From a virus (Duplodnaviria > Caudoviricetes), in IMG/VR virus record IMGVR_UViG_2814123203_000002, positions 1-64,000 of that record: a DNA stretch of 64,000 nucleotides, one strand, 5' to 3'. Every line of letters begins with the position of its first letter. Within the stretch, counting starts at the first letter, position 1. Position numbers and translations under genes: made by a program. The notes below the pieces were generated by a model. It saw nothing but the letters and a program-made list of their open reading frames with translations. It was not told the DNA's origin and did no database searches. Shown in pieces: positions 1-64,000 of this stretch.

Positions 1-663
1 TCATTGATGCGATATAAGAGGTATAATATTTGTTGTCCCTTCCTCTTCCCTAATTAAGTGTAGAAATTGATCGGCATACTCTAATATAGTTTTACTATGG
101 GTAGCAATTAAACATAGCTTGTTTTCAGATTTTACCCACTTTTTGAGATAAGCCAAAATAGAAGCTAATGAGTCCACATCTATATTCTCCAGCCCCTCAT
201 CAAATATGATAATGTCCCTGTTTGTCATCATATAGACAATAAATACAACTTTTTGCCGGGTCCCTTTGGAAAGGTTTTTAATATATTCCTTCAATACTTT
301 TTCTTTTTGAATGTTGGCAACTTGAACAAGCAAATCAAATTTTTCTTGATCAAACTCCTCCCCGTAAAGCAATAAAAAATATTGGGTCACTTCCAAAGTG
401 GTTAAATATTCAAGCCCTGTGAAGTCATCCGTTTGGAAAAAAATGAAAGGATTATAACCGGGAACTAACGATTTGTTGTGATAATGTATCTGTAATGTGG
501 ATGCAATGTTTCCAGCCAGTAAATTTACAAAGGTAGATTTCCCAATTCCATTTTCACCTATAATACCTACGATATTCCCTTTCGCAACAGAAACCTCTTG
601 CTTGACAAAAATAGGCTGCTTCCCGAAAGCAAAATGATCCAGATATAAATTTAAACTATTCAT
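1..663 (-). CDS. ABC transporter ATP-binding protein of the circular bacteriocin cluster
   Basis: Walker A GENGIGKST, signature LSKGTRQK, Walker B IIIFDE, H-loop ATH; last visible gene of the operon. Confidence 0.92.
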   Translation of the reverse strand: MNSLNLYLDHFAFGKQPIFVKQEVSVAKGNIVGIIGENGIGKSTFVNLLAGNIASTLQIHYHNKSLVPGYNPFIFFQTDDFTGLEYLTTLEVTQYFLLLYGEEFDQEKFDLLVQVANIQKEKVLKEYIKNLSKGTRQKVVFIVYMMTNRDIIIFDEGLENIDVDSLASILAYLKKWVKSENKLCLIATHSKTILEYADQFLHLIREEEGTTNIIPLISHQ

Positions 664-836
664 ACATCAATCCCCATTATCATCAAGAATAAACTAGCCA
701 GAGAGCCCACCAGTGTTGCCAAGGACAGAAAGAAAATTAAATAATTCATAGATTTTCCTTTTTTCAAATTAACAATTTCCTTTAACAACAAATGAACGGA
801 ATACAGTAGGAGAAAGATTGAAAAATATTTAATCAT
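660..836 (-). CDS. 58-aa hydrophobic two-helix peptide, probable bacteriocin immunity protein (absent from ORF track)
   Basis: Hand translation MIKYFSIFLLLYSVHLLLKEIVNLKKGKSMNYLIFFLSLATLVGSLASLFLMIMGIDV; ATG abuts the upstream stop and its TGA overlaps the ATG of the ABC gene. Confidence 0.75.
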   Translation of the reverse strand: MIKYFSIFLLLYSVHLLLKEIVNLKKGKSMNYLIFFLSLATLVGSLASLFLMIMGIDV

Positions 837-2234
837 TCACAAAAGCCTCCTTTTTATTGATTTTCGAACGACTCCCATATGTGTAAGAGTCTTTATAACG
901 GATATTGCCCCACTAATAACAACAAGAGTACCTAGTAGATAAACATTAAATTCAACAAGAAGTAACTTTCTTAGAACTTCTGCTTGATGATCAAAATAGA
1001 TAATGACAAGTAAATGAACTGAAAAAAATAATATAAACAAAAAGAAAGCTTCTATAAAACTCAAATATTTTTTTAAATCTTCCGGATACTGTGCAATCTC
1101 AGCTTTGTTCTTATCGACAAAAATATTAGCGGATACAAAAAGCGGTAACATGAACAGGTGAATGAAAAACATCAAACCAATCTTTGCAAGGTCTCCATTC
1201 ATTTTTAGGAGCAAGTTCAAATAGCATAAGCCCCAAAAAATGTTAAACACATTGAAAACAAGTAAAACCGTAATTTTTCTAAAATAACTGAAAACAGGAT
1301 TAGTCGCATACAATTCGATTTTGGTTGCCGAAAAATAGAAGCAATCATCTAAAAGAAGGACAGAGGTTTTGGTATAAATAAAGTAAATGCCAACATATAA
1401 AACCAAAGATAATGAAACCAGCATATCTTTACTGATAGAAAATTGGGCAAAAAATGATGGAAACATGTCTAGAACCCAGAACAGGAAAACATACAAAAGG
1501 ATGTGAGGTGGAAAAAGAAAGCGAATGAAAGTTATTTTGTTTTCAACCAATCTTCTGCTAAGACGTTGAATATCTACATATAAAAGAAACAACTTTTTTC
1601 TTTTTCCCTTTATATTTATATTTCTTTTTTTACTTTTATGCATATAGAAATAAAGGGCAAGACAAGTAGCACAGTATCCAGCAAGAATGAAAAAAACAAC
1701 TAGATATGTATTTTGAAAATAAAAAACAGGAGTTATAAACAGTGTCAAGTATAAAAGTAATAGAAAAGCTTTTAAGATAGCTTTGGCGTAAATGCTTTTC
1801 AAGGTTTGGATGAAAAAAAGAAGTAGTAGAATAAAAAAGACTTTTATATCTAGCAATATGACCAAGCTGATTAAAATCATAGTTACTCCATTCAATTCAA
1901 ATAATGCATCTTTAATGAATACTTTATGCATCCACGTTCTAATGGGTAAGATTTTAAATTCTTTCACTTTATAAAGATAGGAGCTGAATAAAATGAGAAG
2001 AAGGACATATTTCAAGTAAAGTGGGTATAAAAAAATGGTTAGGGGAAACACACATTTCAAAAAAACTTCTGTAAAAGTTAAACATGTGCTTAATATTCTG
2101 CAAATGTTGGTATGTAAATAAGTAAACTCGTCATTGAAAAATCTCATTTTTTTTGAAAACTGAAATCGATAATGCTTTTTTATAAAAAGAATCAGGTATT
2201 GCAAAATAACAAAAAAGCTATTTTTGAACATCAT
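837..2234 (-). CDS. Large polytopic membrane protein (circular bacteriocin maturation/export)
   Basis: Many hydrophobic segments with basic loops; start moved to ATG 2234, which follows GGAGG. Confidence 0.75.
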   Translation of the reverse strand: MMFKNSFFVILQYLILFIKKHYRFQFSKKMRFFNDEFTYLHTNICRILSTCLTFTEVFLKCVFPLTIFLYPLYLKYVLLLILFSSYLYKVKEFKILPIRTWMHKVFIKDALFELNGVTMILISLVILLDIKVFFILLLLFFIQTLKSIYAKAILKAFLLLLYLTLFITPVFYFQNTYLVVFFILAGYCATCLALYFYMHKSKKRNINIKGKRKKLFLLYVDIQRLSRRLVENKITFIRFLFPPHILLYVFLFWVLDMFPSFFAQFSISKDMLVSLSLVLYVGIYFIYTKTSVLLLDDCFYFSATKIELYATNPVFSYFRKITVLLVFNVFNIFWGLCYLNLLLKMNGDLAKIGLMFFIHLFMLPLFVSANIFVDKNKAEIAQYPEDLKKYLSFIEAFFLFILFFSVHLLVIIYFDHQAEVLRKLLLVEFNVYLLGTLVVISGAISVIKTLTHMGVVRKSIKRRLL

Positions 2235-2286
2235 ACGACCTCCAAAACTTGTGAATCTATATGCATTGAAACTGGTGGAAATTGGG

Positions 2287-2331
2287 ATAAAACAAGGGAT
2301 TATCATGAAAATTGACATTCCCTTGTTTTAT
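2287..2331 (-). terminator. Stem-loop after the bacteriocin precursor gene
   Basis: ATAAAACAAGGGA...TCCCTTGTTTTAT inverted repeat directly after the stop codon. Confidence 0.6.
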
Positions 2332-2337
2332 GATAAA

Positions 2338-2532
2338 TTACCACTTAATAATCGTATCTTTGCCAGCCCATTTTATCATCCACTTGATTCCATTAGATAA
2401 AACGAATGCCGCAGTACCTACAAACCCAGTATAAAGAGATACGGCCGCAGCAATAGACATACCGTTATAAATTGCATTTACTATTGCGCCTGCATCTCCT
2501 ACAGCGAGTCCACTAGCTACTAATTCAAACAT
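2338..2532 (-). CDS. Circular (head-to-tail) bacteriocin precursor, carnocyclin A/garvicin ML-like, 64 aa
   Basis: MFE-LVASGLAVGDAGAIVNAI...KWAGKDTIIKW resembles the short-leader LVAxG starts of garvicin ML and carnocyclin A; cationic C-terminus ending in W; GGAGGTG RBS; DUF95 and ABC neighbours. Confidence 0.88.
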   Translation of the reverse strand: MFELVASGLAVGDAGAIVNAIYNGMSIAAAVSLYTGFVGTAAFVLSNGIKWMIKWAGKDTIIKW

Positions 2533-2771
2533 GCTCTCACCTCCTCGTAGATTAATATGATTTATAGACAAGGAATAAATCCTCGGCTACCATACAAACA
2601 TGTTTTTCGGGAAGATGCATCACCCCTTAGCAAGATCGTCACCATTGCATTGAGAGACCATCCCTTGAAAAGTTTCTTCTACAAGTGTGACGATCATAAA
2701 GGGTGCAGTACTAAAACACTGATTCTACGAAACTATCGTACAGTAGAACAGCTCGTATTGTAAGATGCCTT

Positions 2772-3272
2772 TCAAATAAATAATATTAATAGACACCCAG
2801 TAATTACTTGAAACATTATTTCTTTTTTTGGTCGTTCTGAAATATTGTTTTGTTTATTAGTAAAAAAATAAATAACGTATAGGATAATTGCACATGAACT
2901 TGTTAATATAAAATTCCATGATGTTGTTGAAAATAAAGTCACAATTGCTATTGTTGAGAAAATAAGTTTTGACCCAACAGAAACAAAATATATTTCATTT
3001 ATTAATTTTTTATCTTCCTTTTTAAATACAATTTTAGACATTAGTATCAATAATAGTCTCGCTAAAATTAGAAATATTGAAAGGAGTAATACTGTAAATA
3101 TTGAACTTACCACAGCTAGAACAGTCACTTGATTATGAGTCAAACTGATACCTTTATTAATTGCCTCATTAAAAATTTCTGATTTTCTTACTGTAGAGTT
3201 CATAACTATGGAAGCTAAAATGTATAAAAAAAGAATGAAGAAGAACGCTAACTTATGCTTTTTCATTTTCAT
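2772..3272 (-). CDS. Yip1-like membrane protein of the bacteriocin cluster
   Basis: About five TM segments; typical position in circular bacteriocin loci. Confidence 0.6.
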   Translation of the reverse strand: MKMKKHKLAFFFILFLYILASIVMNSTVRKSEIFNEAINKGISLTHNQVTVLAVVSSIFTVLLLSIFLILARLLLILMSKIVFKKEDKKLINEIYFVSVGSKLIFSTIAIVTLFSTTSWNFILTSSCAIILYVIYFFTNKQNNISERPKKEIMFQVITGCLLILFI

Positions 3273-3281
3273 TAACTCCTC

Positions 3282-3806
3282 TCAAAAATAGCAAATTTTC
3301 AAAGCTTCAATTAAAGAAGCAAAAATCAAAAACACATTAGAAACAAGATAGGTTTTTAAAATCTTTTTTTTGTTTTTTAGAATGGATTCATTTTTAAATA
3401 CTATTTTTAATATTTTAGTCGAAATAACAAATGCTATTGAGAGTAATAATATAGTGGAAAGTGTTTCTGGAATGAAATGTGGATATGTACTTATTGCGGT
3501 AATAAGTCCTTTTTCCTTTAAAATAACCGCAAAGCTTTCTCCAAAAACAAAATATGTGGCTATTACAGGAATTGCAGATACAACATAGAAGAAGATAGAG
3601 CAAAATATAATAATCAAACCAATGAAAAAATTGTGAAAAAAAATTTTGAAAAATGTTTCAATGAAATTTAATCCATCAAAACTTTTAATTTTGATTTGAC
3701 TTATATCTTCAAGAAAATATCCGTAAAAAAACCCTACTGAAATACTTAGACCAATTAAGAAGATGGCTACTTTATGTTCAACAGAAATATAAGCTTTCAT
3801 ATTCAC
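3282..3806 (-). CDS. SpoIIM/DUF95 family membrane protein
   Basis: IFFHN and PHFIPE motifs and C-terminal ASLIE are characteristic of DUF95, a hallmark of circular bacteriocin clusters. Confidence 0.85.
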   Translation of the reverse strand: MNMKAYISVEHKVAIFLIGLSISVGFFYGYFLEDISQIKIKSFDGLNFIETFFKIFFHNFFIGLIIIFCSIFFYVVSAIPVIATYFVFGESFAVILKEKGLITAISTYPHFIPETLSTILLLSIAFVISTKILKIVFKNESILKNKKKILKTYLVSNVFLIFASLIEALKICYF

Positions 3807-4069
3807 CTCACCAAGAATCTTTTTTTCATGGTTGCTTCTATGTAAGTAGGATGAAATCTTTAATCACACATACCAAATCGTTGAACTTATTCGCGGTTAG
3901 AGACAAAAATTTGGAATATTCATATGACACATATATGGATTTATACCATATATATACATTTGTAGTCAACACTTTACATGAAAATACACTTTTCCTAAGC
4001 TTCCCTGTTGGATAGTATCTGCTTGTGATGTGATATTTGAGCAAATTCCAACAGGTTAGCTTAACCATT

Positions 4070-4282
4070 TTAAGATGTGTAAAATATTCCAAAATATGGT
4101 CTTAGAGGAAGTAGTTTATGATACTCTAAAAGGTAAGTGTCTAATTCTTGACTTAATGTAACAACAGTTCTGTCTGTGAAGGGTTTTTTCTCGTTTACTG
4201 CTTGTACTAGTTGCTGCCGAACAGATTCAATTTTTTCAATTAAGCAGGTATGTTTATCACTAAAAAGAGCTGTAATGATCAA
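4070..4282 (-). CDS. Spo0E-like aspartyl-phosphate phosphatase family protein
   Basis: IESVRQQL...VVTLSQELD with the SQELD signature; TTG start after GAAAGGGG. Confidence 0.8.
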   Translation of the reverse strand: MIITALFSDKHTCLIEKIESVRQQLVQAVNEKKPFTDRTVVTLSQELDTYLLEYHKLLPLRPYFGIFYTS

Positions 4283-4422
4283 AACACCCCTTTCATGATT
4301 TTTACAGTTACGATGGTTGGTACCACCATCTATAAACTGCTTCTGATACAATCATAACAGAGGTTGTTCAGAATCATATCATATTGTTTTTTTGTGCAAC
4401 CCTTATCTCTATATACAAGCGA

Positions 4423-4442
4423 AATGACGCCAAATGGCGTCA
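4423..4442 (-). terminator. Short hairpin downstream of the peptide gene
   Basis: TGACGCCA-AA-TGGCGTCA palindrome. Confidence 0.4.
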
Positions 4443-4482
4443 AGTGATTTTTGAATCTTTATCATGAATGGAGCTCTTCGGC

Positions 4483-4593
4483 TTATTGCAGAAATGTTTT
4501 TACTTCCCATGGAACATTATCAAAAAGTTTTAAAGCAACAAGCAATGTTAAAAGTAGAGTTGCCTTTAATTTGATTTTTTTCATGATTACCAT
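4483..4593 (-). CDS. 36-aa putative secreted signalling pro-peptide (absent from ORF track)
   Basis: MVIMKKIKLKATLLLTLLVALKLFDNVPWEVKTFLQ; basic N-region plus hydrophobic core; RBS AGGGGAG immediately after the receptor stop. Confidence 0.55.
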   Translation of the reverse strand: MVIMKKIKLKATLLLTLLVALKLFDNVPWEVKTFLQ

Positions 4594-4602
4594 CTCCCCT
4601 AT

Positions 4603-5880
4603 TTATTTAGAATTTAAAAAATCCATTAATGAATTAGCTTTTTGGACAATTTCGTGGTTTATCTTATTGTCATTAAACATAGTTTGTGAAATCAACAATA
4701 ATGAAATAGAAGCTTCTTTATAATGACCAATCTTGATGTATTCTGATGCACTCTTTAAATAGCTATCAATTGCTAAGCTTACTTGATTTTTGCTTTTTAG
4801 CAATTTTCCTTTAAGTCGGAAATAGTAAGCGAATTTGGACTTTATATAAGGAGTAGCGTAGTCCTTTTGGGTTGTTTCCGTCATCAGATCTTCGTATTGG
4901 AAAAGCCATCCCACATCTAGATCTTTTTTGTAAAGATACAAGTCTAATAATTCAGTAACAGCACTAGTGAGAGTGTAAGCGCATGGTTGCTGCAAATAGC
5001 TATTTAATTCTGAAATAGCCAAGTCAATATTCCCCGTTTTTCCATTAATAAAAGCAATCATTAATTTAACATTGTTAGGAACAAACGGATATGTAAACTG
5101 ACTGTACTTCTTTAGATACAATTGACACATGTCATATTGTTTTTGGTGATAATAAGCACTACAAACATTGTATATAGCATGTGCTTGGTATTCCCCTTTA
5201 CCGTGTTCTGCTACGTACAAGCCTAGCTCAATCGCACTACAATAATCCATAAGACTATAGGCGTGTACACTGAGTGCATAATTAAGCTTTATTTGGTCGT
5301 TAATATCCAAAAAATTTGAGTAATCCAACACTTTTTTCCCAAACTGATATGTCTGATCTAATTTAGTAAAATCATTTCGTTCGATCATGTACTTTTTGTA
5401 CAGAGCTTTTGCAAATGTAGGCATAATGCCATGATTGCGCGAGTATTCAATGATTAGACCATATAGAGATAGTTTAATATCTGTATTCTCTACGGAATCT
5501 GCTACTTTTTGGAGTTTCCCTACTAAATCTAAAGTATCTTCTTTAGGTGATTCAAGATATTTGGTAGCAATTTTGGTTATTAAAGAAAGTTTACTGAATG
5601 TTTCAATTGCCTTCAGAAGTAAAGAAAAAATGGCATCTGCTTTGTGGCCGATCTCGATATACTTCTCTATGATGTCATCAGAGGGGATTTCCAACACAAT
5701 TCCTATGGATTCGATAATTTTAAAATCAGGACGCTTCACTTCACCCTTTTCAATCCTTGATAAGTTGCCCTTATCAATGCCAACGAGTTCTTGCAGCTTT
5801 GACAAACTGATTTTTTTTCTTTGGCGATAATACTGGATAAGATCACCTAATGTTGTAGGCTTCTCAGTAACGGTGTGCAC
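4603..5880 (-). CDS. XRE-HTH + TPR regulator (RRNPP-type receptor)
   Basis: N-terminal HTH (LSKLQELVGIDKGNLSRIEKG) then helical TPR-like repeats; followed by peptide and Spo0E-like genes. Confidence 0.8.
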   Translation of the reverse strand: MHTVTEKPTTLGDLIQYYRQRKKISLSKLQELVGIDKGNLSRIEKGEVKRPDFKIIESIGIVLEIPSDDIIEKYIEIGHKADAIFSLLLKAIETFSKLSLITKIATKYLESPKEDTLDLVGKLQKVADSVENTDIKLSLYGLIIEYSRNHGIMPTFAKALYKKYMIERNDFTKLDQTYQFGKKVLDYSNFLDINDQIKLNYALSVHAYSLMDYCSAIELGLYVAEHGKGEYQAHAIYNVCSAYYHQKQYDMCQLYLKKYSQFTYPFVPNNVKLMIAFINGKTGNIDLAISELNSYLQQPCAYTLTSAVTELLDLYLYKKDLDVGWLFQYEDLMTETTQKDYATPYIKSKFAYYFRLKGKLLKSKNQVSLAIDSYLKSASEYIKIGHYKEASISLLLISQTMFNDNKINHEIVQKANSLMDFLNSK

Positions 5881-6244
5881 AATTTCACCTGCCTTTTTTT
5901 AAATTTCAATAACTATATATTACCATTTAGATAAAAAAATGTAAACCAAATAGATCAACTTTCACAAGCAAAGAAAAAGCCTAATTCCTGCGACTTAAGA
6001 TTGTAAAGATATTTGAGAATACTGGAAGATTTCATATCAAGGACAAGTAAAATGGTGGATAAAGATAAAGAACAAGGAATAAAGGGGCGATTTATCAATG
6101 AGGATGAAGACAGGAGTAGATGGTTCAATCAAGTAGCATCAAAACAGCGATACTTTTTCTGTCTTGCTGAATTCCTCGTATTTTGCTACAATATGTAAAA
6201 AATAAACATTTATGGTATTATGGGATTAGAAAGGAGTTGAAAAA

Positions 6245-7593
6245 ATGGATAACCGGATTGCTTTGCGAATTGAACTTGAAAAAGCCATAGCAGAAACTGG
6301 ATGTACGTTATCAAGTATTGCAGAATACGGCGGACTATCTATCGGTAACTTAAGTGCCAGCCTGCAACATAAGGAAAAACTTCAACCTATCACCATGAAA
6401 CAATTAGATACGTTAACAGAAGCCTTAGGCTTACCCGAAGGACATTACTATGAATATTACCTTGCTGAGGTTTTTTCTCATAACAACAAAGTTTCCATTC
6501 CCAGAATGAAATCCTTTTTAATTCGCTGTGCCCAACTGGGGAAAACCGACTTGATTATGAATGCGATCCATATCTTGGTGGAACATCCTAAGTACACCGA
6601 ACTGCTTTTTTCTGTAGCAGAGGAATTGTATTTGAATGGTCTTGTTGAAGAGTCGCTTCTTTTTTACGAAGAAATCATTCAGGAAGAAAAGTACAATCAC
6701 TCTGATCGTTTGACCATCAGTCATTATCGAATATTTAGAGCCAGTATTGGGTCAGATGCTGAAGAAAACTACAAAGCAGTGATTCTTTTGAAGACTTCCG
6801 CAAAAACCTCCCTGAAAATTTTCAGTTGGATGCTTTGTTAAAGCTATCCAAAGTTTGCCTCTCCCTTAAAAAATGGAATTTAACTGAGCAATTTGCCGAT
6901 GAATTAAGAATACTTTCTACGATCAGGTACCAAGAAGAACTGCTGCTAATGAAAGAGGGCAAAACAGAACCATTGATAACAGAACGCCCTCTTGTTGTGT
7001 ATTATGGTCAATCCTATCTAATAAAAAGTATTGCCCTATTTAAACAAGGTCATTATGAGAGAGCTAAGCAATATATAGAAGGATACGAAGATCTTAGTTG
7101 GTTTGAGATTTTAGATGAACAAGGTAAGAAAGAAGTAGACAAGTTTCGTTTGTGGGCAAAAGCGAATAAATATAGTGTAGAACTACTTTTAGGAAATGTC
7201 AGCGTGCTTGATGAGTATACAAATTATCTTACCGAACACCCTAACGAAATTTCCCTTGGTCTGCTGGTGATTATACAATCTGCAAATGCATATGGATTTA
7301 GCATAGATCATATCTTAGAACGATTCCCTGAGCCTTCGCAAGAGGATAATAATGTTGTGAAGATTGAACGATATTTTAGATTTCATTACCAGAAATCGAT
7401 TTATATGTTTAATCAGCAACGTTTTGCAGAAGGGCTAGAAAGTATTTTATACTGTCTGTCTTTGGCTATTTCTAACAAGGAATATTTTGAAACTGTATTA
7501 TGTACAGCACAGTTTCAGCATTATCTGAACTATGCTTCGGATTCCCAGAAAGAACAATTCGCGAATATCATGAAAGAGGTGTTGAAAAGGTGA
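6245..7593 (+). pseudogene. HTH-TPR RRNPP-type receptor split by a 1-nt frameshift
   Basis: ORFs 6245..6841 and 6826..7593 join (VILFEDFRKNLPENFQLDALL) if one T is added to the T-run at 6786-6789; real mutation or sequencing error. Confidence 0.75.
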
Positions 7594-7727
7594 AAATTAA
7601 GAATTGGATTCTATGTATTGCAATAGCGATTACGTTGATGAGTGGATCTGCTTTTAGTGCAACGACCCAAAAAGCAGAAACGAAAAATCCTGTTATGGTT
7701 TTTATTGAACATGGAGCTGATGATTAA
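7590..7727 (+). CDS. 45-aa quorum-sensing pro-peptide
   Basis: MKIKNWILCIAIAITLMSGSAFSA signal peptide plus C-terminal ...VFIEHGADD; GTG overlaps the receptor stop. Confidence 0.75.
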   Translation: MKIKNWILCIAIAITLMSGSAFSATTQKAETKNPVMVFIEHGADD

Positions 7728-7769
7728 AAAATGTCCAGAACATGAGATTCAACTTTGTTCCATGAAGCT

Positions 7770-7810
7770 AAAAGACTGCTTTCCTTATCATCAAGGGGAG
7801 CAGTCTTTTT
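7770..7810 (+). terminator. Rho-independent terminator
   Basis: AAAAGACTGCTTTCCTT...AAGGGGAGCAGTCTTTTT. Confidence 0.8.
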
Positions 7811-7914
7811 AACGATTTGGATGAAACGCGTGTTTGTTCTAGTAGTCGCAAAAGATTGTCGAGAGTTATTACTTTAATTTTGAGAATGCGCTAGGCTTGC
7901 GGGTTATTTTTTTA

Positions 7915-7944
7915 TTTACACATTTCCATATCCTGTGTTATTAT
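7915..7944 (+). promoter_or_regulatory. SigA-type promoter for repeat-mimic RNA 1
   Basis: TTTACA-N18-TATTAT with TGn extension; ACACA...TGTGT arms in the spacer. Confidence 0.55.
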
Positions 7945-7953
7945 GGAGACACC

Positions 7954-8020
7954 AACGCAGGGCGTATTGAAATTTATTCATTTGCTTAAACTTTGACCGT
8001 AACGCATGGCGTTTTGAAAT
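7954..8020 (+). CRISPR. Mini array: two degenerate CRISPR-like repeats with a 17-nt spacer
   Basis: AACGCAGGGCGTATTGAAAT (7954-7973) and CTTTGACCGTAACGCATGGCGTTTTGAAAT (7991-8020); ACGC/GCGT stem and (A/T)TTGAAAT 3' end as in class 1 Cas6-processed repeats. Confidence 0.6.
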
Positions 8021-8038
8021 ATGCGTCTTGTGCTTTGT

Positions 8039-8066
8039 AAAAACCCTACCTTATGGTAGGTTTTTT
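8039..8066 (+). terminator. Terminator of repeat-mimic RNA 1
   Basis: CCTACC-TTAT-GGTAGG followed by a T-tract. Confidence 0.75.
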
Positions 8067-8097
8067 CCTTTTTACATCATATTGACTTTCAAAACTC

Positions 8098-8127
8098 TTG
8101 TACCACATCCAAAAGATGTGCTATAAT
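8098..8127 (+). promoter_or_regulatory. SigA-type promoter for repeat-mimic RNA 2
   Basis: TTGTAC-N18-TATAAT with TGc extension; CACATC-N5-GATGTG palindrome in the spacer. Confidence 0.7.
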
Positions 8128-8133
8128 TCAATT

Positions 8134-8167
8134 GTCGCACCCCACTTGGTGGTGCGTGGTTTGAAAT
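8134..8167 (+). CRISPR. Solitary type I-C-like CRISPR repeat
   Basis: GTCGCACCCCACTTGGTGGTGCGTGGTTTGAAAT matches the I-C pattern GTCGCAC...GGTGCGTGGATTGAAAT; starts at the predicted +1. Confidence 0.8.
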
Positions 8168-8181
8168 AAATTTACTTTTAT

Positions 8182-8219
8182 GAGGAAACCTATCTTTATA
8201 AAGATAGGTTTCCTCTTTT
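8182..8219 (+). terminator. Terminator of repeat-mimic RNA 2
   Basis: Perfect 16-bp stem GAGGAAACCTATCTTT/AAAGATAGGTTTCCTC followed by TTTT. Confidence 0.8.
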
Positions 8220-8224
8220 AAAGA

Positions 8225-8513
8225 ACCCCACCTAAATGGTAGGGTTTTTGCTTACCATAGATGGTTTATATCGTAGGTCTGAGACTCCTCGCCGTCCCAT
8301 TCACTTATGTATTCCTCTATTGTATTGCGCACGTGTTCCCCTGCTTTTCGATACGACATCCCAATATGATCAGCTTCTCCATACACATGGCTCTTGAGGC
8401 AGCCCATATCAAAAAATATGTGCGGCTTGTCAAGTACCACTAAACAGCAAGCCTTGATGATTAGTGTGGGTAAATGCGTACCCTTCTTGATTTACATAAA
8501 GAATAGTCCCCCA
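8225..8513. repeat. Segment with a diverged, internally deleted copy at 63358-63509
   Basis: Shared hairpin, TTGCTTACCATAGATGGTTT, AAAAAATATGTGCG, CCTTGATGATTAGTGTGGGTA and TACATAAAGAATAGT blocks in the same order. Confidence 0.85.
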
Positions 8514-8550
8514 GTCGAACGACTGAGTAAATGCTTTCTTTAGTTCATCC

Positions 8551-8820
8551 TTATACTTTACTTTCCTCCTTAAGATTCAAATATCTTTTATGGTAGTATT
8601 GCTGACATTCTGAGCAATACTCAGGGTTTTCTTTGTTCCCGTGTGGGGATGATGGAAAGTCCATCTGTCCGCCGCATTGAGGACATAACCCTTTCTCTGT
8701 ACGTTCTTCTCTAATTCTCCTTTGCCTGGTTCTCTCAAAGCACTTTCGAGAGCAGTCTACTGCCCGAGGATGTTTGGAAACAAAAGATTTTTGACAATCG
8801 GGAGCTATACACTTTTTCAT
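8551..8820 (-). CDS. Small double zinc-finger-like protein
   Basis: Four Cys pairs: CIAPDC, CSRKC, CPQC, CSEC. Confidence 0.65.
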   Translation of the reverse strand: MKKCIAPDCQKSFVSKHPRAVDCSRKCFERTRQRRIREERTEKGLCPQCGGQMDFPSSPHGNKENPEYCSECQQYYHKRYLNLKEESKV

Positions 8821-9087
8821 TCATCTCAATCCTTCTATGTCCATGATAAAATATGAGGTCATCTCATCCACATATTTCTTTTTTGATGTTTGTATTCGGC
8901 GGGAAGCTCCATACATTTTCTTTCCTTCACAATATACATTGGAGGATGAGGATATTATTATTTCGCTTATTTCACTTGACATATCCCAAGTGAAATAATA
9001 GTATCTTCCATATGTACCGCCTGAGACCCTGTCATACAATTCCGCTGCCCTTTCTTGAAATTCTTTTATTAGCTCCATTTCAATCAC
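8821..9087 (-). CDS. Hypothetical protein, 88 aa
   Basis: Translationally coupled to the downstream ORF; GAGGTG at the start region. Confidence 0.55.
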   Translation of the reverse strand: MIEMELIKEFQERAAELYDRVSGGTYGRYYYFTWDMSSEISEIIISSSSNVYCEGKKMYGASRRIQTSKKKYVDEMTSYFIMDIEGLR

Positions 9088-9132
9088 CTCTGATAATTGT
9101 AATAATCATGTTCATCGTAGCATGGAATTAAA

Positions 9133-9213
9133 GTTGTAATTTAGTACCTATTAAGGAATTGAAACATGGATTTGTATTTTATCTGTTATGAAATACCTAT
9201 AAGGAATTGAAAC
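9133..9213 (+). CRISPR. Mini array: two type I-B-like repeats with a 19-nt spacer
   Basis: GTTGTAATTTAGTACCTATTAAGGAATTGAAAC (9133-9165) and GTTATGAAATACCTATAAGGAATTGAAAC (9185-9213) fit the GTTT...TACCTATAAGGAATTGAAAC family of Bacillota. Confidence 0.8.
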
Positions 9214-9266
9214 AACTAATCCAATGTTTCTTTAGAAGAACCCATTATTTTTTGGGGCGACCGCCC

Positions 9267-9770
9267 TCAGAGCCATTCTACGTCGTACCGTTCTTCGACG
9301 CGATCAATCACTTCGGATGTCTTTTCCTCTATGATTTCATCAAGTGCGATTTCTTCCCATTTTAAAATAATTTCTTCTGCTTTTTCGGGCAACAACTCGG
9401 AAAACGTTGCCCACTTGTACAGATTATCTTCGATATATCCGTCGTAACGCCCTTCGGCGTTTTTACGTAAGATCTCCCTGTATTCCTCCAAAAGGGATGA
9501 ATCTCCGTCTAGTTCGTTTTTAAGTTCGTCGTCCATATGCAAATGGTCGATGGGGTAGAACCATTTTTGCGTTGTAATCCCAATAATGTTCTCTCCCTCT
9601 AGCCAGTTGTTATGGCCCGCGAAAACCTCGGTGAAGAACTCTGTTGCTTCTTCACCATTGTGCCTAGCGTAAAGTTGGACCTCGCCACCGCGTTTTCTGT
9701 ACTCAGCGGCTTTCTTAATACACTTTTCTACCGCTATTTTACACTTTTCTAAATCAATTTTAATTTTCAT
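9267..9770 (-). CDS. Acidic hypothetical protein, 167 aa (anti-CRISPR candidate)
   Basis: AGGAGG RBS, own promoter, D/E-rich C-terminal half; function inferred from context only. Confidence 0.6.
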   Translation of the reverse strand: MKIKIDLEKCKIAVEKCIKKAAEYRKRGGEVQLYARHNGEEATEFFTEVFAGHNNWLEGENIIGITTQKWFYPIDHLHMDDELKNELDGDSSLLEEYREILRKNAEGRYDGYIEDNLYKWATFSELLPEKAEEIILKWEEIALDEIIEEKTSEVIDRVEERYDVEWL

Positions 9771-9826
9771 ATATACATTACCTCCTGAATTTAATTTTAT
9801 TTTCCATTTCTTTCTTACTGTTACTT

Positions 9827-9877
9827 ATAAATCTACACGAACGTGAAGATTTTGTCAACACGTTCGTGTAGATTTAT
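9827..9877. promoter_or_regulatory. Perfect 19-bp inverted repeat enclosing a minus-strand promoter
   Basis: ATAAATCTACACGAACGTG-N13-CACGTTCGTGTAGATTTAT; minus-strand TTGACA (9858-9853)-N17-TAGATT (9835-9830). Confidence 0.85.
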
Positions 9878-9915
9878 TTGAATTTATTTCGTAGAATAGG
9901 TATGAGGTGGTAATT

Positions 9916-10128
9916 ATGCTGAGCTTTGATCCTCTACGTGAGTGGTTTAACAAAACGGGAAGACAACGCACTGATATGTATATAGACTGCGGATTCGCTC
10001 CGCAAACAGTCGCGAAAGTATGGGGAGATCGGTTTCCGATACGAACCGATGTGATAGAGAAAATCTGCGAAACATATGGCCTGCGGATCGAGCAGGTACT
10101 TGTTTGGAAAAACGAGGAGGATAAGTAG
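9916..10128 (+). CDS. Small Cro/C1-type HTH protein
   Basis: MLSFDPL...GFAPQTVAKV...TDVIEKICETYGLRIEQVL is an HTH_26-like pattern; GAGGTG RBS. Confidence 0.8.
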   Translation: MLSFDPLREWFNKTGRQRTDMYIDCGFAPQTVAKVWGDRFPIRTDVIEKICETYGLRIEQVLVWKNEEDK

Positions 10129-10130
10129 AA

Positions 10131-10757
10131 ATGGATATTCAAATGTTTGACCCGAAAAAGGGAGTGCCAGCCACGGAGAATGAGCGAACCTATTTCCGGA
10201 ATGGCTACGGAGTGGGGATCGGTGTAATCTATCTGCCGTCGAAAAACATGCCGGAGATGTTTACGCAAAATTGGCCGACAATGGAGGTGCGTGGCGAAAC
10301 GGTGCATGCTGCGCCAGAATTTCGCGTTTTTGAAACGAAGAAATCGGCCGTGAGAATATTCCAGTACAATCCGGTACAGTTCCACTTAAAAGAACACGTT
10401 TTTAACGGCATCCAACTGTTCCATTTGCTTATTGCGTGCTTAGACGGTAATCCCGAACCATTTTCCGGGGAAACAACGCTGAATCCAGGTGATCCGTTGG
10501 CAGCTCGTTTTTTAGAAGTTATGGCGGAATCTCCGTACTTCGTGATTAATACATATGCCAAATTTGAGTACTTCCAAACGTTCTTTGCGGACAACCCGTT
10601 CAAAGAGGCGGTAAGATCGTTCCAATACACTGATAAGCCGCAGCCTAAGGATGTTTTTATGTGGGCAAAGGCGGAGTTAGAACGAACGGTACCGTTTAAG
10701 TATCGGGAGTTTGACTGGGAACCGCCCCAGAAGACGTTACGTGTTAATTTCGTGTAA
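10131..10757 (+). CDS. Hypothetical protein, 208 aa
   Basis: GAGGAGG RBS; coupled to the HTH gene. Confidence 0.65.
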   Translation: MDIQMFDPKKGVPATENERTYFRNGYGVGIGVIYLPSKNMPEMFTQNWPTMEVRGETVHAAPEFRVFETKKSAVRIFQYNPVQFHLKEHVFNGIQLFHLLIACLDGNPEPFSGETTLNPGDPLAARFLEVMAESPYFVINTYAKFEYFQTFFADNPFKEAVRSFQYTDKPQPKDVFMWAKAELERTVPFKYREFDWEPPQKTLRVNFV

Positions 10758-10812
10758 ACAGGAAAGAGCAGGAGGAACAAAAAACCTCACTGCTCTTCTT
10801 GGAGGGGACTAC

Positions 10813-10920
10813 ATGAAGCGTAACTGGGTATTAGACGAGTTGATTGAGCATTTTACCTTTCTTCCAAATGAGGGGCACACTATCACGTATCATCGGACCC
10901 AAATCAGAGAGTTTTTAACG
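10813..10920 (+). pseudogene. Remnant of a Tn3-family transposase N-terminus
   Basis: MKRNWVLDELIEHFTFLPNE joined directly to GHTITYHRTQIREFL, two normally separated DUF4158-type motifs; GGAGGGG RBS. Confidence 0.55.
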
Positions 10921-10924
10921 AGAT

Positions 10925-11440
10925 TTAAAGACGACTCTTCTTTTTGTTTTTCAATTCTTTTCTTACGGTTTTTTGCCAGTGCATTCTTTTTTCTTTAATA
11001 AAGTAGGTTAGTCCAATAGAAAAAGCATCTGATTCATCTTCATTTGAAAAATTGATATCAGGATATTTCAAAAGAAGGGTATTTTGTATCTGTTTTTTTG
11101 TAGCATTTCCATGCAATATAGTTGCTTTACATGTCTTTGGCATGTAACAATATTGTTTCTTGTCTTTAAACATCCATCTTATTAAACCTTGTGCCATACA
11201 TAAAACCTTGCTTGAATTGTTGTGTCTAATAAAGACATCTTCTAAAACAACAACAGATGCGGGAAGTTCTTGCAAATGTTTTGATACACCTTTAAAGATT
11301 ATATTTAATCTTTTACCATAAGATAAACCTTCTTTTGTAGGGAATGATGTAATTACTACAGGATCAAAAGTATTTAAATTAAATATTACGAGTCCAGTCC
11401 TAGATAGACTTATATCAAATGCATATAGGAATTCTTTCAA
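10925..11440 (-). CDS. RuvC-like Holliday junction resolvase
   Basis: AFDISLSRTG, VVLED, GNATKKQIQ, DESDAFSIG. Confidence 0.85.
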   Translation of the reverse strand: MKEFLYAFDISLSRTGLVIFNLNTFDPVVITSFPTKEGLSYGKRLNIIFKGVSKHLQELPASVVVLEDVFIRHNNSSKVLCMAQGLIRWMFKDKKQYCYMPKTCKATILHGNATKKQIQNTLLLKYPDINFSNEDESDAFSIGLTYFIKEKRMHWQKTVRKELKNKKKSRL

Positions 11441-11499
11441 ATGATCACCTTTACTATATATAAATTTAGTTATATTTCTTCAAATTGATTCTAATTTAT

Positions 11500-12042
11500 T
11501 TACTTTATAGGAAATTTCAAATTATAATTAATCATAAAATCTGGAAGTCTCTCTTTTGTTTTGAATGCTTTGCCAGTTTGATTTACAATCCCAATAGCTT
11601 CTGTTGAAAGCATGTCACATATTTCATTACCAAAAATTCCAGAATGCCCTTTAACCTTAATAAAGTTTATATTAGGAAACTTTTTGAAAAGCTCTAATAA
11701 TTTAATCCACAAATCTTTATTTTCTACTGGTTTTCCATTAGAATTTTTCCATCTGTTATCCCTTTTCCATTTCTTGTACCATTTATCATTAATACAGTTA
11801 ACTATATATGCTGAATCCGAAAAAACATTTATTTTCTTGTCGGTAGGTTTTAATTTCCTTAAACCATATATAACAGATGATAATTCCATTCTATTGTTAG
11901 TTGTATTAATAAAACCAGATTGAAACATCTTTTTTGTATTGCCGTACTCTATAAACACTCCATAGCCACCAATCTTAGTTGTATGGTTTCTGGCTCCACC
12001 ATCACACCATACATTAATTTCTTTTTCTTTATCAAATGTCAT
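11500..12042 (-). CDS. rnhA: Ribonuclease HI
   Basis: CDGGA, TNNRMEL, SDSAY, NKDLW, VKGHSG, NEICD. Confidence 0.95.
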   Translation of the reverse strand: MTFDKEKEINVWCDGGARNHTTKIGGYGVFIEYGNTKKMFQSGFINTTNNRMELSSVIYGLRKLKPTDKKINVFSDSAYIVNCINDKWYKKWKRDNRWKNSNGKPVENKDLWIKLLELFKKFPNINFIKVKGHSGIFGNEICDMLSTEAIGIVNQTGKAFKTKERLPDFMINYNLKFPIK

Positions 12043-12046
12043 GTCA

Positions 12047-12693
12047 TTAATCTCTAAACCACCAAATTGAATTTGAAAAAATAAAATCAACTACTTCATA
12101 CCTGTCTTCCTCATATTGTTCTAAATCTTCTTTGTCAAGATAACAAGGTGGATTAAATCCATTTGGATTTTCTGATTTTATCAGCACATTGCCACCATCT
12201 AAATATTTAGTTATTATTGCTGGTTGTTCTTTCCAAAATATTTTTCGATTTTCAATTTCATTGAGGAAATCCATAGAAAAGAAATTGATAGGAAAACCTT
12301 CTAATTTATAGATAATACTTCTTGCTTCATTCAAACAATAATCTAATGTATTTCCTAAAACATTAAAGAATTTTTCACCGTTTCTAGTAATATAACAGTT
12401 ACATGTTTCTCCTACTTCCGTCTCATCCCATTTCGTTTTAATGTAATTAGTTTCGTCTATTACAATCCCCATCTGACTACATGTCCACTAAATTGTATTA
12501 AATTCTCATATACTGGAGTCTCATTTCTAGGACAACACCAATAGCAATTTTCTCCCCATTTTCCACCGATACTATGGTTATATCCTTCTAGCCGATATAC
12601 TTTCATTGGGGCACCTTTAACAACCACATCCCAATCTAAAGGATGAAGTTTCGATAAATCTGTTTCTTTGTTGATTAATTTGATTTCTGTCAT
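12047..12693 (-). pseudogene. Hypothetical phage gene split by a frameshift
   Basis: ORFs 12460..12693 and 12047..12472 fuse (VRWGIVIDET) if one base is added to the G-run near 12468. Confidence 0.6.
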
Positions 12694-12746
12694 AAGCCCT
12701 CCTAATTTTTCTATAAAATGATTGTTTTATATAAAATTTATTATAT

Positions 12747-15700
12747 TTAATGTTTATTGTTCTTATAAACAATTGAACATTTTTCTAAGTAATATTGCAT
12801 TTCAGGTTGCTTAACATATTCACCATCAATAAACTTGACTTTATTTTTCTTTGAAGTTTTCTTAATTTCAATAATGTCACCAATGTTAAATGCTTCGATA
12901 TCTTCCCTTCCATAAAACTTATCCTTTCTAATTTTGATTGACTTCTCTTTTCCTGAGTTTAAGATTATACATTTTACTGTAGGTGTATACTTTAGATCAA
13001 TTTCCATTATCAATGCAAATGATTTAGGCATGTTTGGGTAAGATGTTTTGATAAAACCATAAATATCTTTTTCAAAAAAAGCTAACTCTGATGGATTAAC
13101 ATCTGGAAAATTGTCGAGTAGATTTTTTTCAAATTCGATTAAAACAGTCTGTCTTTTCTTTTTAGTTTTATCTTTATGTTGTTTATTATATCTATTCTTA
13201 CCGTTTGTTAATTCGTTATAAATAGTTAATAATTTTTCCATATTTCCAAATTCAGAGAAGTATCCTAGCCTTATTAAGATATCAAGTTGTTTAGAATTAA
13301 TTGATGTTTTTTCTTTCATATCTATCAAGAGATTAACGAAGTCCTCATATTTATTTGCTGCTAACATTTGAAGTTCCTCAGCAATTTGTCTATTACAATG
13401 TTTTAGTAAGGAGATACCATAAGTGATTGCCCCATCTTCAACCTTACATAAAGGTTGAGCGTTTCTAAATGTTGGTTTGCTTAATTTGATTTTAAGCCTT
13501 TTTAACTCTTTGTGTGCTACATCTAATTTATCATGGTGTGCTTCTAATGAATTGAACCAAGCACAAATGAATTCTAATGGATGATAGGTTTTTAAAAATG
13601 CACATATAAAAGCAATCATGGCATATGCCTGAGAATGAGCTTTGTTAAATGAATATTTCGCGAAGTCAAGCATAGTTTGCCATAATTCATCTATTTGTGA
13701 TTCTGTCCATCCTCTGGATTTTAAACCTTTTCTTAGTTCAGGTTCTACCCTTTTTAGTTTTTTTGCATCCTTTTTTCCAGTTGCCTGTCTCAATAAATCT
13801 GGGTTTCTGAGACCAGCGTATCGACCAATTGAAATCAGCTGTTCTTGGAATACAATAATGCCATAGGTAACCCCTAGTATTTCCTCAAGATCTGGATGTA
13901 AGTACTCGATTTTTTCTTTACCATGCATTCTATTAATATAAGTATCAATGTACTTTTTACTTCCGGGACGATATAGTGCATTTACTGCTGAAAGATCGTT
14001 TAATCCATGTGGTTGCATTTTTTTCATTGTTGTCTTCATACCGTCTGATTCAAATTGAAATACACCGTCAGTCCAACCTTTTCTAAATACTTTTAATACA
14101 TTTTCGTCTTTATAATTAAGGTTTCTAATGTAATTTGTATCTTTTCCAATCATATCTAAAGTATCGTAAATTACTGAAATTGTTCTCAATCCGAGAAGAT
14201 CAACTTTAACCAACCCCAAAGCTTCAGCATCTTTCATGTCTATATGCAACACATATTCTTCATCTTTTACAGATATAGCTGTATATTTCTGAATATCTTG
14301 GGTACTAATCACTTTACCACAGGGATGAACACCATAAGAGCGCGGTAGTCCTGCAAGTTTAATGGCATAATCAAAAAGTTTAGGATATTTTTTAAGAAAG
14401 GGATTTAAAAGATTTTTACTGATAGCTTCTTGAATTGTTAAATCATCCATTGTTTTTGTAATTTGATTTGTTATATCAAAAGGGATATTAAGAACTCTTC
14501 CAACATCTTTAATTGCTGATTTATCCCATATATAAGAAAATTGACATAGGGCAGCTACCTTATTTTGTCCGTGATCTTTAACAATACTTGCAAGTACTTG
14601 TTCGCGTTCTGTTGTACCAAAATCTAAATCAAAATCAGGTATTTTTAATTCTTCTTTTTTTATTTTTCCATTACGTAACAAATCTAATTGTGCCACATCA
14701 ATAAATCTCTCGAAATAAAGTCCATGTTCAATTGGGTCTATGTCAACAATATTAAGTAAGTAAGCAATAAGACTTCCACCACCAGAACCTCTAGCGATAC
14801 CTCTGCGTTTGACAGAATTTGCGTATCCTTCAACAAGTAAGTAATATCCACTAAACCCCATCTCTTTAATAGCTTTATATTCGTATTGTAGCCTTTTTTT
14901 ATACTCAATCTGTTTTTCTTTGCTTTTTTTGTGTATATTTCTAAATTTCCAGCCAGTTCGGCAAAGATGTTTAAGATAATCGTCTTGATTTTCAAATCCT
15001 TTAGGAATTGTTACTTTTGGGATGATGGCAGATGATAATGGCAATGGAGAATTGCATTTATCTAATATGACCTGTGTTGTACGGATAGCTGATATTTTTT
15101 CTTCGTCAGACAAAGAAATAAGTCTATCCCAAACCTCTTTTTCACTTTGTATTTGTGTATCTAAATAAGTTTCGTCAGCTTCATAACTATCTTTTTTTCT
15201 GTTGATGGCAATAAAAATTTTATGAAGTTCATGATCTTCTTCATTAATAAAATGGCTATCAGCTGTTGCAACATACTTAATACTAAGCTCTTTAGCAATA
15301 TCAATTATTACTCGATTAAGTTGCTGTTGTCTTGGATCTCTATGAGCTTGCACTTCTAAATAATAATCAGAACCAAACACTTTTTGATATTTTCGGGCAA
15401 TCTCTTTGGCTTTCTCTATATTTCCTGAAGTGATATTTATATCTTCAATTCCAATTTTTCCTCCAGCTAACGACTGTTGTAATTCTGACGCCATACAACC
15501 TGACATAACAATTAGTCCTTGAGAATGTTGACTTAGTAATTCAAAATCAATACGTGGTTTAAAATAAAATCCCTCAATATAACCAAGAGAAACAAGTTTG
15601 TTGATATTTTGCCTGCCTTTTTCATTCTTTGCTAGTACAGTTAAATGGTAATATTTATTGTTCTTATCCCTTTCAAAACGGTTTTGGCAAATATAAAATT

Positions 15701-15941
15701 CACATCCATACACAAACTTTAAACTATTTTCTTTTGCCATTTTAAATAATTTAACACTAGAATGGACATTGCCATGCTCTGTAACAGCAAACCCTCTCTG
15801 TTTTAGCGATTTAACTTTACTAACAACATCTTCTGGTCTACCCATTCCATCAAGTAGTGAATAAGCAGTGTGCAAATGAAGATTAACAAAACCATCAGAG
15901 CTACTTACTTGACATTCTACATCATTACACATAGTGGTCAC
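12747..15941 (-). CDS. dnaE: Phage DNA polymerase III alpha subunit (SPbeta YorL-like)
   Basis: PHP domain HLHTAYSLLDG, RGSGGGS, PDFDLDF, KVDLLGL, YSFNKAHS. Confidence 0.95.
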   Translation of the reverse strand: MTTMCNDVECQVSSSDGFVNLHLHTAYSLLDGMGRPEDVVSKVKSLKQRGFAVTEHGNVHSSVKLFKMAKENSLKFVYGCEFYICQNRFERDKNNKYYHLTVLAKNEKGRQNINKLVSLGYIEGFYFKPRIDFELLSQHSQGLIVMSGCMASELQQSLAGGKIGIEDINITSGNIEKAKEIARKYQKVFGSDYYLEVQAHRDPRQQQLNRVIIDIAKELSIKYVATADSHFINEEDHELHKIFIAINRKKDSYEADETYLDTQIQSEKEVWDRLISLSDEEKISAIRTTQVILDKCNSPLPLSSAIIPKVTIPKGFENQDDYLKHLCRTGWKFRNIHKKSKEKQIEYKKRLQYEYKAIKEMGFSGYYLLVEGYANSVKRRGIARGSGGGSLIAYLLNIVDIDPIEHGLYFERFIDVAQLDLLRNGKIKKEELKIPDFDLDFGTTEREQVLASIVKDHGQNKVAALCQFSYIWDKSAIKDVGRVLNIPFDITNQITKTMDDLTIQEAISKNLLNPFLKKYPKLFDYAIKLAGLPRSYGVHPCGKVISTQDIQKYTAISVKDEEYVLHIDMKDAEALGLVKVDLLGLRTISVIYDTLDMIGKDTNYIRNLNYKDENVLKVFRKGWTDGVFQFESDGMKTTMKKMQPHGLNDLSAVNALYRPGSKKYIDTYINRMHGKEKIEYLHPDLEEILGVTYGIIVFQEQLISIGRYAGLRNPDLLRQATGKKDAKKLKRVEPELRKGLKSRGWTESQIDELWQTMLDFAKYSFNKAHSQAYAMIAFICAFLKTYHPLEFICAWFNSLEAHHDKLDVAHKELKRLKIKLSKPTFRNAQPLCKVEDGAITYGISLLKHCNRQIAEELQMLAANKYEDFVNLLIDMKEKTSINSKQLDILIRLGYFSEFGNMEKLLTIYNELTNGKNRYNKQHKDKTKKKRQTVLIEFEKNLLDNFPDVNPSELAFFEKDIYGFIKTSYPNMPKSFALIMEIDLKYTPTVKCIILNSGKEKSIKIRKDKFYGREDIEAFNIGDIIEIKKTSKKNKVKFIDGEYVKQPEMQYYLEKCSIVYKNNKH

Positions 15942-16403
15942 CCTTCTTTTTGTCTACTGGCTGTATACCTACAACATAAGTATTCAGCTTTCAGAATGAC
16001 TATTTCTTATCTTAATATATGAAATTTCTTAAATTAATTTTACTAACAATATTATTATGAAATTCTTCGTCTTGTGTGTGATTCAGTACATAGTGGTCCT
16101 TTAAATTTCCTTCTCTATTTGAGAAACTTTGTAAGTATTTTTAGTTTAAATGGGAAAGTTATATATTTCAGAACCGTTAAAGCATTGCCTGAATCCGAAT
16201 TAATACTGACGTACTTAACTTGGTTTTCCAGCACTAGAGTTATTGAATTCAAGTCTACTTGAAATTAAAAATTTTGTATGGGCTGAAGTTCCATCAGCCC
16301 ATACTGTTCTCTTTCTGATTTTTATCGAATACTCATTATTCATTATATTTAATATCTATTATAATTAGATCATATTCACTCATTTTTTACTCCTTTATAC
16401 AAC

Positions 16404-16916
16404 CTATCTGATACTTAAACTTACTTTATCGTTGACTAGTTTAGCACCCTCAATAGCTTGATTATTTTTTAAAGCTTTTTTTAGTTCATCTTTCATAATT
16501 TTATCTGGTTGAGGTTTTTTAAATTGAAGTGGTATTTTTTCTACATCAATAATTTCAACGCTTGCAGGACTTTTTCTAAAGGAAACCTTAAATGTTCCTG
16601 CTTGCAACTCTTTAATCTTAGCATGTTGTAACATACTACTTAAATAATTCTTTAATGATTCAATCTTATTTTCTCTATACTTTCTTTGTTTACTTAAACG
16701 GCCCTCTTCAGATTTGTAAGCGAGAACTTCAGCTTCAAGATTCTTAATAAAACGAATAATATTATCGGTCTTTTTCTCAATTGAATCATTAATTCCATCT
16801 AAAATAGAAATCCAAAGTTCTAAATCATCTTCATTTTCAATTTGTCCATTATCAAAAGCTTCCTCAGCAAGTTCAGATAGTTTTCTATATTGTTCTGATA
16901 ATTCATACAATTTCAC
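16404..16916 (-). CDS. Siphovirus Gp157 family protein
   Basis: KLYELS start, coiled coil, FRKSPASVEI, IEGAKLV...LSIR end. Confidence 0.85.
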   Translation of the reverse strand: MKLYELSEQYRKLSELAEEAFDNGQIENEDDLELWISILDGINDSIEKKTDNIIRFIKNLEAEVLAYKSEEGRLSKQRKYRENKIESLKNYLSSMLQHAKIKELQAGTFKVSFRKSPASVEIIDVEKIPLQFKKPQPDKIMKDELKKALKNNQAIEGAKLVNDKVSLSIR

Positions 16917-17443
16917 ACAAATCATTCCCTTAATATATTTTGAAATTAGTAACTTTGAGAAGAAAGAAATTTTTAGGATAACTATTATGAATTTTTCATA
17001 TAGTGAATAATTCAAGTGTTACGATCTGTTCCATCCTCAGCCCGCCGTGGTCAGTATCGACAACCTCCTAATCGTCATATCTGCCTATGATCCACCTAAA
17101 TAAAAACGGTAACGTCGTAAAGACAACGACAAAAGGGATGCTATTAGTCAACTACGGAGAATCCGGTATACCCAACGCCAATGCTGCACAATAACCAACG
17201 TAACTAAGAAAAAACAAAACTACGGTCCAAGTTGCGCTACCTACAAACCAGATGACGAAATCCCGTTTGTCCATTCACTTATCCCTCCAAACGTTATTTT
17301 TTATGAACGGATTTTCGCTTTTGGTCGTTTATACTGGTCACAATATTGGACTTTTTGAGCAACATTTGGTGTTCATAAATGTTGCTGTGACGAAGCGAAT
17401 TGTTCATCTGTAATCTCATATTGTTCATAATCTATTATATTTA

Positions 17444-18172
17444 TCATTTGCTAGTGCTATCTAAACTTCCTGTTCCTCTTTTAGAGGGAATTTTCATTAG
17501 TTTTTCATATGGAATTTCCTTTACCTTTAAATTTGGAACGAAGTCAATGGTTCCTTGGCAAATTGCTTTATTGTAAGGATAGTAAATAGTATCATTGTCT
17601 TCATAAGCTTTTTCATATTTCTTACTAATAACAACATCTTTATATAATGGTGTCATATTGAGAAAAATTTCGCCACGATAGGATGAATCAATAACCCCTG
17701 AAAGCATACACATTCCAAGCAATCCAGTTGATCCTCTTTCGTGTTTAACATTGAAATAGTAGTTTGGAAGCAAGGAAATTGCAATGCCCGTTGGTACAAT
17801 AGTTGGTTTAAATTTAGGAATATATAATTCTTCCTCGTCGAAGCATGCATAAATATCATATCCTGCGTTTTCATCATCCTTTGTTGGAAGAATAGCACTT
17901 TCTCGAATTTTCGCCATTAGCAAAGTATCAACTTTAGAGGATTTATCCTTATTTCCGGATCTGTGTTTTTTAATGCGATATTTATCAATATTCATAAATT
18001 TAATAGCTTTTTTTGTTGCTTCATTTTCATTATTTAAATAAGTTACTTCTGCCTGCAAATTAGGAATATCCAATGAAATAATTCTTCCAATTGTTTTTTG
18101 CTTCTTCAGCCACACCTTCTCATTTAGTTTGTAATATCTTTTTTTCTTACGTTCGTTTTTTTGCATATTCAA
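17444..18172 (-). CDS. dut: Trimeric dUTPase with N-terminal extension
   Basis: AGYDI, VPTGI, ERGS, GVIDSSYRGEI, RGTGSLDST. Confidence 0.9.
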   Translation of the reverse strand: MNMQKNERKKKRYYKLNEKVWLKKQKTIGRIISLDIPNLQAEVTYLNNENEATKKAIKFMNIDKYRIKKHRSGNKDKSSKVDTLLMAKIRESAILPTKDDENAGYDIYACFDEEELYIPKFKPTIVPTGIAISLLPNYYFNVKHERGSTGLLGMCMLSGVIDSSYRGEIFLNMTPLYKDVVISKKYEKAYEDNDTIYYPYNKAICQGTIDFVPNLKVKEIPYEKLMKIPSKRGTGSLDSTSK

Positions 18173-18375
18173 TCTCCTCTATTTTTGTAATTTCATTTTC
18201 ATATATTATATTATTATATTTTATATTTGTCAATGATTAAATGATACTTCTCAATCTTAAGTCTTTTCCTCCAACTTCCACTAACCTATTTATTAGCTAA
18301 CTGCTACAATAAATATAGGTGATTTTTATGCTAAGCAAACGATTTAATGCACCTTAATATGGAGGGTGTTGCCTA

Positions 18376-19269
18376 ATGTTGAACCAGCCATTAAAACCTA
18401 TGCTTCTACATCCATTGCAGCCGAACCAGATAAAGAAGAACTGGAAATCCAGCTTGAAATGGGATGGCTTTAGATCGTTGATTCACTATGACAATGGAAA
18501 GGTTAGAGCATTTACAAGACAAGGTACGGAGATTACATCAAGGTTTCCGGAATTGACGAATATAAGACTTCCTGTTAAGACAGCAATCTTAGATGGTGAG
18601 TGTATCGTATTTGACTTAACACAGCCTAGAGATCAACCCCAAAAATATTGGTGGGACGATGCAATGACCAGATTCAATACAAAAAATGAGGCAGCTGTAA
18701 AGCGAATAGCCGCTACATTAAGGGCGCATTTTCCTCTTTGGGATATATTGTATTTAGATGGTATTCCTATGCTGGATAAGAGCTTTATGGAACGCCGAGA
18801 GACACTATCAGCGATAGTTCAACGTTCTGAGACTCTATCAGTAACTCCTTTATATGATGACGGCCAAGCACTCTTCCTGAAAGCAAAAGAACTTGGGTTA
18901 GAGGGAATCTGTCAATATAATCCAGATTCTCCCTTGCAATTAGATACTCGCTCTAAAAACATGGTGAAAGTTAAGGCATATCAGTACATCACTTGCCAAA
19001 TATCGTCTATGAGGCTCAAAGGAGGGTTTGGTTGGGGATTAACCGTAAATGGCAAGTATATAGGTGTGATAGAGTTTCCGCCCAGTTCTGAGGTGATCCG
19101 TTCATTCAATCAGATATCCAGGCAACTCGTTCGTGGGGAAAATAAAGATTGGCGTTTTCTTGAACCGATAATAAGTTGCAAAGTAAAATTTCAATGTTTC
19201 ACAAAAGACGGTAAATTACGGTCCCCAAAATTCGAGAGTTTCTGTACAACTATTTCTGTAGGTGATTGA
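18376..19269 (+). CDS. ATP-dependent DNA ligase
   Basis: KWDGFR, ILDGE, WDIL, EGI, KVK and GKLRSP motifs; opposite strand to neighbours. Confidence 0.9.
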   Translation: MLNQPLKPMLLHPLQPNQIKKNWKSSLKWDGFRSLIHYDNGKVRAFTRQGTEITSRFPELTNIRLPVKTAILDGECIVFDLTQPRDQPQKYWWDDAMTRFNTKNEAAVKRIAATLRAHFPLWDILYLDGIPMLDKSFMERRETLSAIVQRSETLSVTPLYDDGQALFLKAKELGLEGICQYNPDSPLQLDTRSKNMVKVKAYQYITCQISSMRLKGGFGWGLTVNGKYIGVIEFPPSSEVIRSFNQISRQLVRGENKDWRFLEPIISCKVKFQCFTKDGKLRSPKFESFCTTISVGD

Positions 19270-19301
19270 AAAGGGGTTAATAATTCCCCTCTTCAATCAC
19301 C
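19261..19301. terminator. Hairpin between convergent ligase and nrdF
   Basis: GGTGATTGAAAAGGGG...CCCCTCTTCAATCACC. Confidence 0.7.
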
Positions 19302-19410
19302 TTAACCAGTGTTGAAATGTCCGTTATAACAAGGTAAACTGCTTCCTCGTTATCTTGACTGCTTAAGAATAATCAAACAATCTAAATAGATTATTTCTTT
19401 ACTGCAAAGA

Positions 19411-20391
19411 TCACTGAAAATTAAAATCAAAATCTTCATCCTTTAGAGGTTCAACGTTAGTTGCTTTTGTATATGAATTTCCTTTAACCGAAAAGAAATC
19501 ATGCTGTTTTGTTTCAGTTCTAATGCCGTTAAGTACAATTGGATTTATCTCTTCTTCAGTAAAATACTGCTCATATCCAATATTCATTAATGCTTTGTTT
19601 GCATTGTATCTGATGTATTTCTTTACATCTTCATTTAGTCCAATTGTTGAATAAAGCTCATCAGTATATAGCAACTCGTTTGCATATAGTTCTTCTAAAA
19701 GTTTTATAACCTCTTCTTGAAGTTTTCGCTGCTCGGCTTTTTTAAAGTTCCTAAAAATTTCTTGAGCAAGCAATCCTACAAAAACTCCATGAATTGATTC
19801 GTCTCGAATGATAAGGGAAATAATTTCCCCACTAGCAGTCATCTTACCTTGTCCTGAAAGCAATAGAGGATAGTAAAAACCACTGTAGAACAAGAAACTT
19901 TCCAAAAATACACTTGCAACTAATGCAATATACAAATCTCTTTCTGCTACAATTGATGTGTAATATTTATCAATAATGTTCGCTTTTTTTTGCAGATACT
20001 TGTTTTCCCTTACCCAAGAAAAAATTTCATCGATTTCTTCATTGGTCGCCAGCGTTGTAAAAATTGTTGAATAGCTTTTTGCATGAATAGCTTCCATATT
20101 AGCAAACAAAGTCAATACTGCTCTTTTATGCTGATTAGTCACTTTTTCAGCTATTTTAGGCATGCCAACAAGAGACTGTTCTGTATCTAACAACGTTAAA
20201 CCTCCCAGCACGCGCTTATATACTTCTCGTTCATGAGGCTCCATCTCAATCCATGTCATTTTATCGCTAGATACAGGAATTTCTTTGTCCAGCCAATACT
20301 GTTGCTGTTGCTGATCCCAAAAAGCTAATACATAATCGTCTTTTAGTGCATTCCAATTAATTGCCTCAAATACTTTAGTCATCTCCAACAT
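19411..20391 (-). CDS. nrdF: Class Ib ribonucleotide reductase beta subunit
   Basis: LTLLDT, EAIHAKSYS, ESFLFYSGF, RDESIHG, HDFFSVKGNSY. Confidence 0.97.
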   Translation of the reverse strand: MLEMTKVFEAINWNALKDDYVLAFWDQQQQQYWLDKEIPVSSDKMTWIEMEPHEREVYKRVLGGLTLLDTEQSLVGMPKIAEKVTNQHKRAVLTLFANMEAIHAKSYSTIFTTLATNEEIDEIFSWVRENKYLQKKANIIDKYYTSIVAERDLYIALVASVFLESFLFYSGFYYPLLLSGQGKMTASGEIISLIIRDESIHGVFVGLLAQEIFRNFKKAEQRKLQEEVIKLLEELYANELLYTDELYSTIGLNEDVKKYIRYNANKALMNIGYEQYFTEEEINPIVLNGIRTETKQHDFFSVKGNSYTKATNVEPLKDEDFDFNFQ

Positions 20392-20420
20392 CCTTATTAT
20401 TTATTATATATAATATTGAT

Positions 20421-22496
20421 TTAAACAGAACAAGCTGTACACTCTTCAACACTAAGTAGTTTAGTTCTGATATAATATAGACTTTTTAACTTCTTGTGTG
20501 CAGCATATACATATAATCGCGCCAATTCTCTAGTAGTTGTATTTGTGTCAATAAATAAGATAGTACTAATTCCTTGGTCAACATGTCTTTGCATTTCTGC
20601 AATTAAATCAATGATCTTATACTGATTCATGTTATACGCTGATTTATAATAAAAGAAATTACCACGTTCCAAGTATGGCATTGGATAATACGTTGTTGAT
20701 TTCGCGTATGTCCTAGTTTCTATTGCATCAACAATTGGCATGACACTTGCAGTTGAATTCTGAAGGTATCCAATTGATTGAGTAGGAGCAGTGGCAAGCC
20801 TATAAGCATTATAAAGTCCATGTTTTTGCACTTTTTCTTTTAAATTTTTCCAATCTTCCTGTTTCGGAATGTGAATGCCTTCAAACAAATTTTTAATTTT
20901 GTCTGTTTGAGGATTAAAGTCCTCATTTAGATACATGTCAAAATAGGTACCTTTAGCATATTCCGACTTTTCAAAATCCTTAAAAGTTCCTTTTTCCTTA
21001 GCTATTAACATACTTTTTTCTAAAGAGTAAAAGTTCATCATCATAAAAAATGTTCTTACAAAATCAATAGCTTCTTTACTTTCGTACATGATTCTATTTT
21101 TCGCAAAATATCCATGCAGATTCATTGCTCCAAGACCAACAGCATGCAATTCTTCGTTAGCCTTTTTTACAGTTGGAACATTTTTAATATCTGTCATATC
21201 TGAAACATTGGTTAATGCTTCAATAGCTAAGTGAATGGTATCTCTAATCTTCTTAGTTTCCATAACATTTACTATGTTAACTGATCCAAGATTGCAATTA
21301 ATATCCCTGTTAATTTCATCTTTTTCTCCGTAGTTATTGATTATACTTTCTTCTTGTAACTGCATAATCTCCGTACACAAATTAGAAATTTTAATCTCAC
21401 CAATGTCCTTCAGGGCATGATGCTCATTTGCATTTGTCTTGAAAAAAAGATACGGATAACCTGATTCCATTTGAGTTGATGCAATCATTGTTAGCATATC
21501 TCTTGCATTCATAGATTTTTTAATTATATTTTTATTTTTAACTAATTTATCATACATTAAAGACATATCCATATCACAAAACTGGATACCGTACTCTTTA
21601 AATACAGAGTTTGGTGCAAACATATAAAATTCTTTATTTTCTTTAGCCAGTTCAAAAAATTTATTTTCTACAATTAGACCAACTGACAATGATTGAATAC
21701 GACTTTTTTCGTCTACATTAATTTTTTTAGTTTGTAAGAATTCTATAACATCATAATGAAAAATGTTTAAATAAACTGCTCCAGCACCCTTTCTTTGGCC
21801 CATCTGGTCTGCATAAGAAAAAGCATCTTCAAGAAGTTTCATGACAGGTAGAACACCTTTAGCTGCACCCTGAACATCTTTAATTGATTCTCCCCTTGCT
21901 CTTAGTCTGGAGAGATCAATTGCCACTCCTCCACCAAGTTTTGATAGTTGCATAGCTGAGGACAAATTAAAATTAATTGAATTAAGATTGTCACCCATGT
22001 TAAGTAGAAAGCAGCTTACCATCTCCCCCCTTTTTTTCTTCCCAGCGTTCAAAAAGGTTGGAGTTGCTGGTTGATATCGTTGTTCCATCATACCTCTAAC
22101 CAATTGTACAGCATATTCATAATCGCCCTTTGCTAAATAGAGAGCAACAATAGCAACTCTGTCTTCATACGTTTCTAAGTATTTCTTCTTATCGTTTGTC
22201 TTTAGGGCGTATTCGTTATAGAACTTTGAAATTGCCATAAAAGATTGAAATTTAAACTCATATGAGTATGCAATTTTGAAAATTTCGTTAATTTGATTAT
22301 TAGTATACTGTTCATAAACATTGTAATAAAAATGATTTTCCATCAGATATTTAAGTCTTTCTTCAATTGAATTAAACTTTACCAATTTTCTTTTAACTTC
22401 TCTTTGAAACTCTTTGACTGCTTCAATATCTTTTTCTAATTGAAAGAATCTATCTTTCCGTATTGTAACTTGATTATTAAGTTCAAAATATTTCAA
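20421..22496 (-). CDS. nrdE: Class Ib ribonucleotide reductase alpha subunit
   Basis: PATPTFLNAG, SCF, SNLCTEI, APTQSI, SLYY, C-terminal CTAC. Confidence 0.97.
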   Translation of the reverse strand: MKYFELNNQVTIRKDRFFQLEKDIEAVKEFQREVKRKLVKFNSIEERLKYLMENHFYYNVYEQYTNNQINEIFKIAYSYEFKFQSFMAISKFYNEYALKTNDKKKYLETYEDRVAIVALYLAKGDYEYAVQLVRGMMEQRYQPATPTFLNAGKKKRGEMVSCFLLNMGDNLNSINFNLSSAMQLSKLGGGVAIDLSRLRARGESIKDVQGAAKGVLPVMKLLEDAFSYADQMGQRKGAGAVYLNIFHYDVIEFLQTKKINVDEKSRIQSLSVGLIVENKFFELAKENKEFYMFAPNSVFKEYGIQFCDMDMSLMYDKLVKNKNIIKKSMNARDMLTMIASTQMESGYPYLFFKTNANEHHALKDIGEIKISNLCTEIMQLQEESIINNYGEKDEINRDINCNLGSVNIVNVMETKKIRDTIHLAIEALTNVSDMTDIKNVPTVKKANEELHAVGLGAMNLHGYFAKNRIMYESKEAIDFVRTFFMMMNFYSLEKSMLIAKEKGTFKDFEKSEYAKGTYFDMYLNEDFNPQTDKIKNLFEGIHIPKQEDWKNLKEKVQKHGLYNAYRLATAPTQSIGYLQNSTASVMPIVDAIETRTYAKSTTYYPMPYLERGNFFYYKSAYNMNQYKIIDLIAEMQRHVDQGISTILFIDTNTTTRELARLYVYAAHKKLKSLYYIRTKLLSVEECTACSV

Positions 22497-22842
22497 GTTC
22501 TTTCACCCTTCTTTTAAAATATTCAACATCTTGTTTTGTTCCAGATAGTTCGAATTTCGAAATAATTGGAACATCATAATTCAATGAAATTACATCTGCA
22601 CTTTTAGCGTAGTTTTTTCCCCAATTCTTGTTTCCACTTGATGAAACTCCCTTTAAAAAAGGATAATTTTTATTTAAAAATTTTTTAGTAATTTCCGGTA
22701 CACAACCAAATCCTGTTGTATATGTAACACATATAAACTCTTCCTTTGCAATTGTTTCATCAATTATTTTCATTGCATTCATATTCAATTTAGATATAAA
22801 TCTTTCTACGTTTCCAGTCATGGAATCATAATAGATTTTCAT
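22483..22842 (-). CDS. nrdI: NrdI flavodoxin
   Basis: YDSMTGNVERF, TYTTGFG, SGNKNWG, KFELSGT. Confidence 0.95.
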   Translation of the reverse strand: MKIYYDSMTGNVERFISKLNMNAMKIIDETIAKEEFICVTYTTGFGCVPEITKKFLNKNYPFLKGVSSSGNKNWGKNYAKSADVISLNYDVPIISKFELSGTKQDVEYFKRRVKELEIF

Positions 22843-22949
22843 ACTTCTCTTTCACCTGTCTTTGTATTCATGAGAAAAAAATAAGAAGGAGACATAAATA
22901 TATGTCAACCTTCTTATTTTATTATATAGTATATTTATAATTTAGTCAA

Positions 22950-23100
22950 TTTGTCTTTCTTCTCAGTAGAAGGAGGAAGTTGAACAATTGGCATGCTCGA
23001 ACCTGAAACCTGAGATTGAACTCCATCCCATTTTTTCACCCATTCCATTTGAACAAGTTCACTTGTAATTGACTGTTTAAGCAATTCGTTTGCCTGCTGC
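22950..23100 (-). pseudogene. C-terminal remnant of an SPFH/prohibitin-like gene
   Basis: Minus strand reads QQANELLKQSITSELVQMEWVKKWDGVQSQVSG with no start. Confidence 0.45.
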
Positions 23101-23328
23101 TAATTTAATTTTATTCATTTTTGTCTCCTTATTATTTATTTTTTGCTTATTTTATCTTCTACTTCTTCAAAGTTTTGCTTAAATTTTGTTGAAGACTTCT
23201 TAAACTTTTCATAAACCTTTAAATATATTTGTAGAATTACTTCCAAAAAAGCAAACCATAATAAAAACAAAACAAGAAAAAATAATACAAACAAAACAAA
23301 TAGAGTATTCATTATATTCCATCTCTCT

Positions 23329-24954
23329 TTATAAAACTTTATAATCTGACAGAACTACTTGTGGTGTAACCTCAATTTGACCTCTCCACTTTTTCCATAT
23401 ATTATTTTTAAGTTGCCCTATCACTTCTAGACGCGATAATTCTTCGATATCACTTCCCCATTTTTCATTGACTTTAAATTTGATTGCTACAACATCTTCA
23501 CAGGAAATCTTAACTGTATCACGATTTGATCCTAATATTTTTTTATCTTCAACTATAAGATCATTAATCAAAAAAGTTGCAGCTGGAAAACCTACTCCAG
23601 TTAAAAAATCGAATTTTTCAACTTGATTAACAAAATTAATACTAATTTGATCTGCACTAATCGATAGATCATAATAAATTTCTGTATTGAAATCATTCTC
23701 AGAAAGTAGATGATTAGAAATATTCAAAAAATCGTTTAAATTATCCTTATTAAGTGCAATACCACCAGCAAATTCATGACCAACAGCGTACTTTAGTAAT
23801 TTTCGTACTTTTTTCTGATTGAGAAAAGTCCGCAAAGGAAAATTTGCTATTGATCTAAAACTTCCGACCAACTCGTCATTATAGTCTCTCATCACTAATG
23901 AAGGTTTTTTATATTCCTGTGCAAGTTTGTTTGCAACTAGTCCATTAAACCCTTTACTAGCATTAGAATCTATAGCAACAAGAATTTTATCGTTGTGATT
24001 TACTTTTTTAGAATATGAGTTAAAAAGATCAGTTTCTTTTTTCTTTCTTTGATTGTTTAATTCTGTCATAATCTCAACTAACTCTAGACATCTATCAAAA
24101 TCATCACAGAGCAATAATTCAATTGCTAACTCAATTTTCTCTAATCTAGCAACACCATTTAATAAAGGTCCTATAGTAAATCCAAGAGTTTGTGAATTTA
24201 TGTTGTTTGGGTCTATTTTATTGTATTCTAAAATCGATTTTAATCCAGTATTTCTTATATTATCCATTCCTTTGATGATAATATATCTATTTTCTAATAT
24301 ATCAACTGGCATCATATCTGCATACATTCCACAGCTGACCATGTCAATAAAATGATCTATATTTCCTGTTTGTAATGTATCATCTATAACTTGTAGGGTT
24401 TTATATACAACACCAGTTCCACTTAAATTTTTATTTGGATAATTATCAAGCTTTGGATTTACAATCACTGCATAAGAGTTACTTTTCTCATAATCATGGT
24501 GATCTATGATAACTATTTCTATACCTTTTTCTTTTAGCTCTTTACAGGCATCAATAGAATTTGTGGATGAATCTAGAATAATTATGAGATCAGTATCGTC
24601 AGTAATCATGTCCATTTGATGTTCTACCCCATGCCCCATGTTTCTTTGGTTGTAAGATATATAGATATTATCGCTAAAATTAGACAAATACCTTTTCATA
24701 ATAGCTGTAGACAATATCCCATCACTATCGGGGTCCATACTAATGCATATTTTTGATTTATTCATTACATGTTTAATAATGATATTTGAAGCATTTTCAA
24801 TATTACTTAGTAAATAAGGATCGTAAAGAACTGAAGCATTGGGATGAAGAAATTCTTCTACATTTTCAATACCCCTTATTTTTAATAGTTTAGTTAAAAT
24901 ATCATCATCATACTCATATTCAATAATTGGTTTTTTTTCTCTCCAAACGCCCAT
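23329..24954 (-). CDS. recJ: RecJ-like DHH exonuclease (YorK-like)
   Basis: DPDSDG, IIDHH, ADMM, GSFRS, GHEFAGG. Confidence 0.9.
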   Translation of the reverse strand: MGVWREKKPIIEYEYDDDILTKLLKIRGIENVEEFLHPNASVLYDPYLLSNIENASNIIIKHVMNKSKICISMDPDSDGILSTAIMKRYLSNFSDNIYISYNQRNMGHGVEHQMDMITDDTDLIIILDSSTNSIDACKELKEKGIEIVIIDHHDYEKSNSYAVIVNPKLDNYPNKNLSGTGVVYKTLQVIDDTLQTGNIDHFIDMVSCGMYADMMPVDILENRYIIIKGMDNIRNTGLKSILEYNKIDPNNINSQTLGFTIGPLLNGVARLEKIELAIELLLCDDFDRCLELVEIMTELNNQRKKKETDLFNSYSKKVNHNDKILVAIDSNASKGFNGLVANKLAQEYKKPSLVMRDYNDELVGSFRSIANFPLRTFLNQKKVRKLLKYAVGHEFAGGIALNKDNLNDFLNISNHLLSENDFNTEIYYDLSISADQISINFVNQVEKFDFLTGVGFPAATFLINDLIVEDKKILGSNRDTVKISCEDVVAIKFKVNEKWGSDIEELSRLEVIGQLKNNIWKKWRGQIEVTPQVVLSDYKVL

Positions 24955-25342
24955 TTCTACCTCCTTTTATAGACCATCTTTAATTCTCTATGCTTCGAAT
25001 AAACTCATTGATATCTTTATATCTTTTAGATTCTTCTATAAAATTAACATCGTCACTGATGACACAAACATATGGCTCTTTTGTTTTTTGTCGGATTATT
25101 TTATGCACTTTTTTATGAGGATTCAGTTCAACTTTTATTTTTCCCATTCCAACAAGGCCACTATCTGTATAATAGATATAATTCAACATTACTGCTCCTT
25201 AGTTCTGGTTGTTATTCATATTACTATTATCTATAAAATAAGGATTTTATTTATTTTTGATGACTACTTTTTGTTTAAAAAATCGGTATTTTTTATCTAT
25301 TATAGATTGCTATAATTTCAATGTTTTGAAGTCCAAAAAACT

Positions 25343-26269
25343 CTAGAATACGTACTCATCAAGAGCACCCGCCTCATGTGAGTCATCAATTATTCGTCTT
25401 CCCCTTGCATAGTCTATATCTAGATACATACGACTAGCACTATACCATGAGCCGCGATCTACCACCTCGGCTGCGTATGCTAGTGGTATTGACGGATGGG
25501 TATACCCAACGATATCCCCTTCACGTATTTCCGTAGGATTCGGCACGCTCAGATACTCCGCAGGCACCTTCAGCCCCAGCGCACGCCTGAACGCAATTGC
25601 CCGACCGATATGCGAATTAAAGACGTCGCCGGGTGCGCATTTTGCGATACCTCTTTTGTAAATCTCCTTTTTAGCGGCACTGCGAAGCAGGCACACTACC
25701 GTTTTCTTTTTGCGATTAACAATATACTCTGCGGATGAAGCGCCTGTGCCATTTATTTTATAAAACGAACTGAGGTTGCTCGTAATACGTCTAATAAAAT
25801 CTTCAAGCCCCTTGAGATCAGCCTTCGCTTTTTCCACGATCTCATCACGGATTTCTTGTGGCGACTTCTCGGTTTGCTGCTTCGGTCCTTCCAGCTTTGA
25901 TACGCGGAGGGCCAACGTTGCCAGTTCGCCTGTAAGTCGTTCCATTTCGCTCTTGATGGCGGAGATTTCGTCGGGTTCTTCGGATTCGTCGATTGGCTCA
26001 AGGACTACGTATTCACTACTCCAGAGAGTGTACAACCGCCCCTCCTCGTCCTCGTCCTCGTCGCCGATACGCCTACACAAGACACCATTAGCACAAGTTT
26101 TAATAACTTCAAACTCATCCCCATTCTCGTAGTAACGCCCCCAGTACGGCTCCGCATCAACTGCCCGAATCTTTTCTCCTACCTTAGCATCTCGTTTAAC
26201 CTCACGGTATTTTACATTTCCCATACCCGATTCCTCCCTTGATTTTGGTATAGACTTGCGATATCGCAA
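25343..26269 (-). CDS. Hypothetical phage protein
   Basis: Long ORF with GIAKCAPGDVFNSHIGRAIA motif, also seen in 30543..31040. Confidence 0.6.
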   Translation of the reverse strand: MRYRKSIPKSREESGMGNVKYREVKRDAKVGEKIRAVDAEPYWGRYYENGDEFEVIKTCANGVLCRRIGDEDEDEEGRLYTLWSSEYVVLEPIDESEEPDEISAIKSEMERLTGELATLALRVSKLEGPKQQTEKSPQEIRDEIVEKAKADLKGLEDFIRRITSNLSSFYKINGTGASSAEYIVNRKKKTVVCLLRSAAKKEIYKRGIAKCAPGDVFNSHIGRAIAFRRALGLKVPAEYLSVPNPTEIREGDIVGYTHPSIPLAYAAEVVDRGSWYSASRMYLDIDYARGRRIIDDSHEAGALDEYVF

Positions 26270-26633
26270 TTACCGTTCTTCCCAGTTAATTATTCGTACA
26301 CTTGTTACATATTGACAGATGTCGTCATCGTGTTCAATTTCCAACAGGTCCCCATTTGAGTCGAAAAGTTTTAGGCATTTTACATACCCCTCACCGTCTA
26401 GCTCGATGTGTTTTTTATTTTCCGGAAACCCCATATTCAGCGGCTCACCTGTCTCTAGATCGCCTACTGCGAACCGGAGAATGTCCCAACCAAGGCAATT
26501 CCCCCGAGTTGATAGATAACGACTGCCTTATACTCCCCGTGTTGCAGGACAACCTCAACAATGTGAACAGTATCTTTTGGATAAGACCACTCTCCTACGT
26601 ATGCCTCTACGGTGTGCCCGATCAACTCAACGT

Positions 26634-27101
26634 TCAATTTAACGCCCCCTTAAGCTTTCCTCTATAAAACGACCTCATATCGTCTTTCTCGATGATCGCT
26701 GGCGAATATGGGTCATTTTCTATTAGCATCCTTGCTTTCTTCCAAGGGTCTTCACTATGGGTTAAAGCTTCTAACACTTTTGCATCAAGCCGCCCATACT
26801 TTTTCCAAACTTGCTTTAATACATGTAGTCCGTTGTCATCAAAAATTGAGTCTTGAAAGCTTTTTGTATCTTCTTTAATCGGGCTCCAACCAAATTCCCT
26901 GTAATCAAGATAAAGTTTGTAGTTTACTGGGCCGTGAACCCAAGCTTCAAATTCATCATCAAACATAGGTGCCTGATAGAAAGCCAGATGCCATGCTTGT
27001 GCATAGTAACATAGTTTCTGCAATTTAAGATGACTTAAAGGCTCATTCCGTGAGTTTGCACATTTGATGAAGTACTTTGCTACCTCGTATATGGTTACCA
27101 T
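26634..27101 (-). CDS. Panacea-domain (DUF4065/SocA/GepA) antitoxin-like protein
   Basis: LKLQKLCYYAQ, FEAWVHGPV, LTHSEDPW. Confidence 0.9.
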   Translation of the reverse strand: MVTIYEVAKYFIKCANSRNEPLSHLKLQKLCYYAQAWHLAFYQAPMFDDEFEAWVHGPVNYKLYLDYREFGWSPIKEDTKSFQDSIFDDNGLHVLKQVWKKYGRLDAKVLEALTHSEDPWKKARMLIENDPYSPAIIEKDDMRSFYRGKLKGALN

Positions 27102-27412
27102 ACTTCCTCCCCTACAGGCTCACCGAAATCAATCTCCTCATGGCGGTTTCCATCATTGACACTTGCGCATAGTTCTTCGAGTCTAGGTGCCGATTTACGC
27201 CTAAGTAGCTGTAACATATCCTCGCCAGTTAACCCGATAACCACATAATCCTCACGGTTTCGCTTAAACCGGTTGCTCCAGTAAGACAGTGCCCATTTTG
27301 CAGTCCCTTCGGTGCGGTATGCAGACTTGCCCGCTGCCATACAACCACCAGTCTTTCGATTTACGATAACCCAGATATTCCAATCTTCCCCGCGTGTATA
27401 CGTAAATTTCAA
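27095..27412 (-). CDS. Chimeric protein with a MazE-like C-terminal tail
   Basis: Ends LEELCASVNDGNRHEEIDFGEPVGEEVW, like the MazE tail ...LHENIDWGEPKDKEVW; no AbrB domain. Confidence 0.65.
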   Translation of the reverse strand: MKFTYTRGEDWNIWVIVNRKTGGCMAAGKSAYRTEGTAKWALSYWSNRFKRNREDYVVIGLTGEDMLQLLRRKSAPRLEELCASVNDGNRHEEIDFGEPVGEEVW

Positions 27413-27540
27413 ATTAAGCGTCCTCCTTCCTCATATCCTCGATAACGGACTTCATATCGTTGATAATTTGCAGTTTAAGTTCGTCCCGATCAATCTTCCT
27501 TCCGTGTTCAAACAGAGTGCCTTTAGTTTATGGTCGAGAC

Positions 27541-27780
27541 TCATTCTTCGTCCTCCTCGTTTTCGTGTACAATTTCGAGTGGCTCTCCGTTCTTGCCAGC
27601 CTCGTACGCCTGTTTGATCCAGCCTTCGATGCTATATACGAAGCTTAAATTACGCTCTAACATCGCATCTTCCGGGTCCCCACTCAAGCATCCGATGTCA
27701 AAACCACCCCTTCCATCGATGTCCATTTCGAGTCTTGCGCACTCATTCCAATCTTCTCCGTGCGTAAAGGTAATTTTCAT
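27541..27780 (-). CDS. Acidic hypothetical phage protein
   Basis: MKITFTHGEDWNE start after a GGAGGAG RBS. Confidence 0.6.
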   Translation of the reverse strand: MKITFTHGEDWNECARLEMDIDGRGGFDIGCLSGDPEDAMLERNLSFVYSIEGWIKQAYEAGKNGEPLEIVHENEEDEE

Positions 27781-27781
27781 A

Positions 27782-28171
27782 TTAAGACTCCTCCGTATAT
27801 TTTTTATATTGGTACGCTGCACGCTGGGCCTCTCTTGTACCACTAATCGGAGCCCCCACGCGCAGGGCCTCTTTGACAAAATCTTCGTCTCCGTCCCCAC
27901 ACGGTAGGCCTTGCGTAAACTGATACCAATGTACAAGCTCGTGTAATAAAGCATCGAGAACACCAGATCTCGGCATTTTTGCGTTTACCTTCCTACTGAA
28001 CCGGAGCACAATCGTGCCGTCATTGTAGGCGGTGAAATAACCAATGCGACGTTTCCAGTCTCGGTTAACCAGTTCGATTTTCCCCGTATACTCGGTCGAC
28101 CAGTGTTTACGGCACAGTCTATTTGCATGATCGTAAAGCTCTTGGAGAGTCATATCGCCAGTGTCCGGCAT
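27782..28171 (-). CDS. SprT-like zinc metalloprotease domain protein
   Basis: LLHELVHW (HExxH). Confidence 0.75.
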   Translation of the reverse strand: MPDTGDMTLQELYDHANRLCRKHWSTEYTGKIELVNRDWKRRIGYFTAYNDGTIVLRFSRKVNAKMPRSGVLDALLHELVHWYQFTQGLPCGDGDEDFVKEALRVGAPISGTREAQRAAYQYKKYTEES

Positions 28172-28606
28172 CTATTCGGCCTCCCAACGGCCAATTCTAG
28201 TTAAGTCTTTCGTAAAACGTTCCGTATCCATTGCAATTGACGCTATATGCGTAATACCAAAGCTACTACGAAGTAAATGTTTTCCTTTCAACCCGATCAC
28301 TGACCCGATATGATAGATATAACCACTATTCTTCCAATCACCCTCGCCTACGAGCATCAGCCCATATAATTTAAAATGATCACGCAAACGAAAGATGAAT
28401 TCATCCCAGTCCTTTTCGGCAAAGGACACCCTTCCGTTTTTGTACCAAGCCACCGCTCTATAATCTGTACTATCTTCCGGGTCAGATGTGCATGGGCGTT
28501 CTCCGGTTTCACGCTCCAATTGCTGCTCGTAAGTCAGCAAGGCTTCATGATAGATAGTAACGTGATAGTAGTATCCCTTATCTTCTGTTCTAGGATTGTA
28601 TTTCAC
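28172..28606 (-). CDS. Hypothetical phage protein
   Basis: GGAGG RBS, operon context. Confidence 0.55.
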   Translation of the reverse strand: MKYNPRTEDKGYYYHVTIYHEALLTYEQQLERETGERPCTSDPEDSTDYRAVAWYKNGRVSFAEKDWDEFIFRLRDHFKLYGLMLVGEGDWKNSGYIYHIGSVIGLKGKHLLRSSFGITHIASIAMDTERFTKDLTRIGRWEAE

Positions 28607-29362
28607 TCTCTTCCGCCTCCTCCCTACCTGTCCGCAATCATCATGGCTACATTAGCAACGTCGGCAGCTTGATATATAGACCAAGGATCATCACTTTTAG
28701 CAACACTATCCCATATAATGGCATTCTGTAATTTACGGCACTCTTCTACCAGCCTCACAAAGAGAGAATCTACTGAGAGATCTATCCAGCCGACTTTATA
28801 ATCATTTTTCCGACGTAATTTAATCTCCTCATTAAATCCAGTAGATTTCATTGCACACCTCCTCCTCATTGTGGTATAGTTGGTGTGATAATGTTTAAAT
28901 TCGAACGGTTGTCGGCCAGGACAGCCGTTCTATTTTTGTGGGCTTCTTCGAGTTCTTTTTCAAGTTGTTCGATTTCGCCACAATTACCCAATCCCAAGTG
29001 CCATCTTTTTCATGGTGTTTTTTGTTGCGACGATACATGAATTTGAGCTCTTCGATACGCTGGCGAGCTGATTTAAAGTCGTACATGTTGTTCACCTCCT
29101 TCTAATATTTCTTCCGTAATGTAAGTTTCATATATGTGTTCCACCTTAGTGCTGCTGTTCGTTTTGGAAGCTATTTCTGCTAGAATATCAATGGCCGCAT
29201 CTTCTTTATAATCTTTATCAACCTTACTCTCGCTATATGAATCCGTGTAAATTAACCATACTTTCAAACCTTCTCACCTCTTTATCAGAATTTAAAGGAT
29301 AACCACTCTCCTTTGTCGAAAGTTGGAAGTTGTAGACTACCAAATTAAAGGAGTGAATTTCA

Positions 29363-29650
29363 ATGGCAATTAGTAAAAACCTAAAGGCTGTTTTAGAGCA
29401 TCTGGGTAACCAATACACAGTGAAAACTATTGACCTTGAAGAATGTGCCTACCGTAAATTGAATGACCGTTATGATATCGAGATATCCGGTTGCCGCAAA
29501 AAGAATGGTCCTTATCACGTTTATGTTTGGGACATTACCCGCGGGACAAGCGTTGCTGCTCAAATTGTTGAACAGTTTAGCGATATAAAAGGACTACCTC
29601 AATTAAAAGCAACACTTAAACATATCGAAACAAAATATGGAACGAATTAA
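29363..29650 (+). CDS. Hypothetical protein on the opposite strand
   Basis: AAAGGAG RBS, 95 aa. Confidence 0.6.
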   Translation: MAISKNLKAVLEHLGNQYTVKTIDLEECAYRKLNDRYDIEISGCRKKNGPYHVYVWDITRGTSVAAQIVEQFSDIKGLPQLKATLKHIETKYGTN

Positions 29651-29928
29651 CGCTTTTGCGCCTGGAGTCTCGCTCGTGCTTCTTCATCGATTGCAGAAAT
29701 CAGGCGCGAACGTCTAATTTCACCTTTTGTCACTTCCCCTGATTGAATCTCTCTCACCCTTCGAGTGATAGCCTTCTCAAATTCCACCTTTAATTTATCC
29801 AACTCTCTCGCCTCACTTCGTTCTGTATGGAATGGAAAATTTTCTTCTGCTTCTTTTATTTTTTGCTTGATAATGGCTTCGAGTTCTTCCATTGATAATT
29901 TCATTAATTTTTCAACCAAATTACTCAT
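29647..29928 (-). CDS. Hypothetical helical protein
   Basis: GGGAG RBS, 93 aa. Confidence 0.5.
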   Translation of the reverse strand: MSNLVEKLMKLSMEELEAIIKQKIKEAEENFPFHTERSEARELDKLKVEFEKAITRRVREIQSGEVTKGEIRRSRLISAIDEEARARLQAQKR

Positions 29929-30542
29929 GTTTCACACTCCCATACACCTTCATATGATGTGTTCTTCCAGAAGACCCCAACCCTTTTGGACATATTGGAA
30001 AGCTTTTTTTTCATGGTCTGCCGTAATATAGATGGTCCGCGAAATGAATGGGTATTTCTTACTCTCAGAATCTACTAGCGTACCGTTCTCAACCTTCACA
30101 CGGAAGATAAAATATCTCTCCTGAGAATGCCGCTTGCCAACATTGGGGCGCTTTTCTATAACAGTTTACCGGAAGGCCCCCACATCCTTCAGAAAGACCG
30201 GAGCAACAATACTCGGGTTCGGGAATTTCCATTACACCCTACACCCCCGATGTCCGAATCCGCCATCTCTGCTTTATTTGTTTTTTCGTCATTAAATTTT
30301 CTGTTTTTTTATTTATCTATTTTTTGATAAATACTCCTGATAACTTAGCCAAATATTCTCAATATGGCGTCTGGAACGATCTGATGGTTTCATTTGATAT
30401 TGTCGATTACTAAACTCCATTTCCTTTTCATAGTTTTTCAGAAACTCTTTCTCGTATTGAAAAAGCTTCTTTCCCATAAATTTTTCAGTAAATTCGATAA
30501 TACCTAATTTCATCTTTGACACCCGCCTATTCATTATATTTA

Positions 30543-31040
30543 TCATTTAAAATAAATTTCTGGAACTTCTTTATTAAACATTCTAAATAATGCAATTGCT
30601 TTTCCAATAACTTCACTAAAAGAATCAGTTTCCATGCATTTAGCTATTCCAACATAAGATTTAGTAGGCAATATATCTGTTGTTATTTTATAAGTTGCTT
30701 TAATAACTCCCTTTTTCTCATCGTATTCATATTTAATTTGATTTTTATTGATAGGTTGATACATATATGATACTGTTCTATCATATTTGTTAATTGGTAC
30801 TATCACTTTAAGTTGAAATTCAGAAAGTAGATTCTGAATATCTTTTTCTGCACGTAATTCAAGATCGCTATTTACTTTTTTTGTTTCAATATTATCTTTA
30901 TTATTATTTTTATCATTATATTCTAATCTAACTTTGCAAGTTTTTTTCTCTAGTTTTTGATTAATACTCTTTATTACACTAAGCATCTCTTCAGCCAACC
31001 TCTTTTGTTCATTATACATATCCATCATATTCATGGTCAA
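30543..31040 (-). CDS. Hypothetical phage protein
   Basis: GIAKCMETDSFSEVIGKAIA motif; GGAGG RBS. Confidence 0.6.
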   Translation of the reverse strand: MTMNMMDMYNEQKRLAEEMLSVIKSINQKLEKKTCKVRLEYNDKNNNKDNIETKKVNSDLELRAEKDIQNLLSEFQLKVIVPINKYDRTVSYMYQPINKNQIKYEYDEKKGVIKATYKITTDILPTKSYVGIAKCMETDSFSEVIGKAIALFRMFNKEVPEIYFK

Positions 31041-31056
31041 TTTCCTCCAAATTTTA

Positions 31057-32106
31057 TTATTTAGACATATATTCTTTTTTATTTTTTAAAAGATATTTGA
31101 AGACTTTCTTCCCTTTATCGACTGGTGAATCTTTATCTCCTAATAAATTCCATCTATCTAAGGTATAATAAACCTTCCGTCCAATAAACTTTTTACACTG
31201 TTCTTTAATATCTTTTTCCTTTTTATCTTTATCATAACAAAGCATAATATCTATATCTAAACCAAAACTCTTAATTAAATTGACTTGCTCTAAAGAAATG
31301 TCATCCCCCTCAAAGCTAGAGACATTTTTAATGCCATACTGCCAGCTTTTGAAAATACTTTTATATCCTTCAAAAAGAATAATCTGTTTTTCTTTTGAAA
31401 TAAATGGCAATGTTTTGTGTAAACCAAACAATTCAATACTCTTATTTAGATTATATAAATACAAATATTTAAATTCATTGTCATCCATAGCTCTTCCTTT
31501 AATACCAAGCAATTCACCGTTAATGTTTCTAATTGGTGTGATAACTCTATGAGTTGACCAGTCGTAACCTACTTCCCACTCTTTTTGTGTATTTATATTT
31601 ATTCCTTCATCTACCCATTTTTTATATGGAATAAATAAATAACTTTTTAATATATCTTCATCAATAACTTTATTGGGTTTTGTATCAATAGTATTTCTAC
31701 TTTTCTTCCTCTTTTTTTTAATTTCTCTTAACCACTCGTTTAGATTGTTTTTATTTTGAATTTCCTCATCACTATAAAGCAATTCCTGATATTTTAAGAG
31801 TGAAACAATCCACATTTTAGAATCATGAAGACTACTTCTCATTTCTTCCTGAGTAAAAGAATTAAATTTTATATAAGATACAATATTAAAAATATCTCCT
31901 TTAACACCTTTTGATCTAATTCTAGAATACAGATGTTCATTGTTTCTTACTTGTACTGATCTTTTGTTATCACCGTCAGGAAGGGCTGCAACAATTAATT
32001 CTCCACCTTGTTCGTAATGGATGTTGTGACAATCAAGAGCGTCAAGTATATATTCAATCTTCTCATCTTTGAATATTTTATTCTTTATGACTTCTAAATC
32101 GCCCAT
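31057..32106 (-). CDS. Phage DNA primase (YorJ-like)
   Basis: TOPRIM motifs FEGYKS and YDKD; next to the helicase. Confidence 0.85.
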   Translation of the reverse strand: MGDLEVIKNKIFKDEKIEYILDALDCHNIHYEQGGELIVAALPDGDNKRSVQVRNNEHLYSRIRSKGVKGDIFNIVSYIKFNSFTQEEMRSSLHDSKMWIVSLLKYQELLYSDEEIQNKNNLNEWLREIKKKRKKSRNTIDTKPNKVIDEDILKSYLFIPYKKWVDEGININTQKEWEVGYDWSTHRVITPIRNINGELLGIKGRAMDDNEFKYLYLYNLNKSIELFGLHKTLPFISKEKQIILFEGYKSIFKSWQYGIKNVSSFEGDDISLEQVNLIKSFGLDIDIMLCYDKDKKEKDIKEQCKKFIGRKVYYTLDRWNLLGDKDSPVDKGKKVFKYLLKNKKEYMSK

Positions 32107-32134
32107 GATTTTACCTCATTTGACCATTAATTTA

Positions 32135-32467
32135 TTATATTTTTCCTTTTAGTATTGTAATCGATCCTCCCGCGTATAAGTCACCTTTTACATTGTAACA
32201 AGTTACTGATCCTCTACAATTAACATCCCCAGAAATATTGCCACAATTAATTGATCCATTTGCATCTACATTTCCATTAATGTCCCCGTTAACAATGATG
32301 CTTCCTTTAGAATTTAAGTTTGCTAAAACGCCATCAAATTTAATTGTAACTTCACCAGATAAATTTTTCTCAATGAGTTTTCCATTTACATATACGTTAT
32401 TATTCTCAACTACAATATTTGAGCCGTTAACATTATAGCTTCTTCCGTTAATAATAATTGTACTCAT
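32135..32467 (-). CDS. Gly/Asn/Val-rich beta-solenoid-like protein
   Basis: Repeated GDINGNVDANGS / GDVNCRGS units. Confidence 0.6.
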   Translation of the reverse strand: MSTIIINGRSYNVNGSNIVVENNNVYVNGKLIEKNLSGEVTIKFDGVLANLNSKGSIIVNGDINGNVDANGSINCGNISGDVNCRGSVTCYNVKGDLYAGGSITILKGKI

Positions 32468-32479
32468 CTTTTCACTTCC

Positions 32480-34036
32480 TTAATAATTTCTATCGTCTTG
32501 CACATAGCAAAAACCGACTTCTTTCCATGTATTATTGTTTAAATTCACCTTAAAAATAAGAATTTCTTGTCCATTTTTATTATCCTTACCTCGTCTATTC
32601 TTTGGAGTAAAGAGTAAATAATATTGATTTATAAATTCATTTCCTTCATCATCTATTTCAACTCTCTTCAACTTAAATTTTTTTTTCACATAACCTTTAT
32701 CTCCATTTTTTGATTTCACCCATCTCCATGCCTCTATTTCATTGTCTCCGCCTTCGTATTCATCATCCCATAATGATCTTCCCATAAATACAACATCAGC
32801 TTCGTTTTTGATTTTTTTTGATTCTCCAAAAGCATGTTCATTCAAGAATCTTCTTGTTAATGCCATATCAGATAATTGAACATTTACCCACATTCGTAGA
32901 TTCAAACCATTACCATTTGCTCTCGCTAATTTATATAGCTCTTTAAAATCATCAGTAATTATTTCCCATCTTGGTTTATTTCCAACATTTTCCGATGGCT
33001 TTCCTGTATCAATTAAAACACTTCTGTATCCACGATTAGCATATCTTTTTACAATTTTCTTTACATCCTTCATTACATAGTCTTCCATAAATACAAAAGC
33101 TATAAGTTTACTATTCCCTTCAGATATTTCTTCAACCCACTCTATCGCCTTCTTTAATTTTCCTTCTTCATTAGATGTAAAATTTCCTTCGTTTAATCTT
33201 TGTCTTTTAAGAATCTCCTTTGTTCCAACTCCTAAAGCAGTAACCAGAAGCAATTTTTTAAAATCTTTAACTGACTGTTCATTTGCAATTACAAGAAGCT
33301 TTTCTTTGTTTTCAATACACGACATAATAAATTTGTTGAAAACAAAAGAGGTTTTTCCACTTCCTCCAAAACCACCATATATCGTAAGTGTACCTAAATC
33401 AATACCCGTAGTTATATTTGTCATATGTTTACTTTTATAATATGGCAATCCTATATCTGGGTTTTTATCCCACTCTTTGATGTCTTGATGGAGATTTTCA
33501 AGAAGATAGTATTCATCATAATTACTATCACTATCAAGTCCAATTTGATTTACTATATCGCTCCAATATATAAATAGCTGTTCCTTTGTCATTTTGCGGT
33601 AGTTGTATTTCTCGGTTTCCTTTAAAACTCTTTCGCCAAAAAGTTTATAAAGTTTTTGAAGGATAGCGTATTTTTTTACATCAGAGTAATATCCCTCTAA
33701 ATTATCTTGTAAATTTTCAACTTCATCCATAACTTCTGTTATCGTCTCAAATCCACCATATCTATCAAATCTTTTTTCAAACCCAAGCTCTTTAACATGT
33801 TTAATGACTGATATATCATCGAAAACCGTAATTCCTTTTTCGTACATATATCTTCCCAAATCAAAGAAGAAGCCCCACTCTTTATTTAAAAAGGTTTTAT
33901 CATTTATTTTTTCTTTGTCGTACATATTGTAATTGTCAGGAAAGCACCAAAATAATGCTGTTAAATACGCTTCTGATATTTTTACCTCTTTTCTTTGTTT
34001 CTCTAGACCGTCAGGTTTTTTCTTATTAACTGCCAT
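32480..34036 (-). CDS. DnaB-like replicative helicase (YorI-like)
   Basis: Walker A GFGGSGKTS, ANEQ, IDT, KNRRG arginine finger. Confidence 0.88.
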   Translation of the reverse strand: MAVNKKKPDGLEKQRKEVKISEAYLTALFWCFPDNYNMYDKEKINDKTFLNKEWGFFFDLGRYMYEKGITVFDDISVIKHVKELGFEKRFDRYGGFETITEVMDEVENLQDNLEGYYSDVKKYAILQKLYKLFGERVLKETEKYNYRKMTKEQLFIYWSDIVNQIGLDSDSNYDEYYLLENLHQDIKEWDKNPDIGLPYYKSKHMTNITTGIDLGTLTIYGGFGGSGKTSFVFNKFIMSCIENKEKLLVIANEQSVKDFKKLLLVTALGVGTKEILKRQRLNEGNFTSNEEGKLKKAIEWVEEISEGNSKLIAFVFMEDYVMKDVKKIVKRYANRGYRSVLIDTGKPSENVGNKPRWEIITDDFKELYKLARANGNGLNLRMWVNVQLSDMALTRRFLNEHAFGESKKIKNEADVVFMGRSLWDDEYEGGDNEIEAWRWVKSKNGDKGYVKKKFKLKRVEIDDEGNEFINQYYLLFTPKNRRGKDNKNGQEILIFKVNLNNNTWKEVGFCYVQDDRNY

Positions 34037-34045
34037 TCAACCACC

Positions 34046-34648
34046 CTAATCCAAAAATTCGCTAATATCATTGGTGACTTTTTTCTTTTTGTACTCTATT
34101 GATCTATTATTAAAATCAATATCCTCCATACTTTGGCTTAAGTTGGCCTTTTTATCAGTTAGTTCTTTATTTTTTCTTGACTTCTCATTTCTTTTTTTAA
34201 CAATGTAAATTTTATCTACGACGATAGCAAAACAATATTTTAACTCGTTTAATGTACCCTCAAATTTCTTTTTTTTAGCTGCTCTAATTACTTTTTCGCA
34301 GTATTTATATGTTTCTTCAATAAGATTATAATTAAATCCAGCTTTATATAGTGCTTTTTTCCTATTTTGTTTGAAGTTTCCGTTTCTCAAAGGTTGTAAA
34401 TAATCTCTAAAAAAGACATGAGGAACTGAATCAATTTCATGGATTCTTTTTATTGTATCATTAAGACTATCTAGTTCGTTACGCTCCTTTAATAAAAATT
34501 CTTTTTCTTGAACTGATTTTTCCCAACACTCACCATGATGATAATATTTTCTGTATTTATTTCCACTATCAGATATTGTCTCATCACATTTCATTTCGTT
34601 TATAGGAGACTTTTTCAAACATGTTCTGCAAATTACTTGTCTAGGCAT
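34046..34648 (-). CDS. Replication-associated protein (YorH-like, possible helicase loader)
   Basis: N-terminal CxxC...HxxC; directly upstream of the helicase as in SPbeta. Confidence 0.55.
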   Translation of the reverse strand: MPRQVICRTCLKKSPINEMKCDETISDSGNKYRKYYHHGECWEKSVQEKEFLLKERNELDSLNDTIKRIHEIDSVPHVFFRDYLQPLRNGNFKQNRKKALYKAGFNYNLIEETYKYCEKVIRAAKKKKFEGTLNELKYCFAIVVDKIYIVKKRNEKSRKNKELTDKKANLSQSMEDIDFNNRSIEYKKKKVTNDISEFLD

Positions 34649-34667
34649 ACATAATCACCTTATCACA

Positions 34668-34973
34668 TTATTGAATGAACTTTTCCAATTCTTTTTGAAG
34701 TGCATTATTCATTCTTATTTTTTCATCTACAGTATCACATCTAAGTGTAATTACATTAATTTTATGTCTTAAATTTTCAACTTGAGTAGTTAATTCCTCA
34801 ATATTCCTATATGCTTCCTCTCTAGCAATCTCTAATGATTTATTTGCTTGATTTAATACTTCCTTAGCCTTATAAATCATGTTAAAAGCATTTCCTTCTT
34901 CTTCAGTTATTTTTTCAATCTTATCGAATAAAGTGCCATTTGATTTTACTTTAAAAATCCGTTTAAAGATCAT
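34668..34973 (-). CDS. Coiled-coil hypothetical protein
   Basis: GGGAG RBS, heptad pattern. Confidence 0.5.
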   Translation of the reverse strand: MIFKRIFKVKSNGTLFDKIEKITEEEGNAFNMIYKAKEVLNQANKSLEIAREEAYRNIEELTTQVENLRHKINVITLRCDTVDEKIRMNNALQKELEKFIQ

Positions 34974-35252
34974 TCTTTTTTACTCCCTTTCATTTATAAT
35001 TTAATTTTTAATTTATTCTTTTTTATAACCTCTGCCAATATAATATTTTCTGTTAAATCATTGATTGATTCAGCAAAAGCATACGGTGTAATTTCTCCAG
35101 TAATTTTCAATAAAGCATATCCATCATCGTTAGGAACAACAAAGTACATTTTATTATAAATATCTAATATCATATCTCCAACTTCGATTGAAGACAACAT
35201 AGAGAAAGTTTTCATTTTTCACCTTCGCTTTTTATTATATATTACATTAGTA

Positions 35253-36719
35253 TTAATAACCTGTCAAGAATAACTTTTTAACTTCCATCCATTTATCAAT
35301 AAATTCTTTTTCTCGTTCATCAGGTAACCTATTATATCTACCTTTTACCTGTTTAATATCTCTATTTTTAATTTCGACAGTTAACAATGATTGCTCTTTA
35401 TTTTCATACTGTCTAATAAAATATATTTGTCTTCTCTTTTCAATTACATCGTCAACATAACTAGCTACACAATGGGAAAGCATGCTTCCTTCATTAATTA
35501 TATCCTCTGCATCTTTTGGTGAAATTACTATATACTTCATTATTTTATTTTCATATTCATAACTTTTATACTCATCAGTACCTACAATTTCAGTTACTTT
35601 TCTGTTTTTTATTTCACTTTTAGCAGCATTATAATTCATTAATGCTATGTCATGCATCTTTTTTAGAGAAGAAGGATACTTTTCCCCTTCTTTTTCCATT
35701 TGCGAACACATTCTCCTATAATCTTTCAATAGTGTTAAAGCTTCGATTGGATTAGTTAGTCCTTGTTGGAATTTCACATCTCGGGTGATATATAAGGCCA
35801 ATTTTCTCATATCTTTGTACTTATAGGTTTTTATTAGATATATAAGATCATTAACACATCTTGAAAATGATCTTATATCACTTTCTTCTATAAAACTTTC
35901 AAATAGGTTTTTATAGTTATTTCCGTTTATTTCCTTTGATATTAGATCACCAAGGTACGATATACCTTCTATATCCTTAAGTAGTTTAAACATGTATTTT
36001 GGAACACCAAGAATTTTATGGGGTCTACTTGTATTTATTTTTTTCGCTGAAGATGTTAGTACATCTTTTTCATTAAAAACATATCTTATATCCCTAAAAC
36101 CACATGAATAAAATATTTCAATAATTGGATATCCAAAAAGTCTTTGAATAGCTCTTGTAAATAAATTAATTTTTTCATATTTCATTTTGGCAAAATGATC
36201 AATTGTATATTCAAATAATTTATAACTTTGATCTGTGCTTATCAAATCTAACAATTCTCTTTTTGACATTCTATTAAATAAACTATCTAGATTATAATTG
36301 TTTTCCTTACTACCGTTTTTATAACATTCTAATATTTTTTTCCCTAGATCAAATTTAACTTCAATTACGTAAGTTTCTTCTAACTCAAATTTACAATTAT
36401 CAAAGTACAATTTATATCCATCTTCATGAATTCTAATATGAAATCTTTTATCGTCTTTTTGCAAACATTCCTTAGATCTTATTATCCTTACTCTAGAAAA
36501 CAACTTATTTTTTTTAGTTTGATGCTTCGCTTCAGTATTACAATTTTCGCATCTATATGAATTCCAAATACGATTGCGAGTCGTGGTTCCACAAGAGCAA
36601 TAAATTGTCTTAAAATTCCTTTCTCGCGTATAAGCAGCTATGTTTTGACATTTAGTTTTAATCTCTTCAGGCAATACAATACACCACCATGTTTTTAAAT
36701 TAAATTGATGTTTTATCAA
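35253..36719 (-). CDS. PcfJ domain-containing protein
   Basis: EGSMLSHCVASY, LLTVEI, QVKGRYN. Confidence 0.85.
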   Translation of the reverse strand: MIKHQFNLKTWWCIVLPEEIKTKCQNIAAYTRERNFKTIYCSCGTTTRNRIWNSYRCENCNTEAKHQTKKNKLFSRVRIIRSKECLQKDDKRFHIRIHEDGYKLYFDNCKFELEETYVIEVKFDLGKKILECYKNGSKENNYNLDSLFNRMSKRELLDLISTDQSYKLFEYTIDHFAKMKYEKINLFTRAIQRLFGYPIIEIFYSCGFRDIRYVFNEKDVLTSSAKKINTSRPHKILGVPKYMFKLLKDIEGISYLGDLISKEINGNNYKNLFESFIEESDIRSFSRCVNDLIYLIKTYKYKDMRKLALYITRDVKFQQGLTNPIEALTLLKDYRRMCSQMEKEGEKYPSSLKKMHDIALMNYNAAKSEIKNRKVTEIVGTDEYKSYEYENKIMKYIVISPKDAEDIINEGSMLSHCVASYVDDVIEKRRQIYFIRQYENKEQSLLTVEIKNRDIKQVKGRYNRLPDEREKEFIDKWMEVKKLFLTGY

Positions 36720-37300
36720 GAAAAATTACAATTTAAATCTTTTCTATAATCAATTGAGTTTACAAGTTTATTTATTTGTACCATAACATCTTTATTAAGA
36801 ATTACTGAACTTGCTCTTTTCCCTTCTATTTCAGATTTAATTGCTTTCTTTTGAGTATCTAACAACTTTAATTTCTCATTTAAAGCTTTAATTTCAACAT
36901 CAATTGCATCTAATTTAGTTTCTTTTTCCTCAATAAAATCTTCCATACTCTTCTCTTCTATTGAAATTTGATCGTTTATCTGTAAAATTTTATTCATAAT
37001 ACTGTTGATGATAATTTTGTCTATCTCATATCCAAATGTAAAATCAACATTAAAAATAGTAACCAAACAAGTATTTTGGGAATCTGTTATAAGTATGTGA
37101 TTATCTTGAATGTAATAATTCCTTACTGTACTATCTCCTAATTGTCCATGATATAGAAAAGTAGAATGACTATACATTTTTAAAGCATGTTCTTGAATCC
37201 TCTCTTTATTCTTTTGAATATATTGTTTAATGTTCTTATCGTCCTTCATTTCGAGAATTCGCTGACAATATCTAAAGTAGAAGTGGTTGCTAATATTCAT
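36716..37300 (-). CDS. Hypothetical protein with coiled-coil C-terminus
   Basis: AGGAGAG RBS, 194 aa. Confidence 0.6.
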   Translation of the reverse strand: MNISNHFYFRYCQRILEMKDDKNIKQYIQKNKERIQEHALKMYSHSTFLYHGQLGDSTVRNYYIQDNHILITDSQNTCLVTIFNVDFTFGYEIDKIIINSIMNKILQINDQISIEEKSMEDFIEEKETKLDAIDVEIKALNEKLKLLDTQKKAIKSEIEGKRASSVILNKDVMVQINKLVNSIDYRKDLNCNFS

Positions 37301-37636
37301 TTTATCTCTCCTTAATTTTTAAAATATGATAAATTACCAACCAAATGAAAATGGTACATATACTTGTATTTGTGTTCTAAACACCTTCCTCAAATCTGTT
37401 TGAGGTTGTAAATAATCAGTTTCAGTTACTCTAATCAAATATCTCCATTCGTGTTTTTCTGCTTTTACTCCTCTATGAATTGTTCACCAATCCCACTCTG
37501 AGACAGTACATGTTGGAGTTTTAATAATATCTAGTTTATTTTTTACTTTATTATCTTCAATCTGCTGATTAATTAAAGTATATAATTCTGCGAGGGCTCA
37601 TCTGGTACTTCTAACTCAATTTGATCTTTTATAAAT

Positions 37637-38143
37637 TCAGTTAAACACCTTTTTAAATTCATTCTCCTTGAAATTTATCCCTTCATCATTAATAAGAGGT
37701 ACAATAGTCTCACGTTTTCTTTCAATTTTATTCCCTTCAATGTCAAAAAGCTCGATGTTCTGAATACTTCCAAATGTCGGAATTTGGTTATTATCTTTAA
37801 GCCACTCTATGAAAAAACTATTTAACTTATCTTCCAAATTTTTTATTTTATTTTTTTCTACATTTAACAACCATTCTTCTGCTATTTCTCCACAAGCATT
37901 ATGGGCATTCTGTACTACTTGTTCTATTACCCATTCTGCATAAATTTTAGGTTTATGAATTACAACTTGACCAACATTAAAATATCTATCTTTCTCTTCC
38001 TCTTTTTCTTCATTTATCTTACTATTCAAAAGTTTTATTCCAAATTCAATTGCCTCTTCTTTTGTATCATAATAGTCATCACACCAATTATCATAACCAA
38101 CAATCTCGAACTTCCATTTTCCATTTGCACTAACTATAGACAT
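37637..38143 (-). CDS. Hypothetical phage protein
   Basis: GAGGTG RBS; YDTKEEAI motif common in small phage proteins. Confidence 0.55.
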   Translation of the reverse strand: MSIVSANGKWKFEIVGYDNWCDDYYDTKEEAIEFGIKLLNSKINEEKEEEKDRYFNVGQVVIHKPKIYAEWVIEQVVQNAHNACGEIAEEWLLNVEKNKIKNLEDKLNSFFIEWLKDNNQIPTFGSIQNIELFDIEGNKIERKRETIVPLINDEGINFKENEFKKVFN

Positions 38144-38259
38144 TTCTAATTCACACCTCTTTTTTTAACAATTTCTTATATTTCTTTGAACTTCTCTTTT
38201 GTACTAGTCCCCATCTTTTTCCTAGTTAAGTTCAACATCTTTCATCCTCTATGTCTCCC

Positions 38260-38571
38260 CTAACAAAGAAACACGTTTTTTGCTTTGTTAAATGTTTTTG
38301 CAATTTCCTCGATACGATCATATAAAACAAAGGTTCTTTCACCTTCAATCATTTCAACTTTCTGTATGTGTTGCTTCTTATCAAAGAAATAATTTGTTCT
38401 TATTGTTTTCCCCTCATCCACAAATTTGACTTCAGCACATAAACCGTCTAAATACGTATTGAAATTAACAGACAAGTAATCTGGATCTGTTAGATTTTCC
38501 AAAAGGTCATTTGGCCAAATTGTGTTTTTGAAAACTACATCGTGCAATTCTTTTATTAAGTCAGATTTCAT
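38260..38571 (-). CDS. Hypothetical phage protein
   Basis: Coupled ORF, 103 aa. Confidence 0.55.
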   Translation of the reverse strand: MKSDLIKELHDVVFKNTIWPNDLLENLTDPDYLSVNFNTYLDGLCAEVKFVDEGKTIRTNYFFDKKQHIQKVEMIEGERTFVLYDRIEEIAKTFNKAKNVFLC

Positions 38572-39075
38572 ATTTGTCCTTTGTCACCTCTAATTCTTTA
38601 AGAGTCTTATAAATATGATGAGCAGCGTTATCGGCTGCGAATTCAGCATCTCCCCACGCAAGTATCTCCCTTATTTTCAGTAAACTGTTAATAAGATGTC
38701 GTTCCCGTTTAAAACAATCTTCTAACTCTGACTGCAACTTGGTTACCTTTTCTTCAAGAGGCAAGTAGTACTCACAATAGAAGCAAAACTCATCAGTATG
38801 ACACATACAAAAATTACTCATCCTTTTTCCCTCTCTTCCCCTATCGCGCATCGTTTTTATTATGGCTTTAAGCATTACATCACAGATCCAAGATAATTTT
38901 GGTTCCTCTGACCAATAGTTCAAGAGAATCTACAACTTCTTTGATATCACTCATTTCTATTTGAAGCCTGTTCGCCTTTTCCTCCGCTGCATCGGCACGA
39001 GCTTTTTCAGTTTGGTACTTCCTCTTGAGATCTTCTATACGTAGCCATTGTTCTTCCAGTTGAGTAATAGCGGAC

Positions 39076-39486
39076 TTATGATTCATCCTCTATACCTCCT
39101 AACAAATGAGGGTGTTCATATATGTTGCCAATAACCTTATGATAACTTGACCCAAATTCTAAATCTTTCAATTTTCCAGATACGTGATGTAAAACAAATC
39201 TCCCAGAAGTAAATATAACCGAACCCACAAATTTCCGCATACCGTTGAAATGTCCTGATTCTGTATAGCCCATCTCTTCCGAAGCTATGATATCTCCCTC
39301 ATATATTTCAATTCCGTTGGTGTCATAGAGTCCGGTAAATTGATCTACTGTTTCAGAATCTACTAGCCAGTTTTCATTATCCATCCATATTACATGGTGC
39401 TCTAAAATAGCACCGTACAAATAAAAACCATACACCCATTCTCCGTTATCGATACGTTTACCCCGAAACTTGATTGGTCTACTCAT
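39076..39486 (-). CDS. YopX family protein
   Basis: RPIKFRG, QFTGLYDTNGIEIYEGDI, VIGNIYEHPHLL. Confidence 0.9.
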   Translation of the reverse strand: MSRPIKFRGKRIDNGEWVYGFYLYGAILEHHVIWMDNENWLVDSETVDQFTGLYDTNGIEIYEGDIIASEEMGYTESGHFNGMRKFVGSVIFTSGRFVLHHVSGKLKDLEFGSSYHKVIGNIYEHPHLLGGIEDES

Positions 39487-41011
39487 CAAACCCTCCAACT
39501 TTTTTCAAGACGTTCTACCCATTCGTCATCATTATTCCAACGATTTACTGCATACTTTACAGAACTAACCGTTCTAACTTGTTTACCGTCATGGAATGCA
39601 CAATTAATGTACTCGGCAATTTCTTTTAAAGGTACTTGTTCTTCGTAATCTATAGCAATTTGTTCTGCTTCAAGATACGTGTATTTATTCATCCTCTGTA
39701 CCTCCTAATCTCAGCTCAATTTCATCAACTCTAACTCTCTCATATCCCATTCATCATATTCGTAGTTTGTTTTTCGCCATAATGCTACTGAAGCTTCTAT
39801 TAGGATTCTTTCCGTTTCGCCGAAGTTTTTTGGATTTTTATTTATTTCTATCGGACGACTTTGGTATTCCAAGTGATCGCCTTTTTTAGCTAAATATTTG
39901 CTTTTCCTATACTCCTTAATGTGTTGATCAAACCGGATTCTGGCATTTTGTTTATTCAAGTAATATTCTTCTTCAATCCGAAAGCCCATCATGTTTTCCT
40001 TTGTCACCTTGTATGCTTTCACCCCTATTCATCCCTTTCCCATACTACTTCCATTTTTAACGTTCCAGCTTCAATTGCTTTTCCGATTAAAGACAGGTCA
40101 AACTCTTTTTCCGCTTTAACATCCGTTCTCACTCCTCCAATAGTCTTCGATAGCATCTTTTACATCTGCTTCATACCTTGTATTTTTACTCAGCACTTCT
40201 AGCATTTCGATGAGATAGGCATTTTAGCCTTTCCATCCATGTCCATTTGTGATTTTATTGATAAATCCATAATTTTTCCCGGTTTACCTTTTGCTAGTTT
40301 GTCATTGTCCATTCTTCACAACTCCTTTAAAGCTTCGTTCGCAAGCATCCACATACACGAAGCGTCCGCGCCAGTATATTTCAAGTTGTCGTATTGGATA
40401 GATACGATTGCTTCTAGCGCTCCTCTCAATCTCTTGTTTTCTTCCTGATATTTCAACCCTAATTCTATGGTCGATTTTAATTCTGCGTCCTTTACTTTCA
40501 ATTCCATTTTTATTGTTTTATATTCGAGTAGTATCCATAAAATTGATTCATTTATTTCATCTACCTCCATCAATCCTAACCCTTCTTTCCCACTACTCCG
40601 TCTTCAATCCAAAATCCACCATGTACTTGATGTGATCTCGTGCAGTTTTTTCGGTGACGCCCATGGTGATTCTCCGTTTCTGAAATTAGTTTTTGAACAA
40701 CATTGTTCACTTTTTCCAAAGATTCTATATGATCTGGTGTTCCTCTTTCTCTAGCTTCATCTAGCTGCTGTCCCAGGCTATTCTGTATACTATACAAAGA
40801 CTGCATAAATAAATCAGACTTCTTCTTATTTTTCATTTTTCTTTCCGCTCCATTAACAATCGTTCCAATTCCCGCCCTGCTTTGCGTAAATTGCGAAGGG
40901 TGCAGATATTAACACATAGCGTATATACGGCAATACATGCGGTAATGATTGCGAGTATGGTTACGTACATGGTAAAGACCTCCTTAAAAATAATTCGATT
41001 TAGTTGTTGTC

Positions 41012-41042
41012 TAACCACATTTCATTTAAGGCATCGATAAAT
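41012..41042. repeat. 31-bp exact direct repeat, second copy at 41850-41880
   Basis: TAACCACATTTCATTTAAGGCATCGATAAAT at both sites. Confidence 0.9.
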
Positions 41043-41543
41043 ATAAACAAACCCAAACAAAAGCTAACAAGAATAAACACTATCCCATAGGCTATATCTT
41101 TCACGCTTTCACCTATACTCTCTAACCAAATGAGAAATTAGCAGCACAAGTAATACTATATGGGCTTGTACTACATCTAATTCAATTCCGAAAATAAAGT
41201 ATACAACTACACCTATAATGGCACCCGCAACTAAAATGCTTGAATAACATAACGCAACCCAAAATAGGGATAAAAGGAATAGATTTATATCTTCTCGCAT
41301 GTCAGCTCCGATAAAAACTCATTCATATCCTGAATAACAAGCACACCGTCAAAATACGAGTCCCTATTAACAACGGATTGCCAAGATGTAGAATCGGTTT
41401 GGATTTTATGAATGCCAAGCATACCCTTAGCTTCTGCCGCAAATGTCCTAAGCATCTCCTTATCAAGCTTCCCATCGGATGCATAATGCCAAGCGATGCG
41501 ACGGCTGCCGACGCTTCCTAGTGCGATAAAATGGAACGCCATA

Positions 41544-41927
41544 TTAATGCCCCTTCCCCCAGCAAGTTTCACATTTCCAGATTTTACGTGATTCTTCACT
41601 TGTCAACCGTAAATACTCCTCATAATCAATAGAACACCCGTCTATTGTTCCTACAGTATGCGCTCCACAGATAGAACACTCTCCTGTGATAATGTCATCA
41701 TCATATACAATAAGAGGTTTTTCTCTCGGTTCAATTTCAACTTTTGCCTCATACAGACCACCGTCAATAAACATGTATTCCTCACTACCAAGATTAGGTT
41801 CCTCGTTATGTTCATGTGCCCATTTATGATCTGCGCTTTCCATTTCGTTTAACCACATTTCATTTAAGGCATCGATAAATCGCTGTATTAGATTCTGCTC
41901 ATCCTCATTATTTACAATGATCTTCAT
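41544..41927 (-). CDS. Acidic hypothetical protein with zinc-ribbon C-terminus
   Basis: CSIC and CETC pairs. Confidence 0.55.
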   Translation of the reverse strand: MKIIVNNEDEQNLIQRFIDALNEMWLNEMESADHKWAHEHNEEPNLGSEEYMFIDGGLYEAKVEIEPREKPLIVYDDDIITGECSICGAHTVGTIDGCSIDYEEYLRLTSEESRKIWKCETCWGKGH

Positions 41928-41933
41928 TCAGCC

Positions 41934-42200
41934 TCATTCCTCCTTCTCCCAGTTCCTATGTCTGTCAGCAATCATCATGGCGTAATTAGCAATATCGGCA
42001 GCTTCACGTATAACTTCATCAGGTAAATCATCCCACAAAAGGGCTTTTAATAATTCCCGATACTCTCTGGGCACCTGCCTAAGGAGATGTTCTATTAGGC
42101 AGTCTGCCCAGCCGCCTTTATGATCGTTTTCCCGTAGTTTCAGTTCCATCTGCTCCGCAAACCATTGAACTTCAGGGCGTAGTTTGATCTCTTCCTTCAT
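41934..42200 (-). CDS. MazG-like all-alpha NTP pyrophosphatase-like protein
   Basis: EAADIANYAMMIAD motif; diverged paralog at 28624..28869. Confidence 0.5.
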   Translation of the reverse strand: MKEEIKLRPEVQWFAEQMELKLRENDHKGGWADCLIEHLLRQVPREYRELLKALLWDDLPDEVIREAADIANYAMMIADRHRNWEKEE

Positions 42201-42244
42201 TCCGATTCCTCCCTATTCACAAATCGTTTTGGAGTCTCAGTTCC

Positions 42245-42448
42245 TTATCTTTCGATTAGTAACCAAAGATCAACGTCTTCCTTGTCACAAAATTCCTGTG
42301 CTTCCTTTAAGCTTTTAAAATTTGCGAACCATACTTCTTCAGGGTGAAAGACTGCGTACCGTATCGATGGAGAGTATCCCAATTCGGATTCTTCTCTTTC
42401 GCATATCTTAAAACCGTTCCGTTCTTCTATAAGTTCCATTCGTCCCAA
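42245..42448 (-). CDS. Hypothetical protein, paralog of 55175..55375
   Basis: Both begin MELIEERNGFKICERE; 58-bp near-identical DNA. Confidence 0.65.
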   Translation of the reverse strand: MGRMELIEERNGFKICEREESELGYSPSIRYAVFHPEEVWFANFKSLKEAQEFCDKEDVDLWLLIER

Positions 42449-42744
42449 GCAAGTACACGTGGAAACTCTTTTGTCCGATCTATTAATTCTTGATATGAAT
42501 AGTAATAGTAATAATCTTTACCTTCGCAATCGTCGCAACCATACAAGCAACAGGGTGCTATTTTGTTGCTTATATCTTGAGATGCTAGGCGCTTAATTGA
42601 AATCGTAACCTCATGTTCATCTCCTTCTTCCATTTTTCCTAAAAAGATATCACTCATCCCGTCTGTCTCCTCTAAGTAGCAACCAAGTGCATCATCTGCA
42701 TTCTTGGCAGCAATATATAAATTATCGATTTTATAAACATTCAT
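42427..42744 (-). CDS. Acidic hypothetical protein
   Basis: ORF in a dense cassette. Confidence 0.5.
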   Translation of the reverse strand: MNVYKIDNLYIAAKNADDALGCYLEETDGMSDIFLGKMEEGDEHEVTISIKRLASQDISNKIAPCCLYGCDDCEGKDYYYYYSYQELIDRTKEFPRVLAWDEWNL

Positions 42745-42976
42745 CCGTTCTCATCCCCTTTTGGTTTAATAGGGAGAAGGCTGGTGCCCTCTCCTTTATT
42801 CCTCCCAATAGTTTGTTGGATCAAAAACAATTTGACCTTCAAAAAATTTTTCTAAACAACCAGTGCAAAAGTGGTATTCTGTTTTTTGAGTTTGCAGGTG
42901 TAAAATTTCCTCTTTGAATTGTTCACATTGCACGCATTTTTCGTTATTTATAATTTCCATTTGTTTTATTCCTCCT

Positions 42977-43471
42977 TTAGTATCCTTGATCTTGCCTTTG
43001 GTGATTTACTTTGTTCTTTTTCATGTAAGCTTGCTCTATTTGTTCCCACCTAAAACCCAATCTCACTCCAATTTCAAAAAAGTGGGATAATGCTATTTTT
43101 AAAAATTGTTGTTTATACTTTTTGGGAATGTCGTTGATCATCCCGACGTTTTTAAAAAGCTCAATAAACAACACTGTTGTTCCACTTCTTTCCACTTCAT
43201 CCGTAATGCAGAAGTCATCTTCCGGCAAATTTAGCTGCCGGGCAATAGAGAGGAACAAGTGTAGGCAATCCACGTATTCTTCCAGCGTATTTCCTGGTTC
43301 CCGATTGTTACTCCAGTGTTTGAAACCGCGCCACTCATTTGCCAATTCCGCGATTTCCACCTGCAATGCAAGCACCATATTCGGCAAGAGATCCTGACCT
43401 TCCAACCTGTGTTCTTTTATCATTCGTTCATCTAGTTCACATTGCATTTCAAACATTTTTTCTATGTTCAC
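42977..43471 (-). CDS. Dimeric (all-alpha) dUTPase
   Basis: EIAELANEWRGFKHWS, LEEYVDCLH, KNKVNHQRQDQGY. Confidence 0.9.
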   Translation of the reverse strand: MNIEKMFEMQCELDERMIKEHRLEGQDLLPNMVLALQVEIAELANEWRGFKHWSNNREPGNTLEEYVDCLHLFLSIARQLNLPEDDFCITDEVERSGTTVLFIELFKNVGMINDIPKKYKQQFLKIALSHFFEIGVRLGFRWEQIEQAYMKKNKVNHQRQDQGY

Positions 43472-43904
43472 GATTTCTTAGCCTCCCATTGAATATCACA
43501 ATAGCGTTTGGAAACGGTGCATTATGAGGGGAGCCACCAAATTTCAATCTGCCTCTGATGAATCGGATTTCCCCCTTCATGCAATAACCATGCCACCATT
43601 TTGTGTCAGTTCGTGATGGGACTAAACATACTACGGTTGCGCCTGCGAGTGATGATTCATACGCTTTGGCAATCCATTTACCGATCTGACGGCCATACGG
43701 TGGATTCATCCAGCAGACACCTTTCCATTCCTGTTTTAGGCCGTCTTCAGATGGCGTGAAATATCGTTTGCATTTGGCGTTTTCAGGAAGCGCACATACA
43801 TCGAGTTCAAACCCAAACTCAACATTTAAGTCGTCAAAGAAATCTTGAGGCGTTTCCCACAAATCACTCTTTGATGAATAATGAACTGCCATGTTATTGC
43901 TCAC
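43449..43904 (-). CDS. Phage N6-adenine DNA methyltransferase
   Basis: WETPQ, LDVCA, MNPPYG, PSRTDT, GRLKFG. Confidence 0.92.
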   Translation of the reverse strand: MSNNMAVHYSSKSDLWETPQDFFDDLNVEFGFELDVCALPENAKCKRYFTPSEDGLKQEWKGVCWMNPPYGRQIGKWIAKAYESSLAGATVVCLVPSRTDTKWWHGYCMKGEIRFIRGRLKFGGSPHNAPFPNAIVIFNGRLRNREHRKNV

Positions 43905-44413
43905 TCTATCTCCTCCCTTGCTAACTCTTTTCGTATAGCTTGGGAAAGCCTGGGTAATAGCTTGTTCACAAAAGCTAGAGCCCATCTTGGATACCCTCTT
44001 ATATAGAACTCTGCCGCATCAGATATGGATGTTTCATCATACCAATAAGCAAATTCTACATCACTATAAAGCCAATCATGACGTTCCAACAGATCCCACT
44101 CTTGTCTAGCTTTTTCTCTGGTAAAAGTCCCATCTCTCCGACAACTTATGATGTCCTCTTTTACCCGTTTAAGAGTTTCATCCCCATCATATTCCTTTAG
44201 CTTGTAAAACAACTTAGGGAGGAAATATCCCCAATTTGTCCTTTCTTTTGCAAAAAAATGGCGAAAATCTTCACATTCACTATGATGCCATTGGTAAGCA
44301 CAATTCCCATAGTCAGTTACCGCCGCGAACATCCCTGTCTCATCTAGCAAAAATGTGCCCCATCCTTCGCCATCAATCGGGGAAATATCGTAGCGCCAAT
44401 GTTTAATTTTCAT
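43901..44413 (-). CDS. Hypothetical phage protein
   Basis: GAGGT RBS; stop overlaps the MTase start. Confidence 0.6.
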   Translation of the reverse strand: MKIKHWRYDISPIDGEGWGTFLLDETGMFAAVTDYGNCAYQWHHSECEDFRHFFAKERTNWGYFLPKLFYKLKEYDGDETLKRVKEDIISCRRDGTFTREKARQEWDLLERHDWLYSDVEFAYWYDETSISDAAEFYIRGYPRWALAFVNKLLPRLSQAIRKELAREEIE

Positions 44414-45024
44414 AACATTACCTCTTTCTATGATTCGTACTGTTTTATTTCAACTTTGTTATAAATTCTTCGAGTCAATTCTGCCTCTTTTTTAATAGAA
44501 TAATCGTTTGTGCTGAGATTCGTTCATCTACTACATTGATAATTTGTAGTTTATCTGTTTGGTCAATTGTTTTCCTTTCCAGCTCATCAATGAACTTGGA
44601 ATAATTTAATTAATTATATTTTACTTTCGTTGTTTATTTCCAGAAATAATATCCATTTGAACTACAATTTGCAGTGAATCACCTACATACCATTTTTCCT
44701 TTTCGCAAAATTCCACTACTGATTTTTGCATGTTTAATAAGAAGTTTTCGTTCCAATTCTTTTAGATCAAAATATTCAAACGTTTTTATCATTAGGATTA
44801 TTATCTCTCTCATTCTTCCTCATATATTTGGTTTTTTAATGTCTTCCATCACTATCATCATTATATTATTCCCAGATAATAATTACTTTTACTTTTTTGG
44901 TCTCTTGATTTGAAACAACAAAATGTCGGTTCATTTATATATTATTATTATATTTATCATTTGTCAATGGATTACTTGCACTTTCATAAAAAAGTGCTAA
45001 ACAATTTGTTTAGCACTAACACGC

Positions 45025-45357
45025 TTACTCTATATTTCTTTTAAGTTCAATTTCACTCAGTCCAATTATTGAATATCCGCCCATATCTCGGTATGGACTT
45101 TCTCCCATAAGATCACCATTTGGATGCGTAAAGATTCTATTTTGCTTATCTATAATTCGAGCTTGCAAAAAAATATGTCGAAGTAACTCTTCAGGTATAG
45201 TATAAGTACCATCATCATTACTATATTCAGACATTAGTATTTTTAAGATTTCAAATGTCTTATTTACCGATTTTCCATAAGCTTTTTGTTTTTTTGCAAC
45301 CAATGAACCCAAATCTTTCCCTATTTCCTCGTATGTTCTTTTTTCTTTTTGTATCAT
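45025..45357 (-). CDS. Hypothetical protein, possibly a nucleotide-modification-associated helical domain
   Basis: KKQKAYG, RIIDK, ESPYRDMGGY. Confidence 0.5.
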   Translation of the reverse strand: MIQKEKRTYEEIGKDLGSLVAKKQKAYGKSVNKTFEILKILMSEYSNDDGTYTIPEELLRHIFLQARIIDKQNRIFTHPNGDLMGESPYRDMGGYSIIGLSEIELKRNIE

Positions 45358-46124
45358 ATCTTTTCACCATTTTCTATTTTCTTTTTATAATCTAAAATTT
45401 TCTTTACATACAGCCAGTCATACACGCTATGATTTGTCATATATTTTTTAGCTCTAGCAACTCCCATATTGTAAGATAATAGAGCAACGGGAATAAGGTC
45501 TTTTTTATTAACATGGTTAATCCAAGCATCTCTAGTACCAGCTAGTAGATAGATTCCAGCATCTACATTTTGATATGGGTCTTCCCAACTCCAATTAGGA
45601 CCAATTTCATTTTTTACATCAGTAAAATTTTGTATATTTATTTGCATTAATCCATAATCCCTAGTATAGCTAATAAGTTTCGCATTAAAATTACTTTCCA
45701 TTTTGATTACAGCAAAAATTAGAGTATGTGAAATGCTATATTCTAAAGATTTCTTTTTTATATATTTTTTCAAATCATTACTTAACGGCACATTCTTATA
45801 AATTTCACTTTCATATTCTATTACTGAATTATCTATTTCTTTAGATGCATAATTCTCTTCCTTCTTAATTTCTTTATCATTTGATGTTTTTACATCTTCT
45901 TCTGAAGTAACATCATCTTTTTTGACTTTTTCATTCAATGTTTTTTCTTTAAACAATTTATGCCTATATAAAAAGGGTAATTCTGATATTTTTTCCATAT
46001 TAACAGATGTAGCAGATACTTTTATTGCTTTATTATTACTTTTTTCATTGTCAAACAAATATGTTGTTCCAATTATCAAAAAAAGTAATCCAGCAATAAT
46101 AAACGCGTTCCTATATTCCATCAT
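45354..46124 (-). CDS. Membrane-anchored lytic transglycosylase (SLT domain)
   Basis: N-terminal TM, MESNF, GLMQI, SYNMG. Confidence 0.88.
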   Translation of the reverse strand: MMEYRNAFIIAGLLFLIIGTTYLFDNEKSNNKAIKVSATSVNMEKISELPFLYRHKLFKEKTLNEKVKKDDVTSEEDVKTSNDKEIKKEENYASKEIDNSVIEYESEIYKNVPLSNDLKKYIKKKSLEYSISHTLIFAVIKMESNFNAKLISYTRDYGLMQINIQNFTDVKNEIGPNWSWEDPYQNVDAGIYLLAGTRDAWINHVNKKDLIPVALLSYNMGVARAKKYMTNHSVYDWLYVKKILDYKKKIENGEKI

Positions 46125-46141
46125 CTACCCTCTTATTATAT

Positions 46142-47206
46142 TTATTGTTCATTTATTTCTTTAATATCCTCCAATACTTTTTCAAGCAACTCTACGTCAT
46201 CTATTTTTGCATACTTAATTGTTCCTAAACTTTTCTTTAAGATTTTCTTTATAGTATCTTTATCATTAGTTTTTTTAATTTCCTCATCAATTCTTGAAAT
46301 TAACATATCTTTATCAGATGTTTTTTGCAATGATTCTATAAAGTCGTTAGCATCCTCTTCTCTTCGTTTTCTTTGTTCGCTTTTAATTGTTTCTAAATCA
46401 ACACCTTTATCAAATTCTGCTTTCACAGCATCTTCAAATACTCTTAAAAACTCATCTATATTATATTCAATTCGTGTTGGTAAATTTTGAAACCTGCTTC
46501 CAGCTGTAATATAATCATCACTTCGGAAGTACATGTACCTTTTTGTTACTTTCACATCGTCAATATCCTCTTTTTCGATTGTAATAAAAACAATGAAGTC
46601 AGCCATATTAACAAAAACTTCGGAGCCACTGCTTGATAATGACAATACAAGTTGATCATAACTCGATCCATTTTTCTCTTCTACCTTTTTGTCTTTACTA
46701 TGTGTTAATGCCATAATCCCATATCCGGCTTTCATAAGTTTATCAATTGCATTACGAACTTTTTTCTTAACCAACTGATAACCAACCCCAAATCCTTGAT
46801 TTGAAGTACCTCTTGCTCCAACACCAACAATATCATTAGTACGTTTCTGAGGATTTTTCCTATTCCATTCCCTGATTACATCTTCTGTTGCCATATCCCA
46901 CATCACATCAGCGGTATCTAGGCCAATAAATTTAATACCTAATTTATTCTTATTCTCAACAAGTATTTTAATCATTTCTTCAAAATCAGACCATTTATTT
47001 ACATCAACTGCTTTAACTCGTAATGCTTGATATCCTTTTTCAAAAGCAATGAGAAGCGAATTTTCAACGCCTCCAAAATATTTCTCACATACTTTGGCAA
47101 ACAAAGATGTCTTACCGGATTTTGGTATACCTGATATCACCCAAAAATAATCTTCTAGCGCTGCTTTAGGCTCGTTAATACTTAAATTAAATAAATCAAT
47201 TGCCAT
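46142..47206 (-). CDS. AAA_24-type ATPase (YorG-like)
   Basis: GIPKSGKTS, AFEKG, LDT, AGSRF. Confidence 0.8.
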   Translation of the reverse strand: MAIDLFNLSINEPKAALEDYFWVISGIPKSGKTSLFAKVCEKYFGGVENSLLIAFEKGYQALRVKAVDVNKWSDFEEMIKILVENKNKLGIKFIGLDTADVMWDMATEDVIREWNRKNPQKRTNDIVGVGARGTSNQGFGVGYQLVKKKVRNAIDKLMKAGYGIMALTHSKDKKVEEKNGSSYDQLVLSLSSSGSEVFVNMADFIVFITIEKEDIDDVKVTKRYMYFRSDDYITAGSRFQNLPTRIEYNIDEFLRVFEDAVKAEFDKGVDLETIKSEQRKRREEDANDFIESLQKTSDKDMLISRIDEEIKKTNDKDTIKKILKKSLGTIKYAKIDDVELLEKVLEDIKEINEQ

Positions 47207-47276
47207 GAATATCCTCCATTATCTGAAATACAGAGAGGGGAATACTCCTCTCTGTATTTTATTATATTTTATTTTA

Positions 47277-48419
47277 CTATAGCTCATCATCGTCTTCATC
47301 ATCTAGAAAAAAGTCATCATCGTCTTCGTCTTCATCATTTAAGAAATCATCATCGTCTTCCTCATCATCTTCGTCACTTTCTTCAATTAGGTCATCAACA
47401 ACAAAATCTGATTCTTCATACACTTCTTGCTTAAAAGTTCCTTTTTTTGCACCTGTAACTCTTAATTCAACAATATAATTACTAAAGGTATCTTCTAATC
47501 CATCTGGGCGCTCTCCTTCAAAATCTTCATCGTCATCATCATCTATATCATCATTAGGATCTACTCTAACAATTTCCACTGTATTCAAGCAGTGTCCATA
47601 CAATTCAATAAAATCACCAAACTTCAATTTCTTTGTAAGTTTATTTGCGAATTTTTTAATTTTATCATTACCATTTGGTCTTATGACAAGTTGCAAATTC
47701 GAAAACTTATTGCCATATTGAATTGTATAAGCATTAATGTAAATTGCTTCTTCTTCATAATCACTATCTACAAATACAATTTCTTGACTAAAAGAGTTTA
47801 TTTCTTTAAAGTTTTTATCTTCAAAATCTATGTCATCAATTTTTTTAATGCTCTTAATTATATATTTGATACTTTCATATCTTTCCCCGTTTTTCTCATA
47901 TGAATTTTTTTGAATTTCTCCTGTGACTCTTACACTTGTTCCATTTTCAAGTTCCTGATAAATATATTCTGCTGCATCAAAATCTACCATACTTTTTCTA
48001 ATCAATTTACCACTTTCATCTTCTTCTAATTGAACATTTACTCCAATAATATTATATCCTTTAGGTAATTCATTTCGTTTAGAAAACTTTAATTTCATTG
48101 TATCACCAGACTTACCTTTTTCTCCTTTTTTATAAGGATAAACAAAGTCTTGCTCACAACCAAATAACTCTACATTTAACTTATTTGTTTCACTAGTTTT
48201 AATTTGGAAACGAACAGAATTATAAGACTTTCCTTTCATTTTTCCACTTTGAATTTCTCCTGTTTTAAAAGCATGATCTTTGTTAATTCCTTCAACGATG
48301 CCCTCAAATTTGAAATATGATTTAGTTTGTTCTAGATTTCTTTTACTTTCTTCTGTATTCCCACTGGTTTCCTTTTCTTTGATTCCTTTTTTCGCCATTA
48401 TAAATCCTCCAATTGACAT
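47277..48419 (-). CDS. Probable ssDNA-binding protein (YorF-like)
   Basis: OB-like beta segments, very acidic tail, upstream of the ATPase. Confidence 0.6.
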   Translation of the reverse strand: MSIGGFIMAKKGIKEKETSGNTEESKRNLEQTKSYFKFEGIVEGINKDHAFKTGEIQSGKMKGKSYNSVRFQIKTSETNKLNVELFGCEQDFVYPYKKGEKGKSGDTMKLKFSKRNELPKGYNIIGVNVQLEEDESGKLIRKSMVDFDAAEYIYQELENGTSVRVTGEIQKNSYEKNGERYESIKYIIKSIKKIDDIDFEDKNFKEINSFSQEIVFVDSDYEEEAIYINAYTIQYGNKFSNLQLVIRPNGNDKIKKFANKLTKKLKFGDFIELYGHCLNTVEIVRVDPNDDIDDDDDEDFEGERPDGLEDTFSNYIVELRVTGAKKGTFKQEVYEESDFVVDDLIEESDEDDEEDDDDFLNDEDEDDDDFFLDDEDDDEL

Positions 48420-48476
48420 TTATCTATATTAAGCTAAAAACTAGCATAATATACATTTATTTATTATATTTATCAT

Positions 48477-48698
48477 TCAATACATTTCGTAGATTTTTTC
48501 TATTAAATCACTTATGGTACTTTCTGTGTTAATACCATTAATTTCTATCCCGTAATAGTTTTTAATATCTTCTAATATAATAACTATATCTACTTTCTTT
48601 ATTTCTAATTCATTAAATGTGTAGTTAACTTTCAACTCTTCTGGTACTATACCTGTTATATCATAAATCATTAACTTGACTTTTTTTTCAACTTTCAT
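48477..48698 (-). CDS. Acyl carrier protein-like protein lacking the phosphopantetheine serine
   Basis: Aligns by eye to ACP over its whole length, but LGADSLD is replaced by LEIKKVD. Confidence 0.55.
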   Translation of the reverse strand: MKVEKKVKLMIYDITGIVPEELKVNYTFNELEIKKVDIVIILEDIKNYYGIEINGINTESTISDLIEKIYEMY

Positions 48699-49195
48699 AC
48701 TTGTCCCTGATATTATATAGTAGTTGAAGATGCTACTATTTTACTATATAGGACCGTCCCTCCTTTCCCCATATGCTTATTTCCCTTATGAAACAGGAAT
48801 ATACTCTTGTTTTTTAACGTTGACACGTAATATTTCAAAATTTTTCTTATAAAAATCATTGCTTTTTTTATTGTATAGATTTCTCCAACATCCTATTTCA
48901 TCTTTAATTACTGCCTCCTCTCCAAAAATTCTAACTTGATATTCTTTATTTTTTCTGAACAAGTATTTTTCATTCAATAGCTTAACGTCAGAAATACACT
49001 TGACAAATGTTTCATCAAATAAATTCAAAATCACATCTACCCTTTTCTTATATTTATTATTTGTTGAAAAATTATATCACCATTCTTTTGTTTTGTCAAA
49101 AATATTCCATAAAAGTTTCCACCATAAAGTTTTTAATTTTAGTAGTATGTAAAATGGCCTCTTTATGGTAGAAAACAATTTAAGTCAAAACCAAT

Positions 49196-49615
49196 CTATT
49201 TTGCGAAACGTCCATGATGTAGAAGATCTTTTCTAAATTTTTTATATATCTCCTCTAATGTTATGTTATTTCTTTCAATTTTCTTTATTATTTTCTTTAG
49301 ATTATCTTCAAATATATGTTCTTGAAAAAGCTCTTTAAATGCTCTTTTTTTATTCTCTTTATATATTTCCTCAAATTCCTTTAGATCCATATTTCTTTGT
49401 TTTATTTTAAACTCTCTAAAATCACTAATTGCGAACATCTGTTCCCCGGTCTCAGTCCAAAATCGATTTATAAAAAAGCAGAAGTCTTCAAAATTATTTA
49501 TAAGTGCTTTTAAATTTTGTTCATTCTGCCAACCTAACTCCAAACTTTCATAGTTGATTTCATCATGTGTGTTAAGTTTATTCATTAAAGTTTCCTCCTT
49601 GATAATATTACTCAT
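49196..49615 (-). CDS. Hypothetical protein
   Basis: ORF with internal AGGAGG-ATG start. Confidence 0.5.
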   Translation of the reverse strand: MSNIIKEETLMNKLNTHDEINYESLELGWQNEQNLKALINNFEDFCFFINRFWTETGEQMFAISDFREFKIKQRNMDLKEFEEIYKENKKRAFKELFQEHIFEDNLKKIIKKIERNNITLEEIYKKFRKDLLHHGRFAK

Positions 49616-49915
49616 TAGTATATTGGTAAGTATTTCTTGGTGTGACCATTGTAACCCTCATTAAAGAATATTGTCAATGCTATATTTTATTATTTATCAT
49701 ATTAGCAAGTTGGAAAGGTTAATTTTTCCTTTCAGCTATTTTAGATAAAGAGCTTCTTGATTTATTTCGACATAAACTGACATTAATCAACATTTTTCTA
49801 TAAATATTTTTATAATTCTCTGTCCATTTTTATTATATTTTATATATGTATTAAGTCTCACTATATTTTATCAAACATAGTGAATAGGGTCATTCTTTAA
49901 TGAATGACCTTGTCT

Positions 49916-50884
49916 TTATTTTGAAATTTCCCCGTATAATTTATAGATATTGTCGTAATTAACAAAATCTTTTAATGAATACCAGTTATTTATCTTAAAT
50001 TCTTTTGCAATTTCCTTGTATTGATCATTGCCTAATTCCCCATTTTTTTCCAATAGTTTTCTACCTAAATATATCATTCCAGAGCGGAATATGTTTTTAC
50101 TTGTAAAATATGGGATTGATAGAGTTTCCCCAATTAAGTTAATTCTTCTATAAATAACAGAAGATTGAACAGGACCATTTTCATTTGTTGTTCTAGTTTG
50201 TGAATTTCTAAAGACATAATCATTAACAAATAACTCGTTTACATTTGAAACATTTTGTCTGTATTCCATCACTCCATTTCTTTTCACATATTCTTTTTCA
50301 TTAAGGGCATCAATACATAAATCAATTACATCTTCTTCAACTTTAATTATTCTTTGGCTACCATCATAATCAGTTAATCTTAAGGTGTTATTATAACTAT
50401 CAATATCTTGTTTTTTTAAGTTCCTAATTTCAGCAGCCCCTTTCCCATTAACACTTGAAAATAGCAATCTAATAGGAGCCGCATCTTGAGCATTTTCACA
50501 ACGACTAATAATCTGTTTTATTTCTTTATAGCTCCAATAAATTTTTTTGTTTTTATCAACAAATTTATCGAACCAATCACTGTCAACCGTTTTAAGAATA
50601 TTAATTCCCTTTTTATATCCTTTTGAGATGCACCATGAAATATAACTTGTTAAAATTCTCCCATTACTTTCAGATGACGCCTTTGTAAGAGGATCTAAAT
50701 CATACAGCACACTTTCTAATTCTTTCATATTAAAATCATAAATATCTTTATTTGTAGCTTTCTCTGTATATGAACTAATTTGGAATATCCTCTTATAATT
50801 ATTTTTAGTTTCTTCATTATCATAAATATTTAAAAACTCTTCTTTGATTTTCTCATTGTATAGATCATTTGGCAATTTTTTCAT
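49916..50884 (-). CDS. MrpR/YopR-like master repressor (tyrosine-recombinase fold)
   Basis: LYNEKIKEEFL start, NAQDAAPIRLLF, EIRNLKKQDI, IFRSGMI; lacks an intact HxxR; SPbeta-like synteny. Confidence 0.75.
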   Translation of the reverse strand: MKKLPNDLYNEKIKEEFLNIYDNEETKNNYKRIFQISSYTEKATNKDIYDFNMKELESVLYDLDPLTKASSESNGRILTSYISWCISKGYKKGINILKTVDSDWFDKFVDKNKKIYWSYKEIKQIISRCENAQDAAPIRLLFSSVNGKGAAEIRNLKKQDIDSYNNTLRLTDYDGSQRIIKVEEDVIDLCIDALNEKEYVKRNGVMEYRQNVSNVNELFVNDYVFRNSQTRTTNENGPVQSSVIYRRINLIGETLSIPYFTSKNIFRSGMIYLGRKLLEKNGELGNDQYKEIAKEFKINNWYSLKDFVNYDNIYKLYGEISK

Positions 50885-50885
50885 T

Positions 50886-51728
50886 TCAATTTACACCGCC
50901 TTTTAATAGAAGTTTGTTATAATAAATCTTAGCTTCTTCTAATTCTAAGTAATTTATTTCAAGTTCTATTTTTACTTTTATATTGTGATTTAAATCTAAA
51001 GCTCTCTCAATAGCAAGAATTGTATGAAATCCATTTAATATATCTATCCTTGATTCGTCAATCCTCAGTGTTAACTCATCTTCATTATAATGAATAAAAT
51101 TTTCATTTGGTTTTTTTAGGACATTCAATACAACAGGTTTAAAGTCATATGTTGAATTTAAGATACTTTCTGCAATTTCACTTACTAAGTTGAAGTTTAT
51201 ATCAATTGATTGGCTTAGTATGCCTTTTTTATTCTGTACATACTTATATTTCTTTGTTATGTCCAGATTATACTTTAGTAAATCTCTTTTATACAATTCT
51301 GCAATTCTATAAGCGTATTCAAATACTATATATTTATTTTCTGACTCTTTTATGACTCTTCTAAATACAAGTGGAAATTCTTCTTTTTCAAAATTTTCGA
51401 TTGAAAGATCTTTTTGCAAAATTTCATCTTCATTTAGAGAAGTACTTACAGCTTTCTCTATCTCTTTTTCGCTAAAAGCTCCTTTTGGATTAATTTCTTT
51501 TATTTTTGTTATGAAATAAAGTTCCATTCCTATTCGGATTATCATTTCTTTTTTTAATGGAATATCTCCATTTATTATCTGCTGAGTTTCACCACGAAAC
51601 ACTCCATAATTTTCATACAGTTTTTTTTTCAAGTTTTCTTTCTGATTATTGTTATGTTTTATATCATCTAGTATCTTTCTTAGTAAATTCACATATTCCT
51701 GTTTATCCATGTGCTCATCCCCTTTCAA
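50886..51728 (-). CDS. YopQ-like protein with degenerate ParB/DndB-type motif
   Basis: ILNGFHT resembles DGxHR; directly upstream of the YopR-like gene. Confidence 0.5.
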   Translation of the reverse strand: MKGDEHMDKQEYVNLLRKILDDIKHNNNQKENLKKKLYENYGVFRGETQQIINGDIPLKKEMIIRIGMELYFITKIKEINPKGAFSEKEIEKAVSTSLNEDEILQKDLSIENFEKEEFPLVFRRVIKESENKYIVFEYAYRIAELYKRDLLKYNLDITKKYKYVQNKKGILSQSIDINFNLVSEIAESILNSTYDFKPVVLNVLKKPNENFIHYNEDELTLRIDESRIDILNGFHTILAIERALDLNHNIKVKIELEINYLELEEAKIYYNKLLLKGGVN

Positions 51729-52684
51729 CTATTTGATTCAGCATTGTTGTGTATGTAATTTGATATATTTATATATTATATCCTATTGACAAGTGTTTTA
51801 TAAATATTTCCATTATCTTTTTTAAAAAGCAAAACATAGTGTTTTTATCTTCAAATTTAATTATATATTACATTCTTTATTTATGCAACATTTTTTTATC
51901 TTCTTTATTTGTTCTGTAAATTTTAATTCATTATTTTTATAATCTATATAACAAAAATCTCTCTTTTCATATTAGCTTTTTTTAGAATAGATTTTGCTAA
52001 TTCAATCGCATCGTTTTCTGATTTTATCATAGACACTCTTGATTCACTAAATTCCTCCTCAGTTTCTTTGTTTTCAAAATAAATGTCAAAGTACCTATCT
52101 TCATAGTTCTTGATAACCATCGATAAGTCCTGCTTATTTTCAACTCGATTATCAATTCTCAAAAGAATGCCCAGATCTTCCACATATGGCCCTATGATCA
52201 TTTTACATTTCCCCTTCTTTTGGTATTTTATTATTTGTTATTTTGTTAATATGATACAATTACTTATGTCTACAGTCAACATAATTTTGTAAGACTGCTT
52301 AATACAAATCCCAAAGAACCTAATGTATTATACAATACACTAGGTTCTATTTCTATAATTCTGGGTTTTTCCATCTGTTTTAACAATTTCCTTTATTCTA
52401 AGCTTAATTTTGTCTTTATTAAACATTTTTTTCTTATCTAATCCATATTTTTCACACAGCCTTTCATAACTTGCTACAAGCCTTTCATCTGGCCTATTTT
52501 CTAAGAACTTAATCAAATATGTCCTCATTTGTTCCTTGAATTTATCGTCTTTAAATTTCTCATTCAATTTTGAACAATAATCTTCCTGAAACTGACGTTT
52601 TTGATATAAATCTTCTAAATCTCTGATAATTAATCCTACTTTCTCCTCATCTATATTCTCGTTTCAGAATCATTAATTAGATTT

Positions 52685-53190
52685 TTGAAAAGTAACAATA
52701 TTGAATACGAAGAGCCTTTAATAATCGAAGCACTTGAGAAGTATAAGAATAACGATTGCAGCTTAATTGATATTGTAGCATCTATTAAGGCCGAAAAACA
52801 AAATGCATATATATTGACAACAAATACACGAGACTATAAAAAAATAAGCACTCGATATTTTACTTACGAAGAAGTGAAACAATTATAGTTAAGAATTCTT
52901 TGATAGAGGTGAGCAATAATGGACAACTTATCTCAAAAGGAAAAATGGAGTCTCGATGCTAATTTAGATCGATTAGCAAGAAAAAGATTTTCTAATATAT
53001 ATGCGTTACTAATGTTATAAGTTTTCTTTAATATGTTAGCTGTCTCTAAGATGACTTCATTAATAACGATTAGGGTCATTTTACTGTAATCTACTTTTGA
53101 AACTAAGTCATCGATCGAATCCGAATGCTTTTCTTCATTGTATGTCAGTATATTTACAATTAAATCTGAATCAATAAGAAATTTTTCCAT
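52685..53190. pseudogene. PIN-domain (VapC-like) toxin broken by an inversion
   Basis: N-half (FLIDSD...EVILE) on minus at 52985-53190; C-half (SLID...ILTTNTRDY) on plus at 52685-52888. Confidence 0.75.
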
Positions 53191-53193
53191 ATT

Positions 53194-53403
53194 TTATTCC
53201 TTCTCTTTCACTTTATCTTTCAATATGCCTAACACACTTTTTATTGATTGAGGTTTAACTACTCTTACTCCAACAATATTATCATTTTGATCAACTATTA
53301 AACTAAGTCTGTCCCCAGCCTCTAACTTATACTTTTTTCTAATTTCAGCAGGGAGAGTGATCTGCCCTTTTGGAGTCATTATTCCACTTGTATAATATTT
53401 CAT
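53194..53403 (-). CDS. AbrB/MazE-type antitoxin (VapB-like)
   Basis: KGQITLPAEIRKKYKLEAGDRL; immediately upstream of the PIN gene. Confidence 0.88.
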   Translation of the reverse strand: MKYYTSGIMTPKGQITLPAEIRKKYKLEAGDRLSLIVDQNDNIVGVRVVKPQSIKSVLGILKDKVKEKE

Positions 53404-53673
53404 TTTATCTACCTTACCCTCAACTTAATTTCTTTGAGATATCTCCCTTGCCCATTTAAGATATTTCTCTTGTTTTTTTGCAGATAGATCCTTAACTAAA
53501 CAGCTCAGTCGCTATAATAATGTCACCAGTAACATTCGTTAACTCTTCAAATTCCCTTATCATCTCATCTTTAGTCAATTTTATAGTCACCTCTTTTTAT
53601 CAAAAATCTAAGAAGGCTATTAAAGGTATTATAAACCAACATAACCTTCTTGCCAATTTGATTTTTTTATTTG

Positions 53674-54897
53674 CTAATCTTTATATGGGTCATATTCATT
53701 TGAACCTGCCATACACACACCAATAGGTCTAAGAACATGTCTTATATATAAAGTATCTTTATGGGCCTCTAACACGCCTCTCAGTTGCTTATAAACAAAT
53801 GGACTTTCATCTGTACCAGCACCCCGCAATTCGACACCATAGCTCTTTATTGCTTTATACATTTGTTCTGAAGTAATTTTTCCACCACTCCTAGTTCGTG
53901 TCTTCCAGTTCATTTTCCCAGCTGCCTCTGTTCGACTCATTATACGACCAGCTCCATGAACAGTACTCTGATAAGAATCTTTATTCTCCTGCGAGTCTTT
54001 ACCTTCTACAATAACTGATACATCTCCCATACTTCCACCAATAAATCCCCATTGGTTAGGAGCTAAAGGCGTTGCTCCTTTGCGAACAACAATAACTTCT
54101 TTTCCATAATGCTCTTCTTTCCAAGCATAGTTATGGTGATTATGAACCGAAAACATACATTCTGCTTGTAAAATTTTTAATACAGTATCAATTACATAGT
54201 CTCTTCCAGCATAAGCATATTTACCAGCTAAAGTCATTGCCTTATAATACATATCACCTAATTCAGAATTCATATCTAGCAATGTAGGAGCTTGATCCAT
54301 ACTTTCGCCTGGTGCTTTATCTGAAAATTTTTTTCCAGCAGCTAAATTCAAAAATCCACTTGCTGTTTTATGTCCAAATCCTCTACTCCCAAAATGGTTG
54401 GCAATCCATACATCTTGTGTTTCCTCTTCAAGAAGTATATCAACAAAATGATTTCCACTACCTACTGTTCCTAATTGGTTTCTTGCTAATTCTTTTAATT
54501 TGTTATGTTCCTGAATGCCAATTTGTTTATAAACATTCCAAAGTTCATCATCAAACAACTCATGATCTACTTTTTCTTTATTGCCTCTGCCAACTCCAAA
54601 TGAAATATTTTTAGAAATCTCATCCATTATTGAAGAAATGTTATTTTTAATGTCATCATATTTTATATTTGTCCTAATTGCTTTGTTCCCACATGCAATA
54701 TCATAACCTACTCCACTAGGAGAGATTTGATTATTATAAACCACCACCCCACCAACAGGTTGACTATATCCTTTGTGATGATCAGCCATTAGCAAAACTT
54801 GTTCAACACTTCCATAGTTAGAACAAATAACTGCTTGTTCTACTGCATTTTGTAAAGGTGTTCCCCAAACTCTGATACCATCAATAATCTTCACCAT
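53674..54897 (-). CDS. rtcB: RtcB family RNA ligase
   Basis: VGYDIACG, GSGNHF, HNHHN, RKGAT, HGAGR, DESPFVYK. Confidence 0.95.
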   Translation of the reverse strand: MVKIIDGIRVWGTPLQNAVEQAVICSNYGSVEQVLLMADHHKGYSQPVGGVVVYNNQISPSGVGYDIACGNKAIRTNIKYDDIKNNISSIMDEISKNISFGVGRGNKEKVDHELFDDELWNVYKQIGIQEHNKLKELARNQLGTVGSGNHFVDILLEEETQDVWIANHFGSRGFGHKTASGFLNLAAGKKFSDKAPGESMDQAPTLLDMNSELGDMYYKAMTLAGKYAYAGRDYVIDTVLKILQAECMFSVHNHHNYAWKEEHYGKEVIVVRKGATPLAPNQWGFIGGSMGDVSVIVEGKDSQENKDSYQSTVHGAGRIMSRTEAAGKMNWKTRTRSGGKITSEQMYKAIKSYGVELRGAGTDESPFVYKQLRGVLEAHKDTLYIRHVLRPIGVCMAGSNEYDPYKD

Positions 54898-55174
54898 ATT
54901 TTCCTCCATATCCCATTTAATTTTGATATAAAATTTAAAAATTAAATCATTACGAAATTTCATCTACAGTGCTTTATTATGAATTTATAAAAATTGCTTA
55001 CTTTTATTTGGATGCGATATACCTCAACATCGTATCCATCAATATTATCAAATTCATTTAAATTATGGGTAGAATAACCGCAATTGTGCAAATTGCAAAT
55101 AAACTTCATAGGTAAACCTAACTTCTTCATACGCCTCTTCCGGTGTATTTCTATACTCTAATTGCCTCATTTCG

Positions 55175-55375
55175 TTACCTCCCAATATCTTTCCAATGGT
55201 TAGCATCTTCGTGATCACAAAACTTTCTGGCTTCATCTATATTTTTAAAATCATCAATCCATACAAGATAAGAGTTGCGGTGAAAGACTACAAAACGTTT
55301 AAATAAAAAATAACCCAATTTAAATTCTTCTCTTTCGCATATCTTAAAACCGTTGCGTTCTTCTATAAGTTCCAT
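55175..55375 (-). CDS. Hypothetical protein, paralog of 42245..42448
   Basis: Shared N-terminus and VFH...FK...EA.xFCD motif. Confidence 0.65.
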   Translation of the reverse strand: MELIEERNGFKICEREEFKLGYFLFKRFVVFHRNSYLVWIDDFKNIDEARKFCDHEDANHWKDIGR

Positions 55376-56382
55376 TCGTCCTCATCTCTCCTTTTGGTTT
55401 AATAAAGGAGAAGGCTGGCGCCCTCTCCTTTATTCGTCTACTTATTCCCAGTATAGTTCTACATATTCCTGTGCATGTTCATTGACAATCTCATTCCTCC
55501 ACCATAAACAATTTCCCATTTTTCACGATCACATCATTGTGATCGTCGGGGCAAAAAAGACAGCTCCCCATGTAATCAAAATAAAAGTCCTGTGCGCAGT
55601 CTGGGCTACAAAAGAAGTCATTCAGGAATTCACTGAACTCAATATCCATATCTGGTGATAACTCTTTTTCGCAACCTCTACATTTTAATACTTCCATTCG
55701 TCCCCATCTCTCCTTTATTCGTCTACTTTTTTCCATGATAGAGAGATGAAATCTTGAGCAGATTCATTGACAATGTCATAGATTCTTTCCTCGGTCTCTT
55801 CTGGTGTGAGTCCTTCCAATTCCTTATCATCAATTTCAATTTCATCTTCTCTACATGCTGCTGGATACCCAATGCTGAGTTTATATTTTACTTTCATAGT
55901 TTATTTCCTCCGTCTCTATCATAAAATTCATAACATGTCTTTCCATTCATTTTCACCTGCTTGCAACACTTACTGCAATAAATTTACTGTTCGAATCCAT
56001 TGTAAAATTCGCTTTTTTTCTTGAGCTTTTTTAAGTCAATTATTTGATTATTACCAATACATCTCTTTTTTGCTCATGGGGTTTCGCCCCCTTTTCAATA
56101 TCATTCCAAGTTTCTTTATAGGTTCGTCTTTTATTCTATCACCTCAAGTTTTGTATACTTAACAACATGTCCACATTTATTTTTCCAAACATGTACATTA
56201 TACCATTCTCCATCTTCGCAAAAATTTTTAAGCTGAGTATCTCCCATTTCTTCCCTGCATTCTGGACAAGTCCAATTCACATTGATGATCTTTATCCATG
56301 AAGCCAGCCTGCTGAATCCCTATTAGGTACAATAATCATTCTTATTGCCACTTGTCTCACCCTTTATATAAATTTTTTAATA

Positions 56383-56949
56383 TTACTTTGGCATATTGAA
56401 ACTTTTAGCTACTTTTAATAATATTTGTTCATTCTTATTATAAAATTCTTTTGAAACTTCATAAGAGAAAAAATACTGAGTTTTATTTTCTTCTGAAAGA
56501 TAATATACTTTAGCAATGTACTTATCATTTACCTTTCCTAAAAACATTTGAGCTTCAAGCCCATTATCAAGTATAATTTTTTGCTGAGGAAGTTTTAATT
56601 CCGAGAAATCATCAGTAATTCCTTCAATATAATTAACTCCATAAACCCTAATATCAACATCAGGATTCCCAATGTATAAATCTTTTCCATCACCATTGTC
56701 AAATTCTTCTTCAGAAATCCACTTGGCGGGATATGTTATCTTATATTTGTATCTTTCATTTGCATATGTTACAGTTTCTTCTTCTGAAGATAGTGCAGGA
56801 ACAGGATTAGACAATGATGCCTGTGTTTCTGTATATTCGTCGTCTGTAGTCGATAAAACATTTTTATCATTTTGACTAACGACTTCTTCCTGTTTAAATC
56901 CACATGCTGTAATAATCATTAGCAAAAATAGAATACTTAGCTTTTTCAA
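56383..56949 (-). CDS. Lipoprotein with PsbP-like domain
   Basis: Lipobox ITAC after a signal peptide; YKITYPAKW. Confidence 0.75.
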   Translation of the reverse strand: MKKLSILFLLMIITACGFKQEEVVSQNDKNVLSTTDDEYTETQASLSNPVPALSSEEETVTYANERYKYKITYPAKWISEEEFDNGDGKDLYIGNPDVDIRVYGVNYIEGITDDFSELKLPQQKIILDNGLEAQMFLGKVNDKYIAKVYYLSEENKTQYFFSYEVSKEFYNKNEQILLKVAKSFNMPK

Positions 56950-57215
56950 TGTAATTCCCCTCTAAATGTTGTATTTGTGAGATAATTTTAATTACACCTA
57001 CCTTAAATATTATTATCAATTTTTCATTGATCAATTAAAGTACTTTTTATATTCTTCTATCTCTTTGTAGATTCCATAAGTCAGATTATTCCTCGATTAT
57101 CATCATCTTGTTTGCCTTATTTTCTTCCAACGTCGATCCAATAAACAAGTAAATCCATGCTAATTTTTCTCCATTTTTTAGATAAAAGACATGTTTTATC
57201 TATCAATTAATTTAT

Positions 57216-57602
57216 CTATTTCTTTGTCTTTTTCATATTTTCTAGATTTATTTTTCTTTTCTCTTCTCTAATTTTCATAATTTCTTCTTGAGGAAAATAT
57301 TGTAATAATATTGGTTCAGAATAATATTTTGTTTCTCTCATAAAAAATGGCCTATCGATAACTTCAATTACAAATTCCAAAGAGTTTCTAACTTCATCTA
57401 CCTTCAGATTGTATTCGCTACATATTTCATCAATGTTCATGCCATCACTAAGACAGGAAATAATAAGTGAAATAGGTATTCTTGAACCCTTTATTACAGG
57501 CATTCCGCTTATGATTTCTGCATTCATGCTAACATCAGGATAATTATCTGCAATTGATTTAAAGTAGCTTTTTATTTTTGTTTGAATTAATTGATTAACC
57601 AT
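57216..57602 (-). CDS. DUF433 domain protein (antitoxin-like)
   Basis: SGMPVIKGSRIPIS...GMNIDEICSEYNL. Confidence 0.85.
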   Translation of the reverse strand: MVNQLIQTKIKSYFKSIADNYPDVSMNAEIISGMPVIKGSRIPISLIISCLSDGMNIDEICSEYNLKVDEVRNSLEFVIEVIDRPFFMRETKYYSEPILLQYFPQEEIMKIREEKRKINLENMKKTKK

Positions 57603-57730
57603 TTTGCTATACCTCTACATACAAAGTCTCTCTCGCTTGAAACTATTCTCTTTATGTTTGTTATTGTGAATTTCGTACTAAATACTGATTCCAAAGTAGC
57701 CATAAAATTCCCTCCATAATTTCTTTGATT

Positions 57731-58168
57731 TCAGCCTTCCCTGCGAATCATAACAGCCTGTTGAAACACCTCAAAAAGAGTGCTATCCCAGGTTCCAAGG
57801 GCATCGCAAAGGTTAAAATCATTGCTGCTATTAAATAAATTTCTTCCCAGTTGAACTATTTTCCGATATCCGCTAGAAAGCGTCCCGTAGGCTTCACTTT
57901 CTAGCTCTTTCCCATTCTCATCTTCTTCATATACACGTTCAATAACCACACGTTTTTCCTTGGTCCAAAAATCGACTTCCTCCTTTTCAACTTCTTTGAA
58001 TTTGTACATCCAGTCAAATGGGTATTCTCCAAACCTGCCGCCCGTCGACTTATATATCTCCGGCATTGCGAGTACATAGCAGGCTGCTTTATACTCCGTG
58101 TCATATTCCTGGTAGACTCCGAGCAGCAAATTATAATTCGCTTCGTGTTCCTCACTAACAAAAAACAT
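57731..58168 (-). CDS. Hypothetical protein (DUF6075-like)
   Basis: FVSEEHE, DTEYKAACY, LSSG...LGRNLFN. Confidence 0.55.
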   Translation of the reverse strand: MFFVSEEHEANYNLLLGVYQEYDTEYKAACYVLAMPEIYKSTGGRFGEYPFDWMYKFKEVEKEEVDFWTKEKRVVIERVYEEDENGKELESEAYGTLSSGYRKIVQLGRNLFNSSNDFNLCDALGTWDSTLFEVFQQAVMIRREG

Positions 58169-58221
58169 AAATTTTCACTTCCCTTTATTTTTTTAGTAGG
58201 CCAAATTTATCTTGTTACCTC

Positions 58222-59718
58222 TTATTTTACTTTTTTATTTAATTTTGTTGTACGTATATCTCTAATTTCTTCTTTAGTATACCAATGAGTTTCCCTTGGC
58301 AAAAAGTCAACAAATTTAAGCAGTCTTTTTTCAACCTCATCTTTATCTTGTACTTCAAGTGCATAAAGCTTGAATTCTTTTAGAAAATCGGATAATCTTA
58401 CTACAACAATTTTATTTTTCCTTTTATCCCATAAATCTAACTGATTATTTTCATAAAAATCATAGTCGTAATCGTACCTATTTTCATTTTCTTCATCAAA
58501 ATATATGCTAATTTTTGAAGTAGAATATGCTAATAGTCGTCCAAGCTCCAGTAAAATTAATTCACATGTTTTTCTATCATATACTCTTGAAACAATAATA
58601 ATATTCTTTCTTATAAATGATGGTTTGTTTTTAGGTTTTTCTCCAAAAAGTACCCACCCAAAATTATTCAAAAATACCTCGTATTTGCATAATATTTTTT
58701 CATCACTAAATAGTGATGGTTTAATAATAAAAGATTCTCTGTCTTCATCAATTCCACGTATTGACATATTTATACTAGAGAGATGAGACTTCATTTTTTT
58801 AGTTATTTCCAATAAAAATTCAGTCTCATTAATTTTATGAACCGTATCTACGGTTACATACCCTGTATTTTTCAGTAATTCTATAGTCTGTTGATCATTG
58901 TTATTTCTTAGCCACTCGACTATCTTTCTGTTGACAACAAAATCTTTATCTTTATTTTCATCACAATACATTTGCATTTGATTAATTAGCTCGCTGCGTT
59001 GATCTAGGAACATTCCTATTTTCTCAAATACTGACTTATCAATCACTTTATCTAGATAATCGTTGAAACATTTCCTGATATCTGCCCCTAACTTAAGATA
59101 GGGTTTTTCAAAAAATGAAGGTATAAGAAGTTCAAATTTTTTTAATTCTTCATCCCAATTTGTTACAATTTTTTCAATTCCGTTGTATATCGAATTAATT
59201 TCCTGAAGCCTAAGATTCCTTTTTGCTTCTTTATTCCATTGTGAACGTGTTTTTTTATCTTTAAATGAGTTTAAAGCGAATTCTTTTACACAGATTTTTC
59301 CTACATTTAATTTTTTACCATTAAACTTATTAGTAATATAGTAGATTTCCTTATTATTTTGACCACATAGCGAACACTTTTTTCGATTTTCGCCTTCTAG
59401 TATTTCATAAGGGATAAGTAAATTGTCATCTTCTTCTTTCCACTCATCTTGACATAACTTAATTATGTTTGGAAACATATCATTTACTGTTATTTTGTCA
59501 TGATCTGATAATTTACTTTCAATTATCTTATCATTAATTTCTTCATTCTCAAGCAAGAATTGATACAAGGTTTTATAACCTTTAATTGACTCACTATTTA
59601 CCAGTAAGTTCCTTTTCTTCTTATCCTTAAGAAGTTCCATATTCAGACTCTTCATTAGAATAAAACAAGCCCCCTTTGGTATGTATAGTCTACATTCTAT
59701 TGTATAACTTTTTACCAA
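58222..59718 (-). CDS. Large hypothetical protein with zinc-binding motif
   Basis: CSLCG...VGKIC; long AT-rich ORF. Confidence 0.6.
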   Translation of the reverse strand: MVKSYTIECRLYIPKGACFILMKSLNMELLKDKKKRNLLVNSESIKGYKTLYQFLLENEEINDKIIESKLSDHDKITVNDMFPNIIKLCQDEWKEEDDNLLIPYEILEGENRKKCSLCGQNNKEIYYITNKFNGKKLNVGKICVKEFALNSFKDKKTRSQWNKEAKRNLRLQEINSIYNGIEKIVTNWDEELKKFELLIPSFFEKPYLKLGADIRKCFNDYLDKVIDKSVFEKIGMFLDQRSELINQMQMYCDENKDKDFVVNRKIVEWLRNNNDQQTIELLKNTGYVTVDTVHKINETEFLLEITKKMKSHLSSINMSIRGIDEDRESFIIKPSLFSDEKILCKYEVFLNNFGWVLFGEKPKNKPSFIRKNIIIVSRVYDRKTCELILLELGRLLAYSTSKISIYFDEENENRYDYDYDFYENNQLDLWDKRKNKIVVVRLSDFLKEFKLYALEVQDKDEVEKRLLKFVDFLPRETHWYTKEEIRDIRTTKLNKKVK

Positions 59719-59736
59719 AAAAGGAAATTGTCACTT

Positions 59737-60141
59737 TTAGATTTTTATTGATATCCCTCTGTTCTTTAATTCCTCAATTAATTCTTCATTACTAAATTTA
59801 GACAAATCACTATTGGATACATCTTTTTCTTTTTTACCTTCTATCAATTCTGCAACATCATCACGAATTTTCAATGCCCAATCCCATCCCGAAATTCCAT
59901 CAATAACTGTAATTAGCTTTTCATTTTTGCATTGGTAAAGTGTAATTTCTGGCTCTTTATTTTTGTTGCTTCCTAATTCTTGATAACAAAGAACAAATGA
60001 ATCATCTGGAACCTCTACAAGTTGGTTAACTTTAACAAATTTTCCTCCAAAAGCATATCCATTGGTTTTGGATTTATCTACACTTGATATAATTTTTGCC
60101 CATGCTTTATGTCTTGTGGATAATTCAAACTTAGTAATCAT
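59737..60141 (-). CDS. Hypothetical protein
   Basis: AAGGGATG RBS, 134 aa. Confidence 0.55.
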   Translation of the reverse strand: MITKFELSTRHKAWAKIISSVDKSKTNGYAFGGKFVKVNQLVEVPDDSFVLCYQELGSNKNKEPEITLYQCKNEKLITVIDGISGWDWALKIRDDVAELIEGKKEKDVSNSDLSKFSNEELIEELKNRGISIKI

Positions 60142-60595
60142 ATGCTCATCCCTTCTACAATAATTGCAATTTTTGTTTGTTGAATTAAACTAATTATAAT
60201 CGTTTAGTTTCTGGAAACTTTTCCTTAGTAATACTGCGCCAAAGAATATCACTTTTAGAAAAAGGCGATTTTTTCATTTCATACACAGTTTTTTCTCAAA
60301 CATATAATTAAACTCCATTCATAAATTGATCTTTTTAAAACGGTACTAATATCTTCTATAGCAGACTGGATGTATACGTATGTTGCATCTAATATAGCCT
60401 TTCTTTCTCTAACTTCTTCTTCTGATAGGCCAGACCATTCAAAGTCAGTAAGAAGCATATCATAAAGACCTTGTGGGTATTCTGCTAAGTAATTTAGCCA
60501 ATCATCAAAATCCCTTGCTTGAGATTCTTCAGTATCTCTTGTTTCAATTTTAGCAACAATCTGTTTAAACTTGTTCATATTTATCTCTTCCTTTT

Positions 60596-61153
60596 TTATA
60601 AATAGGACTCCAAATCATTTTTTCCACCAATTAACTTAAATCTATTCAAAATAAAATTATCTAATTCTTTTCTGCTAACGCCATTGTAACTGTCTTCATT
60701 TGAATGGCAGGTAAGTTCTTCAAGCACCTCAAATAATTCAGGATATTTATCTTTCATTATCTCTTTGATCCTCTGCCAGTGACCTGCAAACGCACAGTCG
60801 TAAAAAGTATTATCAGAAGTATCAACAACTCCTAGGCCAGTTAGAGAATAGCCTTTTTTCTTGTAGTCTAATTCAATTTCCAAATATCTATTAGACTTGA
60901 ATATATAGTTGAAAATTAACCCGCATTCTTTTTCCCAATCTTCAAAAGTAATTGCTTCAACATTTTCAATTGTCATATATTCTTCTAGCAAAGATTCTAA
61001 TTCAGAATCAGTAATTGTATTCAAATATTCATAACAGGCAAATTGTTTTGCTTTAACTGTATTTTCACCTTCGATGTGTTTTTCAACATACATTTGTAAT
61101 AGCAACTTTGTCAAACTGATTGGTTCACAAGTAAAGTGTAATGTTTGTTGCAC
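60596..61153 (-). CDS. Hypothetical acidic protein
   Basis: AGGAGAG RBS, GTG start. Confidence 0.55.
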   Translation of the reverse strand: MQQTLHFTCEPISLTKLLLQMYVEKHIEGENTVKAKQFACYEYLNTITDSELESLLEEYMTIENVEAITFEDWEKECGLIFNYIFKSNRYLEIELDYKKKGYSLTGLGVVDTSDNTFYDCAFAGHWQRIKEIMKDKYPELFEVLEELTCHSNEDSYNGVSRKELDNFILNRFKLIGGKNDLESYL

Positions 61154-61353
61154 CTTAATCTCTCCTTTGTTTGGGTTTCTGTTAAATTTTCTAATTTATA
61201 ATCATTGCAAGGGCAAACAAGCCAATACAAATAGCAATTCCAATACCGATATTTTTCAGTTGTTCTAAATTTAAGTTCATAATTATCTCCTTTATTTGTT
61301 GTGACAAAAATAGGCGTGTTACATGAAAGTATCACGCCTATTTAATACAAACT

Positions 61354-62523
61354 TTATTCGTTTGTGTCCTTTGTGTCTAATTCTTCCGTCAATGCTTCTT
61401 GATGTTCATTAGCCGCTGCTATCTCTTGAATTCCATCTTCTGAAACTGCTTTAATCCTCTGTGCAGCTTTTTCAAATTCCTCAATGTTTTCTTCAAAATG
61501 GGCATTCATAGCCGCGACACGACCAAGTACATTTTGTGATTTTGCTGAGCCAGCAGTGCAGTGCATACCGTACGATCCTTGGCCACTAGTGTACTTTCTA
61601 ACTAAAAACTCTTTTGCCCAAAGTCCAAACGCTATAGGACTTACTTCTTTTTCTATTGCCTTTTTAGCTGTTACGAACAATATTGGTGTATGCACTTTTT
61701 TAAGCATCTTATTATTAGTTTTTTGGTCAAACTGTTCGAAAGCCTCTTTCATGTAATTTGTCAATTTAATCATTTCATCAAGAATTGTTTGATGAAATCC
61801 TGTTTCTTTAAATGCTAAAGAAAATTCTTTGACATCTTTACCTTGAAGACCTCCTTCTCTACCGCTAACAAGCATAATACTTTGAATAACAAGCTCAGTA
61901 TCAAGTTTCCTTTTTCTTGAATTTGCTGAAATGTTTACATATTTTCGGAAGAAGTCGCTATTAGCAATTTCATTTACATGTTTCATTACGCTACCTCCAA
62001 CTTCAGAACGCAGCTTTTCAATTTTGTTAAGTGCTGTACCGTTATTTAACCGACTAAACAAGTCATCAACTTGTTCTTCAGTCATATTCTTCATCTCTAC
62101 AAGAGTTAAAGAATATTCCCCGAAGATATCGCGTAATTCTTTATCTAGATCTTGGTAGTATTTTCCTTCAATATCAATTTCTATAATTTTTGTTTCTCCA
62201 TCTATTTCCTTTTCTACAGGTACCTTTGGAGACTTAGTTACTGGAAACTCACCTTGTCTGAACGCCATCAATGTCGATAAACGTTGTTGACCATCAATTA
62301 CCCAAAGATACTTATCGTCTGTACTTTTTACATAAATATCTGGAATCGGAAAATCAATCAGAGCACTATGAACTAACAAACTCTTTTGATCTTCAGACCA
62401 TACTTGGTTTCTCTGTACTTCTAAGTCAAATCTGATTCTTTTTCTGTTCCTAACAAACCAGTTGATTGACTTGTCGGATTTCGTTTTTTTAACAACTGAA
62501 AGTTCTTTACTCATTTTTCGCAC
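61354..62523 (-). CDS. DUF262 (GmrSD N-terminal/ParB-like) domain protein
   Basis: QRNQVW, PIP, VIDGQQRL, FSRLNNG. Confidence 0.88.
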   Translation of the reverse strand: MRKMSKELSVVKKTKSDKSINWFVRNRKRIRFDLEVQRNQVWSEDQKSLLVHSALIDFPIPDIYVKSTDDKYLWVIDGQQRLSTLMAFRQGEFPVTKSPKVPVEKEIDGETKIIEIDIEGKYYQDLDKELRDIFGEYSLTLVEMKNMTEEQVDDLFSRLNNGTALNKIEKLRSEVGGSVMKHVNEIANSDFFRKYVNISANSRKRKLDTELVIQSIMLVSGREGGLQGKDVKEFSLAFKETGFHQTILDEMIKLTNYMKEAFEQFDQKTNNKMLKKVHTPILFVTAKKAIEKEVSPIAFGLWAKEFLVRKYTSGQGSYGMHCTAGSAKSQNVLGRVAAMNAHFEENIEEFEKAAQRIKAVSEDGIQEIAAANEHQEALTEELDTKDTNE

Positions 62524-62619
62524 CTCTTTATTATTTTTTCTATTTAAAAATTCAATAACTTAACTTGTTCAATGTCCATGTTGTTATTTTAACTCAAACA
62601 GCTTTTGTATTCAAGTTTT

Positions 62620-63000
62620 TCATCTAATGTAACATAAAAAAATCAACCAGGATATTGTTCCAACAACAAATGCTGTCTGTAGTACAGTTGAAATATCATT
62701 TTTACTAAACTTTCTATTGATTATATGGTTATTCCTTTCGTTAATTTCTTTTAAACCAACCAATGGGTAATTCCCTTCGGATATTAATTCTTTAAGTTTG
62801 TTTATTATTTTTACTCCATTTTTATTATATTTAATATTATAGATTAAAATATGTCCTTCCTCATCTCTTGAAGCAATTACTTCATTATATATACAAAGCT
62901 TATCCCCTATTGTATATAAGTTGCCTTCGTGATTACTTACGTCTTCCTTTTCTCCTTCAACAAATATTTTTATTACTTCCTCGTTTTTAATCCTTCTCAT
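62620..63000 (-). CDS. Hypothetical protein with C-terminal TM segment
   Basis: GAGGGAG RBS. Confidence 0.55.
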   Translation of the reverse strand: MRRIKNEEVIKIFVEGEKEDVSNHEGNLYTIGDKLCIYNEVIASRDEEGHILIYNIKYNKNGVKIINKLKELISEGNYPLVGLKEINERNNHIINRKFSKNDISTVLQTAFVVGTISWLIFLCYIR

Positions 63001-63127
63001 TTTCTCACTCCCTCAAAAATAGATAAAAGCCTGATTTTATATAAGTCCCTTCGTCGATCTCCCAATTGTCTAAGTATACAGAAGTCTCATAGGGGATATC
63101 TTTTGTCCATTTTTCATAGTGTATTTG

Positions 63128-63156
63128 TTGACATTAAAAGGATTTTTTTATATATT
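63128..63156 (+). promoter_or_regulatory. SigA-type promoter
   Basis: TTGACA-N17-TATATT. Confidence 0.65.
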
Positions 63157-63161
63157 GATAT

Positions 63162-63382
63162 CAACTGTAGTTGTAGTTTTGTAGCAAAAAGACGAAATGT
63201 GCCCCAACACATTTCGTCTCTCATACAATCAGTTGCTTTATGGAATTTATTTTTTTTGAAAACAGTCGCTTTATGATATCTCTGCTTGGTATTAAAGCGG
63301 CTGTTTTCGTTACTGCTATTTTTCCAAATTCCTTAATAACACATGGCGTATTTAAAATACCCTACCTGATGGTAGGGTATTT
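63162..63382 (+). ncRNA. Candidate structured small RNA ending in a CRISPR-repeat-like remnant and hairpin
   Basis: Promoter upstream, two long stem-loops, TAACACATGGCGTATTTAAAAT, then AAATACCCTACC/GGTAGGGTATTT. Confidence 0.45.
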
Positions 63383-63571
63383 GCTTACCATAGATGGTTT
63401 TATATCTCAAAAAATATGTGCGTTTTGTCAAGAAACTAAACATCAAACCTTGATGATTAGTGTGGGTACTGACATACCCTTATTGATCTACATAAAGAAT
63501 AGTTCCCCAATTGTAGGCCCATGATCAAATTCGCCTTTGAAGTCTTTGTTTTTTATTTCCATGATTCCCCC

Positions 63572-63925
63572 TTATAGAAACTCTAAATCCTCATTTCTAC
63601 TAGCGGCTAATTCCATACCTTGTGCTAGTAGAAGAGACCTTTCCTTGTCTTTGTCATGTTCAGGCCATCGGGAAACTAGTTCCCGTAGCCTTGGAGCTAC
63701 TTTTCTGCATTCTTCCGGGGTCAGAACTCCATCACAGTCGGAGTGATCCAACAATGGAACAATGTCATCTTTAACAGTATCCCATGATATTGGCTTCGCA
63801 TCAGGTGATGCGAAGCCTTTCATGACATGTAGGTTTACTCCAATCTGATTAGCGAGCTTCTTTCTGAAATGATTAAAGCTGCTATAAGACCATCTTACAT
63901 CTGCATGACTAAAATCCAAACCCAT
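63572..63925 (-). CDS. Hypothetical phage protein
   Basis: AGGAAGG RBS; LLDHSDCDG motif common in phage proteins. Confidence 0.65.
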   Translation of the reverse strand: MGLDFSHADVRWSYSSFNHFRKKLANQIGVNLHVMKGFASPDAKPISWDTVKDDIVPLLDHSDCDGVLTPEECRKVAPRLRELVSRWPEHDKDKERSLLLAQGMELAASRNEDLEFL

Positions 63926-64000
63926 TTTAATATCCTTCCTTTCTTAATTCATGTCGATATGCGCCGAGTTGTTGTAGGTAACGGTCTGCTAATGGTTTGT

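Follow-up and report, generated by a model that had tools for sequence, protein, structure and literature searches.

An HTH_26-associated accessory cassette of Paenibacillus larvae phages with a CRISPR-repeat-like RNA gene: a candidate counter-defence module

Analysis of a 64,000-nt stretch of viral DNA (IMG/VR record IMGVR_UViG_2814123203_000002, positions 1 to 64,000; hereafter the window) led to a compact cassette in which an HTH_26 gene stands divergent from an operon of small proteins, with a palindromic operator in between, and in which a pair of units resembling CRISPR repeats is also located. Anatomy, conservation among relatives, identity of the repeats and the CRISPR inventory of a host-like genome were all observed directly. 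Our preferred reading, to which we give just short of an even chance, is that of a counter-defence module under repression by the HTH protein, with an RNA that mimics repeats and with CRISPR-Cas as the target.

The window belongs to a 100,830-bp record, classed in IMG/VR as a provirus and estimated to be 63% complete. Its backbone has a GC content of about 30%, as against 39-45% at 8-11 kb, and encodes a DNA polymerase III alpha that is closest to that of Brevibacillus phage Sundance (55.5% identity). The island at 8.1-10.8 kb presents 83% identity with Paenibacillus phage Scottie over about half of its length and is partly similar to phage SV21, and the cassette that it carries is established between the lysis genes and a putative integrase. 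The island edge is formed by a small promoter-hairpin-terminator unit (8096..8219, + strand), which ends in a 34-bp perfect palindrome (8182-8215) and whose counterpart in Scottie is located downstream of p208. Concerning p208 itself, a 208-aa protein described below, its closest homologue, 89% identical and represented on 115 contigs, is labelled by its source as a hypothetical protein from P. larvae DSM 25430. The GC contrast, the likeness to Scottie and SV21 and this p208 homologue all indicate that the island is a cassette circulating in the temperate phages and prophages of P. larvae. As judged from composition and similarity, the region at 8.1-10.8 kb thus appears to be a mobile accessory cassette that has reached a different phage, one that is large, AT-rich and Sundance-like. 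A family-level DNA search for the island revealed no copy.

The control region proved to be built as an earlier note, made from the letters alone, had described it, namely with a perfect 19-bp inverted repeat bracketing the TTGACA of a near-consensus promoter and with a 70-aa HTH gene reading in the divergent direction. Specifically, the operator (9827..9877, no strand assigned) consists of two 19-nt arms (9827-9845 and 9859-9877) that are 100% complementary and are separated by a 13-nt loop holding TTGACA on the - strand. It contains two CACG-NN-CGTG palindromic cores (9836-9845 and 9859-9868), which flank the -35. The cargo promoter, TTGACA-17-TAGATT (from 9858 to 9830, - strand), scored 10/12 in a consensus scan; its -35 is perfect and lies in the operator loop, while its -10 (4/6) lies inside the left arm, and the relatives have a TAGAAT -10 and hence reach 11/12. 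The operator repeat is the longest perfect inverted repeat of the 64-kb window, and none of 20 first-order Markov simulations of 64 kb reached 19 bp (maxima of 10-16 bp). Furthermore, 9836 and 9859 are the only positions of the core CACGWWCGTG in the 100.8-kb record, with 0.09 occurrences expected. A promoter scan of the whole window gave 6 sites versus 4.6 +/- 2.1 in shuffled sequences, i.e., no enrichment, and therefore weight is placed on the repeat and its conservation and not on the hexamers alone.

This conservation extends over five loci, namely the window, Scottie (L001) and the IMG/VR proviruses L136, L137 and L138, each of the latter three being 100% complete according to CheckV. A control region of 140 bp is 88% conserved across them; the ribosome-binding site is conserved too, and past it the cargo diverges. 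In L137 and L138 the TTGACA of the control region is flanked by a 14-16-bp palindrome around CACGATCGTG, present in two copies; in the window the corresponding sequences are CACGAACGTG and CACGTTCGTG, and the larger dyad is kept by these changes. Most likely, dimers of the HTH_26 protein would bind the two CACG-NN-CGTG palindromes, which flank the -35 and cover the -10, and this binding would repress the strong divergent promoter after an early burst, as Aca proteins do.

The HTH gene (9916..10128, + strand) encodes a 70-aa protein matching the HTH_26 family of Pfam (E-value = 1.8e-7; 31.8 bits, above the curated cut-off of 22 bits) and is an Aca-like repressor candidate. It is established on the opposite strand, divergent from the cargo operon, and is not the last gene of that operon. 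A search of its product against PDB sequences, Aca proteins and AcrIIA1 included, returned no match at E <= 10 save hemocyanins. Its homologues are 88-94% identical across the five loci, and among 50,697 annotated phage records the gene was detected in Scottie only (one phage, two records). Cluster-mates of Scottie were matched by the search made with another region, but not by the HTH gene search.

After a gap of 2 nt, the HTH gene is followed by p208 (10131..10757, + strand), a conserved operon partner without family, with which it would be co-transcribed. Four of the five loci have this partner behind the HTH gene, with 81-93% identity, and L137 lacks it. Because p208 is conserved with the HTH gene in these four loci, the regulator may primarily serve p208. 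A quite unlikely alternative builds on this and takes the HTH-p208 pair as the functional core of the cassette, acting in exclusion or defence, as a toxin-antitoxin-like pair or as an immunity-type switch, with the operator balancing it against an unrelated early operon and with p167, the first cargo protein, being no inhibitor of immunity. The 2-nt gap, the recurrence of p208 and its 115 contigs argue for such a core, as do the divergent promoters, since promoters of this kind that share palindromes are typical of genetic switches; in addition, the fusion to an RHH domain seen in one relative of p167 resembles an antitoxin architecture. However, p208 gave no PADLOC, Pfam, PHROG or PDB match, L137 keeps both the HTH gene and the operator without p208, and the cassette of Scottie is intact except that a frameshift splits its p208.

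Downstream of the cargo promoter, the window encodes p167, p88 and p89, in this order. The first one, the ORFan p167 (9267..9770, - strand), is a 167-aa acidic protein as rich in D/E as the earlier note had it (25% D+E, net charge of -18, pI of 4.64), and the 88- and 89-aa ORFs that were said to follow it are both present on the - strand. Of these, p88 (8821..9087, - strand) has homologues in Scottie (gene 21) and in L136, and p89 (8551..8820, - strand) is a basic protein that belongs to the cargo of the window only and shows weak zinc-ribbon matches below the Pfam cut-offs. Further downstream, p62 (8252..8440, - strand) is equivalent to the C-terminal part of a 105-aa protein of L136 and SV21. 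The same note overlooked the 179-bp gap between p167 and p88, which contains the two CRISPR-repeat-like units discussed below. In the relatives the cargo after the promoter is different each time: p150 (34% identical to p167), p86 and p97 for L136, a p88-family gene for Scottie, p132 and p215 for L137, and p93, p72 and p110 for L138. The promoter-proximal protein is strongly acidic in four out of five loci (net charge of -10 to -20), the exception being that of Scottie (+4). A constant regulator with changing cargo is the pattern seen in anti-defence islands.

None of the cassette proteins matches a known Acr, Aca or defence family in Pfam, PHROGs, PADLOC or PDB. Specifically, p167, p88, p89, p208, p132, p215, p93, p72, p97/p110 and p105 presented no match above cut-off in any of these four resources, and PADLOC, applied to 13 proteins, gave none. 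For p167, a word-indexed search led to one homologue (85% identity), and an exhaustive HMMER search of 1.84 billion proteins led to a family of 23 cluster representatives (E <= 0.001). These are rare, mostly singleton metagenomic proteins, one of which is labelled Bacillaceae bacterium, and they have the conserved motifs GGE-QLY, HNSW-EG and WF-P. Pfam analysis of 21 members identified no family for the domain itself, along with one RHH_1 and one weak DUF7006 match; the former corresponds to the member P0013, in which an N-terminal RHH_1 DNA-binding domain is fused. Using tblastn, no homologue of p167 was found in the 50,697 annotated phage records. The model of p167 in the ESM Atlas is weak (pLDDT of 0.60) and has no structural neighbour above a TM of 0.5; for p208 the Atlas gives no model. 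Two further likenesses were rejected: the best PDB match of the p167 profile, to NusB (E-value = 0.011), was judged spurious, and a Y-x-VEW C-terminal motif common to the p167 and p97 families was not significant. Concerning genomic context, three distant viral loci of the p167 family, reached via a sub-alignment of six sequences, have no known regulators or Acrs adjoining, and two metagenome scans were both without match. At the distant viral locus L152, the p167 homologue again adjoins an amidase-holin lysis cassette.

The two CRISPR-repeat-like units form part of an RNA element that has all the parts of a transcription unit in Scottie, L136 and L138; reading in the sense direction of the repeats, these parts are promoter, unit 1, linker, unit 2, tail and a 10-pair hairpin with a T-run. 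The promoter of these three records, TTGACG (or TTCACG)-17-TATACT, is located directly upstream of the units. The linker has a length of 8-9 nt and is partly deleted in L138, and unit 2 is followed by a conserved tail of about 23 nt. The units of L136 and Scottie are identical to real CRISPR repeats at 26-27 out of 30 positions, and a CCU-NNN-AGG hairpin is kept in the units. Rfam CRISPR-DR2 scores of the units lie at 28-34 bits overall (unit 1 of the window, 20.4), all below the threshold of 37 bits. At all loci the units read in the direction opposite to the cargo operon, and consequently the strong cargo promoter does not make the sense RNA. The predicted folds of the relatives' RNA are more stable than those of shuffled sequences (z = -3.6 and -4.3); in them, the end of unit 1 and the linker pair with the tail, enclosing unit 2. 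The consensus fold of four sequences differs, with unit 2 pairing with the tail and one compensatory change, and the data are too shallow to favour either fold. On this anatomy, the RNA gene of the relatives is a candidate for a Racr-like decoy.

The genetic structure of the element also bears on a somewhat unlikely alternative, in which the whole would be a general accessory (moron) cassette acting outside CRISPR (on, for instance, restriction-modification or a further defence system, or in superinfection exclusion or host takeover), and the units would be a passenger derived from recombination with a host array. A passive relic can hardly account for an RNA element which has its own promoter and terminator in three records and is 92-94% conserved among them. 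Moreover, the units number exactly two per record, or none (L137), and hence they are not fragments of arrays with their spacers. A moron would nevertheless agree with a cargo of ORFans without family, with the degenerate copy of the RNA element in the window and with the position between lysis genes and putative integrase, which is a classic moron slot according to the part of PMC11860570 available. The sole named anti-defence neighbour fits it as well, because this is the anti-restriction protein ArdA (PF07275, E-value = 5.6e-29), located about 400 bp from the RNA element in phage SV21. At the same time, this ArdA adds an anti-defence neighbourhood to the element. An attP-like role of the units is disfavoured by their own promoter and terminator. 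In a general scan of viral contigs for closely spaced twin units, seven loci were obtained, namely five coincidences within coding sequences, this element and L159; the last one was rejected as a further twin-unit element, being a different tandem repeat.

With these results, the acr/aca-like pair proposed by the earlier note can be kept in part. The HTH gene, the palindromic operators within a strong promoter and the acidic cargo are as expected of such a pair, while the divergent position of the regulator and the lack of any Aca or Acr match are not. Similarly, the guilt-by-association search that the note had suggested for the HTH protein was productive in that it led to five loci with variable cargo, but no known acr adjoins it there. 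The variable cargo of the five loci, the repeat-mimic RNA gene and the ArdA of SV21 strengthen the acr/aca-like reading. Anti-CRISPR activity of p167 is a reasonable candidate function, and only a candidate, since the HTH gene is divergent, the cargo has no match and p208 travels together with the regulator.

Within the window, the copy of the RNA element is located between p167 and p88, whereas the copy of the relatives comes after the cargo. Unit 1 (9136..9165, + strand) is identical to the nearest real repeat at 20 out of 30 positions (CRISPR-DR2 score of 20.4 bits, threshold of 37) and unit 2 (9184..9213, + strand) to a real repeat at 25 out of 30 (28 bits, threshold of 37). Both units end in AAGGAATTGAAAC, and unit 2 has a 9-nt insertion in comparison with the relatives. 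The conserved RNA tail (9214..9245, + strand) can pair with the end of unit 1 and the linker. The terminator is without its 3' half and the native promoter is absent, and the fold is no better than that of shuffled sequences (z = -1.1). The only promoter-like site on the sense strand upstream of these units is TTGACA-17-TAGTAT (8976..9004, + strand, 10/12), inside p88 and antisense to it, 130-190 bp away from the units. It is specific to the window by virtue of two substitutions, as Scottie and L136 read CTGACA and TAGTAC. Probably the RNA gene of the window was displaced between p167 and p88; its own promoter and half of its terminator were lost, and this copy may now be weakly expressed from the new p88-internal promoter or be in decay.

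Concerning the origin of the mimicked sequence, a pattern scan met the 3'-terminal 20 nt of unit 2, without any change, in repeats of real CRISPR arrays in at least 126 genomic stretches, and among the stretches listed the arrays have a periodicity of 66-68 bp, those of Paenibacillus tianmuensis included. The mimicked family is the ...GTACCTATGAGGAATTGAAAC repeat. For the typing of cas genes, 76 ORFs flanking arrays of this repeat were taken, and 14 of them are type I-B Cas1b (at 14 loci) and six are Cas6 (at five loci), with one each of Cas4, Cas3, a CARF protein and TIGR02221. On the counts of flanking Cas1b and Cas6, the mimicked repeat belongs essentially to the type I-B family. The parts of the P. 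tianmuensis contig examined around its arrays contained no cas genes.

The phage amidase, used as bait, led to a 4.3-Mb genome (G116) with a prophage amidase 90-93% identical to that of Scottie, and G116 was treated as a host-like genome, the only one of its kind examined. It bears a type I-B locus (Cas6, Cas5b, Cas3, Cas4 and Cas1b) flanked by arrays, and a type III-B locus (Cmr1, Cas10/Cmr2 and Cmr3) with no array within 10 kb, an inventory which agrees with that of the P. larvae genome paper (PMC3944939, in the part available). The cas1-linked I-B arrays of G116 have a different 30-nt repeat, and what it has in common with the units, compared by eye, is only a GTTT start and a ATTGAAAC end. 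Remnants of the mimicked repeat are also present, namely one solitary full repeat (Rfam, 44.3 bits) and, 2.1 kb from it, two degenerate repeats of the same kind with a 38-nt spacer; no long array of this repeat was found in G116. One of six I-B spacers of G116 matches the phage amidase gene (30/34 for L138, 22/23 for L136 and 23/26 for Scottie), while seven G116 spacers compared with the window's own virus record gave nothing beyond 13-mers. The operator motif occurs once in G116, with two mismatches and far from the cas loci. Given that the motif is absent from the cas loci of G116, we dismissed the idea that the HTH protein silences cas genes of the host in the manner of CasPR.

The same genome allowed another use of the twin units to be weighed, namely that of a guide-producing mini-array, either Cracr-like or an interviral weapon, whose linker or tail would direct Cas proteins against cas or toxin genes or against rival phages. 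The succession of repeat, short sequence, repeat and conserved tail would suit such a role, and viral crRNA-like RNAs with short spacers (median of 19 nt), I-B types included, are described in the part of 10.1101/2024.10.29.618823 at hand. Against this, the 25-nt RNA tail has no match in G116 with up to three mismatches allowed, seed matches in the I-B and III-B loci of G116 do not go beyond chance, no protospacer for the tail exists in the 50,697 phage records besides the element itself, and the linker of the relatives is just 8-9 nt long. We consider a mini-array very unlikely.

Returning to the preferred counter-defence reading, we infer binding of the HTH_26 protein to the operator, repression, expression of the RNA and inhibition of CRISPR. 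The cargo promoter would drive exchangeable, small and mostly acidic ORFans, among which p167, p88 and p89 are the counter-defence candidates of the window. The RNA, in turn, could serve as a decoy of the Racr kind, keeping Cas6 and effector subunits of the host's I-B and III-B systems occupied. In its boldest form, which we regard as rather unlikely, the cassette would be the first CRISPR-escape module of P. larvae phages: a spacerless, fold-back, two-unit Racr variant would trap Cas6 and load the I-B and III-B effectors with a dead guide, the p167 family, new and acidic, would supply an Acr against type I-B or III-B, and a divergent HTH_26 repressor, with a 208-aa protein as its partner, would switch the two.

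P. larvae is the agent of American foulbrood of the honeybee, and its phages are being developed as treatments. To our knowledge, only a few inhibitors have been described for type I-B and III-B systems, and further ones would make useful tools. The concrete candidates that the cassette supplies comprise a small RNA gene, a repressor with its operator and about ten small proteins. Paired spacerless units escape both array finders and solitary-repeat finders, and for this reason similar RNA decoys may be under-counted. According to the available parts of PMC7998209 and PMC11860570, P. larvae phages with protospacers still lyse hosts with matching spacers; in the former, AcrFinder gave no result on P. 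larvae phages, and the latter, a survey of 2025, terms this CRISPR escape unexplained, with no anti-CRISPR found.

Compared with acr-aca operons (Aca1-10), as described in the part of PMC9410906 available, the cassette has in common a small HTH repressor (here a candidate), inverted repeats inside a strong core promoter, small, acidic and fast-changing downstream genes and a prophage accessory site; for every Aca family tested there, the core promoter bears one or two inverted repeats. It differs in that its regulator is divergent and has a 208-aa partner, whereas known aca genes come last in the cargo operon, and in that no validated or homologous acr adjoins the regulator, as searched with Pfam, PHROG, PADLOC and PDB. 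HTH_26 is also the Pfam family of the N-terminal domain of AcrIIA1, itself an HTH_26-bearing autoregulator (PMC9410906, Table 1), but the HTH protein of the cassette is without detectable sequence similarity to the solved structures of AcrIIA1 and Aca proteins. With CasPR (10.64898/2026.02.23.707548, in the part available) it shares a phage DNA-binding protein in a Bacillota prophage facing type I-B; CasPR has CapR and AP2 domains, in contrast to HTH_26 alone, by Pfam, in the cassette.

Concerning RNA-based inhibitors, Racrs imitate repeats and reach high expression from a promoter located immediately upstream (within 250 bp); they draw Cas6 and Cas7 into aberrant complexes, and they are found clustered with acr genes (PMC10651486, in the part available). 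The element described here is likewise an intergenic, cas-less repeat mimic of a phage, located beside candidate anti-defence genes; in Scottie, L136 and L138 it is immediately preceded by a promoter of its own, and the host-like genome has CRISPR-Cas. Unlike a Racr, it has two units 8-9 nt apart and a conserved tail able to pair back onto them, and the live arrays of the host-like G116 use another repeat. As the two units stand side by side, they depart from the SRU definition, 'not associated with other repeats'. Neither Paenibacillus nor Scottie is mentioned in the available part of the supplements of PMC10651486 or in the main text of 10.1101/2024.10.29.618823. With the Cracrs of the latter (in the part available), the element shares a phage mini-array-like layout and co-encoded candidate protein inhibitors; its linker, however, is far shorter than the spacers reported, and where Cracrs match a cas or creT promoter by 9 or more PAM-proximal bases, no such match was present in G116. 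Overall, the cassette is organized to work like an acr-aca locus joined to a Racr, yet it falls outside the bounds of each of these classes.

A second small transcription unit is located on the plus strand at the edge of the island (window 8096-8219). It consists of a promoter-like site (TTGTAC-18-TATAAT, with a short inverted repeat inside), a GC hairpin and, 3' of the hairpin, a 34-bp perfect palindrome (8182-8215) with a T-run. The unit presents 84% identity with Paenibacillus phage Scottie, where its counterpart lies immediately downstream of the gene for p208, the partner protein of the HTH gene; in the window it is established at the opposite end of the island. The two islands are arranged as if circularly permuted. 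The Scottie homolog of p208 itself (4742-5367) is split by a frameshift into ORFs of 127 and 106 aa, both annotated in that record as hypothetical proteins. Within the cargo ORF p88, a 12-bp perfect inverted repeat (8967-8998; arms TTATTTCACTTG and CAAGTGAAATAA) overlaps the TTGACA of an antisense promoter-like site.

In the 4.3 Mb host-like genome (G116:C1:2738000-2757000, about 10079-10108 and 12100-12210 of this stretch), the mimicked type I-B CRISPR repeat is present as an orphan array remnant. A pair of degenerate repeats, separated by a 38-nt spacer, precedes an AT-rich insert of ~2.1 kb, beyond which stands one complete, solitary repeat that Rfam scores at 44.3 bits. Next to the remnant, the 5' part of the window's p198 gene has a copy with 71% identity. 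In the window, p198 and p255 are overlapping plus-strand ORFs in different frames (6245-7727), the former with an HTH-like N-terminus and the latter with a weak TPR match, and they look like a single HTH-TPR regulator gene broken by a frameshift. With the ORF that follows, whose end resembles a signal peptide, they may constitute a quorum-sensing (RRNPP/arbitrium-like) receptor-peptide pair, a reading for which Pfam, PHROG, PADLOC and PDB gave no support.

Concerning other viruses, the 150 kb viral contig IMGVR_UViG_3300025838_000020 has, close to a promoter, a series of tandem 35-36-nt units (about 1480-1690), each with GGAATTGAAAC at its end and without spacers, which may represent another kind of repeat-mimic RNA.

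More islands are found at window 25000-29000 and 39000-44000, with 39-46% GC against ~30% for the backbone. The island at 25.5-28.2 kb has 86-90% identity with the P. larvae phages Ash, Ley, Scottie, Halcyone and Tripp. The nearest relative of the backbone polymerase is that of Brevibacillus phage Sundance (55.5% aa identity).
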